From the IMG/VR virus record IMGVR_UViG_3300028048_000042: 64,000 nucleotides of DNA; one strand, given 5' to 3'. The notes below the pieces were generated by a model. That model did not search any database. It had not been told where the DNA came from and saw nothing but the letters and a program-made list of their open reading frames with translations. This document shows positions 1 through 64,000 of this stretch, piece after piece. The position numbers and the translations under genes are program-made. Each line of letters starts with the position of its first letter. Position 1 is the first letter of the stretch. Origin of the DNA: a virus. Its lineage: Duplodnaviria > Caudoviricetes.

Positions 1-2065
1 GGGTGCAAATACTTTAACTAAAAACAATATGGGTTTTTCACAATTGGACGGTGGCGTTTTAAATTCAATAAATATTGATGATATAAAACCGTTCTATTCA
101 GCAATTGGTATTGACCAAGCAAGAGAACAAGACAAAGAAAGAATTTCAAAAGATACAGATGAGTCTTCACAAGAAGCATTATCTCATGCAGGTGATGATT
201 TAACGCCTGAAGCAAAGCAATATTATTATCAGCAAATGGCAGAACGAGTGGCGTTATTTAATGAAGGTAACTATACTATGGCGGCAAATATGCTGAATGG
301 TGTGGTTGAAACAAATGAAGCCGCTCAATATATTTCTGATTTCCGAACTTTCAATCCGCAGTTAAATCCAACCTCGCAAGCGAGTGTAGATTATGAAATA
401 AAATCGCCTGATACGTTTTGGACAATTGCTCAAAAATATTTAAATACAGGTGAAAGATATAATGAAATTTTGCTTGATGTTAGAGAACAAGTCCCTGGCA
501 TGGAAAATCTTGGAGCAAATGAATGCGAAAGGGTTTATGGAAAAACAATAACAATTAATCTTAATCGAAGTTTTAATGAATTGGATAAAAACGGAAAAAG
601 TGTTGTTCGTGAATCTTCACAAGCTATGTATGAAAAATTTCAAAATGGTACATATAATATTTGGCAAAAAGGAGTAAGAAGAAAACCAAAAACTCAGCAA
701 GATTACGAAAGAAATGTGCTAAACCGATACGACCAAAGTTTATCAGAAATGACAGATGCATTGATTCCTGAAATTCCACAAGAATATGTGATTTCTTTTA
801 ACCTTACAGATTCTGATAAACAATTGTACAATATGTATGAAGTGAATATTGAGGGCGATTTCGGTATTTTTGATAAAGGTGGTCTAATTAATAAAATTGC
901 TCGTGTATTCCCTGATTTTAGTAGTATGCTACGTTTTGGTTGCAGACCTGCACCGCAAACTATTAGTTTCCCTTATATGGGTAATAGAGAAAATGCACAT
1001 CTGTTGGGTTTTATGCTTACAGCTCAATCAGTAGCAAAACGTCATTCTGCTACATTAAGTATGATTGAAGATTCTTCAATTAAGGTTGGAAATCCAATTC
1101 GTATATTTACTTATGATGAACATCCTGATTTACCATTATATCCACAAGGAAATCATACAGTTGGTAATACTGCATATACTGCAACAGGTGCTAATGGTAA
1201 TACTGCTACATTGGAACAAAATCAAATGGCACAAATTTATCAACAGCAAGCAGCTTATATTAAGCGAAATGGTATAGGAAAAACTTTAACAGGAAGAGGA
1301 AACAAGTTAACAACTGATGAATCTGATAAAACAAATGGTACAGCAAAACCAAAAGATACAAAAAAATCTAAATATGTAAAAATTCCTTCGAATGGTACAG
1401 TTCTTGATGCTACAGCAGGTGTTCCAACGCCATCTAAATATGATGGCCCTAGTGCGGCAGTAATTGCGAGTCAGACAGATTCACAAAGTGTTTATTATGT
1501 AGAGCAAATTTCTCGTAGCATTGGTGCAGCAAAAGAAAGCACTATGACATTGACACTTACTTGTGGTCGTATGATGGGAAAACCTTCAGCAATGGATTTA
1601 ATGATGATGTTGTATAAGACTTATTATGACCCTGCGTTAGGGTATGTTGCAGATTTAGGTACAATTGCAAAATATCAAGAAAAATATAAAGGCGCAACAA
1701 AAGAACATGAAATTAAACCTGCTGATACATTGACATTGATGGCAATGGCAGAATATCCTGATGTATTTACTTTTGAAGTAGCACATAATCCAAAAATAGA
1801 ACAGACTGAAGATGCTCAAAATGACCCATATTTGTTGGCAAACATTTTGGCAGGAAAATCAGAATTTAAACCAACAGATGATGAAAAAAAAGTTTTCCAA
1901 CAAGCGATAGATAAAGGATGGAAAAAATTAACTTCAATAATTAAAGGAAAGACTTATAGAGTAAATCCTGAAGACCCATCTGAAGGTGAAGAAGTTTTTG
2001 ATTATGTTTACTATGTATATGACAATTCAAGACAAAGATGGAGTTTTATTCGTAGTGGAGATTAA
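1..2065 (+). CDS. Baseplate hub-like tail protein with LysM-like motifs (5'-truncated by window)
   Basis: Frame is open from position 2. LysM-like YEIKSPDTFWTIAQKY and HEIKPADTLTLMA; hub-like IKVGNPIRI...YYVEQISRSI...MTLTLTCGR; upstream of spike/gp25/J genes. Confidence 0.55.
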   Translation, partial: GANTLTKNNMGFSQLDGGVLNSINIDDIKPFYSAIGIDQAREQDKERISKDTDESSQEALSHAGDDLTPEAKQYYYQQMAERVALFNEGNYTMAANMLNGVVETNEAAQYISDFRTFNPQLNPTSQASVDYEIKSPDTFWTIAQKYLNTGERYNEILLDVREQVPGMENLGANECERVYGKTITINLNRSFNELDKNGKSVVRESSQAMYEKFQNGTYNIWQKGVRRKPKTQQDYERNVLNRYDQSLSEMTDALIPEIPQEYVISFNLTDSDKQLYNMYEVNIEGDFGIFDKGGLINKIARVFPDFSSMLRFGCRPAPQTISFPYMGNRENAHLLGFMLTAQSVAKRHSATLSMIEDSSIKVGNPIRIFTYDEHPDLPLYPQGNHTVGNTAYTATGANGNTATLEQNQMAQIYQQQAAYIKRNGIGKTLTGRGNKLTTDESDKTNGTAKPKDTKKSKYVKIPSNGTVLDATAGVPTPSKYDGPSAAVIASQTDSQSVYYVEQISRSIGAAKESTMTLTLTCGRMMGKPSAMDLMMMLYKTYYDPALGYVADLGTIAKYQEKYKGATKEHEIKPADTLTLMAMAEYPDVFTFEVAHNPKIEQTEDAQNDPYLLANILAGKSEFKPTDDEKKVFQQAIDKGWKKLTSIIKGKTYRVNPEDPSEGEEVFDYVYYVYDNSRQRWSFIRSGD

Positions 2066-2102
2066 TGTTGTGTGAACAATTAAAAGCTTAATAAAATATA
2101 AA

Positions 2103-2141
2103 ATTTCAAAAGACCTTTCTAAATGTGAGGTCTTTTGAAAT
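2103..2141 (+). terminator. Inverted repeat / putative terminator
   Basis: ATTTCAAAAGACCT-N11-AGGTCTTTTGAAAT (14-bp stem) after the stop at 2065. Confidence 0.55.
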
Positions 2142-2161
2142 ATTTTAGAAAGGAAATAATT

Positions 2162-3040
2162 ATGGGAAGAAATTATGGCATTGAAAAAATACATACTTCA
2201 GATGGTACAGAGGTTCTTTCATTGTGGAATAATGAAATGGCAAAAACAATGCATATCGTTGCAATGAAAAAAGATAAAGATTCATCTCAATTTAAATCAA
2301 TGTCTAGTGATGAAAGAATTTTTGATGTTCAATCTTTTGAAGTATCTAATACAATGCAGGAGAAAACTCACGAACAGAAGATGTTGGAAGAATTATTTCG
2401 TGCGAGTATTTCGTTAAATCCTGAAGTTTTTGGTAATGCTTTGGATATAAATCTAAAACAATATAATGATTCTATGAATGCTCATAAAGGAACAAAAATA
2501 AAAATACCAACAGGATTAACTCTTGGTTTTCAAGAAAAACCTGCAACACGAGCAAAAGATGGTACAGAAGCAAAAACAGAAAAACCAAAAGAAAAAAAAG
2601 AAGAAAAGCCACAAAATAGTGCAGAACAAAAAGACCCTGAATCTAATGAAAAAACAAACAAACCAAAGGCTGATGAAAAATCAGATGAACAGAATTCTGA
2701 CAAAAATAAGGGTGAGAAAAAAACTGCTCCAAAAATTGAAGAAGCTAAAAAAGACAAAGATAAAAGTGTAAAAGAAAAAATTCAAGATAAATATGGTAAA
2801 GGTGGTAAAATACCTAAAGAGGATTTGAAAACAGTTAATGTGGAATCTTCAGGATATGGAAAAATGGAGAATCAAGCACGTATGGCTGCAAGATTAAGCG
2901 CAGGGAAAGTTGCAATAGATAAAGGATTGTTGGTATCTTATGACCAAACAAAAATTAAAGAAGTTGGCAAAGGTGTTTATGATTCAAAAACAGGAAAATA
3001 TACAGGAACTTTTTCAGTTGTAGGTTTGGAAAAGGTATGA
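2162..3040 (+). CDS. Hypothetical protein with K/E-rich low-complexity region
   Basis: ATG 2162 preceded by AAGGAAAT SD (preferred over TTG 2135). Confidence 0.7.
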   Translation: MGRNYGIEKIHTSDGTEVLSLWNNEMAKTMHIVAMKKDKDSSQFKSMSSDERIFDVQSFEVSNTMQEKTHEQKMLEELFRASISLNPEVFGNALDINLKQYNDSMNAHKGTKIKIPTGLTLGFQEKPATRAKDGTEAKTEKPKEKKEEKPQNSAEQKDPESNEKTNKPKADEKSDEQNSDKNKGEKKTAPKIEEAKKDKDKSVKEKIQDKYGKGGKIPKEDLKTVNVESSGYGKMENQARMAARLSAGKVAIDKGLLVSYDQTKIKEVGKGVYDSKTGKYTGTFSVVGLEKV

Positions 3041-4096
3041 AGGTGATATAATTGGCAAATATACCAAGTTATAATCAAATTGATTATGAAAATGATGATT
3101 TATCGGTAATTGAAGCAAAAAAGAAAGCAATTGCTAAACAGGAAGCTGCTGAAAAAGCAAAACAAGAAGCTTCTGAAAAAGAAAAGTCTGCAAATAAATC
3201 GAGAGAAACTGCTAGTCAAAAGACCAATCAAGCAAAAGAAAAAGATTCGCAGAAAAAAAACTCTGCATTAACAACTGCTACAGAAAAAGCAAAAGCGGCA
3301 GGTAGTGAAAAAGTGGCTGATGTAAAAAATAAAGCGGCGGATGCTAAAGCACAAATTGATAAAGCAAAGGATAAAGCAAAAAATTTAAAAAGTGCTCTTA
3401 GCGGTGAAGGAATGTCTTTGATTCAAAATGCAGTGTTAGGTGCTGTAATGGGGAAACTGTCAAGTGTGCCTGCAATGGGCGTTATTAATAAGATAGCAGG
3501 CGTTGCAGGTGTTGTTGGTGGTGTGAGTGCGTTAACTAAAATAATGAAAAAAGCAAAACTAAAACGCAATGATAAAAATGCTAACACTATTGAACAAAGC
3601 AAAAAGGATTCTAGTGATATAAAAACTGATGAAACTTTGGCAGGAGAAACAGGGAAAGAACAAACAAATGCTAAAGTTTCCACAGGAGAAACTACAGAGA
3701 GTTTAAAATCAAACACTCAAAAAATTCAGATTCAAAATGCTGATATAATAAAAGCGAAAAATTCAATACCGAATGTAGATAAAGTATTGATTTATGTTGG
3801 AAAAAATAAAAAGGGTATAAAGAATAAACTTGGCTCTTCTGTAAAAAAGAGGTGATATAATTGGCAAATATACCAAGTTATAATCAAATTGATTATGAAA
3901 ATGATGATTTATCGGTAATCGAAGCGAAAAAAAAAGCGATTGCTAAACAGGAAGCTGCTGAAAGAGCAAGACAAGCAAAAACAATAAACATACCGAGTTA
4001 TAATCAAATAGATTATGAAAATGATGATTTGTCTGTAATTGAAGCAAAGAAAAAAGCCATTGCAAAGCAAGAAGCGGCTGAAAGAGCAAAACAAGC
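3041..4096 (+). repeat. Three ~110-125 bp direct repeats encoding NIPSYNQIDYENDDLSVIEAKKKAIAKQEAAE
   Basis: Copies at ~3041-3166 and ~3850-3975 (both include the RBS AGGTGATATAATTG) and ~3987-4096 (internal). Confidence 0.9.
3052..3855 (+). CDS. K/A-rich hypothetical (putative virion) protein, paralogue of 3861-4670
   Basis: TTG start after AGGTGA SD; N-terminal 34 aa identical to next gene; Gly-rich hydrophobic segment. Confidence 0.7.
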   Translation: MANIPSYNQIDYENDDLSVIEAKKKAIAKQEAAEKAKQEASEKEKSANKSRETASQKTNQAKEKDSQKKNSALTTATEKAKAAGSEKVADVKNKAADAKAQIDKAKDKAKNLKSALSGEGMSLIQNAVLGAVMGKLSSVPAMGVINKIAGVAGVVGGVSALTKIMKKAKLKRNDKNANTIEQSKKDSSDIKTDETLAGETGKEQTNAKVSTGETTESLKSNTQKIQIQNADIIKAKNSIPNVDKVLIYVGKNKKGIKNKLGSSVKKR

Positions 4097-4670
4097 AGAA
4101 TTAGCAACAAAATCTAAAAATGCAGAATCAAATGAATTGGCAAAAGAATTTAAAGAAGTTTCGAAACAGCATAAAATAGAGAATGCAGGCACAGACCCCA
4201 ATGCACAAGATGGTAAAAATGACAGTGCTGTACAAGAAAAAGCACAAGAAATGGATGACCAAGCGAAAACAATTTCAGGTTCTTTATCAGGCGCAGGTGC
4301 AGGTGCTAAAAAAAAGAAAAAAACGAAATTGTTAGATAAAGCAAAAAAAGCTATTGATAAGAAAAAAGAAAAAATATCATCAAAAGCGGCATCAAAAATA
4401 ATGAGTAAATTGAGCGAACATTTGGGAAATAATGCTTTAAAAATTGTGGCTCAAACAGCAGGCACTACAGTATTAACTCAGGGACTTGTTAAAGGTATAA
4501 ATAGTATACTGAATGGTCAAAAAACAATAGGTTCTAAAAAAACACCCAATGGTAATAAAACGGCAACATCAGCAGATGGTTTAAAAAAGGTTAAAAAAGA
4601 AGATTTGGAGTCGATTCCAAAATCTGTAGTCTTTGCGAATAATACTATAGGAGCAAGGACAAAAAAATAA
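3861..4670 (+). CDS. K/A-rich hypothetical protein with duplicated N-terminal motif
   Basis: TTG start after AGGTGA SD; two copies of the motif. Confidence 0.7.
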   Translation: MANIPSYNQIDYENDDLSVIEAKKKAIAKQEAAERARQAKTINIPSYNQIDYENDDLSVIEAKKKAIAKQEAAERAKQAELATKSKNAESNELAKEFKEVSKQHKIENAGTDPNAQDGKNDSAVQEKAQEMDDQAKTISGSLSGAGAGAKKKKKTKLLDKAKKAIDKKKEKISSKAASKIMSKLSEHLGNNALKIVAQTAGTTVLTQGLVKGINSILNGQKTIGSKKTPNGNKTATSADGLKKVKKEDLESIPKSVVFANNTIGARTKK

Positions 4671-4677
4671 AAGTTAT

Positions 4678-4708
4678 TAAAATAAGCTAACCTTGTTAGC
4701 TTATTTTT
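4678..4708 (+). terminator. Rho-independent terminator
   Basis: AAAAATAAGCTAAC-CTT-GTTAGCTTATTTTT. Confidence 0.7.
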
Positions 4709-4740
4709 CTTTTAGATACACTAGAAGAAAGGAAAAAATT

Positions 4741-5724
4741 ATGCCAATTTTTAATACAGAAGCACAACAAACAGCAAAATTGAATAGTGAATCACAACCA
4801 AGAATTCAAAGAACAGTTCCTCCTTCTGTTTCCACTTATCAGTTGGATAAAAATAAAAATAGAGTAGAGGATATGTATCAATTGCAATTACGAGTTGCCA
4901 CAATTCAAAATCCAATGAGAAGTATTAATAGTCCAATTAGTCAAGACCCATTGGAAACAAGTGGAGTTATTAACTTAAATACAGGTAATTGTGTGTTGCG
5001 TTTTAATGACCTTGGCGGTGTTGGTGCAGGTTCGTTGAATGCTTCAGGGCAACAGGCTAATGGCCCTATTTCATATGCTCCGTGTGACAGGACATTAAAT
5101 GAAATGTCAGATGATGATAATACATCGACAGTGCCGTTGACATATCCATTTATTTTTACAAATGCTAAAAATTGGTGTGGCATAAATTATATGCCACCTG
5201 TAAATAGTAAGGTTATTATAGGATTTGGAAAAAGCCATTTTCCTTTTATTCTTGGTTATTTAACAGAGAATTATAAAATATTAACTCCCCCATTGATGCC
5301 AGGTGAGGTATGTATAAAAGGTTGGGGTAATAATTATATTCATTGGCAATGGAGCAATAAAATTGAAATTGTTGCAGGTGCAAATCAAGGAACTCAAGAT
5401 TTAGATGATTCTTCAGGTGGAAAAAGTTCTACAGCGGATGCAAGAGCAAGAATAAGTGTTGACGGAGATAATGGGTCAATATCATTAACTGTTAATGGGT
5501 CAGGAATTCTCATTAATGATTCAGGTGTATTCTTACAATCCAATGGTTCAAGTTCTTTATCTATTACAGAAGATTCTGCACGTTTGCAAGTAAAAGGTAA
5601 TAGCTCATTGAGTTTGCAAGAAAATGGTATTGGAGTAGCTACTTCAGGTGGTGTTGATGTCAACAGCTCTACTTATGGCAATAATGCTGCGAATATTGGC
5701 GGTAACTCCACAGTACCTGCTTAA
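4741..5724 (+). CDS. Baseplate central spike (gpV/gp5 OB-fold-like)
   Basis: PPVNSKVIIGF...PFILG OB-fold motif, followed by beta-strand repeats (SISLTVNGSGILIN, SSLSITE, SSLSLQE); SD AAGGA before ATG 4741. Confidence 0.7.
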   Translation: MPIFNTEAQQTAKLNSESQPRIQRTVPPSVSTYQLDKNKNRVEDMYQLQLRVATIQNPMRSINSPISQDPLETSGVINLNTGNCVLRFNDLGGVGAGSLNASGQQANGPISYAPCDRTLNEMSDDDNTSTVPLTYPFIFTNAKNWCGINYMPPVNSKVIIGFGKSHFPFILGYLTENYKILTPPLMPGEVCIKGWGNNYIHWQWSNKIEIVAGANQGTQDLDDSSGGKSSTADARARISVDGDNGSISLTVNGSGILINDSGVFLQSNGSSSLSITEDSARLQVKGNSSLSLQENGIGVATSGGVDVNSSTYGNNAANIGGNSTVPA

Positions 5725-5738
5725 AAAAGGTGATATAA

Positions 5739-6224
5739 ATGTCAGTTGACGCTAAAATTTTTACATTGTGTGACCATACCACAGGCGGTAAGGTATATTC
5801 GGTTGATTTGTGTCCAAAATGTTTAGGCAAAGGATATTATTATGATATTGATTTCGATTTACAAGGACAGGCGAAATTAATTACAGGAACACAAAAACTA
5901 CAACAGGAAGTTCTTAAAATTATAAATGATGAACGAGGAAACAATTTGTATTTTAATCGTTGGGGTTCAGACGTACATGATTTGATTGGCTCAAAACAGG
6001 ATAAATTAACAAATTCTCGTTTGCAAATAATGGTCAGGATGTCGTTGGAATATTTGCAGTTGTTACAACAATCTGCACACAGTGAATATGAAAATTTCTC
6101 TTCAGATGAAATTTTGTTAGGCATAGAAAGTATTGAAATGCAGAGTTATGTTGTTGGTTATGATATGAGAGTAACTTTAAAAAATCAATCTAACGATATA
6201 CTAGACCAAACAATTCTTCTATAA
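5739..6224 (+). CDS. Baseplate wedge subunit gp25/GPW-like, with N-terminal Cys/His Zn-finger-like motif
   Basis: KLQQEVLKII...RG...WGSDVHDLIG pattern; CDH...CPKC; lies between spike and J. Confidence 0.7.
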   Translation: MSVDAKIFTLCDHTTGGKVYSVDLCPKCLGKGYYYDIDFDLQGQAKLITGTQKLQQEVLKIINDERGNNLYFNRWGSDVHDLIGSKQDKLTNSRLQIMVRMSLEYLQLLQQSAHSEYENFSSDEILLGIESIEMQSYVVGYDMRVTLKNQSNDILDQTILL

Positions 6225-6242
6225 TAAAGTAGGTGCAAAATT

Positions 6243-8228
6243 TTGATTAGACAAAGAGTATATGACGAAATTCGTCAATCTATTCGTGATAATATTAATG
6301 ATAAAGACCCACGAATAGATAGTAAGGCAGGTACATTTGTATCAGATGTGTTTGTAGCACCTGCTTCGGACGAATTAGCGGCTACTTATATTGATATGAA
6401 ATATATGGAGTTACAACAATCAATTTTAACCGCAGTTGGTTATGATTTGGATAGATTGGCTCAAAATTATTTTACATATCGTAAAAGTGGCATGAAAGCT
6501 ACAGGACGAGTTAAATTCTTTATTAAGAATTCAAATAGACCTAATTTAACAGAAAGTATGTTACCAAGTGAAATTTCAATTCCTACAGGTTATGAAGTTG
6601 CAACGGCAGGTTCAATGACTGATGCACAAATAATCTACAAAACTCTTGAACCTGTATATATGACACGAAGACAGATGTTTAATTCTGCTTTGGTTGACAG
6701 TGCAACAGGTTATAAATATGTAGAGGTTGAAGTTGAGTGTGAGGAAACAGGTGAAAGAGGTAACGTTGGTGCAAATACCATCATTCAATTCTATAGTGGT
6801 AATCTTGACGGTATTGTAGCAGTATCTAATTCATTGGCCACAACAGGTGGGCAAGATGCTGAATCAGATACATCTTTAAGATTTAGAATTATGTTGAATG
6901 TGCTTGGTGCAAGCATTTGTACTAAAGCAGGTTATCAAAAATGGACTTTCCAAAAAGATGACGTAAATGGTGTTGAGGTTATCGGAGCAGGCGATGATTT
7001 GATGTTCCGTGATGGTGGATTTATTAATGCAGCTCAACAGTATTCATATGGCCGTGGAGGAATGGTTGATATATGGGTTCGTGGACAACGCCCACAGCAA
7101 AGAACAATTCAATATGAAATTACCACAAGTTATAAGACAGGTGTTGGACAAACAGGTGGGTATGAAGGTATTCCATGTCATGATTTGGAATTACCTGACC
7201 AACCAATTTTAAGAATCTCTTCAATTGTTTCTAAAAATACAGGTTATGCTTATGAAAATGCAGACAATTATGAAGTGGAATATGGATATACAGGCTCAAA
7301 AATTGAACGAACATATTATAAAGATATTCTTTGGGATTTTTCTGTAACAGAAAATTTTGATGATACAGAATATTATCCGTTGGACGTAATTGATAAAACA
7401 GAAATTGAAGTTTTGAGAAAACAAGTCAATGAAGAATTACAGCGTTTGTCTGAAGAATTGACTAATATGAACTTTTCGTTGAATTGGAAATTGGCTCAGT
7501 ATGAAGACCTGTCTTCTTATGATGTAACTCCAATGTTTAGAAAAGTTTATTTTAACTCTAATGGCAATGTTGGTAATGTGTATAAATTGATTGCTGTGGA
7601 CAAACGCTTAAATGGTCGTACATTTGTAAAACGCAACAATCGTATTTATTTACGAGTATATCAAGACCCTGATTTCGCTCTTGTTCCAACACAATATAGT
7701 GATGAAGAAAAATCAAAATCACAATTGGGTAAAGATATTGGTGGAAGTATTCTTGCAAAAGATTTAATTCATTTTACAGACAAAGGTAAAGAATTGATTC
7801 AGGATGGCGATTCATTAATTATTACATATACATATAATGCGTTGATTAGCTCTTTGCAGGCAGAAATGAATGCAATGAGAATTTTAACAGCAGACATTCT
7901 TGTTCGCCAAGCACGAGAAGTTCCTTTGCAAATTTCAATGGATGTCAATTGTGAATTAACTGCGGATTCGGTAATTGTTCGTAATAATATTGAAACGTTA
8001 ATAAGTACCTATGTAAATTCATTTATTCCTATGGGCGGCAGTTTGGAAGATTCGCAATTGGTAACTATGGCAAGAAGTCTTGAAGGTGTTGAACACGTAG
8101 ATATTGATAATGTTCAATTGTGTAAACGTGGTGGAAGTGATGTACCTGCCATTAAATTGCAGAAAAATGAATATTTCCTTATTAGCGATTTGTCAATTAG
8201 AGTTACTTCAGGTAAGGTAGTAAAGTAA
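6243..8228 (+). CDS. Baseplate J-like wedge protein
   Basis: TAVGYDLDRLAQ...ATGRVKF, CEETGERGNVGAN, GGQDAESDTSLRFRI, GMVDIWV. Confidence 0.85.
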   Translation: MIRQRVYDEIRQSIRDNINDKDPRIDSKAGTFVSDVFVAPASDELAATYIDMKYMELQQSILTAVGYDLDRLAQNYFTYRKSGMKATGRVKFFIKNSNRPNLTESMLPSEISIPTGYEVATAGSMTDAQIIYKTLEPVYMTRRQMFNSALVDSATGYKYVEVEVECEETGERGNVGANTIIQFYSGNLDGIVAVSNSLATTGGQDAESDTSLRFRIMLNVLGASICTKAGYQKWTFQKDDVNGVEVIGAGDDLMFRDGGFINAAQQYSYGRGGMVDIWVRGQRPQQRTIQYEITTSYKTGVGQTGGYEGIPCHDLELPDQPILRISSIVSKNTGYAYENADNYEVEYGYTGSKIERTYYKDILWDFSVTENFDDTEYYPLDVIDKTEIEVLRKQVNEELQRLSEELTNMNFSLNWKLAQYEDLSSYDVTPMFRKVYFNSNGNVGNVYKLIAVDKRLNGRTFVKRNNRIYLRVYQDPDFALVPTQYSDEEKSKSQLGKDIGGSILAKDLIHFTDKGKELIQDGDSLIITYTYNALISSLQAEMNAMRILTADILVRQAREVPLQISMDVNCELTADSVIVRNNIETLISTYVNSFIPMGGSLEDSQLVTMARSLEGVEHVDIDNVQLCKRGGSDVPAIKLQKNEYFLISDLSIRVTSGKVVK

Positions 8229-8243
8229 GAAAGTAGGGGTATC

Positions 8244-11222
8244 GTGGAAACAGGTATTCGATTTACTTGTTTAAAAAATGGTGATAACTTATTAGGACAG
8301 ACATGGGAATATAAAGGCAAAACAGATGTAGAAGCCATTGAAGAAAAAGTAAAGGATATGTTTAAACACGTTGACATTTGTAAAGTCAATTATGTAATTG
8401 ATACTTTGCTTGTTTCCAAAGATGCTTTGAATAATGTGTATTTGCCTAATACAGGTGTAAATGGTGATTTGTGGCCTATGAATCGCCGTTTACAGTTGTA
8501 TAAACAATGTAATGATATATATAAAGATGTTAAACTTGTAGTTGAATTGGAGTTTCCTACAGTAGTTACTGCATTTAACTATATGCAATATGCACAATTT
8601 GCTACAGAAATTATAAAAAAATATTCTTATATAAAATATTGGCAGATAATGACTGTCCCTGAAAGTTATGATGAAACAGGTGCTCAAAAATGTCCACCTG
8701 ATGTTTATGTTCAATTAATTAAATATATTCATACAACGATTCATGAAAACTTTTCAGATATAAACATTGGTGGCCCTGCTGTTTTTACAGCAGTTAATGA
8801 ATATGTTGAATCTGAATATCTTAATAGCGAAAAACAAACATTTCATAAAGGTTGGCTTGCAGAAGCCACAGGTGAATTTTATGGTACTGACCCAAAGTAT
8901 GATTTAACTGAAAAAAGTGGTTTTCTTCCATATATTGATTTTTTCTCATTTTGGGGAGATAACAGTACAGGTGAATTCAAATATGAAACGTTCCCATTAG
9001 TGATAAAAAAAATGCAATTGGGATTAATCGAGCAAGGACAAAGAACAGGATTTAATTTAAATGTTCCGTTTTGGTCTACAAAACAAGGTCACTTTGCAGA
9101 TAAGGAGAACAATCAAGATTTGCAATTGCAGGCTTATCGTGACTTGAAGGAATATATGGGGGATTTTATAGTTAATGTTGTCCCTTTTAAATCTCAGTTG
9201 GTTGATGAATTTTATAATCCGCTTGATGGAAATGCGGTTAAAAATGTTTATGGTATTTTGTATTACTATTTAGGTAATGATAGAAAACCATCATATACAG
9301 AGTTTAATTTCGTTTTAAATATGTTGTCGGAATATCATGAAGTATGTCGTGATGAAATGCTCATTAAAGCTAAAAGACCTTATGAATATACAGCAGATGT
9401 ATATAGTGTAATGTTCATAAATGACAATAAAGATAAAATCTTGACAGCTATTTATCCAACACAAGAACGAATTATTTCTCCTTCAAACAAGATTTTTACA
9501 ACAGTTAGTTTAAAACCTGCATTAAATCGAGTTGTGTATATTCCTAATGGAACAAAAGCACAAATTGATAGTATGACTGACGTTAATTTCAAAAATTATG
9601 ATTTTATTTTGGTTGAGGAAAAATTAGTCGTTGATACAAAAACAAATGAAGATTTGCAGGCAGAAGTCGAAGAAAAATTAAATTTCTACGAAACTTATGT
9701 AAAAAATTGGATGGAACATGTTCCTGATGATTACAACAAAGAAATTTTTGATACTAATTTTTACAAACTTGTTCGTGCGGTAGCTATGGAATTTGGCGAA
9801 ATGCGACATGAATTTAAAATTCTTAAAGATAATAATTATTTATCAACAGCACATGGAGATGCAATTTGGAACAATTTTGGTGCTTTGATTGGTGTTAAAT
9901 GGAAGCCCAAATGGTCAGAAGAAGAATATCGCCGTGCGGTATCTGCAATTATCGAAAGTATTCTTGCAGGAGCAAATAAGAATTCGATTCAGAAAGCTAT
10001 TAAAGGATATACAGGTTTTGATGTTAAGATTTATGAAATGTTTAAAGATTATGAACATTATGGTTTAAGTCAAGACTTGAATTGGGATAATCAATATAAA
10101 TTTACAATAGAAGTCGAAAAAGGCTTGGATGACAATCAGAGTTTAGCTGAAGTGACGGAAGAAATTAAAGAGGTTGTTGATTTAACAAGACCTGCTCATA
10201 CATTGCCTGTAATTATGATTGTGCTTGTTGGTGAGGAAAATTATCGCGAGTGGTATAAAGAACGATATGGACGAGATTTTGCTAATTCTGATGAATTTAA
10301 TACAGAAATTTATCAATTAGAAGAAAGCAACAAGTATGGTTGGAAAGGTTATAATTATGATTGGGTTCTTCAGTCAGATTCGAATCATTCTGTGAAAGTT
10401 AATTCTGCATTTCCTATTGGAGCAAGGTATACATTGTATGATAGAATGTCGAGAGATATTTTGACTACATTTGATGTTAAAGTTCCAAAACCAAAAGAAA
10501 ATTTATTGGCTCATTATTATATGCAGTATGAAGATGTATATAATCGACCCATAAAAGAAGAATTGTCTCATGATATGACATATTATTTTTCTGAACGTAA
10601 GTTTGGCATTAAACCGCTTGTTACAGACCGAATTTTAAAAACAAATGGTGGGTTAATTTATGATGACGATGGTAATGTAATTGGAAATGAAGGCCGAAAA
10701 GTCAACCATTTTGTTACAGGATTTAAATATGCTCTATATGATGATTTTTGGATGTTATTTGAATATTTTGGAGAAGAGAAATTCCATAAGGTAAAAGAAT
10801 CAGGTTTTTGGTCTGATGTTCTTTGGACATTTAAAGAAAAATATGAAACTCCAAAAGAAGAAAAGCATTTGCATTTGGAAGTTGGTTTTGAAGAATTAAA
10901 GTATGGTTTAGTTCCGCTAAATCAGAAAGTTATGATTACCTCATATCCTGATGAACCTGCGGCAGCAAATAAACTCAGGCGAATTACGGACAGATATAGA
11001 TATGCTGTTCATTATCGTGTAAAAGATGAAATGCCACAGATTATTACGGAATTGAATGAGGAAACTTTCAAAAAGCCAACAGAAAGTTCTATAATAAATA
11101 AAATGACAAGTACATTTACTGAAGAACCTTATAAAGTCAAAAATGAAGAATTTGGAATTAAATTATATAAGGTAAAAGATGATGGGACGGAAGAGATTAT
11201 CCGTCAGGAAGGGGTGCTTTAA
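8244..11222 (+). CDS. Baseplate protein: degenerate clan GH-A-like TIM barrel fused to a P2 gpI-like wedge domain
   Basis: N-terminal IKYWQIMTVP, IGGPA, IDFFSF, PFWSTKQG, YGIL...KPSY; central TAHGDAIWNNFG...EEYRRAV...RPAHT; follows J. Confidence 0.6.
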   Translation: METGIRFTCLKNGDNLLGQTWEYKGKTDVEAIEEKVKDMFKHVDICKVNYVIDTLLVSKDALNNVYLPNTGVNGDLWPMNRRLQLYKQCNDIYKDVKLVVELEFPTVVTAFNYMQYAQFATEIIKKYSYIKYWQIMTVPESYDETGAQKCPPDVYVQLIKYIHTTIHENFSDINIGGPAVFTAVNEYVESEYLNSEKQTFHKGWLAEATGEFYGTDPKYDLTEKSGFLPYIDFFSFWGDNSTGEFKYETFPLVIKKMQLGLIEQGQRTGFNLNVPFWSTKQGHFADKENNQDLQLQAYRDLKEYMGDFIVNVVPFKSQLVDEFYNPLDGNAVKNVYGILYYYLGNDRKPSYTEFNFVLNMLSEYHEVCRDEMLIKAKRPYEYTADVYSVMFINDNKDKILTAIYPTQERIISPSNKIFTTVSLKPALNRVVYIPNGTKAQIDSMTDVNFKNYDFILVEEKLVVDTKTNEDLQAEVEEKLNFYETYVKNWMEHVPDDYNKEIFDTNFYKLVRAVAMEFGEMRHEFKILKDNNYLSTAHGDAIWNNFGALIGVKWKPKWSEEEYRRAVSAIIESILAGANKNSIQKAIKGYTGFDVKIYEMFKDYEHYGLSQDLNWDNQYKFTIEVEKGLDDNQSLAEVTEEIKEVVDLTRPAHTLPVIMIVLVGEENYREWYKERYGRDFANSDEFNTEIYQLEESNKYGWKGYNYDWVLQSDSNHSVKVNSAFPIGARYTLYDRMSRDILTTFDVKVPKPKENLLAHYYMQYEDVYNRPIKEELSHDMTYYFSERKFGIKPLVTDRILKTNGGLIYDDDGNVIGNEGRKVNHFVTGFKYALYDDFWMLFEYFGEEKFHKVKESGFWSDVLWTFKEKYETPKEEKHLHLEVGFEELKYGLVPLNQKVMITSYPDEPAAANKLRRITDRYRYAVHYRVKDEMPQIITELNEETFKKPTESSIINKMTSTFTEEPYKVKNEEFGIKLYKVKDDGTEEIIRQEGVL

Positions 11223-11878
11223 TGTACGTTCTCTTTGAAGAAGGGAGTGATTATGCCTGTGATTATAGTGAAAGGGTAAAACCTTTCACTACAGGTATTT
11301 ACATTGATGATGTATCAATGTTAACGAAAGAAATCTCCCAAAGTTATTATGTGGATGAAGAAAACGGTGGAACGAAATGGTATGTGGATAAATTTGGTAT
11401 GCCAACTACTGATAGTCGTTATGTAAAACCGTTACAGCGAAAAGTAGAGTTGAATGAAACTATTGATTTTTTGCATTATCCTGATAAATTTACAAAGATT
11501 GATGTAATGAAACACAAACGCAGATTGTTATTAAAAGATGAAAAATACACAGATTGTATGATGTATGAGTTTAATCTTAATGATTTTGTAAATGAGGAAA
11601 ATAGTGAAAATTATCAAGTAACTGATAGCATTATTGAGTTGCTACCTAATGGTGTAGTTTATACAAAAGCCATTGATGTTAAAGGTTTTAAAGAATTCTC
11701 AATTCGAGTTGATTCTGAAAATTCAGTAGAATGCTATTATGCTTATGATGGTGTAAACTATGCAAAGGCTAAGAAGAATAATAAGTTTGAAGATGAAATT
11801 GAAACTTTATACATTTGTTTTAAGAACAAAGTAAAAGAAAAAAATATCATTAATTCCTATCAAGTTCTTCTGAAGTGA
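11222..11878 (+). CDS. Hypothetical structural protein
   Basis: 218-aa ORF overlapping the upstream stop; GGGGTG SD. Confidence 0.7.
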   Translation: MYVLFEEGSDYACDYSERVKPFTTGIYIDDVSMLTKEISQSYYVDEENGGTKWYVDKFGMPTTDSRYVKPLQRKVELNETIDFLHYPDKFTKIDVMKHKRRLLLKDEKYTDCMMYEFNLNDFVNEENSENYQVTDSIIELLPNGVVYTKAIDVKGFKEFSIRVDSENSVECYYAYDGVNYAKAKKNNKFEDEIETLYICFKNKVKEKNIINSYQVLLK

Positions 11879-11939
11879 TTTTTTTGAGTGATAATCTTAT
11901 TCTTAGAGTAGGAGAACAGTGAAAGGACTGAGATAATAG

Positions 11940-13931
11940 ATGGCTTCGACCATAACAGATTATAAGCCCACTTTTTTACAGCCCATTAAAGGTTCATATA
12001 AAGATAGTACGCATTTTGTTGCATTGAATGTCGGAACTGATGCTTATGTAACAGAACGTGAAATGAATGAGCTTCAGTGGGTTCAGACTGAAAAAGCGGC
12101 AGAAACTTTAAGAGAAATTACCAAAAGTGGTGTTTTGACAATAGATGATTCAAGTAATTTGGAGTTCTGTTTTAAGGTAAAAAATAATGATAAAAATCAT
12201 TTAAATGGATTTGAATTACCTCCTTTCAAAACAGTACAGAATGGTTATTTGACTCACCATGAATATTATCGTTCAACTGAACCTGACAAAAAAGATATTC
12301 CTGTAAGATTGCCCAACCCTCCTGTTGGTGGTTATAGACATGATTTTTTGTTTATTGAGTTTTGGTTTAAAGAGTTGAAAAAGACAGATAAAGTACCGAA
12401 GTTTGGGTTTGATACAAATTCTGCTTTACCTTTTAATATTCTTGATGAACGAATTTCAGAGGAAACTTCTCGTAGAATTCAGTTGCAGTGGACAATTTCA
12501 CATTATGAAGACTATGATGATTGGTGTGACAATGGGTTTATTAAGCCTGATGGGAAACCAAATGAAAAGATTCATCCATTGGCACAAACAGGTTATCGTG
12601 CAGAAAGTTATTATTTTGAACCTGTTGAATATGACCCATATCTTTTCCGTGCAGGTGAGGGTTTAGTTAAAAATCAAAAAATTCATACTGTAGATGGTTA
12701 TGTGTATGCCATTCCTTTGTTTAATATTTTGCGATATAACAATAGTGGTTATGATGCTCGTTATAATCCAATGGGCGGTATTGATTATGTAAGTGATGAA
12801 GCTACACCAACTCCTGACAGACCTGATGGAAAATATTCTAATATCATTTATAGTGATGATATTAAAGATTTAAGACATTTAGCACCAATGAGTGAAGCAC
12901 AGTATAATAAAATTTATACTAGCTTGAATGAATATTATCAAGACCAAACGATTCTTAGGAATAAGATTTATCGTTTGACCTATGATTGGGAAGTTATGAG
13001 ATATAATCTTCGTAATCTTGATATTGATATTCCTTCCATTCATGATAAAGAGGTTTATGGTGTTGAAATGTTCCATCAGTGGGGTACAACTTCAGGTGGT
13101 ATGATTGACCCCATGAATGAGGATAAAAAAATTGCATATCATAAGCATAATAAGTATTATGTAGGTCGTGAATTGAAAGGTAAGAATTATGCTGTTCTTT
13201 CTACATTAATTGATTATGACTGGGAAGACAAGGGTACTCTTGGTGATTTGTATATTAACAAATTTGCTGATAAATTCCGAGTATATAATACAGGTGCTAA
13301 AGGTTTGCGCATGAGTTTTGAAGCATTGCAGGCTGATGGTACGACAGTATTGATGGGCGAAGATACATTTAGTGGCATGGATGGTACTGCTATTAAAATG
13401 CCATTTAAGTTGGATGATGATAGATACTTTGTTCAGGTAACAGCTATTAATAATGCTGAAGGACGCAATGGTGAAATCTTTGTTAAATATGTTGAAGATA
13501 CTATGTATGTTTACAATACAGGTATGAAAACTGATAAATACGGAAGCGTAACTGCAACGACAGGCAATAAGTTCCAATGGGTAGTAATTGACTTATATTC
13601 TGATGCTTGGAAAAATATCAATTATATGAACGTTACATTGGATGGTCAAGAGGGTGTTCAGGTATCTTCTAAAGAATTTGGTGAAATGTATCGCTTGACT
13701 TTGGGTACGCCTATTGTTAATTCATCTATGATGATTGAACAGGGCAGTATTGGTGATATTTATGCCGATGTTGATGAAGAAGATATTTTTACTGTATATA
13801 ATACAGGCGGTGCAGGTGCTACAGTACAGTGCTTAGTATTTAATGATGTTCTATATGATGAATATTACGATACATTATCAGTAAAAAGACCTACAATTGA
13901 ACCTAATATTGTGGTTCGTGAGAAGGAATAA
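11940..13931 (+). CDS. Tail/baseplate structural protein (paralogue of 16193-19783)
   Basis: EMNELQ, FIEFWF, DERISEETSRR, RPDG...DIKDLR shared with the 16193 ORF. Confidence 0.65.
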   Translation: MASTITDYKPTFLQPIKGSYKDSTHFVALNVGTDAYVTEREMNELQWVQTEKAAETLREITKSGVLTIDDSSNLEFCFKVKNNDKNHLNGFELPPFKTVQNGYLTHHEYYRSTEPDKKDIPVRLPNPPVGGYRHDFLFIEFWFKELKKTDKVPKFGFDTNSALPFNILDERISEETSRRIQLQWTISHYEDYDDWCDNGFIKPDGKPNEKIHPLAQTGYRAESYYFEPVEYDPYLFRAGEGLVKNQKIHTVDGYVYAIPLFNILRYNNSGYDARYNPMGGIDYVSDEATPTPDRPDGKYSNIIYSDDIKDLRHLAPMSEAQYNKIYTSLNEYYQDQTILRNKIYRLTYDWEVMRYNLRNLDIDIPSIHDKEVYGVEMFHQWGTTSGGMIDPMNEDKKIAYHKHNKYYVGRELKGKNYAVLSTLIDYDWEDKGTLGDLYINKFADKFRVYNTGAKGLRMSFEALQADGTTVLMGEDTFSGMDGTAIKMPFKLDDDRYFVQVTAINNAEGRNGEIFVKYVEDTMYVYNTGMKTDKYGSVTATTGNKFQWVVIDLYSDAWKNINYMNVTLDGQEGVQVSSKEFGEMYRLTLGTPIVNSSMMIEQGSIGDIYADVDEEDIFTVYNTGGAGATVQCLVFNDVLYDEYYDTLSVKRPTIEPNIVVREKE

Positions 13932-13947
13932 AGGAAGGAATTAAATA

Positions 13948-14604
13948 ATGAAAGTATTACATGATTTAGTTGATACAAAATCCGTTCGTGGTCAGCTTAG
14001 TTTGATTGAACACAAGGGCGGTGAATTCATCAATGGTAAGTTGGTTGGTGGCGAAATTATCCACGAAGAAACGATTCAGAACCTTATCGTTGATACAGCT
14101 TCTCAGTTGATGGCTGCTAGAATGGCTCCAGGTGCTATTACAGGTGCTACTGACCCTGCTTTTCAGGGAAATTTCGTAGATAAAGGTTTGCAGTATTTAG
14201 CTGTTGGTGTTGGTGTTCTTCAAGACCCATCACTTCCATATGATGAAGTAACAAATAACGTAGACCGTACACAGTGGGATTTGCAAAACCCACCATCTGA
14301 AACTCTTACAACAACAAAACTTGTTGGTGAGTTTTACCGCAAGCGTTTTACTTCTTGGTGTTTCTTGGATGCGGCAGGTAACGAAACATCTTCTCTTACA
14401 AATGTTTTGAAGATTACAACTACATTCCTTGAAAACGAAGCAAATGGCCCAATTACTGAAATCGGTCTTTATGGTGGTGATGCACAGGCATGGAATGCAG
14501 GCGCAGGTAAAGACAGCGGTTACTTATTTAATTATAAGACGGTTAAAGTTTGGAACAAAATTGATGAATCTCGTTTGACAATTGTTTGGAAATTGACATT
14601 CTAA
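13948..14604 (+). CDS. Tail-collar/baseplate fibre-attachment-like protein
   Basis: NLIVD, YLAVGVG, ENEANGPITEIGLY, LTIVWKLTF. Confidence 0.65.
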   Translation: MKVLHDLVDTKSVRGQLSLIEHKGGEFINGKLVGGEIIHEETIQNLIVDTASQLMAARMAPGAITGATDPAFQGNFVDKGLQYLAVGVGVLQDPSLPYDEVTNNVDRTQWDLQNPPSETLTTTKLVGEFYRKRFTSWCFLDAAGNETSSLTNVLKITTTFLENEANGPITEIGLYGGDAQAWNAGAGKDSGYLFNYKTVKVWNKIDESRLTIVWKLTF

Positions 14605-14613
14605 TATAATTTT

Positions 14614-14645
14614 AAGGTATGTGTTTGTACAAACACATACCTTTT
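14614..14645 (+). terminator. Perfect 30-bp palindrome / terminator
   Basis: AAGGTATGTGTTTGT|ACAAACACATACCTT followed by T tract. Confidence 0.75.
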
Positions 14646-14684
14646 TACGTATAATAAAGGAAATAAAAAAAGGAGAAAAATATT

Positions 14685-15759
14685 ATGGGGCTTGTATTAC
14701 CACAGACTGTGAAGGCAAAATGGCAAGGTAGAGCTATAACTCATTATATTAGTAAAGGTTATAAATTTACAAATAGAGGTGACGAATTGGAAGTTAATGT
14801 TGAAGATTTGTCTAAAGGCTCAGAAATAAAAGTAAGGTGTAATTGTGACTATTGTGGTGAAAGTAGTATTGTAATGTATTGTAACTACGTTAAGCAAATT
14901 GCTAAATTTGGAAATTTTAGTTGTCGTAAATGTTCAAGGGCTATACGAGTGAAACAAACATGGCAACAAAAAACAGATATACAAATAAAAGAAATTAATG
15001 AAAAGAAAAAACAAACTTGTAGAAAAAAATATGGAAAAGACAATCCATTTCAAGTGGAAAAATTTAAAACAATTGCAAAACAAACTTGTAGAGAAAAATA
15101 CGGAAAAGATTATTTTTTTGCAAACAGAAGAAGGAAAAGAAAAAAGAAGACAAAACTTTAAAGAAAAATATGGAAAAGATAATCCTTCACAATTGGAAGA
15201 AATTAAAGAGAAAAAGAAACAAGTATGTAGAGATAGGTATGGAAAAGATTATCCTTCACAAGTGGAGGAATTTAAAGAAAAACAAAGACAAACATGTAGA
15301 GAAAAATATGGAAAAGATAGTTTTACACAAGTAGAAATATTTAAAATAAAAGCAAATAGAACAAAAATTAAAAAATATGGGAGTTGCTTTGGTGGTGCTT
15401 GGATTTATGGTTCAAGTCAACAAAAACATATTTTTGAGATTGTTGGAGGAAAATATAATTATCCGTTTCATGGTTTTTTTGTTGACATTGCTTTGCTGAA
15501 AAATAAAATAGCAATTGAGTATGATGGTACAGGACATACTGTATCAGTAAAAAGTAAAAAAATGACACAAGAAGAATTTACTCAAAAAGAGCAGAATAAA
15601 GAAAATAAATTATTTGAAGAAGGTTGGAAAATTATTCGTTTGGTCAATGAAAAGACGGATAAACTTCCTGATGATGAAACAATTGTAAATCTCATTAACG
15701 AAAAAATTCATATACTCAAAACAACCGATACCAAAAAAGTAGTTGTTAAATGGAGTTAA
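14685..15759 (+). pseudogene. Free-standing homing endonuclease (Zn ribbon + 23-aa KYG repeats + DUF559/Vsr-like nuclease), frameshifted at T7 run 15113-15119
   Basis: CDYCG/CRKC; five repeats of QTCREKYGKDxxxQ; VDIA...IAIEYDG.GH...GWKIIRL. Removing one T fuses the two ORFs and keeps the repeat register. Confidence 0.75.
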
Positions 15760-15763
15760 AATG

Positions 15764-15798
15764 TAAGGCAGATATGATAAAACGTCATATCTGTCTTA
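15764..15798 (+). terminator. Hairpin after endonuclease gene
   Basis: TAAGGCAGATATGA-N7-TCATATCTGTCTTA. Confidence 0.6.
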
Positions 15799-15828
15799 TT
15801 CTTTCTATATATGAAAGGAATGAGATAT

Positions 15829-16086
15829 TTGAAACGTTTAGTAGCAGTAAATTGGAATGAACCTGCAATTAATTTTGAAGGGAAAACATTAAATCAAATG
15901 GCAGATGAAGTAATTGATAAATTGCCTAAGGAAAAACCATCCGACAAGGAGAAATATGAAGCAATTAATGATGTTATGAAAAAAGAACTTCATGATGCTA
16001 ACGAAGAAGTAGACCAATTTGAACGAAATTGGAAAGAAAACGAAATGGTTTTAAAGAATGATATAGATGATTACTACAATAATTAA
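15829..16086 (+). CDS. Small acidic hypothetical protein (MKRLVA...)
   Basis: TTG 15829 preceded by AAAGGA SD. Confidence 0.6.
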   Translation: MKRLVAVNWNEPAINFEGKTLNQMADEVIDKLPKEKPSDKEKYEAINDVMKKELHDANEEVDQFERNWKENEMVLKNDIDDYYNN

Positions 16087-16192
16087 CCAGACAAAATTAT
16101 ATTAAAAATTTACAAACGTTTTGCAGATTTTTGCAAGACGTTTTTGTATTTTTCTTTTAGAAACAGTAGATTTTTAGAAAGGAGAAATTCTT

Positions 16193-19100
16193 TTGGATAA
16201 ATTTGAACGTTTTTCAAATTATAATGAACAGTCTGCTTATCAGCAGGTAATTTTTGGTCATGACAATCCAATTCTTGAAACAGAATTGAATGAAATGCAG
16301 CAGTTGCAAGATAATTCAAGACTGTCATTAATTAGAAAACAGGTTTTTAGTGGTTTCACTGAATTAGTACAAAAAGAATTTAAAGGTGAACCAATTATTT
16401 ATAATCCAACCGAGAATGGTTTAACTTTGGTTAATAAAATTGCCATTGCTCCATTTAGGGCTAACGTTGCAGGTTATGAAATAAATGGTCAGGGTAATTT
16501 TACATATAACAAAATTGATAATTATATCCTTGTAGACTTAGGTCAAACTAGCAAAGATGCATTGAATGATACATTGGTGTATTTGGAGGTATGGTTTGAA
16601 ACTGCAAAGGGCGATACAGCAGTAACTAAATTTGGTTACATTGATGGTGATGTTTTGGGAACACCTGCAAAAGATAATCGAGTTGCAGAGGAAACTTCAA
16701 GACGATTGACTTTGTGTTGGGCAATTCGTGTAAAGAATGAATGCGATTTTAATTCGTATGCTGATGGTATGGGATATAATGATATTTTTCATTATTCTCA
16801 CGTATTTGCAAAGGCAAATGGTCAGTTTGGTAATGCGGATAACGTAAATATGGCTTTTTGTGAAGCTACAAATGATTTGTTCCGTGCAGAGGATTTCCAT
16901 AGTGATAAAAATTTGTATGTGGGCGGCAGACCTACTTATGAAGTGAAATCATCAACACTGCATGGTAAATATGTGTTTGCGTTACCTATGTTTCGTATTC
17001 GCCGTAGAAATAGAACCAAATATAGTTTGTCTAATTTTAATGGTTCTTCTTCCTACAATGAAATGGTTGTTTCAAACAATAGTTCGTTAAAAGGCGATAT
17101 TTTGAATGATTTTCGTCCTGATGGATTAGCCTATGATGTAATTGATGTGAATGATGTTATGGATTTACGTAGGTCTGTAAACTACGCAGATTATAATGAG
17201 AATTCAATTGCTGATGAAACAGTTAATTTGCTGTTCTCAAATCAATTGCAGACCAAAATTACAAAGAAAATGCGCCGTGTACAAATTGGCAATAAGCAAG
17301 TACCCCTTGATGATATTGAATCAGCTACAGTGTTTGTTCCATTTGAAAAAAGTGTTTTACCAACAATCGGCGGTTCTGCAAATGCTCCGTTAATTGCGGA
17401 AAAGGCTGATGTGGAATATCAGGATTCGGTTTGCGGATTCGGTGCAGTAATTAAGAATAATACTCAATTGGTTTACAATATTCGTAGAGATGCTGATAAT
17501 CCGTTGATGAATAGAGACAAAGGTACTGTGGATTTCTTCCTCAAACCTTTTTGGAATGGTAGTGATGAAGAAGTTTCACAAGAAATTTTATGGTTGACTG
17601 ATACAGCAAACAAACCAATTCTTAAATTTGAAAAGAAAGGATTAAATCTTGTTCTTACTCATTATAATGATTTGATTGGTTCAAGTCAGGCTGTAGCGAC
17701 TGTTGATTTAAGTACGGAATTAATTAAATCTCACCAATTTTATCATTTCCGCATTGCTTGGACAAATAAACCAATGCCTATTAATGGAATGATTTATTTC
17801 TATATTAACGGTCAGATTAAAGCACAGGCTGAAATTGCTACTTGTAAATTGGTTGCAAGTTATTTGAAAATTGGTGGTCAATCAAATACAGACAAGGGAT
17901 TTTTGATTGATAGTATGATTGCGTATAATACCAATTTTGAAATTCTAGCAATGCAGGGGTCAGAATATGGTTATGCAAAGAACACATTTTTCCCCATGTT
18001 GCCAAATGATTTTATTCATTCTGACACATTGTTATTGCCTGCATTTAATGGTTATGTTAATAATCTTGGTGATAATGCATATACACAACAAAAAGTAACC
18101 ACAGAATTATTCCCTATATCTGAAACTTCTTCAGGGAAAACATTTACATTGTCTGTATCTTCTGACAAAAAGATTAAGAGCATTGATAAAGTATACAATT
18201 ATGAAACGCATCAATTGTATACCCTTGCAAATTACTCTGTGGTTAATAACGGCAATTCTGCTAAAATTGTATTTACAACATCATTCAATTCTATTAAGAA
18301 AATTATTGTTGAATTCACGTTAGAATTAAATACAGGCTGTGGTGGTCAGGATATTCCTACTGAAATTTTAGGTGCTACTTGGGTTAAATACGAGGATGAA
18401 GCAGATAACTATGATTACGGTCTGCACAATAAGGCAGAGGTATCATTTAATGCAGAAGGTGCATATCCACGACAAGTTCCGTTGCTGAAGCCTAGAAAAG
18501 TTAATGGCGAAGAGGATAAAGCATATGATATATCTAATAAAGTCAGGACACAAAATCAATGTTATGCTCGACTTCTGTACTATAATATGTCAGGAAATGG
18601 TACAATAGAATATAATATACCTACATATTTATACGGATATAAAGTCGTTGGTGTAATTGGTTGTAGTGATATTGCTGAAATTAATGAAGTTTATAGAACT
18701 CCTTCAGATATTCCTGATGAACCTGAACAATATATTACAGTTCATCTAAAAGAGCCTTTGCTTATTGGTGAAACAATTACATTTACATTGGCAACTGAAG
18801 GTGAATCTTTTGACTATGATTTAAATTCAAAGACAATTTTCACAAATATGTGTCAGTGTAAAACATTGCAAATTCAGACAGACGGAAAAACACAAACATT
18901 TACAGTGCCTTGTATGAGCAATGCAGATGAAGTAATGCATGGTGGTATATTGGTGTCTGCATTTACATTCTATGACGCACAAGGTAAAAAACATTTTCAG
19001 TGCTATGAGAACTCACAAGTTTTCTATAATGAATATGGTGAGGTAGATGAAGATAAACATCGTTTCAATACGAGAGAAGTAAAAGTTTCAGGATTTGGCA

Positions 19101-19783
19101 CTCCATTTATTACCATTACTTTAGATACAATTTTACCCGCAGGTAACATTATTGAAATTCCTATTATGACTACATATCAGCCATTGAAGGATGAATTGTT
19201 GTCCATTTGGTACAATTATATCCCATATCAGGGTGTTATGGAAAATAAAACTCAGAATTTGAAACGAATTACTGATTGGAAATATTTTGTTACAACATTA
19301 GGTACAGGTAAAGGTAATGATGAACAAATCAGGAAAAACATCATTAATGATTTACCTGGTGGTATGGCTGAAGGATATATTGTAGATAATAATGATATTA
19401 TTCTGAAAAATTTTGATACAGATATGAAATCTGCATTGTATGATGTAAATAAGAAATTAGTATTCCCAACAGATTATGCACTGAAACAGGATGCGGAATT
19501 CTGCAATCTTGTTACTGATTATAAGGTAAGAAAAAATTGTAGTAATTATCAGGATGGTAAGATTAATTTTCAAAACGTTGATTTTTGTTTGTATTTTGAT
19601 GATTGCACAATGCCTATTAAAAAATATGTTGGTGCATATTGCGTTGTTGTTACAGATACAGGCGAATTGATGGTTTTTGTGGTCGGTAATTTTGATAAAA
19701 ATGCAACGGTTATCAATAAATTGTCTCCTGTATATGGAGATTTGTACCATATGAAAGGTAGACCGACCACCGTAAGGAATTAA
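16193..19783 (+). CDS. Large tail/baseplate protein with LamG/concanavalin-like domain
   Basis: ETELNEMQ N-terminus; GTVDFFLKP...YHFRIAW...FYINGQ...KIGG...IDSM LamG-like pattern; SD AAGGAG. Confidence 0.7.
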   Translation: MDKFERFSNYNEQSAYQQVIFGHDNPILETELNEMQQLQDNSRLSLIRKQVFSGFTELVQKEFKGEPIIYNPTENGLTLVNKIAIAPFRANVAGYEINGQGNFTYNKIDNYILVDLGQTSKDALNDTLVYLEVWFETAKGDTAVTKFGYIDGDVLGTPAKDNRVAEETSRRLTLCWAIRVKNECDFNSYADGMGYNDIFHYSHVFAKANGQFGNADNVNMAFCEATNDLFRAEDFHSDKNLYVGGRPTYEVKSSTLHGKYVFALPMFRIRRRNRTKYSLSNFNGSSSYNEMVVSNNSSLKGDILNDFRPDGLAYDVIDVNDVMDLRRSVNYADYNENSIADETVNLLFSNQLQTKITKKMRRVQIGNKQVPLDDIESATVFVPFEKSVLPTIGGSANAPLIAEKADVEYQDSVCGFGAVIKNNTQLVYNIRRDADNPLMNRDKGTVDFFLKPFWNGSDEEVSQEILWLTDTANKPILKFEKKGLNLVLTHYNDLIGSSQAVATVDLSTELIKSHQFYHFRIAWTNKPMPINGMIYFYINGQIKAQAEIATCKLVASYLKIGGQSNTDKGFLIDSMIAYNTNFEILAMQGSEYGYAKNTFFPMLPNDFIHSDTLLLPAFNGYVNNLGDNAYTQQKVTTELFPISETSSGKTFTLSVSSDKKIKSIDKVYNYETHQLYTLANYSVVNNGNSAKIVFTTSFNSIKKIIVEFTLELNTGCGGQDIPTEILGATWVKYEDEADNYDYGLHNKAEVSFNAEGAYPRQVPLLKPRKVNGEEDKAYDISNKVRTQNQCYARLLYYNMSGNGTIEYNIPTYLYGYKVVGVIGCSDIAEINEVYRTPSDIPDEPEQYITVHLKEPLLIGETITFTLATEGESFDYDLNSKTIFTNMCQCKTLQIQTDGKTQTFTVPCMSNADEVMHGGILVSAFTFYDAQGKKHFQCYENSQVFYNEYGEVDEDKHRFNTREVKVSGFGTPFITITLDTILPAGNIIEIPIMTTYQPLKDELLSIWYNYIPYQGVMENKTQNLKRITDWKYFVTTLGTGKGNDEQIRKNIINDLPGGMAEGYIVDNNDIILKNFDTDMKSALYDVNKKLVFPTDYALKQDAEFCNLVTDYKVRKNCSNYQDGKINFQNVDFCLYFDDCTMPIKKYVGAYCVVVTDTGELMVFVVGNFDKNATVINKLSPVYGDLYHMKGRPTTVRN

Positions 19784-19801
19784 ATCATAAGGAAAAAGCA
19801 C

Positions 19802-19830
19802 TTGCAATTTTTTAAAATAAATGCTATAAT
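19802..19830 (+). promoter_or_regulatory. sigmaA-type promoter
   Basis: TTGCAA-17-TATAAT with extended TG; start of replication module. Confidence 0.7.
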
Positions 19831-19868
19831 ACAGTTGTTAGAAATTCAAAGTAATTTTTGAAAGGAAG

Positions 19869-20132
19869 ATGACAATGGCATTTGTAGATAATAACAATAC
19901 ATTGCATGAAAGTGTTATTTCAACAGATACGAATAAGGAAATGAAGTTCTCTTTGCTTGAAAATAAGAAGAGTGGCTTGCTTCGTGCAAGCATTCGTGAA
20001 TTTCAGCATAGTGATGCTTATGATGGCCCAACGAAGAACGGTATGATGCTTAAAATCAATACCACAGAGGACATTGAAAAGTATCAGAAAGCGTTTAATG
20101 ATTTTTTTGAGACTTTGAAGAACTTTTATTAA
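19869..20132 (+). CDS. PC4/YdbC-like ssDNA-binding protein
   Basis: ASIREF...GPTKNGMML matches the PC4 'DIRxW...PTKKGI' pattern. Confidence 0.55.
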   Translation: MTMAFVDNNNTLHESVISTDTNKEMKFSLLENKKSGLLRASIREFQHSDAYDGPTKNGMMLKINTTEDIEKYQKAFNDFFETLKNFY

Positions 20133-20190
20133 GTAGAAGGAACTCAAAACATTTTGTTTTGAGTTCCCTTTGCTATGCAAAGGAATAATT

Positions 20191-20571
20191 ATGCCAAGAA
20201 AAAAATTAACAGAAGAAGAAAAAATTGAGCGAAACAAAGAAAGAGTTCGCAATAAAATTTTAAATAATGAACCATTAACAATTACAGATTTAGCAAAACT
20301 ACTAAATAAGAAATCTTGTACTATTAAAAAGTGGGAATGGGATGAAATGATTCCTAAACCTAATTTGGTTAATGGTGTAAGAATGTATAATGTAAAAGAT
20401 TTAAGTAAGGTTTTGCATGGAATTTATAACTATCCTTGGCAAAGAAAAGTTGTCGATTTGGCTGAAATAAAACAATTGATGGATTATGTAGATTCTGTTG
20501 TAAATGTTAATTCAATAAAAAAACGTGATATTTGTGCGAGTCCTTATGAATTTAAAGGCGAATTATACTAG
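20191..20571 (+). CDS. MerR-like HTH DNA-binding protein
   Basis: LTITDLAKLLNKKSCTIKKWEWDEMIPKP...NGVRMY. Confidence 0.7.
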   Translation: MPRKKLTEEEKIERNKERVRNKILNNEPLTITDLAKLLNKKSCTIKKWEWDEMIPKPNLVNGVRMYNVKDLSKVLHGIYNYPWQRKVVDLAEIKQLMDYVDSVVNVNSIKKRDICASPYEFKGELY

Positions 20572-20573
20572 GA

Positions 20574-20879
20574 GTGAATAAAATGGATGAAAAAGAATTT
20601 TTGAATCGTTTTGATAATGGTGAAGAATTCACTGAAGAAGAATTGTCTGCTTTTAGATGGGAGTTCGTAGAAGTAAATGTGAAGTATGGTGATAACCATC
20701 GGTGGAATAGACCTGTAACTACGGTTTTTAGAGTAGATGATAGATTGTTTGCTTTGGAATGGTGGGAAGGTTTAACAGAAATGCAAGAACATGAGTTCTA
20801 TAAACAGCCATATGAAGTGGAAGAAATTGAAAAAACAATTATTGTGAAAGAATATATTAAGAAAGGTGAAAAAAAGTAA
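20574..20879 (+). CDS. Hypothetical acidic phage protein
   Basis: 101-aa ORF in operon. Confidence 0.7.
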   Translation: MNKMDEKEFLNRFDNGEEFTEEELSAFRWEFVEVNVKYGDNHRWNRPVTTVFRVDDRLFALEWWEGLTEMQEHEFYKQPYEVEEIEKTIIVKEYIKKGEKK

Positions 20880-23444
20880 ATGGTTCAGTTGGACTTAGAT
20901 AATGTCTATTTGAAGATTACAAATTTAGATAAAGACCCTGAAATGAAACTTTGGAATGAATTAAGTTTTCAGGTTCAGGTTTATGGTCAGCAAGAAATTC
21001 ATTATAGACATTTGTATAATCGAAAAACGAAAAAAACTTATGCAGGTTTGATGGATTATGTGGTTGATTTTTTCAAAAAAGAAGAAATTGATTATCAATT
21101 GATTGACCACCGCACCAAACATGAGAGTAATGCAGATTTTAGTTTGGTTGATTATATAGATAAAGAAAACAACATTGAATTAAAACTTCGTCCTTATCAA
21201 CAGGAAATTGTTGATAATTGTCGTGAGCGTGAAGTAATTCAGGCAGCGACAGGAGCAGGCAAGGCGTTACCGCTGTATACTCCTATTCTTACACCTGATG
21301 GATGGAAAGCAATGGAAGATATTCACGTTGGCGATACTGTATATGATGAAGACGGTAAAGAAACAAAAGTCATTGGTGAATTCCCACAGGGGAAACTCGA
21401 AGTTTGGGAATTGGAATTTGATGACGGAAATACTATTGAATGCAGTAAAGACCATTTGTGGAAATTTTGCATAGTCAACAAAAAGTCTCGTGAGAAAAGC
21501 GAATGGTTTGAAAAAACAACAGAAGAAATGCTTAAATTGTTAAAAGACAATGAGCTGTTTATCCCTGTTGTTAAACCAATTGAAATGTCTAAGAAAAATC
21601 TTCCATATCACCCATATTTGGCAGGTCAAATTTTCGCAGAAAAAGAATTGAAATTGGGAAAATATGCCAATCGCTTTTATGAAATGACTAAGGATTTTTC
21701 ACAAGAAGAATTGGATAAGCTGTACGCATTTGATAACTTTAAACAATATGTGTGGTCAAGCATTGCAGATAGACAAGAATTCTTAAAAGGATTAACCGAA
21801 ATCATTGATGGTAAAAGTGTTGCAGAGCGTTGGGACTGTGATTTTGAAACCATAATGGAATTTAAATTTTCAAAAGCTGAAAAAACCGAATTTGTATATA
21901 GAATTTTTTGCAGTTTAGGATTTAGCCCTGTGTGGGACAAAGATGATTTGTCTTTCAGCGTTGGTTTTATGGACGATGATTTTAATGTTGAATATAACAA
22001 TAACGAGCAAATGTTATATTATCATATTGAAAATATTTATTCAATTAACCATAAAACAGAAATGAAATGTATTGCAGTGGATAGTCCGAAGAAAACATAT
22101 GTTTGTCAGAATTACATTGTAACGCATAATACTTTAATGATGGCTGCAATTATTGCAAAATTCAATGTAAAACCTGTGTTTGTTTTTGCTGATAAGATTG
22201 GACTTTGTATGCAATTAAAGCAGGAAATTGAAAAATTCTTAGGTGTAGAAGTTGGACTTGTTGGTGATGGTATTGAAGAATACAAAGACATTACAGTGGT
22301 ATCTTTGCAATCGGCAAAAGAGGAACAAATTCAAAAAGCAAAAATGATTTTGTTTGACGAATGCTTACCACCAAAAGCCAAAGTTATGCTTGCTGATGGA
22401 ACATATAGTGAAATTAGCAGGATTGTAACGAGGTTAAAAAAAGGTGAACAAATTAGGGTCATGTCTTATAATGTTGACACAAAACAATTTGAACCAAAAT
22501 CTGTTATTAATTATGGAAGAATGCAAAAAAAAGACAGAAAAATGGTTAGAATTAACATTAGACAGGCAGATGGTACATTAAAAACCGTTACTTGTACTGA
22601 CAATCATAAAATTTGGGTTGAAAGTTTAAAACAATATATTCCTGCCAAAGATTTGGTGAGTGGGCAAAAGGTTGTTTCTGTACAAAGAAAATACAAATGT
22701 GAAGAGTGTGAGAAAGTTTTTGATTCACATTTGGTTTTGGGTGCTCACAAGTCTTCTGCTCACGGAGAACTTAACAAAAAAAAGAAGTTTAAATGTGAAG
22801 TGTGTGGGGAAGAATTGTTTTGTAGTTTACCAACATATAAAGCCCATGTAAAATCTCATGATGTGGAATATCGTCAACTTCGAGGTAAACATATCAGTAT
22901 TGCAAAAAAGATTTTTTACGCTGATGAAGAACGTTCAAAATTTGCAAGAGAATATATGAGTGAGTATATGAAACAAAACAATCCAATGGATAGGCAGGAT
23001 GTCATTGAAAAAATGGTTCGTTCACGCAAAGAATATTTTGATAATATGACAGATGAAGAATACAGTAATTTTGTAAGAAATTTTATCAATGCTTCTCCTA
23101 CTTCTTTTAAAGAACCAACGCACCCTGAACGAGTGATTATGAGTTTAAATATCCCAAATTTAGAGTATAATGGTTCTGTTGAAGATTCAAAAACATATAG
23201 ATTTAAGAAAGACAATTCTTTAAAAAAATCTGCAACACCTGATTTTATCTACTATGACCCTATTACAGGTGTCGAAAAGTTTGTTGAGTGCTTCGGTGAA
23301 CATTGGCATAAAAAAGGTGAAGATATTGCATTGGAAATGGCTTATAAAAATAATGGATATGAAGCTCTCGTGTTGTGGGAATATGAGCCGTTAGAAAAAC
23401 AGATTGAAAAACTTGAAAAGTTTTTGGGGGTGACAATTAGATGA
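20880..23444 (+). CDS. SF2 (UvsW-like) helicase, N-terminal part, with cis intein and N-half of split intein fused to an endonuclease
   Basis: Q-motif LRPYQ, Walker A ATGAGK|T, Walker B ILFDE|. Confidence 0.9.
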   Translation: MVQLDLDNVYLKITNLDKDPEMKLWNELSFQVQVYGQQEIHYRHLYNRKTKKTYAGLMDYVVDFFKKEEIDYQLIDHRTKHESNADFSLVDYIDKENNIELKLRPYQQEIVDNCREREVIQAATGAGKALPLYTPILTPDGWKAMEDIHVGDTVYDEDGKETKVIGEFPQGKLEVWELEFDDGNTIECSKDHLWKFCIVNKKSREKSEWFEKTTEEMLKLLKDNELFIPVVKPIEMSKKNLPYHPYLAGQIFAEKELKLGKYANRFYEMTKDFSQEELDKLYAFDNFKQYVWSSIADRQEFLKGLTEIIDGKSVAERWDCDFETIMEFKFSKAEKTEFVYRIFCSLGFSPVWDKDDLSFSVGFMDDDFNVEYNNNEQMLYYHIENIYSINHKTEMKCIAVDSPKKTYVCQNYIVTHNTLMMAAIIAKFNVKPVFVFADKIGLCMQLKQEIEKFLGVEVGLVGDGIEEYKDITVVSLQSAKEEQIQKAKMILFDECLPPKAKVMLADGTYSEISRIVTRLKKGEQIRVMSYNVDTKQFEPKSVINYGRMQKKDRKMVRINIRQADGTLKTVTCTDNHKIWVESLKQYIPAKDLVSGQKVVSVQRKYKCEECEKVFDSHLVLGAHKSSAHGELNKKKKFKCEVCGEELFCSLPTYKAHVKSHDVEYRQLRGKHISIAKKIFYADEERSKFAREYMSEYMKQNNPMDRQDVIEKMVRSRKEYFDNMTDEEYSNFVRNFINASPTSFKEPTHPERVIMSLNIPNLEYNGSVEDSKTYRFKKDNSLKKSATPDFIYYDPITGVEKFVECFGEHWHKKGEDIALEMAYKNNGYEALVLWEYEPLEKQIEKLEKFLGVTIR
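21264..22130 (+). mobile_element. Class 3 intein (289 aa) in Walker A, with degenerate LAGLIDADG remnants
   Basis: Starts ALPLYTPILTPDGW; block B CSKDHLW; block F MKCIAVD; ends VTHN/T. Confidence 0.9.
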
Positions 23445-23575
23445 TTTATTGTGAGAGCTTAGAAGGTGTAGTTGAATCTGTTGAATATATTGAAAATGAT
23501 AAAACTCAATTTGTTTATGATTTGACTGTTGCAGATAACCATAATTTTGTTACAGAAGATGTTGTTGTGTCTAAT
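22362..23575 (+). mobile_element. Split intein in DExH box: IntN (22362-~22680) + C2H2 Zn fingers + endonuclease, stop; IntC 23441-23575
   Basis: DE|CLPPKAKVMLADG...TCTDNHKIW; second ORF VYDLTVADNHNF...VVSN|CHH. Confidence 0.88.
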
Positions 23576-24397
23576 TGTCATCATATACCTTCTGCGACTT
23601 GCGTTGACGTTGCCAATAAATGTAAGGATGCATATTATCGCATTGGTGTATCTGCAACCCCTTGGCGTGATGCAGGTGATGAAATGCTTATTGAAGCCTG
23701 TCTTGCAAGAAAAAAACAAGGTGTAAGTATCAATGCAAGTAAGTTGATTGAACTTGGCTATCTTGTTAAACCTGATATTTATTTTGTGCCTATTAAACAG
23801 GTGTTTAAAGGTAAAAATTACAATGCCCTTTATAATCAGGCGATTGTTGAAAATAATACAAGAAATAAAATTATTTACAAAATTGCTGAACAGATGTATA
23901 ATCGTGATAAACACATTCTTATCTTGTTTAAAACAATTAAACACGGTGAAGAAATGCAAAAACAATTGTTGAAACGTCTTGGAGAAAAGGTTACGCCAAT
24001 CCGTGTAATTAATCCTAAAAATGGTAAAGAAACAACAATTCGTGTAAAGAATGTAGAAATTCTTTCAGGTGTTGATGATTCATTGCGCCGTACTGCTGTA
24101 TTTGAAGCAGTAAAACAGGGAGTGTGTCGTTGTCTTTTGGCTTCTACTATTGCAGATGAAGGACTGGATTTACCAATTCTTGATACATTGATTCTTGCAG
24201 GTGGTGGAAAATCATCTACACGAGCTTTTCAACGTGTAGGTCGTGTAATTCGCTTGTATAAAGATAAAACTAAGGCTATAGTTTTTGATTTTATTGATTA
24301 TACACCCATGTTGCGTAGACATTCACGAGCAAGACAAAAATATTATGAAACAGAACCGTTGTGGGATTTACATAAATTTGTTGTAAATCCTGATTGA
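23441..24397 (+). CDS. IntC + SF2 helicase C-terminal part
   Basis: CHH, SATP (motif III), EGLDLP (V), QRVGRVIR (VI); ATGA overlap with GGGGGTGA SD. Confidence 0.9.
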   Translation: MIYCESLEGVVESVEYIENDKTQFVYDLTVADNHNFVTEDVVVSNCHHIPSATCVDVANKCKDAYYRIGVSATPWRDAGDEMLIEACLARKKQGVSINASKLIELGYLVKPDIYFVPIKQVFKGKNYNALYNQAIVENNTRNKIIYKIAEQMYNRDKHILILFKTIKHGEEMQKQLLKRLGEKVTPIRVINPKNGKETTIRVKNVEILSGVDDSLRRTAVFEAVKQGVCRCLLASTIADEGLDLPILDTLILAGGGKSSTRAFQRVGRVIRLYKDKTKAIVFDFIDYTPMLRRHSRARQKYYETEPLWDLHKFVVNPD

Positions 24398-24407
24398 GGT
24401 AAAAAGC

Positions 24408-24995
24408 ATGGTGAATGAATCGTTACAAGTATGTATGAAAAAAGCAATTTATTGCTTATTTCCTAATGGAATGGTGTGGGTGCGCTTCAACAAAGAAGAT
24501 GTTATGACAATATACTTCATGAGCATTGCTATTGGTGAAGTGGATTATAAAACAAGAACACTTACCTTTTTTGATATAGATTCTCACAGAGAAATGTATC
24601 AGAAAGAAATTGATAATTATCAAAAAATTATTTTACAACTTCCTGATATAATAGTAAGTCTTGATAAAATGTTAAATAAAAATATTCTGTTTAGGTTTTT
24701 ATCAAAAGCTATTTTCTGTAAAACCATTTTTGTGTTCGATGAAATTAAAGCCGAGAGACAAGAACTCAAAAGAATGCATTATGAAGTGATGGAAAAATTA
24801 GTACATTGTCAAGAACAAGTGGCAAGACTTGAACGAAATCGAAAGCCGTTTATTTCTGCTTTGAATAATGTAACTATAAAAATTTATCGAGAATTTTTGC
24901 CGTTAGGTTTTAATTATAACTTAGATGAATTGACAGCTCCGCAAAATTATTTGTCGGCTGTCGAACGTTTGGAAGATTATGTTTTAAAAAAATGA
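24408..24995 (+). CDS. Hypothetical protein
   Basis: 195-aa ORF with GAGGT SD. Confidence 0.65.
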   Translation: MVNESLQVCMKKAIYCLFPNGMVWVRFNKEDVMTIYFMSIAIGEVDYKTRTLTFFDIDSHREMYQKEIDNYQKIILQLPDIIVSLDKMLNKNILFRFLSKAIFCKTIFVFDEIKAERQELKRMHYEVMEKLVHCQEQVARLERNRKPFISALNNVTIKIYREFLPLGFNYNLDELTAPQNYLSAVERLEDYVLKK

Positions 24996-25019
24996 TGCAA
25001 TACAATTGGAGGGATATGA

Positions 25020-26279
25020 ATGGCTGAAAGCGTATTTTGTGGTTTGTGCCATAAAGAATTTAAATCCGCTGTAGCTATGAAAAACCACATTTGTAAAGAA
25101 TCAGAAAGTAGACATGAGTTGATGGCTCATGTCTATAATTCTGATATTAAAATCAAGTGCGGAGAAATTAATGATTATATTGTAAAATATAGTGAATGGT
25201 TTCAAAGAGTAAATGAGATTAATTTGGAACAGACTTGCGTAGACTTTGTTGATAAAATCAAAGAAGATATTCAGAAAGAAAAAGAAGAAAAAGAATTTCA
25301 AAAAGCTGAAGAACGTAGACAAAGAGAATATCAAAAACAATTAGAGCAAATGCAACGTCTAAAAGACCTTGAAGAAGAACGAAAGCTTCGTAAAAAGGTT
25401 GAAAGTGCTCATTTTAAACAAATGGATGAAAAAGACCGCCCAAAAGCATTGCTTGATGAATATTACACTTTGACAGGTGGGTATTGTTATCAATATATGA
25501 TTGAAATGCAGTTAGTTAAAGGTTTGTATACAAAACATAATTTTGATTCCGAAACAGCGCATTTCATTATTCGTTATATGGCAAAAATGAGAATCCCTTT
25601 AAAAAACATCAATTATAAACTTGATGATGCTATGAAATTCAAAAAAGGATTGGAAGATGCTAAAGTAGAAGGTACAATTCCGTTTTTAATTAAATATTTT
25701 TATCAAAAGACGAAACAAAAACGAAATAATAAACTTTTTGTTCGTGAAATTGACCGTTTGGAATCTAGTCAGTCTTCAAATGATTTAACTTATGAACAGT
25801 TGAAACGAGTTCTTGATGGAATGATTGCTAAAGGTGAAAAAAATATTGCATTTTTTGATACATATGTATCTCAATTTGCATTTAAACAGGCAGAGTCTGC
25901 TGATAATGACCCTGTACATAATTTCACAGATGAACGAGAAGTTAAAGAAAATGTAAAACAGATTGTTTTGGGTAATTTGACGTTAGATGATGTTAATTCC
26001 AATATTCGTCAACAGTGTGCAGTAAAATTAAAACAGATTTATCTTCAAGGCAAGTTCAATAATAATTACAATTATTTTGAATGGGCATATAAAGCAAAAC
26101 TTCCCTTAGATAAAGAATTATATTCTTTTGGTATGGAACATAGTGAAGAACGTAATAGTCGCTTTAAAACATGGTATTTAAAGGCAAAAATGAGTGGAAA
26201 CGCAACAATGTTTGAAAAATATCAGAAAGCGAAACAAAAATTTGATAATTGGGTAGCTTCGTGTAAATATAATTCGTAA
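25020..26279 (+). CDS. Hypothetical protein with N-terminal C2H2-like Zn finger; possible replication initiator
   Basis: CGLC...H...H; immediately upstream of loader and DnaB (function inferred from position only). Confidence 0.55.
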   Translation: MAESVFCGLCHKEFKSAVAMKNHICKESESRHELMAHVYNSDIKIKCGEINDYIVKYSEWFQRVNEINLEQTCVDFVDKIKEDIQKEKEEKEFQKAEERRQREYQKQLEQMQRLKDLEEERKLRKKVESAHFKQMDEKDRPKALLDEYYTLTGGYCYQYMIEMQLVKGLYTKHNFDSETAHFIIRYMAKMRIPLKNINYKLDDAMKFKKGLEDAKVEGTIPFLIKYFYQKTKQKRNNKLFVREIDRLESSQSSNDLTYEQLKRVLDGMIAKGEKNIAFFDTYVSQFAFKQAESADNDPVHNFTDEREVKENVKQIVLGNLTLDDVNSNIRQQCAVKLKQIYLQGKFNNNYNYFEWAYKAKLPLDKELYSFGMEHSEERNSRFKTWYLKAKMSGNATMFEKYQKAKQKFDNWVASCKYNS

Positions 26280-26315
26280 AAAGGCATATAATACACCTAA
26301 AGGAAGGTGTAAAAA

Positions 26316-27101
26316 ATGTTTTTGACGAAAGAAGAAAAAGCGAAGTTCCGTAAGAGATTGCGAGGGGATTTGGTTCTCCATTGTCCGAAGTGTAATGGTA
26401 CAGGTTATATTACACGTATTGAGGAACGAAATGGAGTAAAGGGCGAAATTTCCTCGCATTGTTCTTGTGTGCAGGAAGTTGAAAGAAAAATGAAACTTCT
26501 TGATTCAGGGATTACTCTTGAAAGTATTCGAGATTGGAATATAGATAAAATTAAAGATAAACATTATTACAAGAAGGTTTTTGATTATATTAAAAACTTT
26601 AATGATAATTACTCAAAAGGCAAAGGGTTGTTTATTCATGGTCGGCAGGGTATTGGTAAAACGACTGTAAGCTGTATTATTGCAGAGGAAGTTTCGAAAA
26701 TTAAACCATATTTTGAACAGGATGAATATACAGTTGGGTTTATCATGTTTGCTGATGTTATTGACAATAACTTTGATGAAGAGCGTAAGCGTAAAACTGA
26801 AAAACTTTTGATGGGTGTAGATTTGCTTATTATTGATAATCTTGGTAATGAAGCAGGTCGTAATAAAGAAAGTCAGTTTGCACAACGCATTCTCGAAATG
26901 ACTTTGCGTAAACGGCATAATAATTTACTTCCTACGGTCATCACTACAAATTATGAACTAGATGAAATTGAAAAAATGTATAATAAAGATATACATGATT
27001 TCTTAATTCAGAATAATGAAGATGTTTTCTTTTCTGATGAAAATCATAGAACGATTCAGGAAACAACAGATAAAAATGCAGATGATGATTTCGATTTTTA
27101 A
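26316..27101 (+). CDS. DnaC/IstB-like helicase loader ATPase
   Basis: CPKC...CSC Zn site, GLFIHGRQGIGKT, LLIIDNLG, PTVITTN. Confidence 0.85.
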   Translation: MFLTKEEKAKFRKRLRGDLVLHCPKCNGTGYITRIEERNGVKGEISSHCSCVQEVERKMKLLDSGITLESIRDWNIDKIKDKHYYKKVFDYIKNFNDNYSKGKGLFIHGRQGIGKTTVSCIIAEEVSKIKPYFEQDEYTVGFIMFADVIDNNFDEERKRKTEKLLMGVDLLIIDNLGNEAGRNKESQFAQRILEMTLRKRHNNLLPTVITTNYELDEIEKMYNKDIHDFLIQNNEDVFFSDENHRTIQETTDKNADDDFDF

Positions 27102-27115
27102 TAGGGAGTAGTTAA

Positions 27116-28510
27116 ATGCACGTTACAGATGCTTATAAAGAAAAAACAAGAGAATTGTTGTCTTATATGTTGTTGGATAAGAAATTCGTAGTTTTATCCA
27201 TGACAAGATTGCGCAATGAATTCTTCCTTGGCAGAGTTTCGAAGTTGTTATATACCATTGTTATGGATTATTACAACAAACATCAAGAAATTATTACAGA
27301 AGAACGTCTTGGTGAACAAATTAATAATCATAAGTCTCAGTTAAAAACTGCTGATGATAGACTTGCATTAATTAAATTGTTTGGTGAAGCAAGTGCTCAA
27401 AAAGAAACGTTGTCTAAGGATGCAGAGGGTGAAAGTAATTTCAAGGGTTTGATGGAAGAATTTATCAACGAATACAAGCGTGATAAAATTCTTGATATGG
27501 CAAACATTTCCCTTAATTCTGATATAAAATCTCTTAATGAAGAAGGTATGGAAGAAGTCACTAAAAAATTGATGGCAAATCTTCTTGATATTGAGAGTAC
27601 AAAATATGATGTTCGCCGTGAAGGTTCTTTGATTGATAATGCACAAGAACGACTTGATAGATATAAAGCAATTGAACAAGACCCATCTAGTGTGAATTTG
27701 CTTAAATCAGGATTTAAACACATTGATGAATCAATCATTGGGTGGTCTGAAGGGTCAGAAAATATTGTTTGTGGTCGTAAAGGTGACGGTAAATCAGTCA
27801 TGCTTTTGAACCTTGGACATAATCTTTGGAAACAGGGCGAAAATGTAATCTTTTTCTCTTTGGAAATTGATAAAGAACAGTATGAACGCCGTTGGGATGC
27901 TCGTGCAGCTCTTGTGAGTTCTAAAGGATTAAAAGGTGGTATGCTTGATGAAAAGGACAGACAGTGTTATATTAAATATATTGAAGCCATGAAACAAGGT
28001 AAGGATATGTTTGGTAATACTGTTGGTGATGTGTATATCGTTGACTGTCCATCTAAAGTTACTGCAAATTATATTTCTGCTAAAGTGGAAGAAGTAGAAC
28101 GTGCTATGGGTAAGGAATATAAAGTAGTAATTGTAGACTATATGGGGATTATGCAAGCCGTTAGTCCAACAGGCACTCCACATATTGATTTTGGTAATAT
28201 TGCTTTGGAATTAAAACAATTTGCTCGTGACAAGCGTAAAGTTTTGTTTACCGCAGTTCAGATGAACCGTTCAGGTAAGAAGGATATGGATGGTAAGAAT
28301 GCTAAAGCTGATACTGATAGTATTGCAGGTTCAGATAGCATTGCAGACCATGCAGATACAATTTTTGTTGTTCGCTCTTTGGATGAAGAAACGGCTTTGG
28401 TTGAATCGTCTAAAACTCGTGATGGTAGCCATTTTAGTTTCCATATTCAGAAAAAGTATGACCAAATGTATATGCTTGAAATTGACAATTCAGATTGGGA
28501 AGAAGCGTAG
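27116..28510 (+). CDS. dnaB: Replicative DnaB-like helicase
   Basis: GRKGDGKS, FFSLE, VIVDY, LKQFA, QMNR, ADTI, KTRDG. Confidence 0.9.
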   Translation: MHVTDAYKEKTRELLSYMLLDKKFVVLSMTRLRNEFFLGRVSKLLYTIVMDYYNKHQEIITEERLGEQINNHKSQLKTADDRLALIKLFGEASAQKETLSKDAEGESNFKGLMEEFINEYKRDKILDMANISLNSDIKSLNEEGMEEVTKKLMANLLDIESTKYDVRREGSLIDNAQERLDRYKAIEQDPSSVNLLKSGFKHIDESIIGWSEGSENIVCGRKGDGKSVMLLNLGHNLWKQGENVIFFSLEIDKEQYERRWDARAALVSSKGLKGGMLDEKDRQCYIKYIEAMKQGKDMFGNTVGDVYIVDCPSKVTANYISAKVEEVERAMGKEYKVVIVDYMGIMQAVSPTGTPHIDFGNIALELKQFARDKRKVLFTAVQMNRSGKKDMDGKNAKADTDSIAGSDSIADHADTIFVVRSLDEETALVESSKTRDGSHFSFHIQKKYDQMYMLEIDNSDWEEA

Positions 28511-28533
28511 TTCATCCCAAAAGAGGATAAAAT

Positions 28534-29163
28534 ATGAATTACGAAGAAATTAAAGAACAAAGAAAATGGATAAATGAACATATTGACGGTGTAGATTATT
28601 TAAAACAACTGATTAAATTGAAGAAGATGGGCAATATCTATACCGCACTTTGTCCTTTTCATAAAGAAAAAACACCATCGCTTAGAGTTTACCCTGAAGG
28701 ACATAAGGGAGAAGACGGTACGCCACAAGACCATACATCTTGGTACTGTTTTGGATGTAAAAAGGGTGGAGATATTGTTAAGTTCGAAGAATTGTACTAT
28801 GATTGTGATACAGCAGAACAAGCTATTGAAAGCATAAAGGCTAAGTACAATCTTGAATATAGTGGAGATATTCATTTGAACGAAATGCGAAAATCTCTAC
28901 TAGAAATGCAAGCCCCCACAGTTAGTGCAAAATTTAGTTTACAAGAAGTAAATTTGATTTGTTCAGAAATGTGTAGAAATCATCTTCATGAAGTTTTGCA
29001 TAAATATCCTGAACAATTTGATGAACATTTTAAAAAAATTCAGTCAATTTATGACAAATTGGACAAGGAACTTAGTAAAAGAAACGCAATTGAAGCGGAA
29101 ATTCTTATAAATCTCACACAAAATTCATTAAAAAACATGAAAATGATGTTGACAAAACAATGA
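28534..29163 (+). CDS. CHC2 zinc-finger protein (primase Zn-binding domain only)
   Basis: CPFHKEKTPS...WYCFGCKKGGD; no TOPRIM domain. Confidence 0.85.
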   Translation: MNYEEIKEQRKWINEHIDGVDYLKQLIKLKKMGNIYTALCPFHKEKTPSLRVYPEGHKGEDGTPQDHTSWYCFGCKKGGDIVKFEELYYDCDTAEQAIESIKAKYNLEYSGDIHLNEMRKSLLEMQAPTVSAKFSLQEVNLICSEMCRNHLHEVLHKYPEQFDEHFKKIQSIYDKLDKELSKRNAIEAEILINLTQNSLKNMKMMLTKQ

Positions 29164-29177
29164 AGGTTGTGTATAAT
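29149..29177 (+). promoter_or_regulatory. sigmaA consensus promoter for HU
   Basis: TTGACA-17-TATAAT. Confidence 0.8.
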
Positions 29178-29237
29178 ATAAATGTAAGTTGGTTCGAATG
29201 AACCGAAAATAAACAAAAAAGAAAGAGGAATTTAATT

Positions 29238-29516
29238 ATGACTAAGAAGGACATTGTAAATGTAGTAGCAGAGAATGTAGAAATGACTAAGGCTGATGTT
29301 GAGAAAGTTGTAAATGCAACTATCGAAGCTATCGAAAATGCCCTTGTAAATGGTGACAACGTTCAGTTCACAGGTTTCGGTACTTTTGAGGTTCGCGAAC
29401 GTGCAGAGCGTAAGGGTCGCAATCCTAAGACAGGTGAGGAACTTGTGATTCCTGCAAGCAAAACTCCTGCTTTCAAGGTAGGTAAGTCCTTTAAGAATGC
29501 TGTCAACGGCAAGTGA
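29238..29516 (+). CDS. hup: HU DNA-binding protein
   Basis: GFGTFEVRERAERKGRNPKTGE...PAFK. Confidence 0.95.
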   Translation: MTKKDIVNVVAENVEMTKADVEKVVNATIEAIENALVNGDNVQFTGFGTFEVRERAERKGRNPKTGEELVIPASKTPAFKVGKSFKNAVNGK

Positions 29517-29566
29517 TTAATTCCAAGACTTGCCGATAGATAGATTTCAGGTTTTTCATAATCCCC

Positions 29567-29597
29567 AAAAAAGGCGATATGTATATCGCCTTTTTTT
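29567..29597 (+). terminator. Rho-independent terminator
   Basis: AAAAAAGGCGATAT-GT-ATATCGCCTTTTTTT. Confidence 0.8.
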
Positions 29598-29621
29598 ATT
29601 GGAAAATGTTTTAAAAAATTG

Positions 29622-29650
29622 TTGACAAAACATTTAGAAAGAGTTATAAT
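29622..29650 (+). promoter_or_regulatory. sigmaA consensus promoter
   Basis: TTGACA-17-TATAAT. Confidence 0.8.
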
Positions 29651-29671
29651 ATAATCAAAGGAGAGAAGAAA

Positions 29672-29899
29672 ATGAAAATAAAATTTGGGAATATAAAAAA
29701 TAAGAAATTGCAAGCAATACTTAAAATGAATGAATATATTATTCGCCATGGAGAAGAAACAAAAATTTGTGAAAAGATGGTTGATGAAATTCTTGTACAA
29801 TTCCTTTCTAAACAAATTGTACAAGATAATGAAGATGATTTAGAGTTGGATGAAACAAAATCCTTGCAGTTAATATTGTTAAGAGTTTTTGGAATTTGA
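29672..29899 (+). CDS. Hypothetical protein
   Basis: AAGGAG SD; follows promoter. Confidence 0.6.
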   Translation: MKIKFGNIKNKKLQAILKMNEYIIRHGEETKICEKMVDEILVQFLSKQIVQDNEDDLELDETKSLQLILLRVFGI

Positions 29900-29913
29900 A
29901 GGGAGAATATAAA

Positions 29914-30696
29914 ATGGGCGCACTGAGTGTTTTGTTGATGCTTGTAGGAATAATTTTAGTTGGTTTTGCATTATTCTATTTACTTGGGGGTATTATTTGG
30001 GGGTTAATTTGTGTAGTATTTGCAGCTATTAGGGGATTGTTTAATGGTGCATATCATTTGGCAAACAAACGTCAGATTGACCCTGAATATGCAGAATATA
30101 TGGAAATGCAGGAGAAAAACAAACAGTTTGCTAAAGAAATGCAAACTCGTTTGAAAAAAGAAAATTCTCAGCAGGAAGCATATGACCGCCTTGCTTACTC
30201 TGTTTCTAAGAGAGTCAATGATTTGAAGGTAAAATATCCTCTTGCAGATAAGTATTTGTTCGATGAATTTATTGATGCTTTCACCTCTCGTACCATTGCA
30301 GAAAGTAAACAGATTGAAAAGCAGATTGAAATGTCTCACAATGCAAAGTTACAGTCTACTCAATCCTATAATAAGGAAAAGAAATATGAACTCCGTGAAG
30401 TGAAGAATTTCAATAAAGTTTCGGAGAAATCGTTTGAAGAGGTAACAGTAACAGTTTATCAAAATGGTTTGGATTACATTGTTGTTATTCATAATGACAA
30501 AACTGATTCTAATGTGATGTATGTTACTCAGAGTATTGTTGTGGCTAATCAGATGGCAATTAATGTGATTGACAAAGCAAGCCATAATTATTACAAGAAT
30601 ACTGCACACGTTGAAGAAAAGACCAATACTATTATGACGGAATCAGATGTAAATGATTTGATTGCATATACACTCAATATGGTAAATAAAAAATAA
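29914..30696 (+). CDS. Membrane-anchored hypothetical protein
   Basis: N-terminal hydrophobic stretch; GGGAG SD before ATG 29914. Confidence 0.7.
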   Translation: MGALSVLLMLVGIILVGFALFYLLGGIIWGLICVVFAAIRGLFNGAYHLANKRQIDPEYAEYMEMQEKNKQFAKEMQTRLKKENSQQEAYDRLAYSVSKRVNDLKVKYPLADKYLFDEFIDAFTSRTIAESKQIEKQIEMSHNAKLQSTQSYNKEKKYELREVKNFNKVSEKSFEEVTVTVYQNGLDYIVVIHNDKTDSNVMYVTQSIVVANQMAINVIDKASHNYYKNTAHVEEKTNTIMTESDVNDLIAYTLNMVNKK

Positions 30697-30868
30697 ACCA
30701 ATGTAGAATGTAATGTAAAATTTAACTGAAATCAAAAAGACAAATAATTGACTCAAATACACTCGCAAATAAAAGTTTTTTGTGAGTGTATTTTATTGAT
30801 GGAAATCGAAAGTTAGTTTGTTAATATTTTGATTGAATTTAATTTTAATTTAACATAGGTGATTAATT

Positions 30869-31144
30869 ATGAAAAAACGTGATATGGCTAAAGCCGTTTC
30901 TGAACGTTTAGATGGACTTTCCTTGGTTCAGATTGAGGATTGCATTGATGTGTTTTTCGAAGTTTTGGCAGATTGCCTTGCTGAAGGTGAAGCATACAAT
31001 CAGAAAAACTTTGGTACATTTAAGCGTATTGACCGTGCTCCTAGAAAAGGTCGCAACCCACAGACTCGTGAGACTGTAGAAATTCCTGCAACTCGTGCGT
31101 TGAAGGTTGTTGTTTCTAAGGCTCTAAAAGAAAAATTAAATTAA
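30869..31144 (+). CDS. Second, divergent HU/IHF-family protein
   Basis: NFGTFKRIDRAPRKGRNPQT. Confidence 0.9.
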   Translation: MKKRDMAKAVSERLDGLSLVQIEDCIDVFFEVLADCLAEGEAYNQKNFGTFKRIDRAPRKGRNPQTRETVEIPATRALKVVVSKALKEKLN

Positions 31145-31152
31145 ACAATAAT

Positions 31153-31180
31153 GAGGGATATAGATTAATCTATATCCCTC
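31153..31180 (+). terminator. Perfect 28-bp palindrome / putative terminator
   Basis: GAGGGATATAGATT|AATCTATATCCCTC. Confidence 0.6.
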
Positions 31181-31312
31181 TGTTGCTTAAAATATGACTT
31201 TAAAATCAAGGTATTTAATAAGTGGAAAAATAAAAATTTTTGACACGTAAAGAGGTGAAAAGGTTTAACTGTTATCTTATTTTTTCCAACAATAATAGTT
31301 TTACCTATAAAA

Positions 31313-31675
31313 ATGAATATGTCACAATATTTTGATGAAGAAACTTTGGCTTGTCCACATTGCGGTTGGATGCCTGAGGATGGTGTAGAAAAGGATTTAG
31401 CTGAATTCCTAGATGCTTTGCAGGAAGAAATTGATGAACCTTTAGAAGTTGTTAGTTGCATTCGCTGTCGTGAGTATAATGAGCTTATTGGTGGATTCGA
31501 AAATAGTTATCACATTCAGGGTATTGCAGTTGACCTCGGAGTTCCAACAGAAATGACAATTGAGGAATTTGCAGATTTGTGTGAAGAACTCGGAGCAGAA
31601 GGGTTGGTACTAAAACATGATGAAAGAATTGTTCACGTTGATATGCGTGGATATAAAGAAAGAATTGATATTTGA
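31313..31675 (+). CDS. Peptidase M15A-family (Zn D-Ala-D-Ala carboxypeptidase-like)
   Basis: RC..YN..IGG..NSYH..G.AVD, VHVDMRG. Confidence 0.85.
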   Translation: MNMSQYFDEETLACPHCGWMPEDGVEKDLAEFLDALQEEIDEPLEVVSCIRCREYNELIGGFENSYHIQGIAVDLGVPTEMTIEEFADLCEELGAEGLVLKHDERIVHVDMRGYKERIDI

Positions 31676-31775
31676 TTTCTTGTAGAAGTCGTTACATGAT
31701 GAAACTTATGTAGCGACTTTTATTTTTTTTTAAAAAATATATATAATATGAAGGACAATAAAGGAGGTTAATAAG

Positions 31776-32012
31776 ATGGAGTATTTAAAAGATAGGATTT
31801 TACTTAGTATTCCAATGGTTTGCTTTTTTTACGTTGCAACACTGAATTATGGGGCGATTGGATATGCGGTCTTCGGAGAAGGTATGCTGTCTATTCCGAT
31901 GGCTTTATTCGTTCTTTGGATTGCTTGCTTACTTGCCATTTTTGAAGTTGACGTAATTTCAAAACTTTGGAATTTTGCAAAGGAAAAATGGGGTGGACGA
32001 AAAAATGATTAA
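31776..32012 (+). CDS. Small two-TM membrane protein
   Basis: AAGGAGG SD; two hydrophobic segments. Confidence 0.65.
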   Translation: MEYLKDRILLSIPMVCFFYVATLNYGAIGYAVFGEGMLSIPMALFVLWIACLLAIFEVDVISKLWNFAKEKWGGRKND

Positions 32013-32346
32013 GGTTTTTTCAAAAATGATTATATCTGAAAAAGAACCAAAGCAATATTTTCAGGGCGTTGTAGGAACGAGAATTAAATTGTATACGGAT
32101 GAAGGAGTAGAATCTTCAGGTATATGTATTGCACATTTTACAGGAATAGATGAAGAAAATTATTTTGACGTAGAAAATAATTTGACTGCTTTGCAGGAAT
32201 TTATGCCTGAAGCAAATGTAATCAATGAGTATGGTTTGGAGTATGAATTTGATGAACCAATGAAATTAAATTTCTATATTACAAATGTAGAACATCCTTT
32301 TAAATTGTATGTAGAAGTTGAAGATGGGAGCGAAGACGTTGAGTAA
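32005..32346 (+). CDS. Hypothetical acidic protein
   Basis: ORF overlapping both neighbours. Confidence 0.6.
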   Translation: MIKVFSKMIISEKEPKQYFQGVVGTRIKLYTDEGVESSGICIAHFTGIDEENYFDVENNLTALQEFMPEANVINEYGLEYEFDEPMKLNFYITNVEHPFKLYVEVEDGSEDVE

Positions 32347-34551
32347 AGCAACAGAAGTAAAAGCGGAATATGGTGTAAAACAAATTCATGTACTTAAAGG
32401 TCTTGAAGCGGTGCAACAGCGTCCTGGTATGTATATAGGTAGTACATCACAGTCAGGTATTGACCAACTTGTATATGAAGTTATTGATAATAGTATTGAT
32501 GAATTTGTAGCAGGTTGGGGTGATGAAATTTCTGTTACTATTCGTAAGGATTACTCTGTAGAAGTGGTTGACCATGCTCGTGGTATTCCTGTTGGTATTA
32601 GTGATACATTTAAGGATGATGAAGGTAATCCTATAGATACATTGACAGGTATTCTTACAAACCTTCATGCAGGTGGTAAATTTTCATCTGAGGGGTACAA
32701 ATGTTCATCAGGTTTGCACGGCGTTGGCACTAAATGCGTCAATGCATTGAGTGATTCTTTTGATGTTGTAGTAAAACGTGATGGCTATACTTGGCATCAG
32801 CATTTTTGCAAAGGTAATCCAACAACAAAAGTGGAAAAACTTGAAGTCACAAAAGAAACAGGTACAACAATTGTATATCATCCTGATAAGAAAATTTTTA
32901 AATTGACGCTACAGCCGAGTGAACATGTTAAACATCGTTTGAAAGAATTAGCTTCGCTTAATGCAGGGTTAAAAATCATTTATAAGAATGAGATTACAAA
33001 AGATGAACAAGAATATCTTTTTACTAACGGTGTAGAAGGTTATACCCTTGCTATGGTTGAAGGTAAAAAGAAATTGTACGACAAACCTTTAACCTTTAAT
33101 AAAGTTTATAAGCAGGAAGGTCAACATGACATTATTTGTGATATTTCTTTTATTCATGATGATGAAGTAGAGCCAAATAGTCAATTAAAGTCATTTGCTA
33201 ATAACATTAATACTTATGAAGGTGGTTATCACTTAAAAGGATTTAAAGATTCTTTCAAAGAATGTATTAACTCCTACGGCATTGATAAAAAACTTATTAA
33301 AGAACCTATTGAAATGCAGTATTTAATGGATGGTATTCATGCTACAATTTCCATTAAATTGTATGACCCTGAGTTTGAAGGTCAGACAAAAACGAAACTT
33401 GGCAGTGAAGAAGCTCAGACAGCAGTAAATGCAGTAATGCATGAATTCTTTGATGAAATTTCAAAGAAAAAGGATTACAAGCCAATTCTTGATGCTATTG
33501 TAAATCGTGCTAGTAAGACTAAGGAAGCAGAACTTGCTGCTAGAAAAGCAAGAGCAGTTAGTCGTAAAGCTAAAAATGCAATGAAGATTTCCCTTCCAGG
33601 AAAATTAGCTGATTGTGCTAGTAAAAATGGTTATTCTGAACTTTGGATGTGCGAAGGTGATTCCGCCGCAGGTTCAATGAAGGAAGGTCGTAATCGTGAT
33701 TATCAGGCAATCCTTGGTTTGAGAGGTAAAATCCTTAATGTAAATAAGGCAGATATTGATAAGATTCTGAACTCTGATACAATCAAAGGAATTTTTGCTG
33801 CTATTGGCGGTGGCATTGGTAAAAAATTCAGTGTAAATGATACTCGTTACGATAAGATTATTCTTGCAACGGACGCAGATGTGGACGGTAGTCATATTCG
33901 AACATTGATTCTTACATTGATGTATTACTATTTACCTGGTCTTATTGAATCAGGTAAAGTGTTTGCAGCACAACCACCGTTGTATCGTATTATTAAATCT
34001 AATAATGAATCTGTTTATCTTTTGACTGATACTGATTTGAAAGAATATCGTGCAAATCATAAAGGTGAAAAATATCAGGTAAACCGATTCAAAGGGTGAG
34101 CGAAAACTTGGCCCTCACAGACTTTTCTGTTTATCAGCAGGGTACACAACATAATGGTTGTGTGCTAACGGAACGAGCCTGACCGTGTAATGACGAAGGT
34201 AAGCCCGTGGGAAACATTAATTTTGATAATTAATGAACCTGTATCGACTATTTCCTGTTGTGGGAAAGTAGGGGTGCTATTGATACGTACCTCGAAAAGG
34301 TCTGACGGCTAGTAGCCGTTAAGAGATAGTCAGTGCTTATAGAAATATAAGGTAAACACGTAGGTGAGATGAACCCTGACCAATTAAGAGAAACTACGAT
34401 GGATATTCGTAACAGAACACTTCGCAGAATTACTCTTAAAGAAGCAGAAGAAGTAGCAACTTTGTTCGAAACGCTTATGGGTAAAGACGTTCCTAAACGT
34501 AAGAAATTTATTGAAGCAAATTCTGATATGGTTGATTTGGATGCTATCTAA
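32339..34551 (+). CDS. gyrB: Type IIA topoisomerase B subunit; exons 32339-34097 + 34361-34551 (649 aa)
   Basis: LEAVQQRPGMYIG, EVIDNSIDE, GLHGVG, EGDSA, LRGKILNV, DADVDG; splicing restores RFKG-LGEMNP. Confidence 0.93.
34098..34360 (+). ncRNA. Group I self-splicing intron (263 nt, no ORF) in gyrB
   Basis: 5' exon ends in U; P1 AGGGU/GCCCU with U-G at the splice site; P7 elements UCGACUA / AAGAGAUAGUC; P9 CUUAUA-GAAA-UAUAAG; terminal G. Confidence 0.92.
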
Positions 34552-34567
34552 GATGCTATCTAATATG

Positions 34568-34596
34568 AAAAGAGGTGAGAAATCACCTCTTTTTTA
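34568..34596 (+). terminator. Rho-independent terminator
   Basis: AAAAGAGGTGA-GAAA-TCACCTCTTTTTT. Confidence 0.8.
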
Positions 34597-34736
34597 TTTT
34601 TTTTAAAAAAGTATGTAATATTTAACAATTTCACACATATATATGGCAAAAAGAGAAAATTTGGTCAAAATTATCATGCATTTTGTGCAAAAAAATCATT
34701 ATTTTGACTGAGTTCAGAAAATTTTTTAGAAATAAC

Positions 34737-34765
34737 TTGACAAAAAATGATTTTGATGCTAATAT
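34737..34765 (+). promoter_or_regulatory. sigmaA-type promoter
   Basis: TTGACA-17-TAATAT with extended TG. Confidence 0.55.
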
Positions 34766-34815
34766 ATAAAAAAAGATGTCAAGGAAATGTTTACAATGAA
34801 AGATGCGTGACAATT

Positions 34816-35016
34816 ATGAAAAGAGAGTATAAAGAATATTTAGAAACTTGGTATGGTGCTTATGCCGATGAAACTGTAATGGAAAGTAAAAAAATTGCAG
34901 GGGATAATATTGCTCTTTACGCTTTGGCTCGTGTGTGTAAAAATGATAAGAAAAAAATTGCACGTATGGCAGAAAGTATGAAAAATAATTACCAATTTGA
35001 TGTATACGCACATTGA
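34816..35016 (+). CDS. Small hypothetical protein
   Basis: ORF after promoter; start uncertain. Confidence 0.5.
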   Translation: MKREYKEYLETWYGAYADETVMESKKIAGDNIALYALARVCKNDKKKIARMAESMKNNYQFDVYAH

Positions 35017-35096
35017 TTTTGATTTGTATTGATGATATTTCCTTTGCTTTTTCCTATAATATTTTTAGAGAATAAAAAAGTAAAGGATATGAAAAT

Positions 35097-35645
35097 ATGG
35101 CACAATTATGGCTTTCTATGGATATTAAAAATCCTATGGAGCAGAATCAAATTGCATATTGGCAAAATTATATGAAAACTAAGGTAGATGCAGAATGGGA
35201 AAATCCAACAGCATTTCATATAACACTAGATTTTCTTGGCGAAGATGAAACTGATTTTGAAAAAGTTGAACAAGCCATGCGTATTTTTGAGCAGAATTAT
35301 GATAAATATAATCAATATATTTTTGCAAATAAGATTAATCGTTTTGATGGCGGTGCTATGTGGATGGGCGTAGATGATAGCATGAAATTGTATGAAATTC
35401 ACTATCTCATGCGTGAGTATTACAAACAGGTAGGCTATATACCTGCTCCAAGTAAATTTGAGGGGTATACTCCACATATTACATTGGCATACAATTCACC
35501 AAAAGATTTTGATTATGGGGCTATTAAGACAACAAAAATTCCTTTATTGGTTTCCAACGTTACTTTGTGGAATTCATTCAAGGTAAATGGGGAATACGTT
35601 GATAATATTTTGTATAGCGTTGATTTGACAAAACGTAGATTGTAA
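35097..35645 (+). CDS. 2H phosphoesterase (LigT/ThpR-like)
   Basis: Two HxT motifs: FHITLDFLGE and YTPHITLAY. Confidence 0.88.
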   Translation: MAQLWLSMDIKNPMEQNQIAYWQNYMKTKVDAEWENPTAFHITLDFLGEDETDFEKVEQAMRIFEQNYDKYNQYIFANKINRFDGGAMWMGVDDSMKLYEIHYLMREYYKQVGYIPAPSKFEGYTPHITLAYNSPKDFDYGAIKTTKIPLLVSNVTLWNSFKVNGEYVDNILYSVDLTKRRL

Positions 35646-35729
35646 TTAAAAGTAAGGTTTGAGCCTTACTTTTTTTCTTTTTTTTGACTATAATATCTCC
35701 GAAGTAATATGAAAAAAGGAGATTGAAAA

Positions 35730-38132
35730 ATGGCAAAAAAGAAATCTCAGCAGATTGATGGGAAAACATTGGATTCTTTGATTGCAGAAGAAAATATTAT
35801 TGATTGTGACGTACAGCAAGAATTAACACAGTCATATATGGATTATTCTATACTTTCTATTGTTGACCGTGCTTTCCCTGAAGTACGTGATGGTATGAAG
35901 CCTGTACAACGTAGAATTCTTTATTGTGGTAAAGTTAAGGGATATGATTCCAATAAACCTTACATGAAATCTGCACGATTTGCAGGTGACGTTATGGGTC
36001 TTTTTCACCCCCACGGCGATTGTTATGGTACTATTGCGAATATGGCAAAGCCTTGGGATATGCGTTATCCGTTAATTGATTTTCATGGTAATCTTGGTTC
36101 GTTAGATGGAGATAAAGAAGGTGCGCCACGTTATACTGAGTGCCGTCTTGATAAAACAGCTTATGAAATTACTGAAGATGTAATGGATAAGCATAGTGTT
36201 GATTTTAAACCCAATTATTCTGAAACGGACGAAGAACCTGTAGTTTTACCTGCATTATTCCCTAATTTCCTTGCTAACGGCTGTCCTACAGGTATTGCGG
36301 TAGGTTATACTTCTTGCGTACCTTCTCACAATCTTACAGAATTGTGTGATATGCTGATTTATGCACTTCAGCATGACGATTACACACTGAAAGATTTGAT
36401 GAAGATTGTAAAAGGCCCTGATTTTCCATATGGGTCAAAAATGCTTAAAGAAGGTTTAAAGAAACTGTATGAAACAGGTGAAGGTAAATTAACCTTTAGA
36501 GCAAATTATGTTATTGAAAACAACAAAGAAACAAATAATCCACAGATTGTATTTACGGATATGCCACCATATTCCAACAAGCCAAAGATTCTTGAAAAAA
36601 TTAATACGCTTATCAATGAAAAACTTTTACCTAGAGTATTGTCTGTTCGTGATGAATCTGTTGGCATGGAAGATATTCGCATTGTTGTAGAATGTATGCC
36701 AACTGCCAATGTTAGTCTTATCATTAAAGATATTTTTGAAAAAACCAAACTTCAGGCTAATGCTTCTTTCTATATGCGTGGTATTTTGGATAAAGAACTC
36801 AAACTTGTCACGTTGATGGATTATGTAGACATTTATCTTAATCATAGATATTCGGTTTGCGAAAATCGGTATAAATATGTTTTGGATGTTAGTAGCAAAA
36901 GATTGAATATTCAGCGTGGTCTTGCAAAAATCATTGATGATATTAAAAATGCAATTAGTATTATTATTGATTCTGAAACAGTTGCAGAAGCGAAGGAAAA
37001 ACTGATTAAGAAGTATGATTTGAATGAAGAGCAGGTTGAATATGTTCTTGAACAGAAAACACGTTCTTTGGTAAATAAAGACAGAAATGTTATTTTTACC
37101 AAAATTGCAGATTTGGAAAAGTTGATTTCTGATACACAGGCAAAGCTTGATGATAAAACTTTGATGAAAAAGGATATTATCAATCAGTTGACTGAACTCA
37201 AAAATAAATTTGGCGATAAACGTAGAACGAAGATTGTTTCTTCTTTTGAGGATATTGATTCTAGTGCAGAAGATGTTCCTGAAAATGTAGTTGCTGTATT
37301 GTATGCAAACGGTAAGGTAAATGTATACGAGGAAGAAGAATTTAAGAAATTTGAGGATAATAAGACTTATAAGGATAAGTCTAATATGTTCCGTCAAATT
37401 CTCCCTTGCAAACGTTCTGATGACCTTCTGATTATTAACAAAACAGGTGAAGTCGAACGTGTGCCAATGAATGCATTGCAGTATAACAATATGAAATTTG
37501 CAGATGCAGTTAATATTATTGTGTATGACCTTGAATCTGAAAAGACTTTGGTATCTGTATTGAAAAATGGCAATGTTAAAAAGACTTTCGTTAATAAAAT
37601 GAAGTTTAAAATTAACAAACCAACACAGATTATCAAAGATATGGATTCTGAAATTGTAGTAAATAAATTGGTTGATGATAATCCAAATGAAGTAATCACA
37701 ATGGCTACCAATAATGGTTTTGTGGGCAGATTTAGTGTTAATTCGTTTACAGCAACAGCTTGTGGTGCTAGAGCAATGACTACAAGTAAATTTGATGATG
37801 ACGATTTCGTTGTTGATTGCAAAATCTCTAATAAGGAACAGGATAAAGAAAACAAAATGCTTATTTTGTTCTCCTATACAGATGATAGCCTTGGCTATAA
37901 AGTCATGAATCTTTCTGATTTGCTTGTTAAAGGTCGTACTGCTAAAGCACTGAATTGTATTTCAGGTAAGAAATTTGCTCATTTGAATGAAATTCATATT
38001 TCAGATGGTGTATTTAAGTTACTTGACAATAAAAATAAAGTGTATGAATTTAAGAAATACAATATTACTGATAGATTGAAAAAAGGCGAATCATTTGATA
38101 AAACCACAGGAATGAATCATCTGATTGATTAA
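35730..38132 (+). CDS. gyrA: Type IIA topoisomerase A subunit (GyrA/ParC)
   Basis: RDGMKPVQRRIL, KSAR, HPHGD, catalytic PRYTE, GIAVG, PSHNL, GPDFP. Confidence 0.92.
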   Translation: MAKKKSQQIDGKTLDSLIAEENIIDCDVQQELTQSYMDYSILSIVDRAFPEVRDGMKPVQRRILYCGKVKGYDSNKPYMKSARFAGDVMGLFHPHGDCYGTIANMAKPWDMRYPLIDFHGNLGSLDGDKEGAPRYTECRLDKTAYEITEDVMDKHSVDFKPNYSETDEEPVVLPALFPNFLANGCPTGIAVGYTSCVPSHNLTELCDMLIYALQHDDYTLKDLMKIVKGPDFPYGSKMLKEGLKKLYETGEGKLTFRANYVIENNKETNNPQIVFTDMPPYSNKPKILEKINTLINEKLLPRVLSVRDESVGMEDIRIVVECMPTANVSLIIKDIFEKTKLQANASFYMRGILDKELKLVTLMDYVDIYLNHRYSVCENRYKYVLDVSSKRLNIQRGLAKIIDDIKNAISIIIDSETVAEAKEKLIKKYDLNEEQVEYVLEQKTRSLVNKDRNVIFTKIADLEKLISDTQAKLDDKTLMKKDIINQLTELKNKFGDKRRTKIVSSFEDIDSSAEDVPENVVAVLYANGKVNVYEEEEFKKFEDNKTYKDKSNMFRQILPCKRSDDLLIINKTGEVERVPMNALQYNNMKFADAVNIIVYDLESEKTLVSVLKNGNVKKTFVNKMKFKINKPTQIIKDMDSEIVVNKLVDDNPNEVITMATNNGFVGRFSVNSFTATACGARAMTTSKFDDDDFVVDCKISNKEQDKENKMLILFSYTDDSLGYKVMNLSDLLVKGRTAKALNCISGKKFAHLNEIHISDGVFKLLDNKNKVYEFKKYNITDRLKKGESFDKTTGMNHLID

Positions 38133-38133
38133 G

Positions 38134-38164
38134 AAAAAGGGGAAGAAAATTCTTCCCCTTTTTT
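38134..38164 (+). terminator. Rho-independent terminator
   Basis: AAAAAGGGGAAGAA-AA-TTCTTCCCCTTTTTT. Confidence 0.8.
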
Positions 38165-38266
38165 GATAATTATTGTGTAGTGGTTGGATTATTAGTTTTG
38201 TGGAAGGAAATTTTTTACAATTTCCCTAAAAAAGCACTATTATAATAGTAAAAAGGAGTGCGTGTA

Positions 38267-39454
38267 ATGGAAGAAAAGAAATTAGTTAAATGTAAATTCT
38301 GCGGTCAAGAAGTAGAAGAAGATAAAATTATCTATGGAGCAAAGAAGTCCTTAACTATTTGTGAGGAATGTTTGGACGTATGTAATCATATCGTGGAAGA
38401 TAGACAAGTTGAAGAAAAATTAACTTTTGATAAAATTTTGAAACCTGCCGAATTGAAAGCAGAATTAGATAAGTATATTGTTGGGCAGGAACATGCTAAA
38501 AAAGTATTATCTGTTGCAGTATATAATCACTATAAAAGAAGTTTGAAAACTACAGATACAATTATCCAAAAATCAAATGTGTGTTTGATTGGTTCTTCAG
38601 GCAGCGGAAAAACATTGCTTGCAACCACTATTGCTCGATTGTTAGACCTCCCTATTGTTATTGTGGATGCCACTAGCTTAACGTCTTCCGGGTATAAAGG
38701 CAAGGATGTAGAAGATTGCTTAACAGCCCTTCTCGAAAAAGCAGATGGAGATATGAAAAAAGCAGAGCATGGCATTATTTTTATTGATGAAATTGATAAG
38801 ATTGCTCGTAAAGGTACTTCTGATGGTAAAGACGTTAATGGTGAGGGTGTTCAGCAGGCATTGTTAAAAATGGTGGAAGGTACAAATGTATCTATTGCTG
38901 ATAAGAAAAACTCGTCTTTATTGACAGATGCTACAACAACAATGAATACTACCAATATTTTATTTATTGTTAGTGGTGCATTCTGCGGAATCGAAGATAT
39001 TATAAATCGCAAACTTGAAAAGAATGTAAAAACTATGGGATTTGGCGTAGAGCGTACAAAACTTTCTGAAGAAGAAAAAAATAATGCTCTTGAAAAAGTA
39101 ACGCAGAGCGATTTGATTGAGTATGGTATGATTCCTGAATTTGTGGGTCGTATTCAAAATATTGCCGTTCTGAAAAAATTAGACCTTGACTCTATGGTAC
39201 GTATTCTTAAAGAACCAAAAGATTCGTTACTTAAACAGTATCAGGAATTACTTAGTATTGATGGCGTAACGTTGACTTTTGAAGATAAAGCCATTGAAAA
39301 AATTGCAAAGACAGCATATAAACAGAAGACAGGTGCTCGTTGCCTGAAGAGTATTCTTGAAAATACTATGCTTGATATTATGTTTGAAGCTCCAACGCAG
39401 GACAAGAAAGAAATTGTCATCAAAGAATCTGATGTAAAAGTAGATAACATTTGA
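38267..39454 (+). CDS. clpX: ClpX ATPase
   Basis: CKFC/CEEC Zn domain, VGQEHAKKVLSVAVYNHYKR, GSGKT, IDEIDK, GEGVQQALLK, TGAR. Confidence 0.93.
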   Translation: MEEKKLVKCKFCGQEVEEDKIIYGAKKSLTICEECLDVCNHIVEDRQVEEKLTFDKILKPAELKAELDKYIVGQEHAKKVLSVAVYNHYKRSLKTTDTIIQKSNVCLIGSSGSGKTLLATTIARLLDLPIVIVDATSLTSSGYKGKDVEDCLTALLEKADGDMKKAEHGIIFIDEIDKIARKGTSDGKDVNGEGVQQALLKMVEGTNVSIADKKNSSLLTDATTTMNTTNILFIVSGAFCGIEDIINRKLEKNVKTMGFGVERTKLSEEEKNNALEKVTQSDLIEYGMIPEFVGRIQNIAVLKKLDLDSMVRILKEPKDSLLKQYQELLSIDGVTLTFEDKAIEKIAKTAYKQKTGARCLKSILENTMLDIMFEAPTQDKKEIVIKESDVKVDNI

Positions 39455-39457
39455 TAC

Positions 39458-39484
39458 AAAGCCCCTAAAATTAGGGGCTTTTTT
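39458..39484 (+). terminator. Rho-independent terminator
   Basis: AAAGCCCCTAA-AA-TTAGGGGCTTTTTT. Confidence 0.8.
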
Positions 39485-39511
39485 GACAACCAAATTAAAA
39501 AAGAGTATAAT
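39483..39511 (+). promoter_or_regulatory. sigmaA consensus promoter for recJ
   Basis: TTGACA-17-TATAAT. Confidence 0.8.
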
Positions 39512-39538
39512 AAAGAATGGAAAGGAGATGGAAATTGA

Positions 39539-41296
39539 ATGGTTTATGATTGGAATATTTTAAATGAAGATTATAAAAACAATTTAATTGATAAAATTTT
39601 GGAGTACAACAGTTCTTTTTCGCGTGGTGGTAAAGACTATAAAATCGTGAATAAAGATGATTATACAAACCCAAAAAGCATTGCATGGATTCCCCCTATG
39701 AAATTGCCTAACATACAAAAAGGTGTAAAAAGGGTAAAAGAAGCTGTAAAAAATAATGAAGCAATTTTTATCGCAGGAGACTATGATGTAGATGGTGTTA
39801 CAGCCACGGCGGTTATGTATTTTGGCATTCGTACATTAACTCCCAATGTGTATTGGCGTGTCCCTAATCGTAAGGATGGCTATGGGTTATCTACAAAGAT
39901 TATTGATGAAGCAATTACAAAAGGTTGCTCTTTGATTATTACGGTAGATAATGGTATCGCCACATTTGAAGCAATTAACTACGCACAGGAAAATGGCGTT
40001 GATGTTGTAGTTACTGACCATCATCAGGTACAAGAAAAACCATCTTGTGAAATTGCAATCGACCCATATGTGGATGATTTTTATCCATTTAAGAGTATTT
40101 GCGGTTGTATGGTTGCTTTTAAATTTTTGCAAGAGTTATTTGGTGCAAATGAAATGATGAAACAGGTGTGGTTTCATGAAGCGTTCGCATTAACGGCAAT
40201 TGCAACGATTGCAGATGTTATGTCGTTACAGAATGAAAATCGCCGTTTTATCTGTTCGTTTTTGAGACTTATGAAAAACAAAAAGTTAAATGTTGGTGTT
40301 GGGTTAGAAAGTTTGTTTAGACATATCAAAAATCTTGATATAGATAATTTAACTGCAACGGCAGTGGCATTTAATGTTGTTCCTTTCATTAATGCAATTG
40401 GTCGTTTGTCAGATGCAAATCAGGCTGTTGAGTTGTTTTTGACAGAAGATGTTGCAGTTGCCGATAAAATTTCTGCTGAAATGGTAAAATGTAATAATCT
40501 TCGTAAGAAGTATCAAAATGATGTAAAGCAAAATCTTCATGTAGACCCCAATAGTCATGTTATTGTAGAATTACTTGAAGATGTACCACATGGTATTATT
40601 GGTGCAGTTGCAGGTACTGTAAGCTCATTGTATGGTAAACCTTGTTATTTGCTTGCACAAAATAACGAAGGAAGTGATATGCTTACAGGTTCAGGGCGTG
40701 CTCCAAATTACAGTCGATTTAATGTGGGTGCATTTGTATCTTCCAATAAAGATATTTGTTCAGGTGGCGGTCATTTATCTGCAAGCGGTATTAAAATTTC
40801 CAAAGCTAATTTGCAGGAATTTAAGAAACGTTGTGAAAAACAAGCAGAAGAAATGTTGAGTGAAGCAGTACCACTTGATGCAACAAAAACTATTATGTTT
40901 GAGTTGAATTTTGCAGATATTACAGATGAAATTATGGATGAATTGCAGACACTTGAACCATTTGGACAAGGCAATGAAGAACCACTATTTTGTACTCGTG
41001 GAGTTTATGTAGATAGTACAAGAATTTGCGGTGAGTTTAAGAACACAATTCAAATGGAATTTATTCATAATGGCAAGGTAATGAAAGGCATTTGTTTTAA
41101 TGATGTTGCCGAAAAATATCTTAATGAATTGGAAGAAATGAAAGCTGTAGATATTTGCTATAAACTTCAGTATAATTATTGGCGTGGGAATAAAACAATT
41201 CAGATGTTAATTGAAGATTTTAGACCAACTTCAAAAATGATTGAAGATAGTATTGCGATTAAAGAAGATGACTTAACAGACATTAATTTTTGGTAA
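39539..41296 (+). CDS. recJ: ssDNA exonuclease RecJ (DHH family)
   Basis: GDYDVDG, GYG, TVDNG, TDHH, TIADVM, GSGR, GGH, EPFGQGNEEP. Confidence 0.93.
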   Translation: MVYDWNILNEDYKNNLIDKILEYNSSFSRGGKDYKIVNKDDYTNPKSIAWIPPMKLPNIQKGVKRVKEAVKNNEAIFIAGDYDVDGVTATAVMYFGIRTLTPNVYWRVPNRKDGYGLSTKIIDEAITKGCSLIITVDNGIATFEAINYAQENGVDVVVTDHHQVQEKPSCEIAIDPYVDDFYPFKSICGCMVAFKFLQELFGANEMMKQVWFHEAFALTAIATIADVMSLQNENRRFICSFLRLMKNKKLNVGVGLESLFRHIKNLDIDNLTATAVAFNVVPFINAIGRLSDANQAVELFLTEDVAVADKISAEMVKCNNLRKKYQNDVKQNLHVDPNSHVIVELLEDVPHGIIGAVAGTVSSLYGKPCYLLAQNNEGSDMLTGSGRAPNYSRFNVGAFVSSNKDICSGGGHLSASGIKISKANLQEFKKRCEKQAEEMLSEAVPLDATKTIMFELNFADITDEIMDELQTLEPFGQGNEEPLFCTRGVYVDSTRICGEFKNTIQMEFIHNGKVMKGICFNDVAEKYLNELEEMKAVDICYKLQYNYWRGNKTIQMLIEDFRPTSKMIEDSIAIKEDDLTDINFW

Positions 41297-41298
41297 AA

Positions 41299-41329
41299 AA
41301 AAAAGGCATGAGAAATCATGCTTTTTTTT
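41299..41329 (+). terminator. Rho-independent terminator
   Basis: AAGGCATGA-GAAA-TCATGCTTTTTTT. Confidence 0.75.
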
Positions 41330-41360
41330 ATTATAAAAAATACCACAAAAAACTATAATA

Positions 41361-41520
41361 TAGGTGAGTGCAGGATAGCAAAAAGAACGGTTTCAAAGGA
41401 TTGTTTGAAACACTCAAACTTTCATGATAAAAGTGCGCATATTTGATTGAATTGTGTTGAGTTTAATATACAGCAGTACGATACTAACTAAGTAATTTTG
41501 CATCCGCCGCACTTAGTTGT
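41361..41520 (+). ncRNA. Putative structured RNA / leader upstream of WYL gene
   Basis: Begins just after TATAAT (41354-41359); closing stem TGAGTGC-GGAT-GCAAAA / TTTTGC-ATCC-GCACTTA plus internal hairpins. Confidence 0.45.
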
Positions 41521-41545
41521 ATAATTAAGGAAGGAAAAACTTTTC

Positions 41546-42190
41546 ATGAAAAGATTAATAGCTAATAGTCTAACGCCTGTCAAGCTAGATGATGGGGCGA
41601 TACAATATTTGACAGACTCTATGGCCAATGGCCTACTTATCCAAATTGAATATCAAGGGTCAGGTTGGCGAACAGTTCAACCATACTCGTTTACAACATC
41701 GAAAGATAACAACCTTTTGGTAATGTGCTATAAGTCAGACGGTTCGGTGCGTTCCTATAGATTTGACCGTATTGAGCAGTTATATGTAGATGAAGTTTTA
41801 ATGCAGAGTGGTGATATTCCTGAAAATGAGGATAAAAGACCTAATTTGTCTGATTTTGAAATTCCGTATTTACCTGAATATGATGAAATTCTTGAACTTT
41901 CTGAAAATGAAAGTGGAGAACCTTTCCAAGATGGACTCGACAGTATTGAAGAAGGACAAACGTTTGAACCACAGCCAATTGAAGATGAAAATGATAAAAA
42001 AGAATCTGAAGAAAATGATGAATTCGTGAATGATAATGATAACGAAAAAATTCAGGATAATGACGAATCAACAAACAATGACAGTTCTGATAATAATGTT
42101 GATGTTGATTTAGATAATGAAGATGATTCTGATGAAGACGTTGATGTTGATTTAGATAACGAAGAGGAAAACAATAATGAACAAAAATGA
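41546..42190 (+). CDS. Stand-alone WYL-domain protein with D/E/N-rich tail
   Basis: IQIEY...RTVQPY...LLV...VRSYRFDRIEQL. Confidence 0.8.
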   Translation: MKRLIANSLTPVKLDDGAIQYLTDSMANGLLIQIEYQGSGWRTVQPYSFTTSKDNNLLVMCYKSDGSVRSYRFDRIEQLYVDEVLMQSGDIPENEDKRPNLSDFEIPYLPEYDEILELSENESGEPFQDGLDSIEEGQTFEPQPIEDENDKKESEENDEFVNDNDNEKIQDNDESTNNDSSDNNVDVDLDNEDDSDEDVDVDLDNEEENNNEQK

Positions 42191-42344
42191 AAATAAAGGC
42201 GTTGAAGTAGCCAATTCATACAAATATTACAACCTTACACACAAATCAGAAGCGCAAGATAAAATTCCTGAATGGATGAAAGGTGTAATTACAAATAAAA
42301 AGGAACGCCCTGATGTAAGCAAATATAAAGGGATTTATCCATAA
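42177..42344 (+). CDS. 55-aa small protein (not in ORF track)
   Basis: MNKNENKGVEVANSYKYYNLTHKSEAQDKIPEWMKGVITNKKERPDVSKYKGIYP; GAGG SD; overlaps WYL stop; followed by terminator. Confidence 0.6.
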   Translation: MNKNENKGVEVANSYKYYNLTHKSEAQDKIPEWMKGVITNKKERPDVSKYKGIYP

Positions 42345-42349
42345 TTGTG

Positions 42350-42376
42350 AAGACCAAAAAAAATTGGTCTTTTTTA
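42350..42376 (+). terminator. Rho-independent terminator
   Basis: AAGACCAA-A6-TTGGTCTTTTTT. Confidence 0.7.
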
Positions 42377-42396
42377 TTTTTTTTGTAAAAAATCAC

Positions 42397-42425
42397 TTGA
42401 CAAGCGTATTCGTAAGATGTATACT
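42397..42425 (+). promoter_or_regulatory. sigmaA-type promoter for sigma gene
   Basis: TTGACA-17-TATACT. Confidence 0.75.
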
Positions 42426-42498
42426 GATGATAGTCTAATTAAGTTGTAATAATGTATTGATAAATGGTATGATTTTTAAACGGAGGTAAACTTTAAGT

Positions 42499-43503
42499 AT
42501 GTTATCTGTTGCAGTTTTTGATGCCAATACTTGCACTATGATGGAAGAATATGCACTCGTTGTAGATTTTGAAGAAGTTAAGGCTTTTGCTGCTAGTTTG
42601 CAGAATAATGTTGCAGACAAAGCAAAAACGGTTATTGAAAAAGTAAATACTATCAAAAAGGATTTTACTGACAATGTAAAGAACATCATCTCTTCCAACA
42701 ATAAAGAGAATGTTACCGTTGCAAATAATGATGTTGCGACAGTAACAGAATCCAAAGTTCCTGAGTGGATGGTTGATGGTGTGGATATGAGGAAGGTTTT
42801 TGACCCCTCATGTTGTAGAATGATGGAGTATTTACACGAAATGACTCCTGAAGAAAAAACAAAAGCAATGGCAAAAAAGATGGAACGTGAAAAGAATTTC
42901 GTTCCTACCATTGAAACGGCTGTAATGCACTATCAGATGGGAATTGAAGAAGCATTTGATTGGTTGTATAGGCAGTTTGAAGATAAAATTGTTAATTTTG
43001 CCAAATCAAAAACTCTCAATCAGTTAGACCGAGAAGATTTGATTGACCGTTTGAATCAGTGCTTTGTCATAACAGTAAGTAAATATCGAGGGGGTACGTG
43101 TTTCAAAACTTATTGGTGGACATGTGCTCAGAACGAAGTAGGTGCATTTTTCAAAAACAAAAATGCAAAAAAACGTACCACAGAAGATAAACAGGCTAAC
43201 GTTAGTTTAGACCAAAAATATGGTGAATCTGATGGCGAACTTATTGATATTGTGCAGTGTGATGCACATGAAAAGATGGAACGTACTATTTTCCTTAGAG
43301 ATATTATCAACAATCAGATTCGTCCGATTTTAAACGATAAGGAAATTGAGGTTATTGATTTGCTCATGCAGGGGTATGATAAAGCGGATATTAATCGTTA
43401 CTTAAACCTTACTCGTGCAGCAGTTTATAATAGAATTAAACGTATTCAGGCAAAACTTATGAAGGTATTCACACCACAGCAAATTGCAGGGTTCTTTGCT
43501 TGA
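42499..43503 (+). CDS. sigma-70 family (SigH/ECF-like) sigma factor with N-terminal extension
   Basis: Region 2 REDLI...FKTYWW...N...KKR, VSLD; region 4 LNDKE...GY...I...LNLTRAAVYNRIKRIQAKL; GGAGG SD. Confidence 0.82.
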   Translation: MLSVAVFDANTCTMMEEYALVVDFEEVKAFAASLQNNVADKAKTVIEKVNTIKKDFTDNVKNIISSNNKENVTVANNDVATVTESKVPEWMVDGVDMRKVFDPSCCRMMEYLHEMTPEEKTKAMAKKMEREKNFVPTIETAVMHYQMGIEEAFDWLYRQFEDKIVNFAKSKTLNQLDREDLIDRLNQCFVITVSKYRGGTCFKTYWWTCAQNEVGAFFKNKNAKKRTTEDKQANVSLDQKYGESDGELIDIVQCDAHEKMERTIFLRDIINNQIRPILNDKEIEVIDLLMQGYDKADINRYLNLTRAAVYNRIKRIQAKLMKVFTPQQIAGFFA

Positions 43504-43509
43504 TTAGGG

Positions 43510-43539
43510 AAAAGCTACAGAAATTTCTGTAGCTTTTTT
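43510..43539 (+). terminator. Palindromic terminator
   Basis: AAAAGCTACAGAAA|TTTCTGTAGCTTTTTT. Confidence 0.8.
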
Positions 43540-43674
43540 ATGTAAAAAAAATAATAATAAGGCTCTTGTTTAAGATTGTTTAACTTGAACAAGCAATTGA
43601 TATGCAAATATTTTTATTATATTTTATATATGTCGAAGTCAGTAAATATAAAACATTTGAGAGGTGCTTGCAAA

Positions 43675-45195
43675 ATGGCAAAAATGATTAATTTGGCGCA
43701 GATTAAGGGCGGTCTTGAATTGAAGAATGCCCTTGAAGCCTTAAAGAAATCTTACCCTGCTTCTAATGTAACAACTACTGATGTTAAATCTGTTACATAT
43801 AAGAAAGCTGCTGAAGGAGAGAAATCTGATGAAGAAGGTTTCCTCCTTGATGAAGAAGGTAAACGTGTAGTTGAATCACAGGAAACTTATACCGCACAAG
43901 AACTTTTGACAAAACTCAATACTTCTATGGAAGAATTAACAGGTGGTAGCGGTAAGGGGTCTATTGACTCTCGCATTCAGGATGCAGTAAAGACTATTAC
44001 TGACCGTGAGGTTTTTGACTATGTTCGTCTTTGGATTAAAGATTATGATGTAACCAAACCACTTGATTTAATTCAATTAACAAATGGTGTTTCTGAGGAA
44101 GTTGTTAAAGGCAATGTGTCTAATGTTCCTACAGACCTCAGTGCGGTAACTTTGAAGCAGGAAGATTTGGCAAAAATGTCTTTAGGTGTACCTTTTGTTG
44201 TTTATACAAAAGAAGGTGAGCCTGTTTTTGACGCTGATAAGAAAAATGTAACCGTTACATTTACTTCAGATGGGGAAGGTGAAACTGCGGTTATTAAAGC
44301 AAATTTCTCTGCGACTCCATATGAATATGTAACTGAAACAAAGGTTACTAATGTTAGTGATGAAGAAGTTACTGTCGGTGCAGACAAAAAGACTTTAGCA
44401 CTTGCAAATAAATATGTAGATACAAGTACAGTTGTTATTGTTGATACTAACGGAGCTACAATTAGCCGTAGAAATTATTTTGTAAATTCTCTTGCAGGCG
44501 TTGTTGAATTCCGTAGAGAATATGAGGAAAATGAAAAGTTTAAAGTAACATATTCTTTCCACAAATACGAGGAAGTGAAAACTGAACTTGCTACAAAAAC
44601 AGATGCTTGGTTTAAACTTTATCCTATTGAAAAAACAACTTTCGGTTCTTTAAAATCTGATTATATGGTTGATAATGTTGAAATTAACAACATTCAAATT
44701 TCTAATGCAGTTAGTGAACTTGAGAAAAAACTTGCTGAAGAAACTGACATTGTAGAACAGATTATTGCAACCGTTGCTGATGTTTCTATTCAGAATGCAT
44801 TAAAAGCTATTACAGCAAGTCTTGAAGAACGTCTTGAAAAAGTAGAAAAAGCTATTAAGGTAATGAGTAGCTTTGTTACAGATGTTTTTGATGCACCTGC
44901 TGAAGGTACTGTAGATTTCTCACTTTCTGCTGTTCCAACTGCTAAGAAGGTAGAACTCTTTATTAATGGTGTTCGTTATCGTGAAGGGGATGCTTTCACT
45001 GTAGACCGTGATAGAGTTGCTACAACAGGTAATAAAGGTTATCAGCCATCTGCTAAATGGCTCTTCACTGCTACAAACGGTGGTTTTGACCTTGGTACAG
45101 ATTATGAAGTCGTGTTTGAATATGTTGGCGATACTGATAAAGTAATGTTTTCTAATGAAGGTGTGGAAGTAAGCACACAACCCAATAATGCCTAA
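43675..45195 (+). CDS. Putative virion structural protein
   Basis: GAGGTG SD before ATG 43675; beta-rich domains (VELFINGVRY.EG..F), coiled coil. Confidence 0.6.
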   Translation: MAKMINLAQIKGGLELKNALEALKKSYPASNVTTTDVKSVTYKKAAEGEKSDEEGFLLDEEGKRVVESQETYTAQELLTKLNTSMEELTGGSGKGSIDSRIQDAVKTITDREVFDYVRLWIKDYDVTKPLDLIQLTNGVSEEVVKGNVSNVPTDLSAVTLKQEDLAKMSLGVPFVVYTKEGEPVFDADKKNVTVTFTSDGEGETAVIKANFSATPYEYVTETKVTNVSDEEVTVGADKKTLALANKYVDTSTVVIVDTNGATISRRNYFVNSLAGVVEFRREYEENEKFKVTYSFHKYEEVKTELATKTDAWFKLYPIEKTTFGSLKSDYMVDNVEINNIQISNAVSELEKKLAEETDIVEQIIATVADVSIQNALKAITASLEERLEKVEKAIKVMSSFVTDVFDAPAEGTVDFSLSAVPTAKKVELFINGVRYREGDAFTVDRDRVATTGNKGYQPSAKWLFTATNGGFDLGTDYEVVFEYVGDTDKVMFSNEGVEVSTQPNNA

Positions 45196-45306
45196 GTTAT
45201 TGTTTGTTTGAACATTATACACTCACAACAATATGATTTTTAAGAGTAGATTGTCTATTTTTAGAGTAGAACAATCTACTCTTTTTAATACGGATGTGAT
45301 TAGGGA

Positions 45307-45858
45307 ATGGCGAATAAGTTAATTCAATCTAAACAAATTGACATGAAAAGTGTCAATAAATCATTGAATTTAGATGAAAGAACCGAAAAAATTATCACAT
45401 TCTGCTTTCCTTCCATTACAGAAGGATATGTAGGCAACTTTTTTAAATTTCCCTATGAAGGTATGTTGGTAGATATAGATGGTTATTGTACAAATCCAAG
45501 CATTGTTGATACAATTTTTAGAATTGAAAAATGTTCTGAAAAAGATTTTAAGCAAGGCGTGAATTATTCACAATCTGATTTAGGACTTGTTTTGTCTGAG
45601 CAAACTGTAAATAACAAGGTAACAAAAGATACTATGGAATTGGGATTGTTCGTAGATTCATGGGAGAACATTACAAATGAAATTGTAATTCCAAAGAATC
45701 AATTATCTGTAGAAAAATCTTTTGTTACAAATAATGTTTTGGTAAACAAGAATGACTTGTTTAGGGTTAAATTTCTATCTTGCTCTACGGACGATTTAAA
45801 AAAGATGGCTTATAATGTAACAATTCAAATTGTTATACAAGTCAAAAATAATTTATAA
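45307..45858 (+). CDS. Hypothetical structural protein
   Basis: 183-aa ORF. Confidence 0.6.
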   Translation: MANKLIQSKQIDMKSVNKSLNLDERTEKIITFCFPSITEGYVGNFFKFPYEGMLVDIDGYCTNPSIVDTIFRIEKCSEKDFKQGVNYSQSDLGLVLSEQTVNNKVTKDTMELGLFVDSWENITNEIVIPKNQLSVEKSFVTNNVLVNKNDLFRVKFLSCSTDDLKKMAYNVTIQIVIQVKNNL

Positions 45859-45873
45859 GCGAAGGTGATATTG

Positions 45874-46404
45874 ATGGCAGCTCCAAAAGTTAGTTGGAAG
45901 CACGAAGATGCAGGATTGATGGTTGATTTTTCTGCTTGGAACATGAATAAAATTAATGCAGATGATGATTCCCCAATTCAGACAATCTATTTGTGGAATA
46001 ACTTTGGTGACAACTATGATGATGAAAAAGATGGGGAAGACCCTGAAAATCATCCAAAAATTTCTGACATGCAGGATGTTCAGATTACGACAACTTCTAG
46101 TGATGCGGATTCAATGGACGTAGTTAAAGATAAATGGATTCGTGTTAAACTTTTGTCTATTGGCAAAGATGAAAATGGTGTAGATTTACAACCTGAAACT
46201 GCATTCACCCCAATTGGCGGTGACGCAACTCACGTTTTAACCGCAGAAGGTATGCGTGAAGGTGTAATTAGCGGTGCTCGTAACTCAGGCACTTTGGCAG
46301 ATAAAGCAAATTATGCTAAATTTGAAATTATGTGTCATGTTCCTGCAAACGCCCCTGCAGGCCCTCGTAGTTTGGCTACACGTATTATTTATTATTACAC
46401 CTAA
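45874..46404 (+). CDS. Hypothetical structural protein
   Basis: AAGGTGA SD before ATG 45874. Confidence 0.6.
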   Translation: MAAPKVSWKHEDAGLMVDFSAWNMNKINADDDSPIQTIYLWNNFGDNYDDEKDGEDPENHPKISDMQDVQITTTSSDADSMDVVKDKWIRVKLLSIGKDENGVDLQPETAFTPIGGDATHVLTAEGMREGVISGARNSGTLADKANYAKFEIMCHVPANAPAGPRSLATRIIYYYT

Positions 46405-46440
46405 TTATTAACTCAATACAATGAGAAAGGACAAGTAAAA

Positions 46441-47055
46441 ATGGAAAAAAAATTAACTTTCAATGAGGTTAATTGTTTTTCTCCGATTAATACTCAGCCT
46501 TTCATTTGGATGGCTGAGTATTTTTCTGAAGATGGTTTGACAGAATTTGATTTAGAAACCAAAAAGGAAAACAATTTTTCAGATATTCAGAAAGATAAAT
46601 TAAGAAAATTTGGTTTGATTGGGCAAGGCTCAAAATTATTTTTTAACTGTAATGGCGGTGCTTTTAGCATTGTTGGTAAGAGTTATTCTATCGAAGTAGA
46701 ATGTGATGGAAAACTTTACCGTTTGAATGATTCTTCAAATTACATTACAGATGTAATTACATATAAACGAGCAGAAGCAAATGTCTCTTACGGAGTTAAA
46801 TCTGCCGAATTAAGACCAAATATTACAGGGTATTTCTTCGGATATAAAACTAAAGTTGAAGTGAATGGCGTTAAATTTAATTTAAAGCCCATTGTTTCAA
46901 TGGTGGCTGAGAAACCTTTATATTTGGATTTGTCTTTATCTGCTGATAGAGATATGAAAATTACACTTTACATTTGTAAGAGTGATAAAAGATTTCCTTA
47001 TGAAATGGAATTGAAGAAAAACAAAACTAGCCGTGTTCATTGGAATTTCCTCTGA
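46441..47055 (+). CDS. Hypothetical protein
   Basis: 204-aa ORF, AAAGGA SD. Confidence 0.65.
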   Translation: MEKKLTFNEVNCFSPINTQPFIWMAEYFSEDGLTEFDLETKKENNFSDIQKDKLRKFGLIGQGSKLFFNCNGGAFSIVGKSYSIEVECDGKLYRLNDSSNYITDVITYKRAEANVSYGVKSAELRPNITGYFFGYKTKVEVNGVKFNLKPIVSMVAEKPLYLDLSLSADRDMKITLYICKSDKRFPYEMELKKNKTSRVHWNFL

Positions 47056-47065
47056 GGTGGTTTAA

Positions 47066-47773
47066 ATGCCAACAGAACGTTCAAAATCAACAGTAAATAA
47101 TGTTGAATTGTCATGTTCTAATTATTGGAATAAATCAATTAATGATACAACTGTAACAGTCAAAATGCTTGTACCATCTAATGACCGATACAAGTTAGCT
47201 GTAGAAATGTATCGAAATGATGAAAAAGTAGCTACATTTGAGGAATTTAAAAATCCTTTTGATACAAAACAAGTAGTTACAGGTTTTACCAATTTAACAA
47301 CTTTGCAATTCGTTGTTCCTGAAACATTTTTGGAAATTGGGGATAATGTTTTGAAATTTATTGTTACAGATGAAGTGCCTGAAGAAGATACAACAGGTAC
47401 AAGTGAAGTAACACATGTTATTAAGGTAGAAACAAGAAATAGCTTTGAAGTTGAAAGAAAACTTGCTTATAAAAGCGAATATTTGATTTCAGGTTCAGGC
47501 TCAATTAATAATGCAAATGGATTTAATGTAAATACTAAAAATGGTAGTTTGAAAACTGTTTGCATTCCTAAAAAACCTATTGAAATGGACGGCAGAGCAA
47601 CAATTCAGACGATTGAAGTTGATGCTACTCCTGATTTTATAGGTGAATGTGAAAAAGATATTGCTACTGCTAGTTTGTTGGAAATGGGCGATTATACAGT
47701 TCAAAAAATTCCTTTTGATGATGTGCTCCATTTTGACGAAATTAAGCATATTCAAGCAATAGATATTCATTAA
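47066..47773 (+). CDS. Ig-like/beta-rich structural protein
   Basis: GDNVLKFIVTD; C-terminus resembles the ends of the GLUG paralogues. Confidence 0.55.
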   Translation: MPTERSKSTVNNVELSCSNYWNKSINDTTVTVKMLVPSNDRYKLAVEMYRNDEKVATFEEFKNPFDTKQVVTGFTNLTTLQFVVPETFLEIGDNVLKFIVTDEVPEEDTTGTSEVTHVIKVETRNSFEVERKLAYKSEYLISGSGSINNANGFNVNTKNGSLKTVCIPKKPIEMDGRATIQTIEVDATPDFIGECEKDIATASLLEMGDYTVQKIPFDDVLHFDEIKHIQAIDIH

Positions 47774-47806
47774 TAGAATGAATTAATTTGGAAAGGAAGA
47801 TTTTTT

Positions 47807-49081
47807 ATGGCGCAAGGTTTCTTTGCGGGAGGTAATGGAACAAAAGAAAGTCCATTTCTAATTGAAGATGCAGATGATTTAAATGCAATGAGAATGCATT
47901 TGGATTCTTATTTTGAATTGATAAATGATATTAATTTATCAAACGGTAAATATAATTTAAATCAGGGTTGGCAACCAATTAAGAATTTTACAGGTACTTT
48001 AAATGGTGCGAATCATAAAATTATTAATTTATACATCAATAGACCTACTGAGGATATGGTTGGATTTTTTAAACAATTATCAGGTAATTTAACCAATATT
48101 TATTTTGTTGATGCTCAAATTGTAGGACATGATTGCGTCGGCGTAGTAACAGGGATTTTATATACTTTTGACAATCCTCTATCGTACACAGAAGCTATAA
48201 ACAAAAACATTTGCGTTGTAAATAGTTTTGTTAAAGCAAATGCTTACGCAGGTGGTTATTTTGGAATATTTGCTATGAATCGTTATAGTTATACAATCTC
48301 TGATGTGTTTGTTGAAGTAAATATTGATTCTAAGGATTCAAAAGCATTTGGTTTTGGGACAATTTTAGACATTGCAGGTAGGGAGAGAATTAACGTTAAC
48401 AATATATCCTTTGATTTTAATTGTAATTGTAATTGTGACGGTCGATGGAGCAACCAATGTAATTGTGTTGTTAACAATATCATTGTAAATATTCAACGTT
48501 GTGCTACAAAAATACATAAAAATAAATCTATAACAGAATATTATGCTTTTGTATCAGGTAGTTCTAAAAAATTCACAGCATGTATAACAGATAATTCTGA
48601 GATTGCACCAATGATTGAAACAAATATTGAATATAAAAATATTTTAAATATTGAATATGCAACAGATTTGTTACCAAACGTTGATTCAAACTATTTTACT
48701 AAAAAAGTAAATGCTATGCTTGAACCAAAGTTTTTAAATAATGATTCTATTTATCTGCAATTTAATAATGGATATTATGTGTATGATTTTACCAATAATG
48801 AATTTGTACTAAAATATACAAAATTTTCCAATGAGAATTCAAAAGAAATTATCCAAAATGGAATGGATAAGGTTTCATTCTCAAAAATTCCTAATTCCAA
48901 ATTAAAAGAAATTCAGGATAAATACGGTAAAGTAAAAGTAGTAAATTGTATTAATGCACATAAGAGGATTGTGTATAAAACAAATACTTTAGAAATGAAC
49001 AGAGATAAGGCACATTCTGTTTACCGTAAGAAAATTAGATTTGATAACTTTAATGAAATAACTTCTATCAAGAAGAAATAA
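47807..49081 (+). CDS. GLUG-type beta-helix protein 1 (putative receptor-binding), CNCNC insert
   Basis: GGNGTKESPFLIEDADDL...FTGTLNGANHKIINL...VGFF. Confidence 0.75.
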   Translation: MAQGFFAGGNGTKESPFLIEDADDLNAMRMHLDSYFELINDINLSNGKYNLNQGWQPIKNFTGTLNGANHKIINLYINRPTEDMVGFFKQLSGNLTNIYFVDAQIVGHDCVGVVTGILYTFDNPLSYTEAINKNICVVNSFVKANAYAGGYFGIFAMNRYSYTISDVFVEVNIDSKDSKAFGFGTILDIAGRERINVNNISFDFNCNCNCDGRWSNQCNCVVNNIIVNIQRCATKIHKNKSITEYYAFVSGSSKKFTACITDNSEIAPMIETNIEYKNILNIEYATDLLPNVDSNYFTKKVNAMLEPKFLNNDSIYLQFNNGYYVYDFTNNEFVLKYTKFSNENSKEIIQNGMDKVSFSKIPNSKLKEIQDKYGKVKVVNCINAHKRIVYKTNTLEMNRDKAHSVYRKKIRFDNFNEITSIKKK

Positions 49082-49093
49082 GAGGTGAATTGA

Positions 49094-50395
49094 ATGAATG
49101 GTAATTTTGGCGGTGGAGAAGGTACAAAAGAAAAACCATTTTTAATTGAAGATGCTTCCGACCTTTTCCAAGTTCGCAACCATTTGAAAAATTACTTCAA
49201 ACTTGTAGATAATATCAATCTAGGTGAACCACCTTACAATAGTGAGTTCGGTTGGCAACCAATTGAAGGGTTTACAGGTCATATTGATGGTAATAACAAG
49301 CGTATTTATAACCTCACAATTAGACGAGCTACGGAAGATAATGTTGGATTATTCAGCACATATCACTGTAGCGATACACAAAATCCTTCACCAATTAGCA
49401 ACGTTTCATTTGAAAATGTAAGCATTAATGGTAAGGATAATGTTGGCTGTATTGTTGGTAAATTGTTTTGGGGAACATATTCCACAACACTTCCTGTATT
49501 TGATAATGTTTATGTAAATGGCGGTATTAGTGGTAATAACAACGTTGGTTCGTTTGTCGGACATTTATATGGCGATTTATCTGTAACAGGTAAAGTAATA
49601 TTCTTGACGCAGGATTGCGTAGCAAACACTCAACTTGCTATTACAAATTCAGATAATACGTATATTGGACAAATTGTTGGTTTAGCTTCTGATACTTGGG
49701 CTTCACCAATTTCAAATCTCACTTCTGTAAAATATGTCCGTACAGTTGGACGTTCAATGATTAGCTCTTCATCTAAGAAAATTTCAAAAGCAGGTAACTT
49801 TTCTTTTGATTTAAATGCAAGAGATACATTTGTTGATTGTTTTATGGACACAGGTTTGTGGGAAAAAACCAATTTCAACAATGAAAATGCAGGAATTCAG
49901 TATGTAGATTCAAGTATTTTGAAAAAGTTGAAAACGCAAGCTCCATTAGTGGACATTATGCAGGGAAAAATTCACAAATGGTCTACATTCGAAGGTTCAT
50001 ACCCACAGTTAACTATTGCTGTACCTGACTATTTCTTCGTTCAGGCTGATAATGAATTTTATTATTTCGATTTGAATGATGGGGAATGGAAACAGGTTGC
50101 TTTAGGCGATAAATCTAACCCTTCAAAATCTCAAATTATTAATTTCGGCATGAAAACTTTACAGGATGTTCCTAATTTGCAATGGAATTTCTTTAAAGGT
50201 AAGTTCTCCAAAGTTACATTGTATAATGCAATTGATAAAACAGATTCTACACACCAAACACATATGCCTTTAAATCAGAGTATTTTGACGATTAAAGAGT
50301 CAATGCCTAGCGATAGCGATAAAAAGGTTAATATGTCTATGAAGGTAAAATTAAATAATAACTATGGTGTATTGTCTGAAATCAAGGGGTGGTGA
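49094..50395 (+). CDS. GLUG-type beta-helix protein 2
   Basis: GGGEGTKEKPFLIED; DNVGCIVG, NNVGSFVG. Confidence 0.75.
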   Translation: MNGNFGGGEGTKEKPFLIEDASDLFQVRNHLKNYFKLVDNINLGEPPYNSEFGWQPIEGFTGHIDGNNKRIYNLTIRRATEDNVGLFSTYHCSDTQNPSPISNVSFENVSINGKDNVGCIVGKLFWGTYSTTLPVFDNVYVNGGISGNNNVGSFVGHLYGDLSVTGKVIFLTQDCVANTQLAITNSDNTYIGQIVGLASDTWASPISNLTSVKYVRTVGRSMISSSSKKISKAGNFSFDLNARDTFVDCFMDTGLWEKTNFNNENAGIQYVDSSILKKLKTQAPLVDIMQGKIHKWSTFEGSYPQLTIAVPDYFFVQADNEFYYFDLNDGEWKQVALGDKSNPSKSQIINFGMKTLQDVPNLQWNFFKGKFSKVTLYNAIDKTDSTHQTHMPLNQSILTIKESMPSDSDKKVNMSMKVKLNNNYGVLSEIKGW

Positions 50396-50398
50396 TAA

Positions 50399-51679
50399 AT
50401 GGCACAGGGGTTTTTTGCAGGTGGCAATGGAACAAAAGAAAGTCCATTTCTAATTGAAGATGCAGATGATTTAAATGCAATAAGAAATAATCTTTCTGCA
50501 CATTATAAAATGATAAATGATATTAATTTATCTGAAGGTAAATACAATTTAAATCAAGGTTGGCAACCAATTAGGAATTTTACAGGTACTTTAAATGGTG
50601 CGAATCATAAAATTATTAATTTGTATGTTAATAGACCAACAGAAGATTATGTTGGATTCTTTAAAATATTGCAAAATGCGACAATAAACAATATTGGGTT
50701 TGTTAACCCAATTGTTAAAGGACATAGCGGTTGCGGAATTTTGACAGGCGGTTTTATAAATACAAAATGGGAAGTCAACTCATTAATTAATAACATTTTT
50801 GTTGAAGAAGGATTTGTTTCAGGCGATTCAAAAGTAAGTGGAGTTTGTGGATGGATGATAGCAACAGCTCCCTCAACCATTTCATTCACCAATATTTTTG
50901 TTGACGTTGAAATTCAATCAAAAGAAGGTATTGCATATGGAGTGGGATTTGTAGATGTAGGCAGAGTGCTATACAGAGGAACAAGAAGCTATTCTGCATT
51001 TGACAATGGTGTATATCGCTACGATTGTAACTGTAATTGTAGTAACGGTGACTGTAACTGTAACTGTAGTTATACCAACAATAATACATTTGCAAATTGT
51101 ATTTCAAAACTGCGTAAAAATGAATTAATAACAACATATTATTCTTTTTCTAATAATGCTTATGTTACTTTTGAAAATTGTTATGCAGACAATTCTGAAA
51201 TACAGCCTGTTATTTATACAGGAATCACCTATAAAAATATAACCGATATTCAACATGAGATTAATTTATTGCCAAACGTTGATTCAAACTATTTTACTAA
51301 AAAAGTAAATGCTATGCTTGAACCAAAGTTTTTAAATAATGATGCTATTTATCTGCAATTCAATAATGGGTATCATGTGTATGATTTTACAAATAATGAA
51401 TTTGTACAAAAATATACAAAGTTCTCTAATGAGAATTCAAAAGAAATCATTCAAAACGGAATGGATAAAGTTTCATTTTCGAAAATTCCTAATTCCAAAT
51501 TGAAAGAAATTCAGGATAAATACGGTAAAGTAAAAGTAGTAAACTGTATTAATGCACATAAAAAAATTGTGTATAAAACAAATACTTTAGAAATGAATTA
51601 CGATAAACAAAAATCTGTTTACCGTAAGAAAGTTGAGTTTAATAAATTCAACGAAGTAACTTCTATTAAGAAGAAATAA
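50399..51679 (+). CDS. GLUG-type beta-helix protein 3, CNCNC inserts; recent duplicate of protein 1
   Basis: Near-identical N- and C-terminal blocks to the 47807 ORF. Confidence 0.75.
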   Translation: MAQGFFAGGNGTKESPFLIEDADDLNAIRNNLSAHYKMINDINLSEGKYNLNQGWQPIRNFTGTLNGANHKIINLYVNRPTEDYVGFFKILQNATINNIGFVNPIVKGHSGCGILTGGFINTKWEVNSLINNIFVEEGFVSGDSKVSGVCGWMIATAPSTISFTNIFVDVEIQSKEGIAYGVGFVDVGRVLYRGTRSYSAFDNGVYRYDCNCNCSNGDCNCNCSYTNNNTFANCISKLRKNELITTYYSFSNNAYVTFENCYADNSEIQPVIYTGITYKNITDIQHEINLLPNVDSNYFTKKVNAMLEPKFLNNDAIYLQFNNGYHVYDFTNNEFVQKYTKFSNENSKEIIQNGMDKVSFSKIPNSKLKEIQDKYGKVKVVNCINAHKKIVYKTNTLEMNYDKQKSVYRKKVEFNKFNEVTSIKKK

Positions 51680-51691
51680 GAGGTGAATTAA

Positions 51692-53008
51692 ATGAATGGT
51701 AAATTTGGCGGTGGAGAAGGTACACCGACAAACCCTTATCTTATTGAAGATATTTATGACTTCAACGAAATCCGAAAAGGAGAAAAGTTGTCGTATAAAT
51801 TAGTCAACGATATTGACTTTTCACTTCCTCCATATGATAAAGGGTTTTTACCCATTCCATCTTTTTCAGGTCAATTAGACGGTAATGGACATAAACTAAT
51901 GAACCTGTATATTGATAAAATGGATTATCCTGATATGTATACATATGTTGGCTTGTTTGAACAAATAAGTATTACCAACAATCAGTATACTGCGGTTAAT
52001 CATCCATTTATTAAAAATTTAATCATCACAAATGCTAACATTAAAGCCCCTGAAAATGGTGGTATTATTGTAGGTAAATTAATGTATCGTCACAATTCAG
52101 GTACACTATTTCAACCATTGTTTGAAAATGTATATATTAGCGGCAAGGTTCAAGCTAAATATGGTTGTGGTGGGTTCGTTGGTTCGTTATATTTCTACGA
52201 TGATTATGCTGATTATAAGAATGTAATGTTTAAAAATATTCAGGCAAATTTGGATTTACTTGCTAACTCAGCAAGTGCATATGTATCTCCATTGGCAGGA
52301 TATGTTTACGTTGACCAAGGTCAGGTAAATTCAAACTATTTTGGTAAAGCTGGTTTTACATTTGTTCAAGACTCCATTATTAAATGTAAATTTGTCAACA
52401 ACAATCAAATTGTAAAAAGTCAGTTAAAAAATATCTTTAACTATGATACAAAAATTACTTTCCCTGCAAATGTTCAAAAAATGAGAGTTACAAATTCAAT
52501 TTTTATTACAGATGATTGGGCAGGAGATTTATGTGATAACATTGTTACAATGTCACAAGAAGAAATCAATCACCTTGCGAAGACATTGGATTTTAAATTG
52601 GCACTTGAAGATAATAAACAATGGAGTTTTGTAGCAAACAAAATGCCAAAATTGTCTGTAATGAATAGCGACTACTGTTTGTTTTATAAGAAATCAACTA
52701 AGCAATATTTTGGTTTAGATTTGAAAGAAGTAAAAATTTTCAATATCTTAAAACATTTGGATTTGACATTTGCTTCAACTGATGTTTCAAATAGTATAAT
52801 CAATGACGCTAGAAAGAAATTAGGTGATATTCAGGTCGTTGCGATTATGAATTTATCTTTAGGTAAAAAAGTAGTTCAGCAACCTGAAATCGCATTGAAT
52901 AGCAATTCTGCTAATAATTACAGTGGACATTTTGTTTTTAGAAAGAAAATATCCTTCCCTGAAACAGGTAAAGACATTTATAAAATTGTTGGAAAGAATT
53001 CCTTTTAA
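51692..53008 (+). CDS. GLUG-type beta-helix protein 4
   Basis: GGGEGTPTNPYLIED; FSGQLDGNGHKLMNL. Confidence 0.75.
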   Translation: MNGKFGGGEGTPTNPYLIEDIYDFNEIRKGEKLSYKLVNDIDFSLPPYDKGFLPIPSFSGQLDGNGHKLMNLYIDKMDYPDMYTYVGLFEQISITNNQYTAVNHPFIKNLIITNANIKAPENGGIIVGKLMYRHNSGTLFQPLFENVYISGKVQAKYGCGGFVGSLYFYDDYADYKNVMFKNIQANLDLLANSASAYVSPLAGYVYVDQGQVNSNYFGKAGFTFVQDSIIKCKFVNNNQIVKSQLKNIFNYDTKITFPANVQKMRVTNSIFITDDWAGDLCDNIVTMSQEEINHLAKTLDFKLALEDNKQWSFVANKMPKLSVMNSDYCLFYKKSTKQYFGLDLKEVKIFNILKHLDLTFASTDVSNSIINDARKKLGDIQVVAIMNLSLGKKVVQQPEIALNSNSANNYSGHFVFRKKISFPETGKDIYKIVGKNSF

Positions 53009-53020
53009 GAGGTGAGTTAA

Positions 53021-54301
53021 TTGTCACAAGGTAAATTTGGTGGTGGCGAAGGTACACTCAACAATCCTTATTTAATTGAAGATGTGGAAGATTTAAATGC
53101 TATTCGCTTTTATCCCACAAAAAATTTCAAATTAACGCAGGACATTAACCTTGGCGTTTATCCTTACAATACAAACAAAGGTTGGTTGCCAATCAATGAT
53201 TTCTGCGGAACATTAGATGGTGATGGTCACTCCATCTTAAATATGTATATTAATCGTCCAAATCAGGATGCTGTCGGTTTTATTGGTTCAACCGCAATGA
53301 CTGTAAATGTTGTTTTTCAGATAAAAAATCTTTTTATTAAGAATTGCAATATTATTGGTCATAATTCTGTTGCTCCAATTTGCGGTCATCTTAATGCAAC
53401 ACAATCGCAAACAGAACCTTATGTTGAAAATTGTAAAATTACAGGTAAGGTTTTAGGTAACGAAGCTTTATCTGCTGTGTTTGGTGGTATTAAATATGCT
53501 ACAGCCGTAACAAGCGCAAATATTATTAATAACTCTTATCTGAAAGTTGATATGTCTCTTTCGGCACAAGGAACTAATTATGGCATGTTTGTTGCTTATG
53601 ATGCGGTTAATAATGCAAATTATACTATTTCAAATGTTATTTCTTTGTGTACTTTTGATAATAGTGTAAATGGTATTCCTACTGTATTAGCTCCAAATTT
53701 CTGTAGCTTATATACAGGTATGAAATACACCAATGTATATTTCAATACTGATTTGTGGAAATATGGTGTTACTACTGCAAATGGTGCAAAAGGACTGAAT
53801 AGCGAAGAAATTACAAATCGCTTAAATTTAGGTACTTTGTATCAAGAAGTTAATGATAATGGTGAATTGCTTTGGGATTTTAAAACAGGCGAACGTGAAC
53901 CACAGCTAAAGTTATTCTTCTACAAGAAGTATCTAATTAAGTGTGATAAAGGCTATTATGTTTATAGCAATACAAATGGTTGGACTAAGGTTTTAGATAA
54001 AATTAAAACAAATTCCAAAGTTTTTGAAATGGCTATGGAAGGAATTGACCACATTCCATTTAGTGCTTGGGAAGATTTTAAGAACAATGTCTCAATAAAA
54101 GCAAAAATCATTGTTCTTATTCCTGACACAAATGGTACAATTCAGATTAAAAATGCTTTAATTTTGGATAAAGATTCAACCATTAAAGATAATCTTGTAA
54201 GAAAATATGATGGTCTTGAAACAAAAGTTTTTAGACGTAAAATTTCTTTCCAAGATAAAATTAGTGGCGACACTATTGTTAAAATTGCTAAACAGAATTA
54301 A
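53021..54301 (+). CDS. GLUG-type beta-helix protein 5
   Basis: GGGEGTLNNPYLIED; FCGTLDGDGHSILNM. Confidence 0.75.
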   Translation: MSQGKFGGGEGTLNNPYLIEDVEDLNAIRFYPTKNFKLTQDINLGVYPYNTNKGWLPINDFCGTLDGDGHSILNMYINRPNQDAVGFIGSTAMTVNVVFQIKNLFIKNCNIIGHNSVAPICGHLNATQSQTEPYVENCKITGKVLGNEALSAVFGGIKYATAVTSANIINNSYLKVDMSLSAQGTNYGMFVAYDAVNNANYTISNVISLCTFDNSVNGIPTVLAPNFCSLYTGMKYTNVYFNTDLWKYGVTTANGAKGLNSEEITNRLNLGTLYQEVNDNGELLWDFKTGEREPQLKLFFYKKYLIKCDKGYYVYSNTNGWTKVLDKIKTNSKVFEMAMEGIDHIPFSAWEDFKNNVSIKAKIIVLIPDTNGTIQIKNALILDKDSTIKDNLVRKYDGLETKVFRRKISFQDKISGDTIVKIAKQN

Positions 54302-54320
54302 TTTTCATGAGGTGTAAGAT

Positions 54321-55523
54321 ATGGATTTGAAAAATCTTTCAGGCGCAGGCACAGACTTTAACCCTTATATTATTACAAGTGGTGAGGAATTGGATTGCAT
54401 TCGTCAGGACGTAACAGCTTGTTATCGTTTGGCGAACACAATTGATTTGACTGAAATTTGCAATGCAAGTGACGGTACAGGTTGGCAGCCAATTGAAAAC
54501 TTTACAGGCGTTCTTGATGGTGCAGGTTTTAGCATTACAAATCTTTTCATTAACCGTACAGAAAATAATCAGGCGTTATTTTCTACAACAAACGGTTGTA
54601 CAATTATGAATCTTGGTGTTACTAATGCTAGTGTAGCAGGTGGTGCTTTGAATACAGCCATTTTGGTTGGTAACATCTTGTCTTATGATGATTTGATTGA
54701 AAACTGCTTTGTATCAGGTACGGTTCGTGGTCAGAACTACATTGCAGGTATTGTTGGTCAGATGAATGGTGGTACAATTAAAAACTGCTATTCTGAAGCT
54801 CAGTTGACAACAACAATTACTTCAGGAAGTTATGCAGGTGGTATTTGTGCGAAAGCAACAACTTCTAACCCTGCTATCATTAAATGTTTCTTCAATGGAA
54901 CAATTGCAGGTGCTACAACACCTCAACCATATTATGCTCATAATGCGGTTAATGCAGTGGCAGATAAATGCCATTACAATTCCACAAAACTTCCAATTTC
55001 TCCTGTAGTTGCAGGTAATCTTGATGATGACGGAATGCGTGATTCTAAGAATTTTGCTGATTGGCAGGATGAATATTACAACTTCGATAGAAAGGTTTGG
55101 AGTCAGAAATTAAATGATTACCCACATCTCTATTTCGAAGTATCTACAAGATATTTAATTGCAGTAGAAAATGCAAGTGGTACAACTTATTACACATTTG
55201 TGTATGAAGATTCAAAAGGTGTTTGGAAAGCATTGACAAGTTCTGAAATTGCAGGTGCATTCCCAACTGCTAGTGAATTTGAAAACTATGGCTTGATTGA
55301 TGCTGAACTTTCTGCAATTTCTCGTTTTGATTGGAATAAACTCCGTGAAATCACAGATGAATTCGAACTCATTGCTAGTACAGATAAATACACAATTGAA
55401 CGTACTATTACTCAGCAGGAAATGACTGTTGAACAGGAATTATCCGATGCAATCATTCTTGCTACTGAGATTGATTTTAGTGCTTTTGGTGATTCCATTA
55501 ATCAGATTAAAATTGTACAGTAA
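54321..55523 (+). CDS. GLUG-type beta-helix protein 6
   Basis: GAGTDFNPYII; YIAGIVG, YAGGIC. Confidence 0.75.
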   Translation: MDLKNLSGAGTDFNPYIITSGEELDCIRQDVTACYRLANTIDLTEICNASDGTGWQPIENFTGVLDGAGFSITNLFINRTENNQALFSTTNGCTIMNLGVTNASVAGGALNTAILVGNILSYDDLIENCFVSGTVRGQNYIAGIVGQMNGGTIKNCYSEAQLTTTITSGSYAGGICAKATTSNPAIIKCFFNGTIAGATTPQPYYAHNAVNAVADKCHYNSTKLPISPVVAGNLDDDGMRDSKNFADWQDEYYNFDRKVWSQKLNDYPHLYFEVSTRYLIAVENASGTTYYTFVYEDSKGVWKALTSSEIAGAFPTASEFENYGLIDAELSAISRFDWNKLREITDEFELIASTDKYTIERTITQQEMTVEQELSDAIILATEIDFSAFGDSINQIKIVQ

Positions 55524-55539
55524 AGGAAGGTGAAAGCTA

Positions 55540-58500
55540 ATGGCAAATGGGCAATTTAAAAAAGATGAAAGAGGTAATGTATATACAAGCCCTTATATTA
55601 TCGAAGACGTTGCCGATTTAAATGCTGTTAGAAATTTTTACACAAAAGATTCCACAACTAAGTACAATTTTAAATTAGATTGTCATTTGGATTTTAAGGA
55701 GTCCGATTTTGAAAATTGGACTCCAATTCCAAATTTCCTTGGAACTTTTGATGGTAATTTCAATTGCATTTATAATCTCAAAATAAAGGATAAAACATTA
55801 GATGATGTTGGATTGTTTTCTAATATTAAAGAAGGTTCTACTATTTGCAATTTGGCGTTAATGAATGTTGATATTGAGGCTCGTGATAATGTAGGTGCTA
55901 TTATTGGGAACGTGAACAAAGATTCTATTAATATTTCCACTTGCTATGTTCACGGTTCAATTAAAGGCAATGATAATGTCGGCGCAATTGTTGGTAGAAA
56001 TTTATCTCGTCAAAATAATTTCATAAAGCAATGCATTACAGAATGTGATGTCGTTGGTCATGAAAATATTGGTGGTCTTGCAGGTTCATTTACATCATTT
56101 AACAAAACAAAACCATGTAACATTGTACACAATTTTGCTTTTGGTACAGTGAATGGTGAAAACTTTATTTCAACTAATGCTACCGTTGGATTGAATGATG
56201 ATTATAGTGTGTATGGACATAATTATTTTGATAAAGATAGAATCCCTAATTATTATCCTGATGAAAAAGCAGAAGGATATGAAAAGAAATACTTCTTTAA
56301 TCGAAATAATTTTGAAGAATTATTGACAGATTATTATACAAAAGATAATCATAATTTAGGTTTGTGGCGTTTTTCAAATAAAAACTATGTAGGATTTAAT
56401 TGGTTATTTAATATATATTCTGTCTTTAGAATTGATGGTGAATTATATAGTTATAATTCAGGACATGGTGATTTTGTTAAGATAGAAGATGTTCCTGAAA
56501 AACTCACATTTAATTTCTTTTATCAGCATGGTATTAAGAATGTTGGTGTTATTACATCTTCAGAAATTAGAAATGCAATGAATGGCAAAAATATTACTGT
56601 GCTGTCTGCATGTGAAAGCGGTACAGGAAAATATAAGCCAAACGTAACAGCCAATATTAAAACGGATAAAATTCGCTCTTCTTGTTCTGTTGATTTGTTT
56701 ACAATTGAACAATCCAATACTTTGGAATTTGATAGTTTTGAAGATATGGATAAAAAATATTCTGTAACAACTGTTGAGAAGAAAGAAAAAGAAAATCTTC
56801 CTTTGTCAATTATTGCTGAAAATGAAACAGAACGAGAGAAACCAAATGTTAAAATTTTGGTTAAATCAGATAAAAAAGAAGCAATTCCTGATGATGCTGA
56901 ATTCTCAATCCAGGTTACTGATAATACACAGCAATCTGAAAAATCTGCATTAAATGATAAACGTCACATTGAAATCCATGCTTCAAAACAGCATGAATTG
57001 AGAGATTTCAATATGAGTATTAGTGCAGAAAACAACAATAAACATATTGACCCACATCAAAAATTGCGTATTGTTAAAGATGATAGGGAATTGGCACAAA
57101 AAATCAAGACTAATCTCACCTATACATTATACAATACAGTTTCACAGCAGACTCGTGGCGTAAATGTAGTAGCAACAGGTAAAAACAAATCTCGTTATTT
57201 GCTTTCTGTTAATAATGGTCAGAGTTGGCTGACTTATAACAAAGAAAAGAACAATTGGGTTTCTGCTAATTTGGCAAACGTACATGACGAAGGTGTAACG
57301 GTTGAAGATTTGAAATCTCGTGCTATTATGAATAGCTTACCAACCAATTATGCTTCAAAGTTAAAAATTGCTTCAGCTATTTCAGCAGATGCTTTCAATT
57401 CCACATTCAATATTCGTGATATTAATATTACATTTGAGGAAAATGAAGGCCCTGAAGTTCTCAATGCAGGTACAATGTCTGATAATGATTATGTAACCAT
57501 TACAGGTACTTTAAATGATAAAGAAAACGATACAGTTTCTTATCGTATTCTTACAAAACATCAGTTAGAGCCTGACTATCATCAGATTTATCCTGCAAAT
57601 AAAAATGGTTGGCTTGCTAAGAAAAACGGTTATAAATTCACAGAAAAATTCCCACTTGGCAATTTCAAAAACGGCGCAAATGTTGTTAAAATTGAAACAA
57701 AAGACTCTCGTGGAGAATTGGCTGAAAAGTTAATCAATTTCACACTTATTACAGGTACACCAACCGTTAAAATTAATTCTCAGAATCAGTTCTATGCAAA
57801 TGTAAGTCTTGCACATACACTTGGTAGAAAAGTTCGTTTTAGAATTTATATTAACGGTGAACAAAAAGCACCTGTTAAAGAAGGAGCATGGTCTGAATGG
57901 AAAGATGTATCAGATGGAGAATACACATTTGATTACACTTGGAATACAGAAGATGTGCTTAATGGCTTGCCAAACGAAATTCGTTTTGAAGTAGAAGATG
58001 ATTTACAGACTATTGTTAATGAACAGTTTAGCGTTATTGGCGAATATAAATCATTGCTCTTTAAAGATACCAATGGATTCTATTATTCTACCGATACAGG
58101 CGATATTCTTCAGCAGTTGGATTTTGGTACTATTGTTGGCGGTGTATTGTCAGACGCATATCCTGTTATTATTGAGAATAAGACAGGCTTGGCTATGAAT
58201 GATGTTATTATCTATCCTGATGCTTTAACTCAGGAAGACAAAACAAAGATTCTCTTGTCTTATGATAAGGATTTCGTTGCTTCAAATGAAACAATTACAG
58301 TTAAAAACTATGATACTTATGGGGTTGTCAATAAGATTGATAAGTATGAAAATGCAATTAAAGTACCTTATGTACTCGAAAACAATGATACTTATACATT
58401 CTATGTAAGAATTGATTCTGAAGTTGATGCTAATTCTTATAAGAATAAAACCTTCCGTGTTCTTGCAACAGGTACACCTGTCGATACCAAATTGATTACA

Positions 58501-58959
58501 ACCATTCTTCCAAAAACAGATTATGAAGAAAATTATATTAATTCAACTGTTCTTGATGATGGTGAAGGTCTGTTTGATATTGAAATCAATGACATGGCAG
58601 ATAAATACACGTTGAATGGTTCTTCTATTTATGTAACAGGTGATACCGTATTTAAATGGATGTCAGGTCGTATGACTGAAGAGAAATTTATGGCAAGACC
58701 TGTAACAGACCAAGAAATGACCGAAGCGTTGACAAGAATTAAAACACAGAATGAAGACTTCACTCCATACTCAATAGCTTGGCTTGATGACTTCTTTGTG
58801 AAGAATTATGGTGATACAGTAGTAAACCTCGTACAAGCAGGAAAACTTTCCTTCAAACGTCGTTTACGCTCACCAAAATATTATGACGGTCACGTTTCTT
58901 ATGAACATTCAGGCAAACCTGCAATGTCTGTAAGCAAATATGGAATAAGAGAAAAATAA
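55540..58959 (+). CDS. Large GLUG-type protein 7 with Ig-like C-terminal domains
   Basis: SPYIIEDVADL, DNVGAIIG, NIGGLAG; Ig-like GANVVKIETKDS. Confidence 0.75.
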   Translation: MANGQFKKDERGNVYTSPYIIEDVADLNAVRNFYTKDSTTKYNFKLDCHLDFKESDFENWTPIPNFLGTFDGNFNCIYNLKIKDKTLDDVGLFSNIKEGSTICNLALMNVDIEARDNVGAIIGNVNKDSINISTCYVHGSIKGNDNVGAIVGRNLSRQNNFIKQCITECDVVGHENIGGLAGSFTSFNKTKPCNIVHNFAFGTVNGENFISTNATVGLNDDYSVYGHNYFDKDRIPNYYPDEKAEGYEKKYFFNRNNFEELLTDYYTKDNHNLGLWRFSNKNYVGFNWLFNIYSVFRIDGELYSYNSGHGDFVKIEDVPEKLTFNFFYQHGIKNVGVITSSEIRNAMNGKNITVLSACESGTGKYKPNVTANIKTDKIRSSCSVDLFTIEQSNTLEFDSFEDMDKKYSVTTVEKKEKENLPLSIIAENETEREKPNVKILVKSDKKEAIPDDAEFSIQVTDNTQQSEKSALNDKRHIEIHASKQHELRDFNMSISAENNNKHIDPHQKLRIVKDDRELAQKIKTNLTYTLYNTVSQQTRGVNVVATGKNKSRYLLSVNNGQSWLTYNKEKNNWVSANLANVHDEGVTVEDLKSRAIMNSLPTNYASKLKIASAISADAFNSTFNIRDINITFEENEGPEVLNAGTMSDNDYVTITGTLNDKENDTVSYRILTKHQLEPDYHQIYPANKNGWLAKKNGYKFTEKFPLGNFKNGANVVKIETKDSRGELAEKLINFTLITGTPTVKINSQNQFYANVSLAHTLGRKVRFRIYINGEQKAPVKEGAWSEWKDVSDGEYTFDYTWNTEDVLNGLPNEIRFEVEDDLQTIVNEQFSVIGEYKSLLFKDTNGFYYSTDTGDILQQLDFGTIVGGVLSDAYPVIIENKTGLAMNDVIIYPDALTQEDKTKILLSYDKDFVASNETITVKNYDTYGVVNKIDKYENAIKVPYVLENNDTYTFYVRIDSEVDANSYKNKTFRVLATGTPVDTKLITTILPKTDYEENYINSTVLDDGEGLFDIEINDMADKYTLNGSSIYVTGDTVFKWMSGRMTEEKFMARPVTDQEMTEALTRIKTQNEDFTPYSIAWLDDFFVKNYGDTVVNLVQAGKLSFKRRLRSPKYYDGHVSYEHSGKPAMSVSKYGIREK

Positions 58960-59003
58960 TTGATTGGCAAAAATGGGATTGATTATTTTCAACTCTCGCT
59001 ATT

Positions 59004-59033
59004 AAAGAGTAGGTTAAACCCTACTCTTTATTT
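59004..59033 (+). terminator. Rho-independent terminator
   Basis: TAAAGAGTAGG-TTAAAC-CCTACTCTTTATTT. Confidence 0.75.
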
Positions 59034-59191
59034 ATTTTATGAGCAAAAGATTAAACCTATATCTGTTAGTGCGTAGTCTTTTGTATCTTCTTTTTGCTCC
59101 TTGCCACGTATCAATACAATGGTTAAAGCCAAGGTGCAAAAGACAATCCAAATAAAACAATACAATGTTAAATTCGGAGTGTGATTTAAAA

Positions 59192-61231
59192 ATGTTTAGT
59201 ATTAAAGAATTTAAATTTCAAAATGATGCTGTAAAACATTTCGAAAAAAATGTTAAAAATCAGAGCATTACTTTGAAATTTGGCGGTCAGTTGGAAGAAG
59301 GTGTAAGTGATTACAAACTCATGGCAACTGTTACTAACAAAGAAGCGTTTGAAGATTTGTCATACGTAGATAATTATGACGAAGGAAAAGTTCACAAATC
59401 TTTGTTAAGTGATGCAGGCGAACATGAAATCACTTCTTTTGCTAAAATGCAAAGCGCAGAGGTTGAAAACGGAGAATTCAATATTTCGTATACAACCAAA
59501 GAAGATTTTGCAGAAGAACCAACTGTAACAGTGTTTGTTCGTAAAGTTTTGGCAGATGGTGCTACTGTGGATTTGGAAGATACAAAACTTGTTCTTCCTG
59601 CTAAAGAAGAATCAACTGAAACACCAACAGAAGAACAGACTGAACCTCCTGTAGCGCAAATGGCTTTCTTACATAGCGTTGATACATTTGTCAACCACAC
59701 AGCAGATGCTGATGCACAAGTATTCTATAAGAATATGGGTACAGATGGTAAGAAAGTTTCTACAAAATTCAGAATTAAAAAAGATGGTGTTGAGTTAAGC
59801 GAAACACAGTTAGCAGAAATGCTTCAATCTTTGATGGTTGAATGTGCAGGAGCTGTCGAACTCCATTATCCTGAACAGTCATTAGCTGATGTTCTTAATC
59901 CACTTGTTGATGTAGTTCGTAAAGATAACCAATCTGATGTTTATAAAATTTTGGTTAGCTTCAAAAATGAAGTGCAGGGCAACTTTGAGTTTGTTTTGAC
60001 CACAGAAGTTGAAGGGGTAGAACCTGTATCAATTTCTCGTGCAGTTCGTATTATTACTCCTGAACAGGCTTTGACTGAATATGAATCAGTAGTAAAAGAT
60101 ATGGCTGATAGCGATATTGCAACTATTGAAACAAAGAAAGCTGAGTTGGAAACAGCACGAATTGCTGCTCGTTCTGCAATTGATGGCTTAGAAGACGGTG
60201 ATACAAAAACCACTCTTGAAGGTCGTTATGCAAATGCTTTGAATAATCAGAACGAAGCCTTTAAATTATACTACCTATATAAGTCAAAAAACAATCATTT
60301 ATCCTTATTCAAAGTAAAAAATGTAGGTGGTAATTTACCATTCAAGGTAATGTTTGAAAAAGACCCTGCAATTGGTAATGCAACTGAAGCATTCTATTAT
60401 GCGAAAGACAATAATGTAGCTGTACCACTTGCTAACCTTGTACCAAATCAGAACTACATTGATATGGCAAACACCAATGGTGAATACATCTATATTTACA
60501 AAATTGGTGATAAGTTCTATCGTACCGCAGTTACCGTAGCCGAAAATAAAGTATCTAAAGTAGATAATATTGAAGTAGATGCAACCAAGATTGCTGAACA
60601 GGGTGGAGTATTCATTCCTGATGGCAAAGCCGTAGATACATCTGCACTGAGTAATGCTATTGCTACTGCAAATGCTTTAAATGAAGCACATGCGGTAGGT
60701 TCTGAAGTAGGACAAGTACCACAGAATCAGAAAGAAGCGTTTGAACAGGCTATTGCGGATGCACAGGCTGTTTTGAACAATGAAGATTCTACCGCAGAAG
60801 ATGTAGCTAAAGCAGTAGAAGATTTAAATAAAGCAATTGAAGAATTTGATTCTTTCATTGTGGATTACACAGTAGACAAAACTGCACTCAGAAAGGCAAT
60901 TGATGAATATACAGCGATTGCAAATAGTGCAGTAGTAGGTACTGAGATTGGTCAAACAACTCAGGAAAACATTGATGCATTGAAATCTGCCATTAGCGTT
61001 GCACAACAGGCAATGGACGGCGTAAGCGATACACTCAATTACGACAAGAAGGAAGATTATGAAGCTGACGTAAAGATTATTGCTGATGCTTTACAGGCAT
61101 TGGAAGAAGCGAAAGCACAATATGATGAAAATGTTGTTAGCAGTGCTTCATTTGCGAAAGATAAGGTAGCTATGTACGAAACAGCAGCAAGCCTTTTCTT
61201 AGAGAATATTAGAAAAAAAATCAATATCTAA
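59192..61231 (+). CDS. Large surface/virion protein, part 1, two FIVAR-like helical domains
   Basis: VDTSALSNAIATA...AFEQAIADAQAVL...LNKAIEEF; VDKTALRKAI...; GGAG SD before ATG 59192. Confidence 0.75.
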   Translation: MFSIKEFKFQNDAVKHFEKNVKNQSITLKFGGQLEEGVSDYKLMATVTNKEAFEDLSYVDNYDEGKVHKSLLSDAGEHEITSFAKMQSAEVENGEFNISYTTKEDFAEEPTVTVFVRKVLADGATVDLEDTKLVLPAKEESTETPTEEQTEPPVAQMAFLHSVDTFVNHTADADAQVFYKNMGTDGKKVSTKFRIKKDGVELSETQLAEMLQSLMVECAGAVELHYPEQSLADVLNPLVDVVRKDNQSDVYKILVSFKNEVQGNFEFVLTTEVEGVEPVSISRAVRIITPEQALTEYESVVKDMADSDIATIETKKAELETARIAARSAIDGLEDGDTKTTLEGRYANALNNQNEAFKLYYLYKSKNNHLSLFKVKNVGGNLPFKVMFEKDPAIGNATEAFYYAKDNNVAVPLANLVPNQNYIDMANTNGEYIYIYKIGDKFYRTAVTVAENKVSKVDNIEVDATKIAEQGGVFIPDGKAVDTSALSNAIATANALNEAHAVGSEVGQVPQNQKEAFEQAIADAQAVLNNEDSTAEDVAKAVEDLNKAIEEFDSFIVDYTVDKTALRKAIDEYTAIANSAVVGTEIGQTTQENIDALKSAISVAQQAMDGVSDTLNYDKKEDYEADVKIIADALQALEEAKAQYDENVVSSASFAKDKVAMYETAASLFLENIRKKINI

Positions 61232-64000
61232 TACTCGAACAATTACGCCAAGAAGCGTTTTTAGCACTAACAGATATAGATGATAAGGAGAGTGCAGAAT
61301 ATAATCGTTTGTATAAGCGTTATATGAATGCACTCTCTTTACAATATAAAGGGCTACATTTAATGGTAGCTGACGGTGCTGAAAATATGGCATTTTATTC
61401 ATTCCAAACAATTGATAATAAAATTTATTTAGATTGTGATGAAGGATATAAGCCATTTGAAGCTTCGGAAGCATATATGTTCGCTCCATCAGGATATTGG
61501 AAAACCGTCAATAAAGATGAACTTTTCCCTGACGATTATCCGACAGATTTATTGCAGAGTATGCGTGATGGTACTGCAAGCAAAGAGGAAAAGAATGGTG
61601 TTTTTATTAATACCAATGTAAGTGACGGTATATATGAATACTACTACAATTTCTATGAAAAATGGAAGAAGATAATTGTAGTAATAGAAGATAAAAAAGT
61701 CAAAGAAATCAATGGAATACATATCAATCATAGTAATGATAAAGATGTATTTAAATTTGATTATAACGCTGACTTTATGATTTATTTTGATATAAATCAG
61801 CAATTCAGGGAAGATTTACCCACAACATTATTAGTTCAACAGGTAGATGCTAGTGAATTGGCAATCAACCTAACGGTATTACGTCAAGACGAATCTTCCA
61901 TACCTGTAGATGTGTTGGTAACGCACAGGTCTGACTTATTTACATACTTAAATATTTCAAACATCATAGATATACCAACTGAATTTGTAGTACAGCGTAA
62001 AGACAAAACAGAAAGACCAATTAATTTTGTAGTACAGCAATATGATGAAAGCAATGTATATATAGATTTGATTGTAGTAAGACATGATTTGAGTGAATTA
62101 CCAATCAATTTCACAGTATATAACAGCGTTACATTACCGACAGAATTTGTAGTACAACAGAAAGATTATAGTTCCATACCAACGTATGTAAATATTCAAC
62201 GTGTCGAAAAATCAGAATTCCCTGTTACACTGATAGTAAAACAAAATTGCGAATGGACAAATTTTGTTATGCAATTCGTAGTACAGAGGAATGATTATAG
62301 CGACTTACATACAAGTGTTTATGTAATTGGTAATGGTGATTATAAGAACAGAGAATATCGACCTGATGAAATGCCAATCAATTTTGAGATTGGAGAAATT
62401 TACTGTGAAAATGAATTGCCTGTAACAATGGCTATTAAAGGACATAGTGATAGTGAATTACCAATTAAATTCATGGTATCACAATACGTTAATAGCTTTG
62501 AACAAGTAATTAACATAGAAGCAGACGATAAAGTATATCAGGAAGAAGAATTACCTGTATTCTTAGCGGTAGGTGTATTGTGTGATGAAGAATTGCCAAT
62601 AACCATGTATATTCAGCAGAGAGTAAGGCTTGATACTGAATCTGATGGTGTTGGACGAGGGGAATCACACTTCGATATTTCCATGACAGTTGTATCATGT
62701 GGTAAGGAAGAAATTCCTGTAACCATGTATATTGACAACAACACGTTTATGGAAGAAATTTGCAATATAAATATTCATGGTGAAGATGAATTACCGACCA
62801 AATTCTATGTTGGACAAGGGGTTTATAATGACCTTGATACAAAATTAATTGTAACCAACAGTAATATTCTTGAAGGATTGAGTTCCTTAGAACATCAGAA
62901 GTATTATGATAATTCAGAATTACCAATTAACTTAGTAGTTAAATCAGATTATCAAAACAATGATTTACCGATTACATTTAATGTAATTGCGAAAGCAGGT
63001 AAATTTGAGTTATTATTCAGCGGATTCACACAGCTTGGAACATTTGATGTTAGGACTAAACTTTACGTAGCACATACTGTTACGGAAGAACTTCCTGTAT
63101 ACATGAATGTAATTAAGCAACATAATGCTGTCTTGTTGGCAGAAGGAGAAATTTCTTCTGAAAGTTATAGTGATGTACCAACATTTATTAATGTAGTACA
63201 TATTAAACACAATGAATTAGAAACATACTTGTTTGTAACACCTTGGGGCGTACAGAACAATATTGTTGATAACATTGCGCCAACATATTATGATATACCA
63301 ACATTTATTGGTGTTGCTTCGATTGAAGAATTGCCAATAGACTTCTACGTATCAACGGAAAAAACTGCTCCTGTAATTGAAACAACAAGAAATATTGCTA
63401 AGATTCAGCATGAGAAAGTAAGTATTCCTGCATTGAAGGATAGTTATAACTATAACTTGGCGCAGACCATGAACTATGGTAAAAAACCAAGATTGAATAT
63501 TGCTAATACAAATACCTTTGATAAGATGACAACTATTGTTGGATTTAATTTGAAGGAATTGAAGATTAGCAAGAAGGATAGAAGTTATGATTACTTCAAC
63601 TATCAGGCAATCAAGAAAGCTGAACTAAGATTTAATGTAGAAAGTACATTATCAAATCCTGCAACTATTAAAGTATATTCTGTTCCAAACAAATGGATTG
63701 AAACAAATATCAACTATAAGAATGCAAAAGAATTTGAAATGACATTGGTTACAGAAGTACCTGCGCCTAAGAAGGAAGGTATTTTCACCATTGACATTAC
63801 TAATGACTTTGTTGATTATCATAAATCTAAGAGCACAGAACGTAGTTACTTGTTAGCTATTGAGGACACATACAAAAATACTGAAATCCTCACAATGAGT
63901 TCATTGCAGAGCGCAAAAGCTGATAGTGAAAAACCAAGTATTGTTATTGATTATTATTGGACACCTGAAAGCTGTCGTTGGGAAGATATTCCAACAACAA
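61213..64000 (+). CDS. Part 2 (frame +1, open to window end): ELPxxxxV repeats and DNRLRE-like domain; probably fused to part 1 by a -1 shift
   Basis: Manual translation shows no stop from 61213 to 64000; KDSY...NYG...FNL...IKKAELRF...IKVYSV...WIETNINY...IDIT...KPSIVIDY. Confidence 0.8.

Follow-up and report, generated by a model that had tools for sequence, protein, structure and literature searches.

Can an intein be broken after its homing endonuclease, leaving the enzyme fused to the N-terminal half, and can such an arrangement last? The question is raised by a giant-phage helicase locus in the window, the whole 64,000-nt stretch of viral DNA analyzed here. ORF1 (20880-23444, + strand, 854 aa) encodes, in this order, the helicase N-part, an intein (intein 1), 77 extein residues, the N-terminal half of a second intein (IntN), two C2H2 zinc fingers, a helical linker and a Vsr-like (EDxHD) nuclease. 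ORF2 (23441-24397, + strand, 318 aa) carries the C-terminal intein half (IntC) and the helicase C-part. A preliminary description of the locus had proposed this layout of ORFs, intein halves, fingers and nuclease, with the ORF1 stop at 23444, and had placed the fingers and nuclease in frame on IntN. The sequence bears out both points, as the ORF1 frame stays open across IntN and the nuclease, with no stop or spacer between them and no separate nuclease start seen. The features are as follows, with a slash in a motif marking the splice point.

20880-21263 (+): helicase N-extein part a, residues 1-128, with Walker A GAGK at its end; 54% identity to phage G gp221, Pfam ResIII
21264-22130 (+): intein 1, residues 129-417, Ala1 ... 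THN/T, contiguous, in Walker A; missing from close relatives, Hint-type Pfam matches
22131-22361 (+): helicase N-extein part b, residues 418-494, ending ...MILFDE; alignment with phage G gp221 and the intein-free L002 helicase
22362-22685 (+): IntN, residues 495-602, Cys1, block B T573-x-x-H576; Pfam Intein_splicing and PT-HINT
22686-22859 (+): two classical C2H2 zinc fingers, C607-H628 and C639-H660; Pfam zf-C2H2, PDB phmmer match to Aart
22860-23114 (+): helical linker with an invariant NNP motif, residues 661-745; alignment A6, helices in the AF2 model
23115-23444 (+): Vsr-like/EDxHD nuclease, residues 746-854, and the ORF1 stop TGA (23442-23444); profile, AF2 model, structure alignment
23426-23433 (+): Shine-Dalgarno-like GGGGGTGA for ORF2, 7 nt before the ATG; read from the sequence
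23441-23575 (+): IntC, 45 aa, blocks F/G, ending VVSN, start codon overlapping the ORF1 stop (ATGA); Pfam Intein_splicing positions 119-155, alignment
23576-24397 (+): helicase C-extein, CHHIPS..., motifs III-VI, 273 aa; 58% identity to phage G gp223 and 83% to the L002 helicase, Pfam Helicase_C

The limits of intein 1 (residues 129-417) were set by intein-free relatives: P0004/L003 and L002, both close, lack it and read GAGKT. With these limits the helicase length given earlier (128+77+273 = 478 aa) is correctly summed, and the need for one cis- and one trans-splicing event to produce it holds structurally.

Is the second intein equipped to splice? Its first residue is Cys495 (TGC, 22362-22364), directly after ...MILFDE, and IntN is 108 aa long; the intein-free L002 helicase is contiguous at this N-terminal nucleophile position and reads FDECHHVP. 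Block B is present (T573-D-N-H576), and the Cys, Thr and His of IntN are nearly invariant in alignment A6. Blocks F and G are present in IntC (...NHNF...VVSN/C), with terminal Asn and +1 Cys, and in alignment A7, which includes IntC from 15 relatives, H34, N45 and H47 never vary and C46 hardly at all. The extein plus IntN is 47% identical to phage G gp221, whose ORF ends after IntN. These hallmarks and the relatives support what was first described as a naturally split intein at the DE/CH box, with a 45-aa IntC ending VVSN/CHH. The penultimate His of block G is missing; the Ser in its place, also remarked on earlier, is seen in A7 to be a trait of a whole sub-lineage and not a defect, being found in the window, L003, L008, P0021 and the nearest mini-inteins. 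His is retained in phage G and the terminase cases discussed below. This His is dispensable in some inteins, and its replacement by Ser may slow Asn cyclization.

A model of the complex between IntN-nuclease and IntC scored 0.81, while the best of 3 controls scored 0.00. Of 80 solved complexes, 58 attained that mark, as did 2 of 110 mismatched pairs. At least 95% of contacts recur across runs, with a partner pLDDT of at least 79, and contacts are restricted to IntN and the beginning of finger 1, IntC being placed on IntN. Split-intein complexes have already been solved structurally, and this score may reflect likeness to them rather than lend independent support.

What has been added to IntN? 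Both fingers fit the classical C2H2 spacing (C-x2-4-C-x12-H-x3-5-H) with a hydrophobic core, finger 1 (C607/C610/H623/H628) being C-x2-C-x12-H-x4-H and finger 2 (C639/C642/H656/H660) C-x2-C-x13-H-x3-H. They match Pfam zf-C2H2 with E-values of 1e-4 to 5e-3, the best at 21-23 bits and so under the curated cut-off of 27, and a phmmer search of the PDB matches them to the designed zinc-finger protein Aart (E 4.5e-5). Their dN/dS against L003 is 0.09. The linker forms helices in the AF2 model, and its N and P are invariant in A6. Pfam gives no NUMOD match to it; residues 661-745 probably form an additional DNA-binding region, which may be NUMOD-like.

The C-terminal domain belongs with the EDxHD/Vsr family, as seen from profile match, conserved residues and structure model. 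Profile A3 matches I-Bth0305I (3R3P) with E 1.1e-5 and Vsr with E 1.4e-3. The alignment-based AF2 model has a pLDDT of 90.9 and was the only one used, a single-sequence run on residues 497-854 having reached a pLDDT of 35. VIA-align superposes the nuclease model on 3HRL (Z 8.6, rmsd 2.7, 82 aligned), 3R3P (Z 8.3, rmsd 3.1, 86 aligned) and 1CW0 (Z 7.4, rmsd 2.8, 88 aligned). Foldseek against the PDB returned nothing at E <= 0.001, its weak rows all being restriction-endonuclease-like folds, and PHROGs gave no match for the nuclease part. Among 36 family members, E750, P787-D788-F789, E803 and W809-H810 are invariant or nearly so. The Asp of PDF (D788) corresponds to Vsr D51 and H810 to Vsr H69, and E803 is a further acidic residue; the equivalent of I-Bth0305I Asp222 (E814/D815) is assignable by alignment only. 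In P0021, a contiguous orthologue, WH is replaced by WY, Tyr taking the place of the catalytic His, which indicates that nucleases of this lineage can decay.

Relatives of this helicase present six states at the DE/CH site, all still extant: empty; a contiguous mini-intein; a contiguous intein with a nuclease of this EDxHD/Vsr-like type; classically fractured; tethered, as in the window; and split without a nuclease. The site is empty in the 83% identical L002 helicase. P0021 has the contiguous, nuclease-bearing form at this site, and contiguous inteins with this nuclease type are also found in P0014, P0013 and P0022. L011 has a classical fractured helicase gene at the same site; its zinc-finger nuclease belongs to the same nuclease family and is encoded by a free-standing gene. 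The split without a nuclease is seen in phage G gp221/gp223 and, counting phage G, in about 25 clusters of the helicase family; about 42 clusters have mini-inteins. The tethered layout (IntN-nuclease, stop, overlapping IntC ORF) also occurs in three terminase-like genes. A mirror layout with the nuclease on IntC was considered for P0025/L009 and rejected: the reading frame is lost within a zinc finger that a shift of one base makes whole again, which looks like an indel. Megablast with the complete locus yielded no match in the phage collection, and a scan of viral contigs with the IntN-nuclease part gave no relative.

Taken together, the locus holds a real split intein, maintained under purifying selection in every part, in motif II (DECH) of a phage SF2 helicase, with a putative homing endonuclease in frame on IntN; it probably trans-splices, is translationally coupled and homes. 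We infer the course of events from the gene layout. ORF1 would be made as one chain running from N-extein through intein 1, the second N-extein stretch, IntN, the two C2H2 fingers and the linker to the EDxHD/Vsr-like nuclease, and ORF2 (IntC and C-extein) would be translated from the same mRNA at the overlapping ATG, using the GGGGGTGA Shine-Dalgarno. Intein 1 would splice in cis; IntN and IntC would associate as one HINT fold and then trans-splice. The predicted product is the 478-aa helicase with the junction ...FDE-CHHIPS... restored, and the by-product would be IntN-nuclease held non-covalently to IntC, the counterpart of a full-length intein with a nick behind the endonuclease domain. In co-infecting relatives, intein-free alleles are the probable target of the nuclease, and their repair would copy the whole 1.2-kb cassette.

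Is the break real? The ATGA at 23441-23444 is common to the ORF1 stop and the ORF2 start, and ORF2 is in the -1 frame relative to ORF1, so that one base inserted exactly at 23441/23442, and only there, would fuse the two. The split could on this account be an artefact or a very recent accident, a contiguous nuclease-bearing intein broken by one indel at the nuclease/IntC boundary; the four contiguous inteins with this nuclease type exist to be broken, and an intein of this kind in L009 has a clear indel-type break inside a zinc finger. Such an origin is extremely improbable, and already contradicted, because relatives share the split. P0158, with a 99%-identical protein assembled independently from another sequencing run, again has 854 aa and a 4-nt overlap with the next gene. 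L003 (80% identity) keeps the ATGA, the 4-nt overlap and the same Shine-Dalgarno-like GGGGGTGA, and in its IntC frame a TAA immediately precedes the ATG. In L008 (57% identity) the two ORFs overlap by 11 nt and the one that encodes IntC is in the +1 frame, against -1 in the window, and this difference in frame and overlap implies that the two-ORF state survived independent indels. In the window, TAG (23438-23440) lies immediately 5' of the ATG in the IntC frame, the sole possible fusion position has no homopolymer, and an indel in the T5/G5 run would, as the sequence reads, meet TGA or TAG at once. The preliminary description had argued from the ATGA and Shine-Dalgarno against a sequencing indel and had suggested looking for the same junction in related phages; the argument stands with P0158, L003 and L008, of which L003 has the ATGA itself. 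IntN and IntC are encoded as separate polypeptides, and the split is kept in all three. Between the window and L003, dN/dS is 0.08-0.13 in IntN, fingers, linker, nuclease, IntC and exteins. Programmed -1 frameshifting at the junction was rejected: the sequence lacks a slippery heptamer, and the IntC frame is closed by a stop immediately 5' of the ATG. A scan for promoters did not exceed its shuffled controls, and neither an internal promoter nor an own start for the nuclease was seen, though one may be present.

Granting the break, the helicase halves might function unligated, with the intein halves or other surfaces merely holding them together. One study describes such assembly without splicing for the fractured NrdA of phage Aeh1, whose gene is interrupted by a mobile nuclease gene (Crona et al., 2010; PMC3045599), and the absence of the penultimate His would suit it. 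Here, however, the break separates the Glu of the DECH box from its Cys, within the ATPase active site, and some 150 intein and 250 nuclease residues intervene; all class 1 splicing residues are kept under purifying selection, and the contiguous mini-inteins at the same site must splice for an active helicase. Unligated function is very unlikely for these helicase halves. It is also unlikely that the intein splices while its tethered nuclease no longer homes, having become a fixed, domesticated or decaying passenger, perhaps with a DNA-binding or half-folding role. Nuclease loss is common in the family, judging by the clusters with nuclease-free split inteins and mini-inteins, phage G has no detectable remnant, and the orthologous intein of P0021 has lost its WH. 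Against decay, the dN/dS of fingers, linker and nuclease (0.08-0.10) is as low as that of the helicase itself, the conserved acidic residues and His are intact, and empty targets are still present among close relatives (L002), the condition that keeps a homing nuclease under selection.

The closest known systems are the fractured genes described by Dassa, London, Stoddard, Schueler-Furman and Pietrokovski (Dassa et al., 2009; PMC2677866). As there, a split intein interrupts a phage gene for DNA metabolism at the canonical site of endonuclease insertion, the halves are adjacent on one strand with a Vsr-like homing nuclease coded between them, and the nuclease 3' end overlaps the IntC start (4 nt in the window, 6-69 bp in the published cases). 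In those loci, however, IntN ends in a stop followed by a 27-51-nt non-coding stretch, often with a hairpin, and then a nuclease with its own start (PMC2677866), whereas in the window IntN and nuclease are one polypeptide and there is no free-standing nuclease gene. The comparison with fractured genes made at the outset was apt, the same helicase site having both a classical version (L011) and a contiguous one (P0021). Like I-Bth0305I (Taylor et al., 2011; PMC3239194; PDB 3R3P), the window enzyme has an N-terminal DNA-binding region followed by a C-terminal Vsr-like fold, and it retains the PDF Asp, the acidic residue preceding G-x-x-W-H, and the His; unlike that group I intron enzyme, it sits in an intein half and has C2H2 fingers and a helical NNP region in place of two NUMOD/HTH motifs. 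It shares with canonical full-length inteins the order of blocks A-B, nuclease and blocks F-G, a nuclease expressed only with the host gene, and a predicted excised product equal apart from one missing peptide bond, but differs in the stop/start between nuclease and block F and in having EDxHD, not LAGLIDADG or HNH. Phage G gp221/gp223 (JN638751), annotated only as "DNA helicase," are an orthologous helicase (54-58% identity) in two ORFs with homologous IntN and IntC at the DE/CH site. Unlike the window, phage G has no nuclease, the gap being filled by the 73-aa gp222 and about 100 extra N-terminal residues of gp223, neither of which has detectable similarity to the nuclease.

How did the tethered form arise? 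Two routes to split inteins have been proposed, invasion of a mini-intein by a free-standing nuclease gene or the appearance of a stop codon in a full intein; to our knowledge, both were proposed without in-between forms being described. Such a form, with the nuclease on IntN and a stop/start before IntC, is now on record; it is conserved and subject to selection, and the helicase family to which it belongs shows every neighboring state at the same insertion site. The tethered layout matches a half-completed step IIIa of the Dassa model, or the reverse path (PMC2677866), and could be a fractured full intein or a half-integrated free-standing nuclease gene. To call it an intermediate of intein fracturing, as was first done, is a reasonable reading, but the trees do not settle the direction. 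In the IntN tree split and contiguous forms are interleaved, the starred branches forcing at least about five changes, and the tethered rows sit on short branches adjoining long-branched mini-inteins; monophyly of the tethered forms is neither shown nor rejected (AU p = 0.10). We suggest, tentatively and with some doubt, that the tethered form is a stable, recurrent state and that split and contiguous inteins interconvert often at this site. If so, this helicase family would allow a direct test of split-intein origin, nuclease invasion of a mini-intein versus breakage of a full intein, and loss of the nuclease along with its stop/start could turn split inteins back into mini-inteins.

Fractured genes are already known; what appears new is the in-frame IntN-nuclease fusion, of which we found no description for a natural split intein in the literature searched, chiefly outside subscription journals. 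A 2025 survey states that the split inteins of Dassa et al. (2009) were the only intein setting in which Vsr-like nucleases had been reported, and itself adds antisense Vsr-like nucleases (10.1101/2025.01.02.630785); we found no published report of an in-frame Vsr-like nuclease domain in an intein. The locus shows that Vsr-like nucleases can be such domains. It also points to natural nucleases predicted to read DNA by tandem C2H2 fingers. IntN and IntC are a new natural Cys1/Cys+1 split-intein pair, predicted to splice, for protein ligation work. As a separate observation, the empty L002 allele carries TGATGA-N3-TCATCA centered on the insertion point, the sole hint on site-specific cleavage.

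The gene content of the window, read from sequence, is like that of a large tailed phage, and its replication module is collinear with that of Bacillus phage G, which gives the best match among the phages searched, at 58% protein identity. An SF2 helicase (ResIII/Helicase_C) is encoded by two overlapping ORFs, and the layout set out in the preliminary description was borne out, each detail lying at the coordinates assigned to it.

Parts of the split helicase gene (slashes mark intein borders)
ORF1, 20880-23444, 854 aa: helicase N-part, intein 1, IntN, fingers, linker and nuclease
Helicase N-extein part a, ORF1 residues 1-128
Intein 1, contiguous, inside Walker A, window 21264-22130, ORF1 residues 129-417: 289 aa, Ala1, GAGK/A...THN/T
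Helicase N-extein part b, ORF1 residues 418-494: C-terminal end MILFDE
IntN, ORF1 residues 495-602: first residue Cys, block B T573xxH576
Two classical C2H2 fingers, ORF1 C607-H628 and C639-H660
Helical linker with invariant NNP motif, ORF1, between finger 2 and nuclease domain
Nuclease domain, ORF1 residues 746-854
ORF2, 23441-24397, 318 aa: IntC, then CHHIPS... and the remaining helicase
IntC, first 45 residues of ORF2: blocks F/G, end ...VVSN

The ORF1 stop and ORF2 start share an ATGA, and GGGGGTGA stands 7 nt upstream of the ORF2 start. The borders of intein 1 are confirmed by the close relatives L002 and L003 (protein P0004), both of which lack this intein and read GAGKT. At the same Walker A site, many helicase family members (proteins of 818 aa) carry a LAGLIDADG-type intein.

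The earlier view that the split is genuine and no sequencing indel is upheld by four concurring lines of evidence: the break is real. A TAG directly precedes the ORF2 ATG in the IntC frame, so the frames could be joined only by a one-base insertion at 23441/23442, where there is no homopolymer; the sequence around the junction would leave an artefact almost no room. Another public run yielded a protein (P0158) that matches at 849/854 positions and has the same length of 854 aa, with a 4-nt overlap between its gene and the next. The ATGA junction, proposed as a feature to look for in related phages, recurs in L003 (80% identical; a further sequencing run) together with the same GGGGGTGA, a TAA before the ATG, and the same IntN-finger-nuclease fusion with an identical end point. 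L008 (57% identical) differs in having an 11-nt overlap between its two ORFs, and its IntC frame relative to ORF1 is +1 as opposed to -1 in the window, so the two-ORF state has outlasted independent indels. The same ORF1 architecture is seen, at the protein level, in a fourth lineage (P0159, 60% identity). In contrast to this clean junction, the helicase intein at L009:2052-4563, with the same nuclease type, changes frame partway through a zinc finger; since a one-base shift restores the C2H2 finger, the probable cause is an indel in the assembly or a fresh mutation.

Comparison of the window with L003 gives dN/dS values of 0.08-0.13 in IntN, fingers, linker, nuclease, IntC and C-extein, with synonymous sites near saturation (segment borders were offset by two residues, leaving the result unaffected). 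The nuclease is therefore as strongly constrained as the helicase.

The nuclease is one of the EDxHD/Vsr-like homing endonucleases, a family whose prediction from fractured genes (PMC2677866) preceded its characterisation (PMC3239194). Among 1.84 billion representative proteins searched, 370 relatives were recovered, and alignment of 36 nuclease domains reveals an invariant E750, a P-D-F (787-789), a nearly invariant E803 and a W-H (809-810). The profile matches I-Bth0305I (3R3P) at E 1.1e-5 and Vsr at about 1.4e-3. An AF2 model built with this alignment (pLDDT 90.9) gave no significant match with Foldseek alone; the top structures in VIA-align were 3HRL (Z 8.6), 3R3P (Z 8.3), Bax1 (Z 8.0) and Vsr 1CW0 (Z 7.4). 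Whereas I-Bth0305I binds DNA through a NUMOD/HTH region, C2H2 fingers stand in its place in the window protein. Several free-standing phage proteins (P0005-P0009, P0011, P0016; L011:437-1564) each carry several tandem classical C2H2 fingers and then the same linker and EDxHD nuclease; the P0006 gene separates IntN from IntC in a member of this helicase family. As judged from sequence, such proteins would in effect be natural zinc-finger nucleases. Our literature search brought up no description of homing endonucleases with C2H2 fingers.

A census of the helicase family (120 clusters), combined with the nuclease search, revealed six states of the DE/CH insertion site.

States of the DE/CH site
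1, empty: e.g., L002 (83% identity), reading FDECHHVP
2, contiguous mini-intein: ~150 aa, about 42 clusters
3, contiguous intein holding the finger-linker-nuclease insert seen in the window: P0021, a more distant orthologue, in which Tyr replaces the catalytic His
4, classical fractured gene: L011, in the order IntN, stop, 70-nt spacer bearing the nuclease's own Shine-Dalgarno, free-standing 375-aa multi-finger nuclease gene, 64-nt spacer, IntC
5, tethered form as in the window: four lineages
6, split without nuclease: about 25 clusters, including phage G gp221/gp223

In phage G (JN638751, 4286-6918), a split-intein helicase is encoded in halves by gp221 and gp223, both annotated as ‘DNA helicase’ alone, and the 73-aa gp222 lies between them. 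The annotated start of gp223 may be too far upstream, since about 100 residues ahead of its IntC part resemble nothing known.

The tethered layout is not limited to the helicase. Three terminase-like genes share the order N-extein, IntN, zinc-rich region, linker, nuclease, stop and overlapping IntC ORF (overlaps of 4, 4 and 19 nt). The terminase-like gene at L007:3001-6482 (P0026) has a contiguous mini-intein followed a few residues downstream, at VVVDE/S, by a split intein with a Ser1 nucleophile, cysteine-rich region and tethered nuclease; an ATGA overlap marks the start of its IntC ORF, and the IntC end reads ...LVHN/S.

Among described systems, the fractured genes of Dassa et al. 2009 (PMC2677866) come nearest. 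Their defining feature, a free-standing nuclease gene (stop, 27-51 nt spacer, own start), is absent in the window, although in both the nuclease 3' end overlaps IntC. Step IIIa of their model predicts such a form en route to an in-frame nuclease domain (PMC2677866). According to a 2025 survey, earlier reports of Vsr-like nucleases with inteins were confined to the Dassa split context (10.1101/2025.01.02.630785), and our literature search, of incomplete coverage, found no description of a natural split intein with a nuclease in frame on IntN.

Is the tethered form an intermediate of fracturing, as first suggested? The form does exist at a site with neighbouring states, but its direction is not settled by the IntN trees. 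These place tethered forms and contiguous mini-inteins together in one well-supported clade, with tethered P0160 sister to a mini-intein group (support 98/98); the AU test (p = 0.10) does not reject a monophyletic tethered group, and split and contiguous forms are interleaved throughout. The tethered state could be old in the clade, mini-inteins having arisen through deletion of the nuclease plus stop/start; movement of the nuclease between inteins would fit equally, and neither direction is preferred because the alignments behind the trees have about 110-150 columns and homing obscures the signal.

Most likely, a single mRNA would be translated into both ORFs, ORF2 being coupled to ORF1. Intein 1 would be cis-spliced first, and IntN and IntC would then assemble and trans-splice to give the 478-aa helicase, the excised product being a full intein minus one peptide bond. 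When IntN-nuclease and IntC were modelled as a complex, the score was 0.81 (best of 3 controls 0.00), a mark reached by 58/80 solved complexes and 2/110 mismatched pairs; at least 95% of contacts are shared between runs, with partner pLDDT of at least 79. Confident contacts of IntC all fall within IntN and the first finger, so the nuclease tail is not predicted to block assembly. Split-intein complexes are already among solved structures, and the pass may therefore reflect likeness to these.

In the empty allele at L002:6009-6023, the intein insertion point lies at the centre of a perfect inverted repeat (6+6), TGATGA-GTG-TCATCA; in its left arm, the occupied alleles of the window and L003 carry GAC where L002 has GAT. 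This repeat may be the target core of the nuclease or a mere consequence of the D-E-C-H-H codons, and as these partly dictate it, it is only a hint. A dimeric EDxHD enzyme such as I-Bth0305I would be well matched to a palindromic core. Downstream of the helicase, the gene at 25020-26279 encodes a single N-terminal C2H2-like finger (CGLCHKEF...H) without a nuclease domain, and counterparts are kept in L002, L003 and phage G (gp224).
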